Notes under the pieces: generated by a model
Told to the model about the DNA's origin: nothing
The model's database searches: none
What the model saw: only the letters and a program-made list of their open reading frames with translations
Program-made: the position numbers and the translations under genes
From: an uncultured virus (IMG/VR IMGVR_UViG_3300033067_001144)
Lineage: Duplodnaviria > Heunggongvirae > Uroviricota > Caudoviricetes
IMG/VR virus record: IMGVR_UViG_3300033067_001144
Length of the DNA stretch: 20,000 bases
Strand: one strand, 5' to 3'
Shown: positions 1 through 20,000 of the stretch, piece by piece
Position numbering within the stretch: the stretch's first letter is position 1
Layout: each line of letters starts with the position of its first letter

Positions 1-224
1 CTCTTCACGACTCGGGCTCTCCCGAAGTACGAGAGCAGCGTAGGGAACAGTACCTGCGCGATTTGGAACGTGACGTTCCTTTCCTCGTCTCTCAGCTTCG
101 AGAGGTTCGTAGTCGGACTCCCCCGGCCCAGCCTACCAGCGCAGCGGAAGTCCCCGCTCCGCGTGTGGACAAGTTCTCGTGGGGCGAAGGTTCCCACACG
201 AGCTACTTGAAGAAGACGGCCTGA
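1..224 (+). CDS. Partial hypothetical protein (3' end)
   Basis: Frame 3 is open from the window start (LHDSGSPEVREQRREQYLRDLERD...SYLKKTA) to TGA at 222-224 and is followed by a hairpin. Confidence 0.6.
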   Translation, partial: LHDSGSPEVREQRREQYLRDLERDVPFLVSQLREVRSRTPPAQPTSAAEVPAPRVDKFSWGEGSHTSYLKKTA

Positions 225-227
225 CCT

Positions 228-278
228 ACGAAGGCTCCCCTGTACCTCTGTAAAAGGAGGGTGCGGGGGAGCCTTCGT
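228..278 (+). terminator. Long intergenic hairpin (terminator-like or regulatory)
   Basis: ACGAAGGCTCCCC pairs with GGGGAGCCTTCGT and extends to ~20 bp with G-U pairs. The U-tail (CATTT) is weak. Confidence 0.55.
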
Positions 279-285
279 CATTTCC

Positions 286-924
286 ATGACCCAGACCCCC
301 GAAAGATGCCTTGCCATGCACAACTTCACGACGAAATCCGAAGTGCGCGTCCATTCATACGCGCACGACTTGAACGTTGAAGTAACGGCTACCTCCAAAC
401 CGTCCGGTACCATGCACTACGAGTGGGTCGTCCGTGACGCTCAGGGCGTGATTACACATGGCCCGTTCCCTTTCGACGCTGAGGACAACGTGCTCCCCGC
501 GCGTCATGCCACCATGATGAAGTCGGTCTACAACGTCATCGACGCGTACGTCGGTAGTATCCTTCGAGCCCGCGTCGAAGCTCCCGACGGAGGGTGGCTG
601 CCCACCAACAACGCGTCGTCCTGGCGGAAGACGTTCCAGGCTCCCATGGAGCTGACGGCCATTGTACAGGCCCCACGACGCGCAGACGACCCCGCGCAGC
701 TCGTAGTAATCAGCCCTGAGGAAGAGGAAATCCTCAGCACGTCGCTGGCTTCAACCTCTTCTGCGATGCGGCTTGCGAACCGCGTCGTTCCTGTCGTCGC
801 AGAGGAGCTGTTGATCGCACGAACGCGCATCGCAACCAAAGTTCTCGACATGGGCCTTCCTCCGGCCGCGCTGCTGTTTGGAAGCGGGATTCAGACGTGG
901 GCCAAGCACGACCCCACACGGTAG
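286..924 (+). CDS. Hypothetical protein
   Basis: 212-aa ORF (start may be ATG 316). Its TAG stop overlaps the GTG of the next gene. No family recognised. Confidence 0.7.
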   Translation: MTQTPERCLAMHNFTTKSEVRVHSYAHDLNVEVTATSKPSGTMHYEWVVRDAQGVITHGPFPFDAEDNVLPARHATMMKSVYNVIDAYVGSILRARVEAPDGGWLPTNNASSWRKTFQAPMELTAIVQAPRRADDPAQLVVISPEEEEILSTSLASTSSAMRLANRVVPVVAEELLIARTRIATKVLDMGLPPAALLFGSGIQTWAKHDPTR

Positions 925-1415
925 TGCTTCGTGTTCTCGTCGTGACCGCTTCTCGTCGCTTGCTCGACACCCCCAAAGCCCGCGCGTGGTTCGAGCGTCG
1001 GTTGCGCAGGGCCCTTCGTCGCTACGATGTGCTTGTGACCGGAGACGCGAGCAGCGACAAAGTAGCCATCACGATTGCCGAACGGTTGAAGCTTCCTTGG
1101 TACAGCTTTGCTTTAGACGGCTGCATCTACAGCAACGGCCTCCTTCCCGATTCCATCCTTCAGCTCCCTGATCGCTGGACCACCGCTACGCCTCGGACAG
1201 ACCATGGCTGGCCTCTCGTCCGAAATAAGGCCATGGTGGAAGCCATGCGGGACCTTTTGGTTGCTTCCTTGTTCCCTGCTCGGGGACTTGACCTCACGCT
1301 CAAGATGCTGGGCCTGCGCTGCCCTTGGGCTACGCGGCACGGCACCGAGCACACATTGGGCCTGTGCGACTTCGCGAAACGCGTTCGTACCTGCCCTGCC
1401 CGCTACTCACCCTGA
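924..1415 (+). CDS. SLOG-superfamily protein (DUF2493/YspA-like)
   Basis: Motif order VLVVTASR ... VLVTGDASSD ... PLVRNKAMV ... GTEHT matches the SLOG pattern (VxGSR, GxAxGxD, RNxxM, GTxxT). GTG start is coupled to the upstream TAG. Confidence 0.65.
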   Translation: MLRVLVVTASRRLLDTPKARAWFERRLRRALRRYDVLVTGDASSDKVAITIAERLKLPWYSFALDGCIYSNGLLPDSILQLPDRWTTATPRTDHGWPLVRNKAMVEAMRDLLVASLFPARGLDLTLKMLGLRCPWATRHGTEHTLGLCDFAKRVRTCPARYSP

Positions 1416-1429
1416 AAGGAATGGCTACC

Positions 1430-1684
1430 ATGAGCGACGCAGACAACGACTTGCCAGAAGAACAGCTTAAGTGCGACCACGGTGTGACCTTCGATCTCGA
1501 AGAGGCCAAGAAGATTCTGGCAGACGCGGAGACCAAAGGTCCGTACAGCTTCGTGGCGGGATCTCCCGGTCACGGCACGATCCGCAAGCGCTTTCCTCGA
1601 CTCTGCGGCCCCTGCCCGAAGGGCTGCGGTTTCAACGGCATCGCGTACGCCTCCTTCGAGCACTACACGTATGGAGACTGGTGA
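1430..1684 (+). CDS. Small Cys/His-containing hypothetical protein
   Basis: GAAAGGA RBS at 1414-1420. Contains CDH and CGPCPKGC. TGATG overlap with the next gene. Confidence 0.7.
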   Translation: MSDADNDLPEEQLKCDHGVTFDLEEAKKILADAETKGPYSFVAGSPGHGTIRKRFPRLCGPCPKGCGFNGIAYASFEHYTYGDW

Positions 1685-2046
1685 TGAGACGCTTCGAAGA
1701 GCTCTCGAACGAGAGTCTGATTGCAGAATCCAGAAGGTGGGGTGGGGAGATCGTGGAGGAGCTTTCCCTGCGGCTAGAAGCGGCCACTCGTCCGTGGAGG
1801 TTCCATCAGCGAGATATCCCGAAAGGAACGCTCGGAGAACTCTCCAAGGTTCGTGAGGAGCTTGAAGAGGCCGAGGATGCGTTGGAGCAAGGCCAAGAGC
1901 TCATGTTCGCGCTGGAGTGTGCCGACATGATCGGGGCAATTGAAATTGCCGCGCAGAAACGTGGGTTCACACTCGCTCAGCTTCTAGCCTACAAGACACT
2001 ACGATCCCGAATTGCCACGGAGGCAGTCCATGACCACGAAAAGTAA
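1684..2046 (+). CDS. MazG-like (all-alpha NTP pyrophosphatase fold) protein
   Basis: KVREELEEAEDA ... LECADMIGA fits the EExxE...ExxD metal-binding pattern. ATG is coupled to the upstream stop. Confidence 0.6.
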   Translation: MRRFEELSNESLIAESRRWGGEIVEELSLRLEAATRPWRFHQRDIPKGTLGELSKVREELEEAEDALEQGQELMFALECADMIGAIEIAAQKRGFTLAQLLAYKTLRSRIATEAVHDHEK

Positions 2047-2767
2047 ATCAGCTCTGCAGGACCACGAGCAGAGTGTCGTGAACGGAGTTAGGTCGAGGTC
2101 TGACGCCATTGTCGACAGCATGGCTGCAATGGTTCACCATGAGGCTAAGACCATTCTGCGGGACGCTGGCTTCTCGGAGCTTCCGTACCTTCCAACCTTG
2201 ATCCGCTCCGAAGTGATGGAGCGGCAAGGAACCGTGCCTGAAGATCGCGTCTTTCGCGTGAGCCCTACGCACGTTCTGACAGGTTCGGCTGAGCAGTCAT
2301 ATCTCGATATGATCATGGGGCTGGACGTTACTCCGTGGGGCCCAAGCGACGGGCCCGAGGTCTATCGGCACTTCGCGACAACGCAATGTTACCGTCGAGA
2401 GCCTTGCCCTCAAGGCCTGCACACGCTCTACGAGTTCACGAAGACCGAGCAAATTGGACTGGCAGAGCGGCCAGCCGACGCGATGGACCTCCTCGACCAG
2501 ATGATCTTTAACAGTGAGAAGCTGTGCCGAGAATACAAGATCAAGACACGGCTCGTCGACAACAGCCGCGGAATGCCATCGTACGCAACACGCTCCTGCG
2601 ACCTTGAGGCGGAGACTCAAGCCTACGGCTGGATGGAGATCGGCACCTACACGAACTTCGGCACGGGCCAGAGCCAGCGGTTTGGCTGGACCGGAATGCC
2701 TTACTCCGTGTTTGGTACGATGGTAGCGACACCTCGCTTCCTGATCCCTCTCCTCGAACGCATGTAA
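2030..2767 (+). CDS. Seryl-tRNA synthetase-like protein, class II catalytic core only (245 aa)
   Basis: GGAGG RBS. Motifs LTGSAEQ (TxE loop), CYRRE...GL...EFTKTEQ (motif 2), DLEA...WMEIGTYTN...QSQR and GTMVATPR (motif 3) are collinear with SerRS. No N-terminal coiled-coil arm. Confidence 0.8.
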   Translation: MTTKSKSALQDHEQSVVNGVRSRSDAIVDSMAAMVHHEAKTILRDAGFSELPYLPTLIRSEVMERQGTVPEDRVFRVSPTHVLTGSAEQSYLDMIMGLDVTPWGPSDGPEVYRHFATTQCYRREPCPQGLHTLYEFTKTEQIGLAERPADAMDLLDQMIFNSEKLCREYKIKTRLVDNSRGMPSYATRSCDLEAETQAYGWMEIGTYTNFGTGQSQRFGWTGMPYSVFGTMVATPRFLIPLLERM

Positions 2768-2782
2768 CCGAAAGACACGACC

Positions 2783-3076
2783 ATGAGCATTCTCGGACCC
2801 ATCCTCGACTGGATCGACTCGCTCTCTTCCAAGCGGACGTTTGAGGTGACGATGCCGGAGAGCGTCTACGCTCGCCTGGAGCACATTCGCGCACTTACAC
2901 ACTCCCACTCCGTTACTAGCGTGGTGCGCAAAGCCCTGACACTGTACGACACGCTCGTTCCGTTCGCGAAAGACCCCGCGTTCACGATCACCATTCGTCA
3001 CAAGGACGGTTTGGAGCGAGAGCTCCGACTCGATGACGAGGCCTTCTTCGTTATCATCGTCAAGAACGCAAACTGA
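2783..3076 (+). CDS. Ribbon-helix-helix (CopG-like) DNA-binding protein
   Basis: RTFEVTMPESVYARLEHIR...SVTSVVRKALTLY gives a beta strand plus two helices with the RHH hydrophobic pattern. Confidence 0.6.
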   Translation: MSILGPILDWIDSLSSKRTFEVTMPESVYARLEHIRALTHSHSVTSVVRKALTLYDTLVPFAKDPAFTITIRHKDGLERELRLDDEAFFVIIVKNAN

Positions 3077-3087
3077 AAGGTACAGCC

Positions 3088-4557
3088 ATGAAGACCTTTG
3101 CTATCCGCCTTGGGTTCGCGTGCAACAGCTCCAGCACGCACAGCATCCTCCTGCTCAACGACGCGAGTGGCCTGGAGACCATCCCTAGTTACGGCTTTGG
3201 GGACTACGGCTGGGACTGCTTTCAGCTCGTCACACGACAAGACAAGTCGGACTACCTCGCGGCTCAGATGCTGAGCACGCTGCAGACGTTCAAACAGGCT
3301 GGTCAGTTCCCGATGATGGTCCAAGAGCTGTTGCCAGAGGCAACCTCCATTCCTATGAAGGAGGATGGGTCCTACGAGTACGGCTACGGCGTCGACCACC
3401 AGTCGGTGCGATCGTTCCCCGTCTCGTGGGACGAGACGATGTTGCACTTGGACTGGTTTCGAAGCTTCCGGGACTTCGTACTCGGACCGAACGTCGTTAT
3501 CACGGGAGGCAACGACAACGGAGATGAGAAGGAGTCGATTCCTGCCGAGAATCGACCCAAGCGGAACATCGCTCCGTATTCACCGCTGGACGATCGGAAC
3601 AGCCATGGCGTAGCTCGCTACGACGCACCCTCCGACAGTTGGGTGCTGTTCAATCGATCAACTGGCTTTCGTGTTCGTATGACCTTCAACGACACGCTGC
3701 CCGAGATCGTCTACTCGGAGACCCCTGAGCTAGTGGATGTGAAGATCACGGACAAGTGCGACACGGGTTGCACGTACTGCTACATGGGAAGCACTCCGAG
3801 TGGGGCTCACGCGTCCAACGCGGCCCTCGACAAGCTGGCCAAGGAGCTGGCTGAGATGCGAGTGTTGGAGGTTGCTATTGGTGGCGGAGAAGCAACTCTG
3901 CACCCGTACCTTTCGGTGTTCGCGCAGTCCCTCCGCTCGAACCATGTCGTGCCAAACATCACGACGCGCAACGTCGACTTCGTGCTGGGCCTCGTCAAAG
4001 ATCGTGGTCCGTGGGGTGCCGTCGCGTTCTCAGTCGACACCGCGGAGCAGGTTACGGCCCTTGCGGAACTTGTGGAAGCGACCCGTAAGAGCAGCGGGAC
4101 GGATCGCTACGCTCCGAGCATCTCGATCTCGATCCAATACGTCGTCGGTCTGACGACGAACGAGGCCATCCTTCGAGGAATCTTCAAGGCGTGCAGGGAC
4201 GCTCGCTTCCGCATCACACTCTTGGGCTACAAAACCACGGGCCGTGGGTTGCTCTTCAAGCAGAAAGCAGCGCTTGACTGGTTCCACGTTGCTAAGAAAG
4301 AGAACATGACGCATCTCCTCGGCATCGACACGACCCTGGCTCGCGTCCACGTCGAGGGCCTCGTGCAGAAGGGGGTCGACCCTCGCACCATCACGCAGCA
4401 CGAAGGGCAGTTTTCGTGCTACGTCGACGCGGTAGCGGGCCGCATGCGCATGAGCTCCTACGACAATCAAGAGGGCATCGACATCACGAAGCGCTCCCTC
4501 CACGACGCCTGGGACATGCTCCACGGAAAAGACCCGTCTGCAGGGGATGCCTCGTGA
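3088..4557 (+). CDS. Radical SAM protein with an extra N-terminal domain
   Basis: CDTGCTYCY (CxxxCxxC), VAIGGGEAT, NITT and AFS motifs. The N-terminal ~200 aa begin IRLGFACNSSSTHS. GAAAGG RBS. Confidence 0.9.
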   Translation: MKTFAIRLGFACNSSSTHSILLLNDASGLETIPSYGFGDYGWDCFQLVTRQDKSDYLAAQMLSTLQTFKQAGQFPMMVQELLPEATSIPMKEDGSYEYGYGVDHQSVRSFPVSWDETMLHLDWFRSFRDFVLGPNVVITGGNDNGDEKESIPAENRPKRNIAPYSPLDDRNSHGVARYDAPSDSWVLFNRSTGFRVRMTFNDTLPEIVYSETPELVDVKITDKCDTGCTYCYMGSTPSGAHASNAALDKLAKELAEMRVLEVAIGGGEATLHPYLSVFAQSLRSNHVVPNITTRNVDFVLGLVKDRGPWGAVAFSVDTAEQVTALAELVEATRKSSGTDRYAPSISISIQYVVGLTTNEAILRGIFKACRDARFRITLLGYKTTGRGLLFKQKAALDWFHVAKKENMTHLLGIDTTLARVHVEGLVQKGVDPRTITQHEGQFSCYVDAVAGRMRMSSYDNQEGIDITKRSLHDAWDMLHGKDPSAGDAS

Positions 4558-5465
4558 CGCTGGACGAAGAAATCGCGTTCGTTCGCGAAGCGGATCGCAT
4601 CCTTTCCCGTTGGTCCGCTCTCGACGGGTTGAACAAGTACGATAAGCCCTATCGAGGAGACGAGCAGCACGAGATTCTCGTTCACGATCATCGCGAGCAT
4701 TGGTGGGCCTTCGTACCCCATGAGTACGACAGCCAACTCCTCCTCTTTCGCTCGAAGGAAGAAGCGGAGCGAGGGTTCCTCTCGGAACGAGCCTTTGGGC
4801 CCTGCGCCAATGGCTTCGCTCAGGCTCTTAAGGTCTACGAAGAGCCCGAGTTTCGGTCTGACGAGGATGGCATCCTTAAGCTGTCGAGTCGTAATAGGAG
4901 TACACATTACATCGTCCTTCGACGGGACCATTGGGTTCCCTGGCACGTGTCGACCGAGGCACTAGGCATCGACGACACGTTTCACAGACGGTCCTTTCTG
5001 GACCTGACGGAAGCGCGTTCCCTCTTGGCTGGACTGATCGCACAGCACGGGGCTGATCGTGTGCGGCAAGCTATGTTCGCGCACTTCTACAGTAAGGGTC
5101 GCGACGAGGAACCTATGTTCCTGGAGGAGTTCGATACGGATGACCTATTGGTGTCGTACGACGCCTACAAGCTCGTCGCTCAGCTCGCGACGCATCCTCG
5201 CATGCAGGTTGAATGGGCCGCGCTTCAGGAGGAGAAGGGCAACGACATCCCTACGGAGCTTCGCGTGCTGCTCGACAAGGCTTCGTACTACGCAGATCTC
5301 ATCGGTCGTCCGCTGGATTTGGAGATCGAAGTCTCAAAGCCCTCGGACGTGAAGCTTCCCGAAGTCTCTCGCTGGATTCGACCGCTGGAAATCCCGTACG
5401 AGGATGTACGACGCGGAGACTCGTACTTAGGCGAGGATGTGCCTTCGGAGACAACCGATGAATGA
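4554..5465 (+). CDS. Hypothetical protein (303 aa)
   Basis: GTGA start/stop overlap with the radical SAM gene and an AGGGGA RBS. Acidic, no family recognised. Confidence 0.7.
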   Translation: MTLDEEIAFVREADRILSRWSALDGLNKYDKPYRGDEQHEILVHDHREHWWAFVPHEYDSQLLLFRSKEEAERGFLSERAFGPCANGFAQALKVYEEPEFRSDEDGILKLSSRNRSTHYIVLRRDHWVPWHVSTEALGIDDTFHRRSFLDLTEARSLLAGLIAQHGADRVRQAMFAHFYSKGRDEEPMFLEEFDTDDLLVSYDAYKLVAQLATHPRMQVEWAALQEEKGNDIPTELRVLLDKASYYADLIGRPLDLEIEVSKPSDVKLPEVSRWIRPLEIPYEDVRRGDSYLGEDVPSETTDE

Positions 5466-6015
5466 CAAGCTCCCCGTGAAGCTTCGACAAGAGACGTACA
5501 CGTATCTCGCGTGCCCCTACAAGGGATGCGAGGGAGAGCACAGTATTGGGCATCTCCTGAATGGACGAGCTTGTTCATTCGGTCCGTGGTCCTGCCAGGA
5601 ATGTGGACGAATGTTTGGCGGGTCTGTTACGGTCGACGGGACGATCACGGTCGAAGAGCGACCAGGGACCATGCAGGAAGGCCTCGTGTTATTGCGGCTA
5701 CAGCGACCCGAAGGACCCTTGTATCTCGTCGTGCACGACCGTTATTTCCCTCCGTTGGAGGAAGGAGAGACCGAAAACGATCGCTTCGACCGGAAACGAT
5801 TCTACTATGAAGAGCACACATGCCCGACCAACTACATCCCGATCTACGACATTCTCGCTCCCGAAGACGTCGATCCGCATGGGGCCTTTGAGTTCGTAGG
5901 TCTCAGCCGCCCCTACGCTCCGGAGGAATTGGCTCGTGGCAGCGAGGAAGAGCGGTACGCGCAGATTCGGGAGCTGTTCCGCAATCTTGGCGTCCCCTAT
6001 CCGGGGAACGGCTAA
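5458..6015 (+). CDS. Hypothetical protein with a zinc-ribbon-like N-terminus
   Basis: CPYKGC...CQECG, then YYEEHTCPTN. GGAG RBS, overlaps the upstream stop. Confidence 0.7.
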   Translation: MNDKLPVKLRQETYTYLACPYKGCEGEHSIGHLLNGRACSFGPWSCQECGRMFGGSVTVDGTITVEERPGTMQEGLVLLRLQRPEGPLYLVVHDRYFPPLEEGETENDRFDRKRFYYEEHTCPTNYIPIYDILAPEDVDPHGAFEFVGLSRPYAPEELARGSEEERYAQIRELFRNLGVPYPGNG

Positions 6016-6038
6016 TCCACGCACGCAAGGTACCTTTG

Positions 6039-6070
6039 GTGGGGTGGGGTTCAGTCGAGCCCCACCCCAC
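6039..6070 (+). terminator. GC-rich hairpin (terminator-like or regulatory)
   Basis: GTGGGGTGGGGTTC-AGTC-GAGCCCCACCCCAC forms a 14-bp stem with one G-U pair, followed by ACGTGTTT. Confidence 0.55.
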
Positions 6071-6101
6071 ACGTGTTTCCCAAACCTATGGACGAATCTG
6101 C

Positions 6102-7730
6102 ATGAAGAAGTCGCTGCGCAAAGCCATTCAAGCCCACACCGAACGCGAGGTACCCTGCACCGAGAACGGTCTCTACCACGAGGTGATTCACGGTAAGTCA
6201 CACCGTGTGCTGCGCTCCCTTCCCGACCACTGCATTGACGCGTATGTGACGGACCCTCCGGCGGGCATCGAGTTCATGCAAACATCGTGGGATAGTTTTG
6301 GAGGTCGCAACGAAACAGCGTCAGGCCAACGAGATACTGCGCAGTGGAACGTGAAAGGGAAGGACAGCAAGCACGCGAACATTCCCAAGATGCGTCTGAC
6401 GACGAGCCAGGGCTCCTTTCATAAGGGAGCTCGTGAAGCCTTCATCAAGGCTATGCACAAGGTCTTCAAAGAGGTTCTCCGCGTGCTCAAGCCGGGGGCC
6501 TACGCGCTCGTGTGGGCCATTCCTCGTACGTCCCATTGGACGACCACCGCCTTGGAAGACGCTGGCTTCGAGATTCGAGACATTCTCACGCACGTTAATG
6601 TCCAGGGCATGCCAAAGGGGCAAGACCTGGGTCGTATGATCGATCGGAAGCTCGGGAACGAGCGGAAGGTTATTGGTGTCAAAGAAAGCCACAAAGCCCT
6701 GGTCACCAAAGAGGGCAAAGTCCACGACATCGGTAAGAGCCGCAATCAGAAGGCTGCTACGAAGGCGTGGGTAACGCAGCCCCTCAAGACCGCCCCAGCT
6801 TCCTCTCTCGCGGCTAAGTGGGATGGATGGAGCACGACGCTCAAGCCGTGCGGAGAGCACTGGATTCTTGCCCGCGCTCCCATCTCTGAGGGGACGACGG
6901 TCGCGAACGTCCTCGCGCATGGAACGGGTGCCCTCAACATCGACGCCTGCCGTGTCCGTTTCCAATCGGCCGAAGATCAAAAGCAAGCCTCACCACGTCC
7001 GTCTCGGCTACCAAAGCAGGGGTATAACAGTGAGAAGTACGCTCGCTGTGGTCATAAATCTGAGGAAGCCCGAGAAAAATATGACGAGCGTGCACTGGAG
7101 CCCTCCAGAGGACGTTGGCCTCCGAACTTCATGCTGTCCCACCACCCTGCCTGCAAAGCCGCCGGCACGAAGAAGGTGAAGGTCGGCACCGCCTACGAGC
7201 CCAAGAAGGGTTCCGACATGCCGCGTGCCGTGTACGGGAAGTCCAAGACTATGGGCCGCACCGTGACCCACGGAGACGGGTCGGGCACGGAGTCCGTACC
7301 AGCCTGGAAGTGCCACGAAGACTGCCCTGTGCGACATCTTGAAGCCCAAGGCCTCGGGACCTCCCGCTCGTTCCCTCAATTCACCTTCGACCCCGTGTAC
7401 GATGTTCCGTTCGGCTTTCACAGCAAGCCCTCCCGCTCTGAGAAGAATCATCAAGGACAAGTCGAGAACCATCACCCCACGGTCAAGAGCTTGGGATTGT
7501 GTTGTTGGCTGGTGTCTCTCCTTGTTCGCCCTGGAGGCACGGTGCTGGACACCTTTTGTGGGTCTGGGACGATGGGGTGTTCGTCACTCCTAAAAGGAGT
7601 CCACTTTCTAGGGATAGAACAGGACGAGAGCTTCGTGAAGCTTAGCAGGAGACGGCTCAAACTCACCGCAAAAGAGCTGCAAGGGGAGCGTACTCCCCTG
7701 AAGATGCAAGCTCTTTTCAAAGAGGACTAA
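6102..7730 (+). CDS. DNA methyltransferase, N6-adenine/N4-cytosine family (beta-class motif order)
   Basis: Catalytic motif IV variant VTDPPAG near the N-terminus, EVLRVLKPG, HPTVK, and the SAM-binding VLDTFCGSGT...GIE at the C-terminus. Confidence 0.92.
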   Translation: MKKSLRKAIQAHTEREVPCTENGLYHEVIHGKSHRVLRSLPDHCIDAYVTDPPAGIEFMQTSWDSFGGRNETASGQRDTAQWNVKGKDSKHANIPKMRLTTSQGSFHKGAREAFIKAMHKVFKEVLRVLKPGAYALVWAIPRTSHWTTTALEDAGFEIRDILTHVNVQGMPKGQDLGRMIDRKLGNERKVIGVKESHKALVTKEGKVHDIGKSRNQKAATKAWVTQPLKTAPASSLAAKWDGWSTTLKPCGEHWILARAPISEGTTVANVLAHGTGALNIDACRVRFQSAEDQKQASPRPSRLPKQGYNSEKYARCGHKSEEAREKYDERALEPSRGRWPPNFMLSHHPACKAAGTKKVKVGTAYEPKKGSDMPRAVYGKSKTMGRTVTHGDGSGTESVPAWKCHEDCPVRHLEAQGLGTSRSFPQFTFDPVYDVPFGFHSKPSRSEKNHQGQVENHHPTVKSLGLCCWLVSLLVRPGGTVLDTFCGSGTMGCSSLLKGVHFLGIEQDESFVKLSRRRLKLTAKELQGERTPLKMQALFKED

Positions 7731-8778
7731 AGAGCCCTCTTGATCGCAGCCAGGATACGCTTTCGTACCCAAGCCCCTCGCTTGCGGAAGTCGGATTCGA
7801 AAAAGCGTACAACCTGATACCCACACGCTTCCATGTACTTGTCCTGGCTACGATCTAACTTCATCCTTTTCTTCTGGCGATCGTCCAGCGCTTCTTTCGG
7901 GAAGAGCTTTGGATTCCCGTGCCAGTAATCTCCGTCGAACTGAATCACAAGTTTGCGCTTGGGTACGAACGCGTCAACGCAGAACTTTCCCTTGAAGAGA
8001 TGCTGGGCCTCATACCGTATTTCCAAGCCATCTAGCATCTCATACGCCTCAACCTCGAACTTGTTCGGGCCTTTAGCCTCTTGTTGCTTCTGATTCATGT
8101 CCAGAAGGTGTCTCTTAACCTTCGGGCTGGCGTCCCTGCATTTTAGGGAGCAATATTTCCTTTTGACGGAAGGGGAAGTCCAGAACTTTACCTTACACAC
8201 TTTGCACGTGCGTTCCTTCTTCTTTCTTCTCGCGTGTACGCTGCAGCATTCCAAGGAACATGTTAGACTCTTCGCCTCAAGCCTTTGCTTCTTTGCGTAG
8301 AACTCTTCGCCACACACGCAGCAGTTCACGTACCTGCCCGTTCTCTTTCCGGGCTTCGGAGCCCCTGACTCGTAATGGCAGCGAGCTGAGCAGTACGTCC
8401 TGATGCAATTTGTTTGTGTAAATTCTTCTCCACAGGTCGGGCATTCTTTGACTTCCCGCTCATACACGGTCATGCCCTGAGTCATGCACTGCTTGCTGCA
8501 GAACTTTTTATCAGCTCTCGCCTTAGTGGCATAGAACTCCCCTCCGCACTCCGCGCAGTTCTTAGTTCTTCCTGTTTTCCTTCCAGGCCTCGTCCCTGAC
8601 TTGTAGAAGCAAGGCCTAGAGCAGAACACTCTGGCTCTCTGCTTCTTGGTCTTGTCCTTCATAACAACGGCGCACGTCGGGCACTTTTTCATATGATCTC
8701 CAGGAACAGTCAGAGTAATTGCTCTAATGAAATGGATAACCTGTCTAGACAGACAATAAGCCTGGTTGGTCTAGGTCA
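7479..8778. mobile_element. 1300-bp endonuclease cassette carrying a replacement methyltransferase 3' end
   Basis: ACGGTCAA (TVK) occurs at 7479 and again at 8779, each followed by a homologous methyltransferase C-terminus. The segment between is visibly more AT-rich and contains the only convincing minus-strand gene. Confidence 0.75.
7727..8692 (-). CDS. Zinc-finger-repeat plus DUF559/Vsr-like endonuclease (putative free-standing homing endonuclease)
   Basis: Five CxxC...[FYT]CSxxC units, then FCVDAF...LVIQFDGDYWHG...D...GYQVVRFFESD. Very basic. Its stop overlaps the methyltransferase stop. Confidence 0.85.
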   Translation of the reverse strand: MKKCPTCAVVMKDKTKKQRARVFCSRPCFYKSGTRPGRKTGRTKNCAECGGEFYATKARADKKFCSKQCMTQGMTVYEREVKECPTCGEEFTQTNCIRTYCSARCHYESGAPKPGKRTGRYVNCCVCGEEFYAKKQRLEAKSLTCSLECCSVHARRKKKERTCKVCKVKFWTSPSVKRKYCSLKCRDASPKVKRHLLDMNQKQQEAKGPNKFEVEAYEMLDGLEIRYEAQHLFKGKFCVDAFVPKRKLVIQFDGDYWHGNPKLFPKEALDDRQKKRMKLDRSQDKYMEACGYQVVRFFESDFRKRGAWVRKRILAAIKRAL

Positions 8779-9027
8779 ACGGTCAAATCAATTTCCCTTA
8801 TGCGCTGACTTGGGCGGTTAATCTGCCCACCTGGAGGAGTTGTGCTGGATACCTTTTTCGGGTCGGGAACGACGGGAGCGGCTTGCCTCAAGGAAGGCTT
8901 CCACGTGCTCGGGATCGAGCAGGACCGAGACTTCCACAAGCTGGGACGCAAGCGCTTGCGTCTCACGGCCAAGGACGCAAAGCCTGAACTCATGAAGGCC
9001 CTTTTCGCACCTCGGAGTTCCAAATGA
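8779..9027 (+). pseudogene. Displaced duplicate methyltransferase C-terminus
   Basis: Translates TVKSISLMR*LGRLICPPGGVVLDTFFGSGTTGAACLKEGFHVLGIEQD...RLRLTAK...MKALF, collinear with TVKSLGLCCWLVSLLVRPGGTVLDTFCGSGT...RLKLTAK...MQALF. TGA at 8806 sits where the intact copy has Trp. Confidence 0.85.
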
Positions 9028-9284
9028 AGAGTGGACTGTACGCTCGCTACAAACGCCGTGCCTTTCGGACCCTTCCCGGAGACCTCCCGAAGCACGACAA
9101 GATCGAGTTGCTGCACAGCAAGCCCTCCCAGCTTCCGGGCCGGATGCAGGCTGGCCATCTCATTCAGACAGCCGCACACAGCAAGGCCTTCCGTCGGGAC
9201 TTCGTACACGGCACCAACCGCAAACTGCGCCATGAGAAGGCCAAGTCGATTCGAGCCCTCCTCACCGATCAAGAGGACGACTAG
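9024..9284 (+). CDS. Small basic hypothetical protein
   Basis: 86-aa ORF with an ATGA overlap with the displaced methyltransferase end. Confidence 0.65.
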   Translation: MKSGLYARYKRRAFRTLPGDLPKHDKIELLHSKPSQLPGRMQAGHLIQTAAHSKAFRRDFVHGTNRKLRHEKAKSIRALLTDQEDD

Positions 9285-9300
9285 CCCGTAAAGGAAGATC

Positions 9301-9525
9301 ATGAGCACCACCAAGACCCCTCCCAAAGCCTCTGTCACCCTGCATCTCAGCCGCACGATCAAGCCCAGGGACTATGAGGCCGTGAAGGCCGAGATCACGA
9401 TCCATCTCGAAGGGGAAGCCTCTGAGCTCGATACGATTCTCGCGACCGTCTCGGAGAAGACGCGTACGGGTTTCGAGCGCGAGGTCAAGTACCTCAACAA
9501 GAAGATCAAGAACAACGAGCTGTAG
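9301..9525 (+). CDS. Small hypothetical protein
   Basis: AAAGGA RBS, 74 aa, strongly G/C-ending codons. Confidence 0.75.
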   Translation: MSTTKTPPKASVTLHLSRTIKPRDYEAVKAEITIHLEGEASELDTILATVSEKTRTGFEREVKYLNKKIKNNEL

Positions 9526-9552
9526 CCTTTCACGTCCGTAGGAGTCCTGACC

Positions 9553-12500
9553 ATGAAGCTTCCCCCTCCGAATCCGGCCGCTGTCCTCCCGCATCTTCGT
9601 ACGTACGCGAAAGCCGTACAGGACGAACTCAGGCATCAGCGAATCCCCACTCCCGCCTCCGTGCTCCGTACGAACGACGGGTGGATGGGGAAGCTTCCGG
9701 CTCCTGCGGTGGTCTGCACGTTGTTGCGCACTTTGACGGTGGGTCATCGAAGCAACCTCAAGAACTCTCCCATCTCTGTAGCAGAGTTGTTCTCGAAGTT
9801 GCTGTCGGGTCCGTGGGAGGGCTATGTCGAGCAGCAGATGGCCGACGCTCTTTTGCTGCTCCGGCCCAACGGTCCCGCACCCGAATGTGAGGAGACCGCG
9901 CAGCTTCGCGCACTAGCGGCAGAGACGAGCCAGCTTACGGCGTGGATCTCCGAGCAGACGGTCATCCGACTCGACAGGGGGCAGGATACGCTCCACGCGA
10001 ACATCGAGCTGACCGGCATCGAAGCCGGAGGCAACTTGTTCCCGTTGTTCTATGGGGTCCTCGCGGAATTGGATCGAAGCGTCCACTTGAGCTCTGACGT
10101 GGGGCTGTGGCGCAAATGGTCCCAGGAAGTCCCGGTTCTCTGGGAGCGTCTTCTGGAGAAAGGGGGAGCCCCCGATCCTTCTTCGGTGCGTGAGCTTTTC
10201 ACGCGGGCCGAGGTACTGAATCTTCCTGTGTCGTTGAGCTTGTACGCGATTGCCATGTCGCACCCCGCGATGCTTTCGACGGAGGTCACGTTCCAGAACA
10301 TCGTGAGCAGTGAGGGGAAGAAGGTGTCTCGGGACGACCAGCTCAAAGCCCTCCGATCGAGACGTCAGGACGAGGACAAGATGCCTCACGAGGAGCAGCC
10401 TTCCCCGCTGGTCTACCCGCACGTTGCCGACGGCAAGCCCGTGTGGCGAAGCCTGTGCCTGCAGGCCTCCGACGGGCCCTTGGTCCGCGAACGCAACGAT
10501 GGAACGCAGCTTCGGCACCCATACCTCTATGCACTCGCGCGACACATGGGTCTGAGCCCCGTTTCTCCTCACGTAGTGCTGAGCTCCGTCTCTCCTGAGC
10601 ACGCAGGATTTGACGATTTCGAGCCTCAACAGGAGATCGAGGCTTCCGTGGTTCGTAGTGCGGGTCAGGAGGGATCCCTCGCTCTCGTAGGCGATTCGAC
10701 CAACACGCATCTCAGGGCTAAGGCTTGTATCCTGCTGGAAGACTTCCGAAGGCTCTATCACATGGACGTGAAGACGTCCCCGACCATCTTTCGGAACACA
10801 AGCGGCCTCTTTCCGGCCTTGGGCTTTCTGCCCCAGAACCAGAAAGCCTCGTCGTACCTGGGGACGCTGGAGTATCACCTCTACACGATCCTCTACAACA
10901 TCTCCCGTGGGCATCCTGACAAGTTGGTCCGTTCTCGTGCGTTCAACAGTGCGTCGACGCTGCACACGTACGCCTCCACAGACGAGCTACTCACGTACGC
11001 ACTGAGCGTAGAGCTTTTGGCCAAAGACGTCGGGTACTGGGATGTGATTCCAACCTCGTTCGTAGAGTCGCTGGAAGAAATACGGAGAATGCTGACGTCA
11101 ACTCAGGCGACCGCTGTCGAACCCACAGAACCGAAGCCTGACAGGGCTGCTTGGTTGCCGCTCTCGTTGGAGCCTTTGACGTCTCAGGGGGAGATATTGA
11201 AGACGCACACCCAGACGCGTTACGTCCACCCCTGGACGTACGCTCTTGCCCTGAAGACACTCCCCGATCCCTCCGTTTTGTTCAGGACGGAGACCGTACT
11301 GCACGAAGTATCCCCTCTGGACCACCAAGCCCTTTCGTGGGACGCACACGGAACTCCAATCGTCCCTCCCGGACCGCACGCGGTCAACTTCCAGAGCGCG
11401 TTTGACGCCACGCAAGACGCTCTTAAGGGTCCAGCTTTTCGTGCGGAATGCCTTGCTCAAAACAAGGGGACGGACTGGAGATTCGCGACTTGGATACTAC
11501 CCAACGGGGGCCAGAGCACGGAGCACAAGCTTCGCATCTTGCTCTACCAATTCGTGTATCGCCTCTCCCACCTGAACCTAGGTCGTAATCTTGCACACAG
11601 CATGGATCGACTCCTCGATACAATCACAAAGGGCACAGTTGAAGAGCTCGTCGAGTCGTGCGTGACCATCACCTCTCTCATCGAGAAGGAAGACTTTCCT
11701 CTCGACGTACCCGACGCCTATGGAGATGCTGTGACCGACCTGATTTCTAAGCTTCAACGAGAGACGGCTTCCGTTGAGGAAAAGGTCGAGACGCAACCTC
11801 GTACGCGCTCGTGGCTGCACTTCTCTGTAGCCGTTCCCGAAGATGCTGTATGCGCTCCGTGTGAGCACATTCGCAATACGTTCCGCAATACGTTCCTTCA
11901 TCCATGGCTCTACGCGCTGGCCCTGAAGCGGCTCGGTCCAAAAGCCGCTTCATCATTGGTCAGTGAGCGTTCCCAGCGAGGTGTGATCCAATACTGGTCG
12001 TCGGGTCACCCGGACCTTCCCCACGCTTCTTTTCTGTGGACCCCTCCTCTCGCAGAACTTGGCATCGCCAAGGCTGAGCTTGAAGAGAAGGCTACTGAAG
12101 ACCTGAAGCCTGAGGGCTGTGATGAAGCCGATTGGAACGCATTCGTGCTGGAGGCCGATGGCCTCCACATGCGTCGGCACAATCTTACGGTCACCTACGA
12201 CCCGAATACCGAGTGGGCTGTCCTTCCGGTTCCTCCTGGTGGTCCCAAAATCAGTGCGACCGACCACCTTCGCGCTCTCGCCTACCAACTTGCGTTCCAG
12301 CTCCTGCATTCCGCTCCGGGTGGCCAGTCCTACATCGATCTTCTTCAGTTCCGGGATCGGATTCTCGATCCGAGCCTAAGCACGAAGAGACTCATGCAAG
12401 AGATTCTCGACGTGCTCAAGCGGTGCCCCGAGGACTATCGACTGGAGATTCCTGACGCATACATGACGTCCCTGGAGAAGCTTGCGGCAGAGCTTCATCT

Positions 12501-15500
12501 GACGAAGGAATCTCCCGCGGAAAAGAACGCGGCCCTAAATATCCGCGCGTCCCGAGCCGAGGCTATCCTACAGAGCGCTTCCGAGCTTGCTCTTCCGCCC
12601 AACGTCGCTGTGCAGGGAGAGGCTGTCGTGGCTGACTTTCACACCTACAACAGGAAAGACCCTTTGAGCGCATCCGTCCCCGTGGCACCTCAGCAAACCA
12701 CCCTTCCTGCCCGTGGGAAGGTATGGCAATCCATGTACTCCGCTTCGGGGTCTGAGCCGTACTATGAGATGCCCCGACAAAGCGTTGAGTTTGCGCATCC
12801 TTGGCTTTTGGCCGCGGCTCACATAGCAGGCTTCTCGCCAGAAGTGATTGACGACCTTGTGCGCGAGGAAGCCGCTCGTCACGGGAGCGCTCGTGCTCAA
12901 TTCTCTACTCATGCTTCTACAACTCTTTTGCAGAAGCTCCACTCGTTCGCAGAGCGTCACGAGAAGGCACCAGAAGGAAAAGACTCGTCGATCTATCGGA
13001 CGAATCTGGTCGATCGCTTCAAGGCCGCTGTCTCAAAGCTTGATCACTTCTCTCCTGGGGATGGGGAAGACACCCCGTGGCTTGGGGACGACGTGGCGTT
13101 CGCAGCGCAGCAGTGGTTTCACGCGAAGGCCAAGCGCGGAGAAGAAGTCTGCGTCAACGACATGCTGGAGTTCTACGGCTACACACTGCTGTTCCAGCTC
13201 GCGTACTGGAGCAGCGTACCCACGGAAGAGATCGCGAAACTGTGGTCTAAGGACCGGAGGACCTACGGGCGCTCTCTGGTGAAAGAAGCGCTGCGTCTTT
13301 CGGACGAGGACCAATTCGACATCCCGGATTCGATTCTGGCTACGCTGCAGTACCTGCTGTTGCGCGAGGGATCGTCTCCGATGGATGAGAACTACATCCA
13401 ATCGGGAAGCTTGATCTCTTTTCCTCTCCCGGCGAAGGTGGCTACCGTTCCCAGCGTCACAAGGGCCCTCGCGGAGTCTCTCGAAGAACTGACGTGGACG
13501 TGGGACGAGACTCACGTCACAATCCGCAGGAAGAACGAGACTCCTCTTATTACGTGTTATCGCTCTTCTCTGGCCTCGTTCGAGGCGAACGGAATCACCT
13601 ATACCACGGAGGTCCCTCCCAACATGGAGGGATCTCTGGCTGGTTCGTACACGAGAAATACGACCTCGGATGCGAAGATCGAGGCCCCCATGAAAGAGGC
13701 CACTGCTGCTATCCTTCCTACGCCTCCAAAGCCGCTCCCCTCGTTGCAGACACCTCTACAGCAACAGGAAGGAAAGGCCCCCGTAAAGGAGGAGCATGAA
13801 GAAACTTACGAGGCTAGACACTTGGCCTTCCCGAGGGAGGACATGACGTTCTCCTACGATTCTCGCGACTCGGTGTACGCTACGACACGCGCAGGGACGC
13901 GCGCACAGTTTGCACTACGAGTCTCAGCACTCCAGCGAGAGGTTCTGTCCACGCTGGACATAGGTAAGGACAGGTGGGTATCTCTGCTCACCGCCTCAGG
14001 TTTGTGGGAACCTGCACACCCCTATACCTTCGACCTATTCCACCTTGCGATGGCTCGCCTTCATTTGGAGTTCCCTAGGGATGCGTCGCGTCTTGGAGGT
14101 CACGAGTGGAGTTCCGAAGTTCTCCGACATGCGCTGGACGGAGGGAACAATCTCACGGAAGCTCACTCCACCGCGAGGCCTTGGGACGGGGGAGCTTCGC
14201 TGATACTGGCAGTGGAAAGCATCGCAGCGCGGGAAGAAGCTGCGTTCCGCGACACAGTACCGACGGGTACTAGTAAGGCAGCTTTCGATCTCCGATCACG
14301 TGCACTTCGCGCATTCTCGACCTTACTTAGTAAGATGGGGCCTGAGGCGGTAGACCGACTGCAGTCAGACACCAATCCACTGCAGTCACTCAACGACGCG
14401 AAAGACGTGGGGGTAGACGGGACCGCGTGGTCCCTGACATACCACGTAGCTCATCGCGTGATTCTTCACCTTAAGCGCACACGCGGGGCTTCGTTGCGCA
14501 GAGCAATTGATGTCATTCGCATGACATACTGGCGCTCAGCAGCCCCTGCTTACCAGCTTCGAGAGATTCTCAATATTGCACGGCAGGAAGAGATTCGCCT
14601 CCCGACGTATCTCCTCTTTCAGCTCTCAGAGCACGTCGATGCGAACGAGAAAGTCTGGGCAGAATTGCAGGAGGATGGGGTGGACCAACTCCGTAAAGAA
14701 TTGAGCACCTACCCCTATCGTACGAACGATTCGGGGTATGGCTTGACCACGAAAGGAACGACCATGACGGACAAGACGGCTAGCAACGAGAGGATCGAGC
14801 AAGAGATGCGGGTCGCTGTAGGCAAGGCTCAGGCGAGGCTGAAGCGTGCGAGTGACGAAGAAGAGGAGCTCGATGTGGTGAGAGGTGAGACTTCGGCTGA
14901 TAGCGGTGCGGCCTCTGCTACTCCCTACCGCAAGCGTTCATTCAATGCGAGTGAACTACACAGCCTCGTGGAGAAGGCTGCTAGCGCTACGTTCGCTTCC
15001 AGATTCAAGCGTTTCGTCCACGATGGACTCAACAGTGAGGATCCGGAGGAACGAGGGATGGCCCGAGAACTCGTAAAGGCGATGGAGCGCGGGATCGATA
15101 AGACTCCGGAAGAGGATACGAGGAACCTCGAAATCGAGCTCGCAGACGAGAGTGAAGAGGCCAAGCGTCCGTGGTACATGCCCTCCGATACCCTCATCGA
15201 CGACGTGAAGGGCTACGGCATCGAGGGGGTCGTGCGGCTCACCCGCGAAGAGGCCATCGACATGATTCGTGCTCCCGTTCTCTCCTTCTGGAGGAAGGAG
15301 AGCGGTGGGGGTCCGACGGGCAAGATGGTGAAGGCTATGGGAGCCCACTTCTTCCGAGAGGGCGGTAAGCCGGGGGAAGCGGTTCTGTCGGGTCTGGCCG
15401 GGGCTGCGATTCCGTTTGCCATCGAGGCCTTCTCTCCCGAGGATCAGAAACTGCTCCGCAAGGCCTCGGGTGCGCTCCGCAAGGAATTCTTCGGCCACGC

Positions 15501-15738
15501 CTCCCACATGGTCCTCGGCTCCGTGTGGAAGGAGATCAAAGAGCCGCTCAAGGAGGCTCTCGTTCCCCTTCTCTCGAAGATGAAAGAAGCGGCCACGACG
15601 GTGAACGTGGCCAAGGGTGCGCTCGGAGCCGCGAAGACCCGCATCGACGTTCGAGACGCGTCGCGTGATGACGACGTGCACGCAGAAGTGGGCCGCGGCC
15701 GTTCGACGGCCGACCGACGCGCACACAAGCGCGACTAG
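9553..15738 (+). CDS. Very large hypothetical protein (2061 aa) with degenerate internal repeats
   Basis: AGGAG RBS and an uninterrupted ORF. Recurrent W...HP[YW]xxAxA motifs. Possible internal in-frame start at 14764. Confidence 0.8.
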   Translation: MKLPPPNPAAVLPHLRTYAKAVQDELRHQRIPTPASVLRTNDGWMGKLPAPAVVCTLLRTLTVGHRSNLKNSPISVAELFSKLLSGPWEGYVEQQMADALLLLRPNGPAPECEETAQLRALAAETSQLTAWISEQTVIRLDRGQDTLHANIELTGIEAGGNLFPLFYGVLAELDRSVHLSSDVGLWRKWSQEVPVLWERLLEKGGAPDPSSVRELFTRAEVLNLPVSLSLYAIAMSHPAMLSTEVTFQNIVSSEGKKVSRDDQLKALRSRRQDEDKMPHEEQPSPLVYPHVADGKPVWRSLCLQASDGPLVRERNDGTQLRHPYLYALARHMGLSPVSPHVVLSSVSPEHAGFDDFEPQQEIEASVVRSAGQEGSLALVGDSTNTHLRAKACILLEDFRRLYHMDVKTSPTIFRNTSGLFPALGFLPQNQKASSYLGTLEYHLYTILYNISRGHPDKLVRSRAFNSASTLHTYASTDELLTYALSVELLAKDVGYWDVIPTSFVESLEEIRRMLTSTQATAVEPTEPKPDRAAWLPLSLEPLTSQGEILKTHTQTRYVHPWTYALALKTLPDPSVLFRTETVLHEVSPLDHQALSWDAHGTPIVPPGPHAVNFQSAFDATQDALKGPAFRAECLAQNKGTDWRFATWILPNGGQSTEHKLRILLYQFVYRLSHLNLGRNLAHSMDRLLDTITKGTVEELVESCVTITSLIEKEDFPLDVPDAYGDAVTDLISKLQRETASVEEKVETQPRTRSWLHFSVAVPEDAVCAPCEHIRNTFRNTFLHPWLYALALKRLGPKAASSLVSERSQRGVIQYWSSGHPDLPHASFLWTPPLAELGIAKAELEEKATEDLKPEGCDEADWNAFVLEADGLHMRRHNLTVTYDPNTEWAVLPVPPGGPKISATDHLRALAYQLAFQLLHSAPGGQSYIDLLQFRDRILDPSLSTKRLMQEILDVLKRCPEDYRLEIPDAYMTSLEKLAAELHLTKESPAEKNAALNIRASRAEAILQSASELALPPNVAVQGEAVVADFHTYNRKDPLSASVPVAPQQTTLPARGKVWQSMYSASGSEPYYEMPRQSVEFAHPWLLAAAHIAGFSPEVIDDLVREEAARHGSARAQFSTHASTTLLQKLHSFAERHEKAPEGKDSSIYRTNLVDRFKAAVSKLDHFSPGDGEDTPWLGDDVAFAAQQWFHAKAKRGEEVCVNDMLEFYGYTLLFQLAYWSSVPTEEIAKLWSKDRRTYGRSLVKEALRLSDEDQFDIPDSILATLQYLLLREGSSPMDENYIQSGSLISFPLPAKVATVPSVTRALAESLEELTWTWDETHVTIRRKNETPLITCYRSSLASFEANGITYTTEVPPNMEGSLAGSYTRNTTSDAKIEAPMKEATAAILPTPPKPLPSLQTPLQQQEGKAPVKEEHEETYEARHLAFPREDMTFSYDSRDSVYATTRAGTRAQFALRVSALQREVLSTLDIGKDRWVSLLTASGLWEPAHPYTFDLFHLAMARLHLEFPRDASRLGGHEWSSEVLRHALDGGNNLTEAHSTARPWDGGASLILAVESIAAREEAAFRDTVPTGTSKAAFDLRSRALRAFSTLLSKMGPEAVDRLQSDTNPLQSLNDAKDVGVDGTAWSLTYHVAHRVILHLKRTRGASLRRAIDVIRMTYWRSAAPAYQLREILNIARQEEIRLPTYLLFQLSEHVDANEKVWAELQEDGVDQLRKELSTYPYRTNDSGYGLTTKGTTMTDKTASNERIEQEMRVAVGKAQARLKRASDEEEELDVVRGETSADSGAASATPYRKRSFNASELHSLVEKAASATFASRFKRFVHDGLNSEDPEERGMARELVKAMERGIDKTPEEDTRNLEIELADESEEAKRPWYMPSDTLIDDVKGYGIEGVVRLTREEAIDMIRAPVLSFWRKESGGGPTGKMVKAMGAHFFREGGKPGEAVLSGLAGAAIPFAIEAFSPEDQKLLRKASGALRKEFFGHASHMVLGSVWKEIKEPLKEALVPLLSKMKEAATTVNVAKGALGAAKTRIDVRDASRDDDVHAEVGRGRSTADRRAHKRD
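11872..11895 (+). repeat. Perfect 12-bp in-frame tandem duplication
   Basis: CGCAATACGTTC twice, encoding RNTF-RNTF. Confidence 0.9.
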
Positions 15739-15799
15739 CCTTCTCGGCCTTCTTCGCTTCCTTCCTTACGGCCTTATGGCCTTCTTACCCGTCGCGTGA

Positions 15800-16654
15800 C
15801 CAACCCCACCACTCGAACGTGACTCGTATCTTAGACGTACCCTTACAGAGAAGCAGGCGCCACACTTTAGGTGTACCCCTTGGAGGCTACGCGTATCGTT
15901 GACTTTGCGTACCCCAGTGCCTCTGCATGTTCCATGGGATCTACGTACCCCAAACAGTCCGCGTGCATCGTTCGGGCCGCGCATCCCAGACGTCTTGCTT
16001 GCATCGAATGGCAGACGCACCCCAATTCTTGACGTGAACCGCGGGAACCACCGAATCCCAGCCCCGCCTCGTGTACCAATGGTGCGTCTTATCCCAGCAT
16101 CGAAGCATGAGTCTTGTCGCGTGTGTACCCTTGTGCCATGCACGAATCGTTGATGTTGCGAACCCCTATCCTGCGGCATATGCCCGTACGCCCACGCATC
16201 CCGGAGTCCCTCGCACGTATCGACTCCCGATCGAACCCCAAGGCTGGGCATGCCTCGTAAGCTTTGAGCGTATCCCGTGCCGACCGCAGGTTTCAGGCAA
16301 TACAGCGCACTCCGTCGAGGAAGCAAGAACCACCTCGTCAGAGAATCCCGTCCCAAGGTCGTGCGTCGTCCACCACACGTACCCCCACGTTCTCACTCGT
16401 ATCCTGGATCTTACGCACTCCGGCGCGACTACATGATGCAACGAACCTTCGAATCCCAGCACACGCATGTATCGACGGGCCGTCGAAACCCAGCTACCTT
16501 GCATGAGCTACCGATCCCGCGTACCCCATTGTTTCGGCTCGTACCTCAATAGGCTCGTATCCCGGCTAGCGCTCGTGGGTTGTATCGACCCGCATCCTTA
16601 CACGTCTCGTGACTCACGCGCATCCCAGCCTCCCGGCTCGTACCCGTAAAGGGG
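15800..16654. repeat. 36-nt-period dual-repeat/dual-spacer array (~24 units), TIGR-like; putative guide-RNA array
   Basis: An 8-nt motif near CGHAYCCC starts at 15800, 15836, 15872, 15908, 15944, 15980, 16016, 16052, 16088, 16124, 16159, 16195, 16232, 16269, 16306, 16342, 16378, 16414, 16450, 16484, 16520, 16556, 16591 and 16619. A second 10-nt motif near DCDYGNNYCR starts about 17 nt into each unit. The ~9-nt segments between are unique. Confidence 0.85.
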
Positions 16655-16671
16655 TGGTGTCCCCCCACCCC
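16651..16671 (+). promoter_or_regulatory. Small hairpin closing the array
   Basis: GGGGTGG-TGTCCCC-CCACCCC followed by ACGTCTTT. It resembles the 6039-6070 element. Confidence 0.4.
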
Positions 16672-16702
16672 ACGTCTTTCCTCGAACCAGAAAGTGAACG
16701 TC

Positions 16703-19162
16703 ATGATCCAGAAGCGTCTTCTCTCCGCGGTCATCCACTCGTTCGTCGGTGCCCTGCAGCACCAGTGGATGGTCGAGCAGTCTGTCCTCGACTCGGGCAA
16801 CACCAAGGCGGCCCCGGCCCCCTCGCACCACATTCTCTGCGTGGATCGTTCCGGCTCCATGTACGGAGACATCGACGACGTGAAGAGCACGCTCACGAAG
16901 CTCCTCACGCTCGAAGAGGCTCGCGACTCGAAGCTGATCGTTTCGGTGATCTCCTACTCTTCTCAGCGGGACACGATCGTGCACGCGAGCCGCGTTCCGA
17001 TCGCGGAGTTCATGGCTGCGAAGAGCCCGCACCTTGCGGCCGTGCAGAAGATTCAGGCTACTGGCCTGACGTGCATTTCGCAGAGCCTCGACACCGCGAA
17101 GACGTTGATTCGTTCGGGCGAGACGACGTGCGTCACGCTGCACAGCGATGGCTATGCGAACGATCCGTCTCCGGGCTCGGAGGGCCGTGCGCTCCGCGAG
17201 AAAGTGATGGAGCTCCGCACGCTCCCTGGGGTGTTCGTCAACACGGTCGCATACCGTGCGTACAGCGACTTCCAGACGCTCTCAGCTCTCGCAGCCCTTG
17301 GAGGCGGTCAGTGCTTTGCCGCTCCCACGGCTGCTGAGCTCAGCAAGGCCCTCGGTCAGACGCAGCACGCACTCGCGGGCTCGCTGACCCCCACGATCGA
17401 GATTGGTGCTGCTTCCAAGCAGCGGGCCCTCGTCGTTCTCTCGGACGGTCGCGTTCTCTTCGGCAAGGAGGGGGAAACACTGCGCATCGACGGCCTCCCC
17501 GCGGGTGCGTCGGGAACGGTGTACCGCTTCAACGAGATGCAGACGAGCGGCATGGGGGCGATGCCCCCGAACGAGGCTGGACCGAACTTCTACGTCGCAC
17601 TCGCTCGTGGGGCTCTTGCGCAGGGCAGCATCGAGCTCGCGAAGTACGCGATGATGAGCTCGGGTCTCTCGTCGCTGCGTGATCCCTTGCTGCTTCGTGC
17701 TCTCTCGGGCCCAGACCTCGCGATGCTGTCTACGTTCCTCGAAACGGTGGACGTGAATGGGCCTAGGGTTCCCGCGAATGAGGCCACGAAGATCAAGGCG
17801 GACGGTCCCAGCCTGCTGCAGTTCGCGACGTTCGTGCGCAAGCACAAGGACGATCTCGCGCTCGACGGTCCCGATCTGCTCGCGAACTACAAGCGCATCG
17901 GGGTGAAGAGCCTCGACGGCTCGCGTGACAAGAAGACGGGAGCGATCACTCCCCCGCGTGCGTCGGTGAAGGACCGCGACGCGAGCCCCTGGTGGCCCGT
18001 GGGTGCGATGGAGTCGAACACGGCCAGCGCGAACATGAACCTTCGTGTGGATCGTCCGGTTGATCTCGTCGTCAACGGTCAGGTCCAATCGGAGATCGCG
18101 GGGGTCAAGCTCACGAACCTCACGAGCTACCGCAACTACACTCTCGTGGTCGATGGGCAGACGTCGGTTCCCTCGATTCGCATGCGTGCAAGCACCGAGA
18201 AGGCCCGCAAGGCTCTCTCGAAGTTCGGGTCGGTGGACGCTGAAGGCGTAGCGACGGTGCCGATCGGAACCATGCCGGTTCTCGCGTACGACACGCAGGT
18301 CCCTGTGATCTCGCGCAAGGTCATCGATACGTACTTCGTCGCGACGGCCCTCAGCAAGATCGTCGCGGCCCTTCAGAAGGGAGCTCCGAAGGCTGGGACG
18401 GGGACGTACTCCCCGGACCAGCTCGCGGCCCTTCGCGATGTGTACATCACCCCGTCGCTGAACTTCTCTCCTCCGAGCACGGTCCCGTACACGGACCGCA
18501 AGGCGGCCTTGGCCGCGGGGTCGATCGACACACGCATCTCGTACTGCGTGGACGTGGGCACGACGCTGATTCAGTCGGCTGGTTCGTTCCCTTCGGCCAA
18601 CGCGTACCTGGAGCGTCGCTTCACGCTCACGGTGAATGGCAAGGATCAGGAGATTGATTGGCCGTCCGTCACGCAGATGGGGGCCAAGGTCGACGTGAAG
18701 AATCTCACTGCGCGGACGAAGCTGTCGGCGGTGGACGACCTTCTCTTCCCGCTGTACAGCCAGATTCTCGGCCTGCAAGTTACGCGGGATGACCCGATGG
18801 CTCAGTTCTTCGCGAACGCAAGCACCCCGATCACGCAGCAAAAGCTTCTGCAGAAGCTCGTCACGGTGGGGGAGGCTCCCGACGCGGCCAAGCTCGGGAA
18901 GATGGCCGACTATCTCGACGGGGTGATCGACGACATTCGCGAGGAGTACCTCAAGCCCTTCGCGCTCTACACAGGTGCGAGCGGCATCCTTCCGGCTGGG
19001 TATGCAACGAAGCTGGAAACGGCTGACCAGATCACCAAGCGCTACCCGAATCTCAAGATCAACAGCGAGCAGGCGGACGGCAGCTTTTTCGAGCAGCCCG
19101 ACCACGTGCTGCTCTCCGTATACCCGACGGAGAGCGACTTCTCGACGACGAAGCCTGCCTGA
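16703..19162 (+). CDS. von Willebrand factor A (vWA) domain protein with a long uncharacterised C-terminal region
   Basis: MIDAS motif ILCVDRSGSM, then GLTCIS and LHSDGYAND. About 819 aa with strong codon bias. Confidence 0.88.
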   Translation: MIQKRLLSAVIHSFVGALQHQWMVEQSVLDSGNTKAAPAPSHHILCVDRSGSMYGDIDDVKSTLTKLLTLEEARDSKLIVSVISYSSQRDTIVHASRVPIAEFMAAKSPHLAAVQKIQATGLTCISQSLDTAKTLIRSGETTCVTLHSDGYANDPSPGSEGRALREKVMELRTLPGVFVNTVAYRAYSDFQTLSALAALGGGQCFAAPTAAELSKALGQTQHALAGSLTPTIEIGAASKQRALVVLSDGRVLFGKEGETLRIDGLPAGASGTVYRFNEMQTSGMGAMPPNEAGPNFYVALARGALAQGSIELAKYAMMSSGLSSLRDPLLLRALSGPDLAMLSTFLETVDVNGPRVPANEATKIKADGPSLLQFATFVRKHKDDLALDGPDLLANYKRIGVKSLDGSRDKKTGAITPPRASVKDRDASPWWPVGAMESNTASANMNLRVDRPVDLVVNGQVQSEIAGVKLTNLTSYRNYTLVVDGQTSVPSIRMRASTEKARKALSKFGSVDAEGVATVPIGTMPVLAYDTQVPVISRKVIDTYFVATALSKIVAALQKGAPKAGTGTYSPDQLAALRDVYITPSLNFSPPSTVPYTDRKAALAAGSIDTRISYCVDVGTTLIQSAGSFPSANAYLERRFTLTVNGKDQEIDWPSVTQMGAKVDVKNLTARTKLSAVDDLLFPLYSQILGLQVTRDDPMAQFFANASTPITQQKLLQKLVTVGEAPDAAKLGKMADYLDGVIDDIREEYLKPFALYTGASGILPAGYATKLETADQITKRYPNLKINSEQADGSFFEQPDHVLLSVYPTESDFSTTKPA

Positions 19163-19166
19163 AGTC

Positions 19167-19253
19167 ATGCACGAACAACTGGAACTCCCGTTCCCGAAGC
19201 CAGACGAGCCTGCCCCCCAGCAAGACGCTCCGGCCGAGAAGAACGAGGAATAG
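19167..19253 (+). CDS. Putative 28-aa peptide MHEQLELPFPKPDEPAPQQDAPAEKNEE
   Basis: ATG 4 nt after the vWA stop, codon usage like the neighbouring genes, ends just before the terminator. Confidence 0.45.
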   Translation: MHEQLELPFPKPDEPAPQQDAPAEKNEE

Positions 19254-19260
19254 GCGATAG

Positions 19261-19316
19261 GAAAGCCCTCGACGCGGTGCCTGACTGGCTGCCGTTTCGG
19301 GGGCTTTCTTGTTTTC
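19261..19316 (+). terminator. Rho-independent terminator
   Basis: GAAAGCCCTCGA...TCGGGGGCTTTC 12-bp stem with an inner stem, followed by TTGTTTT. Confidence 0.75.
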
Positions 19317-19333
19317 GTGAGTGTGAGGTGACT

Positions 19334-19567
19334 GTGGCTAGCACGAAGGATGCGCGGGATCGTTGCAACAAGCTCGCACGCAAAGTGTTCAAGGAACCCG
19401 CTCTTACGCGTGTACGAGCACAACCCTTCCACCCACGGCTCTCGGGCATGTACCTCGCGTGGGTCTACTCGGCTTCGTATGTACTCCACGCACTCGGACC
19501 GACCCCCGAGGCTGCCCTGAAAGAAATCGAAACTCTGCTACGACATCACACACGGAGATCGACATGA
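19334..19567 (+). CDS. Hypothetical protein (77 aa)
   Basis: GAGGTG RBS with GTG start. ATGA overlap with the next ORF. Confidence 0.55.
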   Translation: MASTKDARDRCNKLARKVFKEPALTRVRAQPFHPRLSGMYLAWVYSASYVLHALGPTPEAALKEIETLLRHHTRRST

Positions 19568-19710
19568 ACAAGCCGCCCTACACCTTCCCTCGACTCCGCG
19601 ACGAGATCGACCTTCACAGCGCAAGGGTCCGATTCGAGGCCGCGAAGAAGTCGTACGAGACGGCTATTGCCGAGCTCCGAGCACTGCTTGGGGGCAAACT
19701 CGATGAGTAA
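19564..19710 (+). CDS. Small helical hypothetical protein (48 aa)
   Basis: GGAG RBS and ATGA coupling. Sequence MNKPPYTFPRLRDEID...GGKLDE. Confidence 0.55.
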   Translation: MNKPPYTFPRLRDEIDLHSARVRFEAAKKSYETAIAELRALLGGKLDE

Positions 19711-20000
19711 CTCCACGTTGCCCGAGGAAGCCTTGTTGCAGGCGCTGGAGCAGATTCAACCGTTGGTCGACGAGAACACCTGGAAGAACCCGTTCTGGAA
19801 GATCCTGCACACCTCTGCCAAAGGGGTCTGTCAGGAACTCTCAGACCTTCGTGCGATGGTCCATTTCTACGAACGCATCGCTCAATTCGATCCCGAGGTG
19901 CCCCTCGATACGCTTCCTCTCGACCAAGTGCTGGATCTTTTCATTCCGATGATCAGCCGATGGGTCAATCGCAACGTTGCGTGGATCTACCTCATCGAGC
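19703..20000 (+). CDS. Partial hypothetical protein (5' end)
   Basis: ATG 19703 overlaps the upstream stop. MSNSTLPEEALLQALEQIQP... stays open to the window end. Confidence 0.6.
   Translation, partial: MSNSTLPEEALLQALEQIQPLVDENTWKNPFWKILHTSAKGVCQELSDLRAMVHFYERIAQFDPEVPLDTLPLDQVLDLFIPMISRWVNRNVAWIYLIE

Follow-up and report, generated by a model that had tools for sequence, protein, structure and literature searches.

A probable homing-endonuclease cassette that brings a replacement 3' end to the methyltransferase gene it occupies in a phage-like genome

Intronless homing is known from phage T4 and from other T4-type phages as well. In the mobA/gene 39-gene 60 cassette of T4, the gene is split and is read by means of a 50-nt translational bypass (Atkins et al. 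2016, PMC5009743). The part of that article concerned with mobA presents a free-standing endonuclease gene that lies inside a host gene and is accompanied by additional sequence, through which the occupied allele is protected and the host gene remains usable. A different solution is found in fungal mitochondria, where mORF elements occupy atp6 of Allomyces macrogynus and atp6, atp9, cox2 and nad3 of Glomus sp. (Beaudet et al. 2013, PMC3630166). As set out in the sections of that paper on which we draw, these elements consist of an endonuclease ORF and an in-phase foreign C-terminal part that completes the gene, with the native end (C*) located downstream. It is this C* end that corresponds to the uninterrupted gene of a close relative, the inserted one being far more diverged. 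Two further reports concern insertions into phage genes. Free-standing endonucleases with a Vsr-like catalytic domain reside in "fractured genes" (Dassa et al. 2009, PMC2677866), which in the examples covered there are split and are not repaired by a spare end, and methylases of actinophages carry insertion elements that include an intein, an in-frame LAGLIDADG domain and a "ShiLan domain" (Gosselin et al. 2023, PMC9957025). The mycobacteriophage methylases in the relevant part of the latter paper belong to the same broad methyltransferase family as the enzyme considered here, and likewise host selfish elements at conserved sites. Methyltransferase or methylase is mentioned nowhere in Dassa et al. 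2009, and vsr, DUF559, Fishburne and Seagreen are mentioned nowhere in Gosselin et al. 2023.

Here, we describe a locus in a 20,000-nucleotide stretch of DNA from an uncultured virus (hereafter the window) in which positions 7479-8778 very probably represent a mobile homing-endonuclease cassette inserted in a PF01555 methyltransferase gene at the HP|TVK codons. The cassette is composed of a foreign methyltransferase 3' end, a convergent antisense endonuclease gene and the 86-nt upstream region of that gene, in the following arrangement:

6102..7478, plus strand: methyltransferase N part, ending with the His-Pro of HPTVK (residues 1-459 out of 542 in the hybrid protein)
7479..7730, plus strand: cassette-borne replacement methyltransferase 3' end (TVKSLGL...FCGSGTMG...KED), stop TAA at 7728-7730
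7479..7486, plus strand: left copy of the 8-nt core ACGGTCAA (Thr-Val-Lys codons)
7727..8692, minus strand: free-standing endonuclease gene, 321 aa, from the ORF list and profile matches
8693..8778, minus strand: endonuclease gene upstream region or leader, 86 nt, the right end of the cassette, GC 0.42
8779..8786, plus strand: right copy of the 8-nt core ACGGTCAA
8779..9027, plus strand: native methyltransferase 3' end, now an orphaned remnant, joined to 7478 in metagenome runs X6 and X10
9024..9284, plus strand: next gene, 86 aa, within the unchanged right flank

As in the mORF elements, an in-phase inserted end completes the gene and the native part lies downstream of the endonuclease. The occupied ORF runs from 6102 to 7730 on the plus strand as an intact PF01555 gene with the replacement end in frame, and its likely start is the ATG at 6102, which matches that of a 542-aa database protein (P0001). 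The methyltransferase and endonuclease genes are convergent, their stop codons overlapping by 4 nt. The Thr-Val-Lys codons (ACG GTC AAR) at 7479 recur at 8779, a spacing of exactly 1300 nt, and this layout confirms the original prediction that the methyltransferase end is present twice from TVK onward, 1300 bp apart, around an antisense endonuclease. Both cassette junctions share the 8-nt ACGGTCAA, so that these eight letters fit either side of the joint, and a near-tandem GGTCAA lies at 8774-8779 just before the right core copy. A minus-strand GGAG is found a few bases ahead of the endonuclease ATG, and a simple scan of the 86-nt upstream region for sigma-70 promoters and terminators gave no match. 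The remnant has a single stop and no frameshift; as had been predicted, a TGA (8806-8808) occupies the position of the Trp codon of the upstream copy, and the rest of the frame is open. The native end is without its translation start and carries this one in-frame TGA. Its own stop (TGA, 9025-9027) overlaps the ATG of the next ORF as ATGA, in agreement with the predicted coupling, and the next gene is translationally coupled to the native methyltransferase end. The 86-aa product of this gene has no family match in Pfam and PHROG profile searches, and the exact protein is present on six contigs, compared with five for the endonuclease protein.

Uninterrupted alleles of the gene are present in two public metagenome runs from two studies, X6 and X10, in which base 7478 is joined straight to 8779. 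The X6 contig is 12,798 nt in length and that from X10 is 389 nt, and both omit exactly 1300 nt; in X6 the joint is contiguous in the contig record (positions 12151|12152), with eight ambiguous letters at the joint. Missing from the empty allele are both the replacement end (7479-7730) and the 86-nt leader (8693-8778). Because the empty alleles run from the N part directly into 8779, it is the downstream copy (8779-9027) that is native and the upstream one that arrived with the cassette, which bears out the prediction that the downstream copy was probably the original end. Uninterrupted alleles do end as 8779-9027 does: over 8779-10500, only 2 of 1722 bases differ between the window and the X6 relative. 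On the left side, 23 of 216 bases differ (7263-7478, 89% identical). All listed differences are at least 31 nt from contig or piece ends, and position 8808 is 29 nt from the joint. More broadly, divergence between the window and the empty-allele relative is 6-15% in the left flank, where there are also replaced segments, and 0.1% in the right flank, and therefore the two genomes differ beyond the cassette. The occupied allele was independently assembled from run X20, where two pieces (5715-8743 and 8722-9547) match the window with no differences and confirm both junctions, and run X7 contains pieces of the endonuclease. Occupied and empty alleles thus both circulate in wastewater and freshwater samples. 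A unit that is discretely present or absent at a conserved site is typical of the homing endonuclease class, and the unit measures 1300 nt here and ~970 nt in the cultured phage Fishburne as compared with Arib1.

The hybrid methyltransferase matches PF01555 with 69.8 bits (cut-off 26.7). The N part (6102-7478) does so with an E value of 4.3e-19, and the remnant by itself with 43.5 bits (profile positions 166-218 of 221, E 4.7e-11). The AdoMet motif FxGxG reads FCGSGT in the upstream copy and FFGSGT in the remnant. At the (D/N/S)PP(Y/F/W) motif the N part has DPPAG, and since Ala is the subfamily consensus (111 of 120 homologs), this is a subfamily trait and not damage. The enzyme is predicted to be a beta-class PF01555 methyltransferase and not a C5 enzyme. 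Its relatives in the collections searched are distant. No close DNA relative of the window was found among phage records, the proteins of which match the methyltransferase at no more than 37% identity. In the protein collection, with its own protein excluded, the best match is at most 48% identical over part of the length, and the top-scoring full-length matches are 37-39% identical. Viral and genome contig collections yielded no close relative when searched with the methyltransferase, with the 2061-aa neighbour or, for exact matches, with 52 nt taken from the remnant.

The two methyltransferase ends share 45 of 80 residues in a protein alignment (E 2e-27). At the DNA level, the upstream copy differs from the remnant, and hence from the end of the relative, at 99 of 225 sites. 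The inserted end is thus strongly diverged and the native end nearly identical to that of a relative (2 of 1722), which is the pattern of the mORF elements; nucleotide identity between inserted and native ends is 56% in the window compared to 64-81% in the Glomus examples of PMC3630166. Synonymous sites are saturated (pS 0.748, third-position identity 0.34, dN 0.447, dN/dS 0.10), indicating that the ends are long-diverged alleles and not a local duplication. In comparisons with 119 homologs, moreover, the native end outscores the replacement end in 115. In a small tree of C-terminal ends (64 columns), the two ends of the window are mutual nearest neighbours, which suggests that the donor allele came from a related methyltransferase lineage; the designation of the replacement end as "foreign" accordingly refers to its probable origin as judged from divergence, not from tree position. 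A region search of the protein collection for the donor of this end returned no relative but itself among 102 candidates. Codon usage does not decide between the copies, given that the differences amount to ~1-2.5 standard deviations of 83-codon windows (sd 0.06): GC3 is 0.614 in the upstream copy, 0.646 in the downstream copy and 0.691 in the N part. Of the original statements about the upstream copy, completion of the ORF holds, while its greater use of A/T-ending codons is weakly borne out (0.614 vs 0.646), and compositional support from GC3 is likewise weak. The local codon style attributed to the distal part of the downstream copy is evident (GC3 0.72 over the distal 61 codons). The first 21 remnant codons have a GC3 of 0.43 (binomial p 0.012); a co-conversion tract was considered for this segment and rejected, since the sequence is shared with the empty allele and the low-GC3 start is therefore native.

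The endonuclease consists of five CxxC...C(x3)C zinc-ribbon-like repeats (residues ~1-190) followed by a Vsr/DUF559-like nuclease domain (residues ~205-321), and the Pfam DUF559 match of 24.5 bits (cut-off 20.6) agrees with its original description as a zinc-finger/DUF559 endonuclease. Further Pfam matches are to Vsr and, below threshold, to REase_MTES_1575, and PHROG 3339 "homing endonuclease" is matched with an E value of 2.4e-8. When built into a profile, 15 homologs give matches to E. coli Vsr (1cw0, E 1.4e-7) and to the DUF559 structure 3hrl (E 4.9e-5). Residues E213, D240, QFDGDYWH 251-258, D280, R296 and E299 are invariant in the 15 homologs and all are present in the window protein. 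When the profile is aligned to 1cw0, D240 corresponds to Asp51 and Y256-W257-H258 to Phe67-Trp68-His69, all of them invariant, and the invariant D280 pairs with the Asp in the Vsr string VERD, which we take to be Asp97 by Vsr numbering. The fold, together with equivalents of Asp51, His69, Asp97, Phe67 and Trp68, points to membership in the Vsr/DUF559-like group of the PD-(D/E)xK superfamily. I-Bth0305I (3r3p) is matched weakly (single sequence, E 0.24; profile, E 0.065), and the invariant Glu of the I-Bth0305I type, at the position of Vsr Phe62, is replaced by an invariant Gln (Q251) in 15 of 15 homologs. In this respect, and in its zinc-ribbon repeats, the family differs from that in the portion of PMC2677866 that describes the invariant Glu. 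A search of 6900-9400 for a group I intron or other ribozyme around the endonuclease ORF gave 0 Rfam matches at E<=1, and the ORF is antisense to the host gene, contrary to what is expected of an in-frame protein-splicing domain.

To place this arrangement in context, we assembled 90 distinct endonucleases, the window included. A PF01555 methyltransferase part is located within 700 nt of 67 of the 90, at the same HP|T-V-K codons, and 16 with adequate flanks have no methyltransferase within that distance. The methyltransferase gene is split at 29 of the 90 loci and has duplicated ends at 7, a minority, so that, as the original prediction suggested could be checked, six of the 89 other endonucleases likewise sit between duplicated methyltransferase ends (L050, L051, L055, L076, L080 and L092, with ends 50-74% identical within each locus). 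Among the first 21 viral loci, a flank-versus-flank search gave no case of duplicated ends, and the layout appears only in the wider metagenome set. The methyltransferase piece 5' of the endonuclease starts at profile position 1-3 (the T/V of HPTVK) unless cut short. In five of the other duplicated-end loci the remnant starts at the codon after His-Pro, and in L051 it is cut by the contig end. Of the two targets originally proposed, the HPTVK codons are where the junction falls, and the DxFxGSGT motif is not. Cassette-side ends fall outside any single clade in the C-end tree, and locus layouts are intermixed in the endonuclease tree, giving no evidence of one spare-end lineage travelling with one endonuclease lineage.

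Split loci are also present in cultured phages. Arib1 (empty) and Fishburne (occupied, split type) are ~95% identical and differ by the ~970-nt unit, the right junction of which in Fishburne falls within the Thr codon of HPT|VKP. Fishburne infects Mycolicibacterium smegmatis, and its split locus comprises genes 59-60. At split loci, the cassette gives a conserved tail to the N fragment and a conserved leader to the C fragment. This leader ends in HPT in 37 split loci, with an immediate stop codon in 35 of the 37, followed by a gap of 5-10 nt in varying frame before the V-K-P codons, which are clearly under protein-level selection. Most of these loci are unexplained by ordinary re-initiation, because the Val codon is GTG in only 7 of 39 C fragments, and 5 of 39 have a start codon in the preceding 12 nt. 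Inteins typically begin with Cys or Ser and end in His-Asn; a split intein is an unlikely account of the tail and leader, as on inspection of the sequences the tail is without an initial Cys/Ser and the leader without a C-terminal His-Asn. Extra residues at the break, similar to this tail and leader, accompany each fragment of the intein-less SbcD-like fractured gene in the part of PMC2677866 devoted to it. A short ribosomal "stop hop", from a Thr take-off codon to ACN/GCN before Val, may operate at the split loci and is the sole mechanism that fits all gap lengths. This reading concerns the split-type relatives of the element in the window and not the window itself. If true, stop hops would for the first time be known as a natural family, and in culturable mycobacteriophages such as Fishburne. 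It is conceivable, if somewhat doubtful, that the endonuclease family as a whole is a specialist parasite of HP|T-V-K in PF01555 methyltransferases that spares the gene in several ways, among them the spare 3' end of the window and the gene split with its stop hop.

For the window, we propose that the endonuclease would cut empty alleles at or beside ACGGTCAA in the HPTVK coding sequence. The break would be repaired from an occupied genome, with strand invasion on the left side, in the N part, copying the foreign end and the endonuclease gene, and the right side would be rejoined at the break through homology to the donor remnant or through the 8-nt microhomology. As the right side is rejoined at the break, the 3' end of the recipient would survive from the cut site on. 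The methyltransferase gene would stay functional because the cassette supplies a new end, and the occupied allele should be immune since the full target is kept at neither junction. The extra sequence would in this way do for the occupied allele what it does in the T4 mobA cassette, but with the gene end replaced and with neither the gene split nor the translational bypass found in the account of T4. By analogy, the mechanism appears to match that of the fungal mitochondrial mORF elements, with a phage-like genome, another nuclease family and an antisense orientation as the differences. The genome derives from wastewater or freshwater, not from an organelle. Relative to the mORF elements in the portions of PMC3630166 considered here, the nuclease is zinc-ribbon/Vsr-like in place of LAGLIDADG or GIY-YIG, its gene faces the host gene from the other strand so that the two converge, and the target is a DNA methyltransferase.

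Several other explanations deserve consideration. The 3' end could have been copied in place when the endonuclease inserted, with later divergence and no foreign DNA, and the two ends are indeed nearest neighbours in the C-end tree and have in common features such as LGIEQD and LTAK, which are rare or unique to them. Such a local tandem duplication is nevertheless highly improbable. Saturated pS (0.748) with a dN/dS of 0.10 indicates that both ends were parts of translated genes through a long period of evolution, a long-orphaned copy would not have stayed open with one stop or outscored the live copy against 115 of 119 homologs, and with at most 2 differences in 1722 from the live end of the uninterrupted relative over 8779-10500, the remnant has barely changed since it was orphaned. 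Phages often have several methyltransferases, and more than one PF01555 gene is present in several related loci (for example L050, L060 and L090; Fishburne, Seagreen), so the downstream piece might be what is left of a second, adjacent gene after deletion of its 5' part. In the uninterrupted relative, however, there is one gene that runs from the N part directly into 8779, and the remnants of five other duplicated-end loci and the C parts of the 29 two-sided split loci start at the same codon, making two adjacent genes an extremely remote prospect.

The nuclease might instead be a working partner of the methyltransferase, as a restriction enzyme or in Vsr-type mismatch repair (compare Dcm-Vsr), with its position being incidental. 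The matches to Vsr and REase_MTES_1575 and the Vsr nuclease fold are in keeping with this, as is the lack of a methyltransferase within 700 nt of 16 of the 90 homologs. We regard it as very unlikely. In 29 split and 7 duplicated-end loci the endonuclease gene sits within the methyltransferase frame, at a single conserved codon position; occupied and empty alleles differ by an exact unit of 1300 or ~970 nt; the gene travels with gene-repairing sequences; and the methyltransferase is a PF01555 protein and not a C5 enzyme. Finally, homing elements are regularly lost in the course of their life cycle, decay states are seen at L021 and L007, and the 8-nt direct repeat ACGGTCAA on both sides of the cassette offers a route to precise loss by recombination, in which case the empty allele of X6 and X10 would be secondary and not ancestral. 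A recent deletion should match the window on both flanks, yet the left flank is 6-15% different with replaced segments, and secondary loss is therefore unlikely. Even if it had occurred, the cassette would remain a separate unit, and the downstream copy would be the one that serves the gene in its absence.

If the locus is indeed a homing cassette, the free-standing endonuclease of a phage-like genome relies on a spare gene end just as elements of fungal mitochondria do, and the window provides an example of a nuclease gene located where the relatedness of two genomes changes abruptly. Because both alleles circulate, synthetic DNA would allow direct tests of the target site, of the borders of the cassette and of whether the occupied allele is immune. 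Such elements would also account for short orphan "methyltransferase" ORFs and for irregular gene calls among sequenced mycobacteriophages. For the large and uncharacterised nuclease family to which the enzyme belongs, the HPTVK codons provide a conserved target that can be named, and its members are candidate site-specific enzymes.

The window carries a discrete cassette of 1300 nt that leaves the methyltransferase gene hybrid but complete, with the native end of the gene lying downstream. The features are as follows.

Features of the interrupted methyltransferase gene in the window
Stop TAA at 7728-7730, plus strand: methyltransferase ORF, for which the ORF listing gives TTG 6036 as the start
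7727-8692, minus strand: endonuclease ORF, 321 aa, whose own stop overlaps the methyltransferase stop
8693-8778: spacer of 86 nt, GC 0.42, between the endonuclease ORF and the second methyltransferase end
8779-9027, plus strand: second methyltransferase end, opening with ACG GTC AA, as does 7479

Whereas the listed start is TTG 6036, ATG 6102 is the start in the 542-aa database protein P0001 and two near-identical members. The original prediction held that the methyltransferase end is present twice from TVK onward, around an antisense endonuclease, and the ORF map confirms this: ACG GTC AA starts at 7479 and at 8779, a distance of exactly 1300 nt, the upstream end (7479-7730) and the downstream copy, or remnant, are identical at 45 of 80 residues (E = 2e-27), and Pfam assigns PF01555 both to the hybrid protein and to the remnant (for the latter, E = 4.7e-11 over profile positions 166-218 of 221). 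The upstream copy completes the ORF, and the remnant has a TGA (8806-8808) at the position of a Trp in the first copy, both as predicted; likewise, the stop of the remnant (TGA 9025-9027) overlaps the ATG of the next ORF. GC content is 0.49-0.54 over about 7550-8850 versus 0.55-0.64 in the flanks. At the right junction (8774-8786), GGTCAA occurs twice with one base between the copies (GGTCAACGGTCAA). Further downstream, a 2061-aa ORF (9553-15738) has no Pfam match, and scans of viral and genome contigs found no relative of it.

No close relatives of the window were found in genome, phage, viral and protein collections. According to an index of public runs, wastewater and activated-sludge runs contain almost all of the window's DNA, and parts of it occur in runs from freshwater, riverine and other sludge samples. 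Four public metagenome runs (X6, X7, X10 and X20) were aligned to window positions 5500-10500. X20, an independent assembly, matches the occupied allele without a single difference in two pieces (5715-8743 and 8722-9547) that cover both junctions, and X7 contains endonuclease pieces, also with 0 differences. Uninterrupted alleles with a 3' end matching 8779-9027 had been predicted, and two runs contain them. In a 12,798-nt contig of X6 (freshwater) and a 389-nt contig of X10 (activated sludge, from a different study), 7478 is joined directly to 8779, with the 1300 nt skipped and 8 letters fitting either side; in the X6 contig both pieces are contiguous in the record, at 12151/12152. A repeat of only 8 nt would not lead an assembler to collapse the region, and there are therefore related genomes in which the gene is single and uninterrupted and has the downstream copy of the window as its 3' end. 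The view that this copy is the original end is borne out, since from 8779 to 10500 only 2 of 1722 positions differ between the window and X6. Over 7263-7478, 23 of 216 positions differ, an identical set of 23 being seen in X10, and pieces further left differ at 5/56, 19/134, 16/255, 34/219 and 8/137 positions, with replaced segments between them. Divergence from the X6 relative switches sharply at the cassette, from 6-15% plus replaced segments on the left to 0.1% on the right, and the nuclease gene sits on the boundary of genetic exchange between the two genomes. Long leftward co-conversion could account for the contrast between the flanks, or the genomes could be mosaic for other reasons. 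Within the methyltransferase gene, a segment at 6942-7062 that encodes a Lys/Glu/Ser-rich stretch has a GC3 of 0.40-0.50 versus 0.69 for the gene, and could represent either a variable insert or another exchanged segment. The X6 relative shows no alignment to the window over about 6953-7262 at 88% likeness.

Immediately before position 7479, 10.6% of sites differ between the window and the X6 relative, and the upstream end of the window differs from the end of the X6 relative, which is of the remnant type, at 99 of 225 sites (44%). Between the two ends of the window, pS is 0.748, third-position identity is 0.34, dN is 0.447 and dN/dS is 0.10. Because synonymous sites are saturated while dN/dS is this low, the pattern is that of long-separated alleles, each of which appears to have evolved for a long time as a working gene. 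Decay of an ancient orphan fits less well, because an orphan that old would be unrecognizable and the remnant has one stop and no frameshift. In comparisons with 119 family members, the remnant outscores the live upstream copy in 115 (mean bits 69.3 versus 59.4). It also retains the consensus GSGTTG, as against GSGTMG in the live copy; 115 of 120 homologs have Thr at that position. A collection-wide protein search retrieved 22 proteins with the remnant as query, and with the upstream end as query only its own protein. In a tree of C-terminal ends (64 columns), the two ends of the window group as sisters, the live copy sitting on a long branch, and cassette-side ends do not form a single clade. 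The codon-style argument made originally holds only in part. GC3 is 0.614 for the upstream end, 0.646 for the remnant, 0.691 (sd 0.06) for the N part (6102-7478) and 0.642 for the endonuclease, so that the comparison of the two ends adds little; beyond its first 21 codons, however, the remnant reaches 0.72. The low value of those 21 codons (0.43) is native, because the empty allele has the same sequence.

The antisense protein is, as proposed, a DUF559-type endonuclease with zinc-finger-like repeats: it scores above the DUF559 threshold, with weaker Pfam matches to REase_MTES_1575 and Vsr, and an alignment of 15 homologs reveals repeated CxxC...CxxxC modules in its N-terminal half. It has all residues that are invariant across this alignment, namely E213, D240, QFDGDYWH (251-258), D280, R296 and E299. 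The 15-homolog profile matches E. coli Vsr (1cw0, E = 1.4e-7), aligning D240 with Asp51 and Y256-W257-H258 with Phe67-Trp68-His69, and the DUF559 structure 3hrl (E = 4.9e-5); the match to I-Bth0305I (3r3p) is weak (E = 0.24 for the single sequence, 0.065 for the profile). PHROGs labels on related families are 'homing endonuclease' or 'HNH endonuclease'. Dassa et al. 2009 (PMC2677866) describe phage 'fractured genes' with free-standing Vsr-like homing endonucleases in which Glu is invariant at the Vsr Phe62 position, whereas the family in the window has an invariant Gln. We therefore class the enzyme as Vsr/DUF559-like and outside that family.

Searching with the endonuclease or its profile identified 21 viral, 80 metagenome and 10 genome loci. 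The endonuclease profile and profiles of the methyltransferase N and C parts (cut at the Thr of HPTVK) were mapped on all of them. Merging identical endonuclease DNA gave 90 distinct cases, window included, and a methyltransferase was counted within 700 nt; 67 of the 90 are tied to this methyltransferase family.

Arrangement of endonuclease homologs and methyltransferase parts
29/90: split, antisense (C part, endonuclease, N part)
7/90: antisense, C part on both sides (window, L050, L051, L055, L076, L080, L092)
6/90: whole methyltransferase ending at the endonuclease 3' side, nothing on the other side
3/90: split, same strand
2/90: whole methyltransferase upstream, same strand
20/90: methyltransferase part on one side only (other flank too short to classify in 18, empty in 2)
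16/90: no methyltransferase within 700 nt, adequate flanks (L008, L013, L014, L016, L017, L026, L046, L056, L057, L073, L078, L105, L108, L109, L110, L114)
7/90: no methyltransferase, short flanks

Endonuclease homologs between duplicated methyltransferase ends thus occur, as anticipated, at six loci besides the window. Their ends are 50-74% identical (35-63 aligned columns; five loci with both ends comparable), and in 5 of the 6 the remnant starts at the codon directly after His-Pro, the start in L051 being cut by the contig end. This holds also for a subfamily with an HPCxKP motif. From the remnant start to the start codon of the endonuclease, the distance is about 25-60 nt. At L007 the gene is whole, and 11 residues (RTVKPIDLMKW) persist at this position as a relic, apparently reflecting more advanced decay. 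Duplicated-end and whole-gene loci often lie next to each other in the endonuclease tree, with split loci mixed in among them. Some homologs with no PF01555 nearby sit in bacterial genomes (Geminicoccus, Rhizobium, Tranquillimonas); the targets of the 16 in this class may differ, or these homologs may be at rest.

The split layout is also found in sequenced mycobacteriophages (17 records). In Seagreen, a 'DNA endonuclease (vsr)' is annotated between a 'DNA methyltransferase' and a small 'methyltransferase'. In Fishburne (L022), a 'hypothetical protein' (gene 58, 2453-3259) is annotated on the methyltransferase strand and the Vsr-like endonuclease ORF lies on the opposite strand; gene 59 (30 aa) is a leader ORF and gene 60 (68 aa) the C fragment. 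Phage Arib1 (L115) has an uninterrupted gene about 95% identical to that of Fishburne, in which an insert of about 970 nt takes the place of 21 nt (coding ANGVAHPT) of Arib1, with its right border inside the Thr codon of HPT-VKP. The two phages are a second, independent allele pair with the same target.

Split-type cassettes encode two conserved peptides, a tail of about 30 aa on the N fragment (consensus about LRLRADLTxEQRxYVxxELRKAGV) and a small leader ORF that has a start and a ribosome-binding-like GGTGAT of its own (consensus about MRDxxxxE(I/V)PxHLxxYFxxV...HPT). Both are absent from the 95%-identical Arib1 empty allele (L115 1380-1450), which reads ...ERPSANGVAHPTVKP..., and they may help the two fragments reassemble.

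Tail, leader and same-strand features
L010 4737-4830 and 3860-3960, also L022: tail/leader example
L010 3780-4060, L009, L012, L015, L006, L002 and 31 others, on the minus strand directly beyond the start of the endonuclease: leader ORF ending in HPT, then the gap and the VKP codons
L022 2135-2453: the same arrangement in Fishburne
L062 990-1200, L077 4120-4330, L101 1150-1370, L063 1200-1400: same-strand elements (N part, endonuclease, C part)

The leader ends in HPT in 37 of 39 loci, with a stop as the next codon in 35 of the 37. The Val codon of VKP follows after a gap of 5 nt (1 locus), 6 (8), 7 (16), 8 (6), 9 (3) or 10 (3), and the frame relation varies even between close relatives. Lys follows Val in 37/37 (AAG 21, AAA 16) and Pro comes next in 36/37, with all four CCN codons in use, a pattern that points to selection on the protein. 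Start codons for the C fragment are rare (Val is GTG in 7/39; a start lies <=12 nt upstream in 5/39), and the codon directly before Val is ACN or GCN in 34/37. Because leader, HPT and VK(S/P) form one open frame at the same-strand loci L062, L077 and L101, and likewise leader, HPT and VKP at L048, where two additional residues separate HPT from VKP, the fused product seems to be the intended one. L063, also same-strand, has the HPT-stop and shift of the antisense loci. In split relatives, peptidyl-tRNA(Thr) might leave its ACN codon, pass over the stop and land on the ACN or GCN before Val; judging from the sequence pattern, a short stop hop is possible and would fit all gap lengths. According to Atkins et al. 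2016 (PMC5009743), no natural stop hop was known at that date. Many split loci have, inside the gap, a partial repeat of the GT(G/C)AAGCC core comparable to that at the right junction of the window, for example TGAAGCC followed by GTCAAGCC. L021 (3650-5480) is a decayed element with 17 endonuclease residues left (QFDGDYWH region), the relic lying antisense within an open frame of N part, tail and leader to HPT, followed by TGA, an 8-nt gap and VKP.

Among known systems, the mitochondrial mORF is the closest mechanistically; it has been reported in Allomyces (atp6) and in Glomus (atp6, atp9, cox2 and nad3). There, too, a foreign C-terminal part comes in with the endonuclease ORF, and a native C* end that matches the gene of a relative is left behind (PMC3630166); in the window, nuclease family, strand, host and target are all different. 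The phage examples found in the literature search are gene splits or bypass cassettes, namely fractured genes (PMC2677866) and T4 mobA with gene 60 (PMC5009743). The available part of a paper on actinophage methylase insertions (PMC9957025) makes no mention of this endonuclease, and our literature search found no phage or bacterial endonuclease with a replacement gene end, which is no proof of absence from print.

Taken with the conserved insertion point, these data indicate that the duplication is real, and they support the original reading of a homing element that supplies a replacement gene end. The endonuclease would cut empty alleles at or beside ACGGTCAA, and repair from the left would copy the spare end of the donor together with the endonuclease gene. 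The right side would be rejoined at the break, so that the end of the recipient would survive from the cut onward. The occupied allele should escape cutting, because each of its junctions would retain no more than half-sites and the 8-nt core. The element in the window is a known kind of element in a new form, and the unusually direct natural evidence for it makes it a good experimental system.

Follow-up and report, generated by a model that had tools for sequence, protein, structure and literature searches.

Between two genes of an uncultured phage lies a non-coding region with a period of 36 nt, which raises the question of whether it represents an array of TIGR-type guide RNAs and, if so, which partner such guides would use. 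The surrounding 20 kb of DNA, hereafter the window, was analysed as a whole. The array spans positions 15782–16645 (+ strand, 0.86 kb), opening with an edge repeat truncated on its 5' side and closing with the last full edge repeat. It is located between the stop of a 2061-residue open reading frame (15738) and the start of a vWA gene (16694). Array anatomy, random spacers, compensatory end pairing, a lack of coding capacity and hypervariability between strains are all observed here. We suggest that the locus is probably a dual-repeat TIGR-type guide-RNA array carried by a phage that occurs in wastewater, activated sludge and fresh water.

Anatomy of the array

Autocorrelation of positions 15739–16693 exhibits peaks at lags of 18, 36, 72 and 108 nt (0.338, 0.349, 0.331 and 0.349, respectively) over a background for lags 1–120 with a mean of 0.263 and a standard deviation of 0.024, in agreement with the 36-nt periodicity of the original prediction. 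In a position-weight scan, 24 phased CGNAYCCC copies fall between 15800 and 16619 and reproduce the predicted spacing of about 24 units, with 16 of the 23 intervals being exactly 36 nt and the others 34–37 nt (37 nt three times, 35 nt twice and 34 nt once), except for the last of 28 nt. As a positive control, the SpTIGR array of Salicola phage CGphi29, which has been validated experimentally, reaches a z score of 7.5 in the periodicity scan, compared with 6.4 for the window array. Tandem Repeats Finder reports nothing within the array.

Two 9-nt repeats alternate along the array, namely CGNAYCCC[A/G], which we refer to as the loop repeat, and the weaker C[A/G/T][T/C]GNAYC[A/G], the edge repeat; each is present in 24 copies, and the predicted guide units likewise number 24. 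The second repeat, recovered by an iterative 9-mer search at offsets 15–22, carries 6.33 bits, whereas 200 shuffles of the unit interiors yield 3.41 ± 0.28 bits with a maximum of 4.25, and is thus real, as had been proposed. The alternation of two repeats therefore stands, but the sizes of 8 and 10 nt assigned to them do not, since both are accommodated by a frame of 9 nt (10 nt if a flanking purine is included). The extent originally given as 15800–16654 also shifts: the array begins ~18 nt earlier, with a truncated, degenerate edge repeat (15782–15790, + strand) of which the 3' part N-A-Y-C alone fits the consensus, and it ends at 16645 with the last full edge repeat (16637–16645, + strand).

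The geometry of the repeats is exactly that of a 2-nt box D, a 4-nt gap and a 3-nt box C, adding up to 9 nt. For comparison, the geometry described for TIGRFinder is a box C of 3 nt, a spacer of 9 nt and a box D of 2 nt with 4-bp gaps, and CG and CCA are among the motifs accepted there for stem-loop arrays (both from the available text of preprint 10.64898/2026.09.09.750476). Within the loop repeat, box D is CG in 19 of the 24 copies and box C is CCA in 12 and CCG in 6, while the boxes of the edge repeat are looser, with C[A/G/T] as box D and mostly TCG (9) or CCA (4) as box C. The two repeats have in common only the C at position 1, Y-C at positions 7–8 and the purine at position 9. These loose and non-identical boxes explain why a strict motif-seeded search fails on the window array: a TIGRFinder-like seed (perfect box C-N9-box D, 4-bp gaps, at least three consecutive, all 1024 motif pairs) finds no match on either strand of the window, and the same seed recovers SpTIGR.

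The segments between the repeats are mostly 9 nt long (7–10 nt for spacer A and 8–11 nt for spacer B, with one unit truncated) and are balanced in composition. Consistent with the original observation that all variable segments differ, their mean pairwise identity is at the random level (0.288 for A and 0.255 for B, against 0.255 expected from composition), and spacers of adjacent units are no more alike (0.247) than those of distant units (0.254). By comparison, identity within the two repeats is 0.70 and 0.53.

Pairing between the ends of the predicted guides

Columns 23 and 20 of the unit alignment hold the last and first bases, respectively, of the 4-nt gap in successive edge repeats. Column 23 of a given unit is complementary to column 20 of the following unit in 20 of the 23 neighbouring pairs, through A-U (11), G-C (5), C-G (2), U-A (1) and G-U (1) combinations. 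Permutation yields a mean of 12.6, and 20 is reached by 3 of 200,000 permutations; moreover, this is the strongest signal among the 1387 column pairs scanned, and none of 600 random unit orders matches the real top z score. Across the 23 predicted guides, 72.5% of cells are paired compared with 58.6 ± 3.1% in shuffles (0 of 500 reach the real value), and sliding the partner by −1 or +1 reduces the paired cells to 20–22%. Pairing inside one and the same repeat copy is seen in only 11 of 24 cases, such that the signal, being present between neighbours, belongs to the guide unit rather than to the repeat. The other candidate end pair, between base 1 of box C and base 2 of box D, is complementary in 16 of the 23 guides, a frequency no higher than under permutation.

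A published heuristic calls edge repeats from the bases at either end of the 4-nt gap, and the covariation of columns 23 and 20 matches the end-to-end pairing that would be expected of processed 36-nt tigRNAs. The end pairing identifies the weaker repeat as the edge repeat, which inverts the phase of the original prediction: the repeat regarded as 10 nt acts as the edge and that regarded as 8 nt as the loop. In contrast, the proposal of a TIGR array with divergent repeats, or of a related guide system, gains support from both the published architecture and the compensatory end pairing.

With boundaries placed from mid-edge to mid-edge, the first predicted guide (guide 0, 15786–15821) begins within the truncated edge repeat, whose gap-end base A15787 is able to pair with T15820 in the edge repeat that follows. 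This guide is 36 nt long, as are, on the same + strand, guides 1 (15822–15857), 2 (15858–15893), 3 (15894–15929), 4 (15930–15965) and 5 (15966–16001). Predicted guides 6 (16002–16036, 35 nt) and 7 (16037–16073, 37 nt) are followed by guides 8 (16074–16109), 9 (16110–16144, 35 nt), 10 (16145–16180), 11 (16181–16217, 37 nt), 12 (16218–16252, 35 nt), 13 (16253–16290, 38 nt) and 14 (16291–16327, 37 nt), and then by guides 15 (16328–16363), 16 (16364–16399), 17 (16400–16435), 18 (16436–16469, 34 nt), 19 (16470–16505), 20 (16506–16541), 21 (16542–16577) and 22 (16578–16611, 34 nt). The last predicted guide (guide 23, 16612–16640) appears to be defective, being 29 nt long with a first spacer of just 2 nt.

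The + strand is the likelier transcript. A promoter scan found no sigma-70-like promoter. Directly 3' of the array, a hairpin (16651–16671, + strand) can form seven base pairs (six G-C and one U-A), although it folds no better than shuffles (z −0.73), has a weak T run and is not called by a terminator scan. The folding energy of the array shows no excess over shuffles on either strand, and pre-tigRNAs are likewise described as lacking excess folding (available text of PMC12045711). Rfam and tRNA scans gave no match to a known RNA family.

We envisage that the + strand would be transcribed by read-through from the 2061-residue gene or from an unrecognised promoter, and that the precursor would be cut in the middle of the edge repeat (C-R-T-G / N-A-Y-C-R) to release ~23 usable 36-nt guides. 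Each guide would comprise 5'-NN, box C (YCR), the 9-nt spacer A, the loop repeat (box D CG, gap NAYC, box C CCA or CCG), the 9-nt spacer B, box D (CR) and NG-3', with the two ends closing a stem of 2–3 bp. A dimeric Nop-domain Tas, presumably encoded outside the 20 kb, would bind the edge and loop repeats at their box C/D pairs and offer the two spacers, one to each strand, to an 18-bp DNA site, which may be bound or cut according to the type of Tas.

Strain variation and the search for a partner

The metagenomes behind runs X1–X7 contain the phage; among the sequencing runs listed as containing the sequence, none is on record as RNA, one labelled RNA-Seq cDNA being probably DNA. The four runs compared consist of assembled contigs, which can be chimeric in repeats. 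Contigs from other metagenomes indicate that the array is ~14% divergent, compared with 0.4–3% in its flanks. In run X2, 33 of 229 array positions differ versus 8 of 1721 and 1 of 639 in the upstream gene, and in run X8, 33 of 247 array positions differ versus 92 of 2856 downstream. Two block replacements are seen between strains, one exchanging 109 nt for 145 nt (+36) and the other 175 nt for 259 nt. Beyond this strain level, the relatives of the vWA gene (11 viral, 64 metagenome and 66 genome loci as well as one 485-kb phage) are all at most ~40% identical over the full length, and none of these loci has a 36-nt variable-spacer array beside that gene. The period-36 signals inspected near the vWA relatives turned out to be coding repeats (L013 and L140) or a CRISPR array (L091), and nothing is visible on inspection of a further one (L115). 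The CRISPR array at L091 is an ordinary one, with 37-nt repeats and a period of ~72 nt.

Two motif patterns scanned against IMG/VR revealed no related array. A search for three phased CGNAYCCC copies gave at least 122 matches, of which 121 were ranked and nine loci inspected by eye; the chained ones among those listed are simple 9-, 12-, 18- or 36-nt tandem repeats. The loop-edge-loop pattern gave eight matches, seven of which are isolated and without periodicity, the eighth (L268) being a short, near-identical tandem repeat. Spacer-pair targets were sought in 3.3 Mb of DNA, the 18-nt target site being too short for a meaningful search of whole collections: with the corrected pairing, 22 guides in both geometries gave no site at up to one mismatch, and the matches at up to two and up to three mismatches equal the counts of mis-paired controls. 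An earlier target search, performed in the originally predicted phase, likewise gave nothing above mis-paired controls.

In line with the original prediction, the 20-kb window, which covers 15.8 kb upstream and 3.3 kb downstream of the array, contains no detectable Tas, Nop or Transposase_20 protein. PF02371 (Transposase_20) and PF01798 (Nop) find no match at E ≤ 0.5–1 in any of the 91 open frames with 90 codons or more in six-frame translation; PF02371 does detect SpTasH in a control, and PF01798 is not the sensitive model for Tas. Searches with SpTasH (phmmer) and with a 61-sequence TasH profile (hmmsearch and hhalign) also return nothing, the best E-value being 0.93 and the best probability 1.3%. 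In addition, Pfam scans of the window detect no Nop5, fibrillarin or L7Ae genes, and PDB-sequence searches with three other unannotated ORFs yield nothing relevant. The 822-residue protein encoded directly downstream of the array (16694–19162, + strand) has a confident predicted fold, for which all 50 matches listed (of at least 500) are of vWA type and none is Nop or Tas. The neighbourhood is phage-like, with PHROG matches and a 35% relative in the 485-kb phage, and PF01798 is found in none of five related huge-phage records.

The place usual for tas genes is occupied, on the same strand as the array, by the 2061-residue ORFan gene (9553–15738, + strand), which stops 43 nt before 15782. Indeed, the succession of gene, ~45-nt gap, array and hairpin on one strand parallels the SpTasH locus, and together with the lack of any Tas-like gene in the window it lends itself to the idea that the array functions although the phage has no canonical Tas of its own, relying either on a Tas that the host, a prophage or a co-infecting element provides in trans or on a non-Nop partner such as the 2061-residue protein. 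The array anatomy and the end-pairing covariation fit this idea equally, and the novelty of the protein is in keeping with it: its sole relative is a ~155-residue C-terminal match to one 1445-residue protein, a word-indexed search returns the protein itself alone, and its C-terminal 662 residues searched by themselves return nothing. It has no match in Pfam, PHROG, NCBIfam, PADLOC or PDB sequences and, searched in two parts, no usable match in the ESM Atlas; a homologue of its gene is absent from the 76 loci L001–L076. Against this idea, ten overlapping 400-residue pieces of the protein show no Nop-like signal or similarity to Tas (hhalign probability at most 0.3%), nearly the entire protein is acidic to neutral, and its C-terminal 502 residues (1560–2061), modelled by AF2 without an alignment, reach a pLDDT of only 41.5. 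Moreover, the window represents 20 kb of a contig of perhaps ~77 kb, so that a tas gene elsewhere is the simpler assumption, and we consider operation without a canonical Tas in the phage decidedly unlikely.

Alternative readings and known systems

A phage protein bound to the CGNAYCCC and YGNAYC cores at the DNA level, as in iterons, a centromere-like partition site or a packaging site, would likewise produce short cores in one orientation at a fixed spacing with unconstrained DNA between them, and would accord with the window showing no partner RNA-binding protein. Such a model, however, predicts no complementarity between a base and another 33 nt downstream in the next copy, let alone through four pair types. 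Periods of 36 and 18 bp are also not multiples of the DNA helical repeat. Furthermore, no gene of the window can be recognised as serving replication or partition, and the array does not coincide with a turning point of the cumulative GC skew. Direct-repeat binding sites are thus highly unlikely.

The period of 36 nt equals 12 codons, array length varies between strains and the minus strand contains a 196-residue open frame (15766–16356), all of which could be taken as traces of a decaying minisatellite or of a 12-residue coding repeat without present function. This frame, however, scores −0.168 bits per codon, whereas real genes score +0.12 to +0.42, and 16 of 500 shuffles of the array region reach an open run of 208 codons. 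Pfam matches are absent from the five open frames inside the array. The region is no 12-residue-repeat ORF: stops occur in all six frames, codon-usage scores are negative in each, there is no codon-position GC bias, and the reading frame is broken by units of 34, 35, 37 and 28 nt. Because neutral decay would blur all columns alike, the sharp contrast between conserved repeats and random spacers, with neighbours no more alike than distant units, renders such a remnant extremely improbable.

Among known systems, the dual-repeat TIGR arrays provide the closest parallel to the guide array favoured here. Published examples have alternating 8–12-nt repeats, 9-nt spacers and 36-nt tigRNAs (as described in PMC12045711), and SpTIGR-TasH (NC_020844) and TaTIGR-TasR share with the window array the 36-nt period, the alternating short repeats and the two spacers of 8–9 nt (Faure et al. 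2025, PMC12045711, available text). The order of box D, 4-nt gap and box C is also common to both, as is the pairing of edge-repeat halves across one guide. The SpTIGR array (NC_020844) includes 37-nt units and degenerate copies and is carried by a phage, comparable with the occasional 35–38-nt units seen here. In contrast to the dual-repeat TIGR arrays, the window array has no tas gene within 20 kb, its boxes are looser and differ between the two repeats, the paired edge bases vary from guide to guide rather than being fixed per locus, and its 24 units exceed the 5–15 reported for most described arrays (available text of PMC12045711).

The CG and CCA motifs are shared with the stem-loop TIGR arrays of PlTasA and PateTasR (as described in PMC12045711 and preprint 10.64898/2026.09.09.750476). 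Unlike those arrays, however, the units here are regular and 36 nt long, show no excess folding energy and have no palindromic stems of at least 5 bp around the spacer pairs, with an end helix of 2–3 bp. Box C/D guide RNAs of archaea and eukaryotes similarly bracket two guide segments with C/D-type motifs and join their ends by pairing (as described in PMC12045711), whereas the window array is without a K-turn-forming C/D consensus and consists of far shorter, tandem, phage-borne units. With CRISPR arrays the locus has in common the repeat-spacer logic, the turnover of variable segments between strains and an effector possibly encoded elsewhere. Phages can carry CRISPR arrays without cas genes. 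A CRISPR array, however, has one repeat of about 25–36 nt interspersed with spacers of comparable length, rather than two kinds of 9-nt repeat with 9-nt spacers working in pairs.

For the TIGR family, the locus indicates that an array of this type can lie at least 3–16 kb from any recognisable effector and that its motifs can be loose enough to slip past motif-seeded finders. The existing catalogue was built outward from tas genes, 5 kb to either side (as described in PMC12045711), the TIGRFinder search was confined to regions "surrounding tas loci" (available text of preprint 10.64898/2026.09.09.750476), and the term "orphan" was not found for TIGR arrays in the texts of the TIGR literature searched. 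The end pairing of guides is readable from covariation within one array, which offers a test of edge phase, unit boundaries and RNA-level function that requires sequence only and is applicable to other unexplained 36-nt arrays. That the phage bears a stand-alone bank of ~23 TIGR-type guides without its own tas, loaded onto a foreign Tas or used by an unrelated partner such as the 2061-residue protein, is a tentative and rather unlikely proposition; if true, TIGR-type guides would exist outside the array-plus-adjacent-Tas loci covered by published searches. Were the guides to load onto a foreign Tas, the phage would redirect a foreign effector. The biological role of the array may lie in competition between mobile elements or in gene regulation, and, should the whole genome prove to be without tas, it would exemplify guides that are used in trans or that serve a new partner.

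Organization of the repeat array

The array occupies 15782–16645 on the + strand, within a 955-nt gap that separates the stop of a 2061-aa ORF (15738) from the start of a vWA gene (16694), with the ORF, the gap and the vWA gene all oriented on the + strand. Autocorrelation of the gap gives peaks at lags of 18, 36, 72 and 108 (0.33–0.35 compared with a mean of 0.263, sd 0.024), and a weight-matrix scan places 24 phased copies of CGNAYCCC at 15800–16619. At >8 bits, the matrix finds 22 + strand sites in the whole window, four of them outside the array, and six minus-strand sites. Of the 23 intervals between copies, 16 measure 36 nt and the rest 37 (three), 35 (two), 34 and 28 nt, the same spacing as in the original prediction (16 of 23 at exactly 36 nt, others 34–37, the last 28). 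A second repeat, C[A/G/T][T/C]GNAYC[A/G], lies ~18 nt 3' of each first repeat and carries 6.33 bits of information, whereas shuffling the unit interiors 200 times gives 3.41 ± 0.28 and at most 4.25. Both repeats can be divided in a 2 + 4 + 3 frame, the stronger as CG-NAYC-CC[A/G] and the weaker as C[A/G/T]-[T/C]GNA-YC[A/G].

Repeats are separated by segments mostly 9 nt in length, whose mean pairwise identities are 0.288 and 0.255 (0.255 expected from composition) and which are no more alike in neighbouring than in distant units. These spacers are balanced in C and G, such that the C-richness of the strand stems from the repeats alone. Tandem Repeats Finder reported no repeat in the array; a periodicity scan scores it at z 6.4, and the control SpTIGR, the experimentally validated array of Salicola phage CGphi29 (NC_020844, accession from PMC13421893), at z 7.5. 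Immediately 5' of the array, at 15764–15783, we note an 8-nt repeat, CCTTACGG, present in 2.5 copies, where an assembled freshwater contig (X7) is 8 nt shorter.

The array region is neither coding nor a known RNA. Stops are present in six of six frames, and codon-usage scores are negative in all six, compared with +0.12 to +0.42 for eight model gene stretches in their true frame. For the 196-aa ORF on the minus strand, the score is −0.168 and codon-position GC bias is absent; the longest open run is matched by chance in 16 of 500 shuffles, and no reading frame would be kept across units of 34, 35, 37 and 28 nt. No match to the array was obtained with Pfam (five open frames), Rfam (E ≤ 1) or ARAGORN, and neither strand folds better than its shuffles (z 0.32 and 0.77).

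End pairing, phase and strand

In the TIGR arrays described by Faure et al. (PMC12045711), edge and loop repeats of 8–12 nt alternate with spacers of 9 nt, box D lies at the start and box C at the end of a repeat, and a further covarying base pair, contributed by the edge repeat, joins one end of a guide to its other end. In the window array, the last gap base of the weaker repeat in one unit is complementary to the first gap base in the next in 20 of 23 neighbours (A-T 11, G-C 5, C-G 2, T-A 1, G-T 1; mismatches T/T 2 and C/C 1), whereas permuting the partners yields a mean of 12.6 pairs and reaches 20 in 3 of 200,000 trials. Among 1387 column pairs scanned without bias, both inside units and across neighbouring ones, this end pair ranks first (z 4.78), and when 736 neighbour column pairs are compared with 600 random unit orders, the real top z of 4.37 exceeds the random maximum of 4.23. 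The second-ranked complementarity, between column 15 of one aligned unit and column 8 of the next (15 of 22 compared with 8.6 expected, z 3.3–3.6), is probably due to chance, since it lies within the random-order maxima (95th percentile 3.68).

Within the same repeat copy, the two gap-end bases pair in 11 of 24 cases, under the permutation mean. Pairing between neighbouring copies, rather than within one, indicates that the constraint acts on the unit running from mid-repeat to mid-repeat, which is predicted to be the processed tigRNA. Across an alignment of 23 such predicted guides, 72.5% of the cells of a 3-bp end helix are paired, compared with 58.6 ± 3.1 after shuffling (reached in 0 of 500), 13 cells are changed on both sides compared with 4.7 ± 1.7, and sliding the partner by −1 or +1 gives a paired share of 20–22%. 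Because the repeat matrix, and not pairing, determined the offsets of the alignment, and because the spacers are unrelated, shared descent of the units is unlikely to be the origin of this signal. The truncated repeat that opens the array (15782–15790) follows the same rule, with A15787 pairing with T15820. End pairing thus identifies the weaker repeat as the edge and CGNAYCCC[A/G] as the loop, which reverses the phase originally proposed. Complementarity of the terminal bases of a 4-nt gap also sets the edge phase in TIGRFinder, which is described as seeking intervals of box C, 9 nt and box D that lie exactly 4 bp apart (10.64898/2026.09.09.750476).

The array closes with an edge repeat (16637–16645), followed by a 7-bp GC-rich hairpin (16651–16671, + strand). 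This order of truncated edge, final edge and hairpin would fit the published description of TIGR arrays, but the T run after the hairpin is weak in the window array, a terminator scan did not call the hairpin, and its folding energy is not above that of shuffles. The repeats of SpTIGR are 10 nt long and end in CCA, and its spacers are 8 nt; it has a period of 36 with two 37-nt units, includes several degenerate copies and a terminator, and starts ~40 nt after the tasH stop. A strict TIGRFinder-like seed, tried with 1024 motif pairs, detects SpTIGR, but in the window no pair yields three clustered intervals; this array would probably escape a finder that is seeded by motifs, and two motif scans of IMG/VR found no related one.

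The + strand is favoured as the transcribed strand by four arguments, none of them proof: the published box D and box C are matched by CG...CCA on this strand only, both flanking genes lie on it, it places the hairpin 3' of the last edge, and the G-U pairs of the end helix (1, 2 and 9 cells in its three pairs) would become A-C mismatches on the other strand.

The search for a Tas partner and the neighbouring genes

The Tas protein of CGphi29, SpTasH, is detected by Pfam via Transposase_20 (PF02371, E 2.5e-5) and not via Nop. The window contains 91 stop-to-stop frames that are 90 codons or longer; neither family matches any of them (86 scanned at E ≤ 0.5–1, the other five as genes at E ≤ 0.01), and phmmer with SpTasH finds no match there. 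A TasH profile built from SpTasH and 60 of 120 listed homologues gives a best E of 0.93 in hmmsearch of the window and a probability of ≤ 1.3% in hhalign against ten pieces of the 2061-aa protein and nine other ORFs. These searches agree with the earlier statement that the window holds no clear Tas gene. Spacer pairs, joined in the corrected phase and in both opposite-strand geometries, score no better than mis-paired controls when searched against 3.3 Mb of DNA; against the window itself they give three 3-mismatch sites, inside the control range.

The coding statistics of the 2061-aa protein (9553–15738, +) are clear, and an HP[W/Y] motif recurs five times along it, at residues 322, 559, 783, 1082 and 1489, a spacing that suggests repeated modules of ~250–400 residues. 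The protein is an ORFan; it matches no family or PDB sequence, and a search of 5.8 billion clustered proteins retrieves nothing but the protein itself. Its last 662 aa, used separately, have no match. HMMER with residues 862–2061 retrieves a 1445-aa database protein (P0122) that shares the last ~155 aa only (E 5e-16) and a second match that is weak and repetitive, the first being the only relative found. Its C-terminal 502 aa gave no usable AF2 model without an alignment (pLDDT 41.5).

The 822-aa vWA protein (16694–19162, +) is modelled with confidence (AF2, 47-row alignment, pLDDT 84.6, pTM 0.81), and the 50 fold matches listed of at least 500 are all vWA-type (ArnB, Sec23/24, integrins, pilus adhesins). 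An N-terminal vWA/MIDAS domain with invariant D-x-S-G-S and HSDGYAND motifs is followed by ~600 C-terminal residues. The family, at 28–38% full-length identity, occurs on huge-phage contigs and on chromosomes of cyanobacteria, Planctomycetota and others; the best GenBank-phage match (35% identity) is in a 485-kb uncultured phage. No such array lies alongside the relatives in 141 loci and this phage record. The vWA homologue of Scytonema hofmanni UTEX 2349 has, ~5 kb away, an ordinary CRISPR array with 37-nt repeats and a period of ~72 nt (L091 ~4850–5200).

The window is phage-like, with ORFs matching PHROG families (aaRS-like, radical SAM, DNA methyltransferase, HNH/Vsr-type homing endonuclease). 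On the + strand are a truncated class II aminoacyl-tRNA-synthetase-like core (2012–2767), a radical SAM protein whose matches to viperin-like or SPASM-maturase-like proteins are weak (3088–4557) and an N6/N4 DNA methyltransferase (6036–7730). The minus-strand ORF at 7727–8692, assigned by PHROG to HNH or homing endonucleases, encodes a protein rich in zinc ribbons that carries a Vsr/DUF559-type endonuclease domain at its C terminus; GC dips to ~0.52 over 7501–9000, compared with 0.57–0.61 around it, and the ORF looks like an inserted homing-endonuclease gene.

Interpretation and strain variation

The anatomy together with the end-pairing covariation makes a TIGR-type dual-repeat guide array the likely and best reading, as originally proposed; we do not class it as a complete TIGR-Tas system, because the defining effector was sought in the window and not found. 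The same RNA architecture may instead serve a partner in trans or a non-Nop partner, which we consider unlikely. An array of binding sites acting at the DNA level is less probable still, as it leaves complementarity between bases 33 nt apart unexplained. Decay of a minisatellite or coding repeat is barely credible, since it does not account for the two-state conservation. The array combines TIGR architecture with box motifs that are loose, end pairs that compensate from guide to guide, a total of 24 units and no adjacent tas.

Whole or partial copies of the stretch occur in 20 of 24 listed runs (9 studies). Four runs were compared, all as assembled contigs: two from wastewater (X2, X8), one from activated sludge (X6) and one from fresh water (X7). 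X6 is identical to the window over 15746–16067, and a single X7 contig spans the whole compared stretch, its 6568 nt including 181 differences and 19 gaps. After 19567, at least 255 letters of X7 are unlike the window, which marks the region 3' of the vWA gene as strain-variable. Among the differences listed for these runs, 12 fall inside the array, seven in spacers, four at degenerate repeat positions and one restoring a consensus C, and none breaks a conserved repeat base. In one X2 contig, 33 of 229 positions differ over 15876–16104, 109 nt are then replaced by 145 nt (+36), and 10 of 139 positions differ thereafter, compared with 8 of 1721 and 1 of 639 in the upstream gene. In one X8 contig, 33 of 247 positions differ over 16214–16460 and 175 nt are replaced by 259 nt, compared with 92 of 2856 downstream. 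Although assembled contigs may be chimeric in repeats, these differences suggest that in some lineages the array changes far more quickly than its flanks, the behaviour expected of a guide bank.
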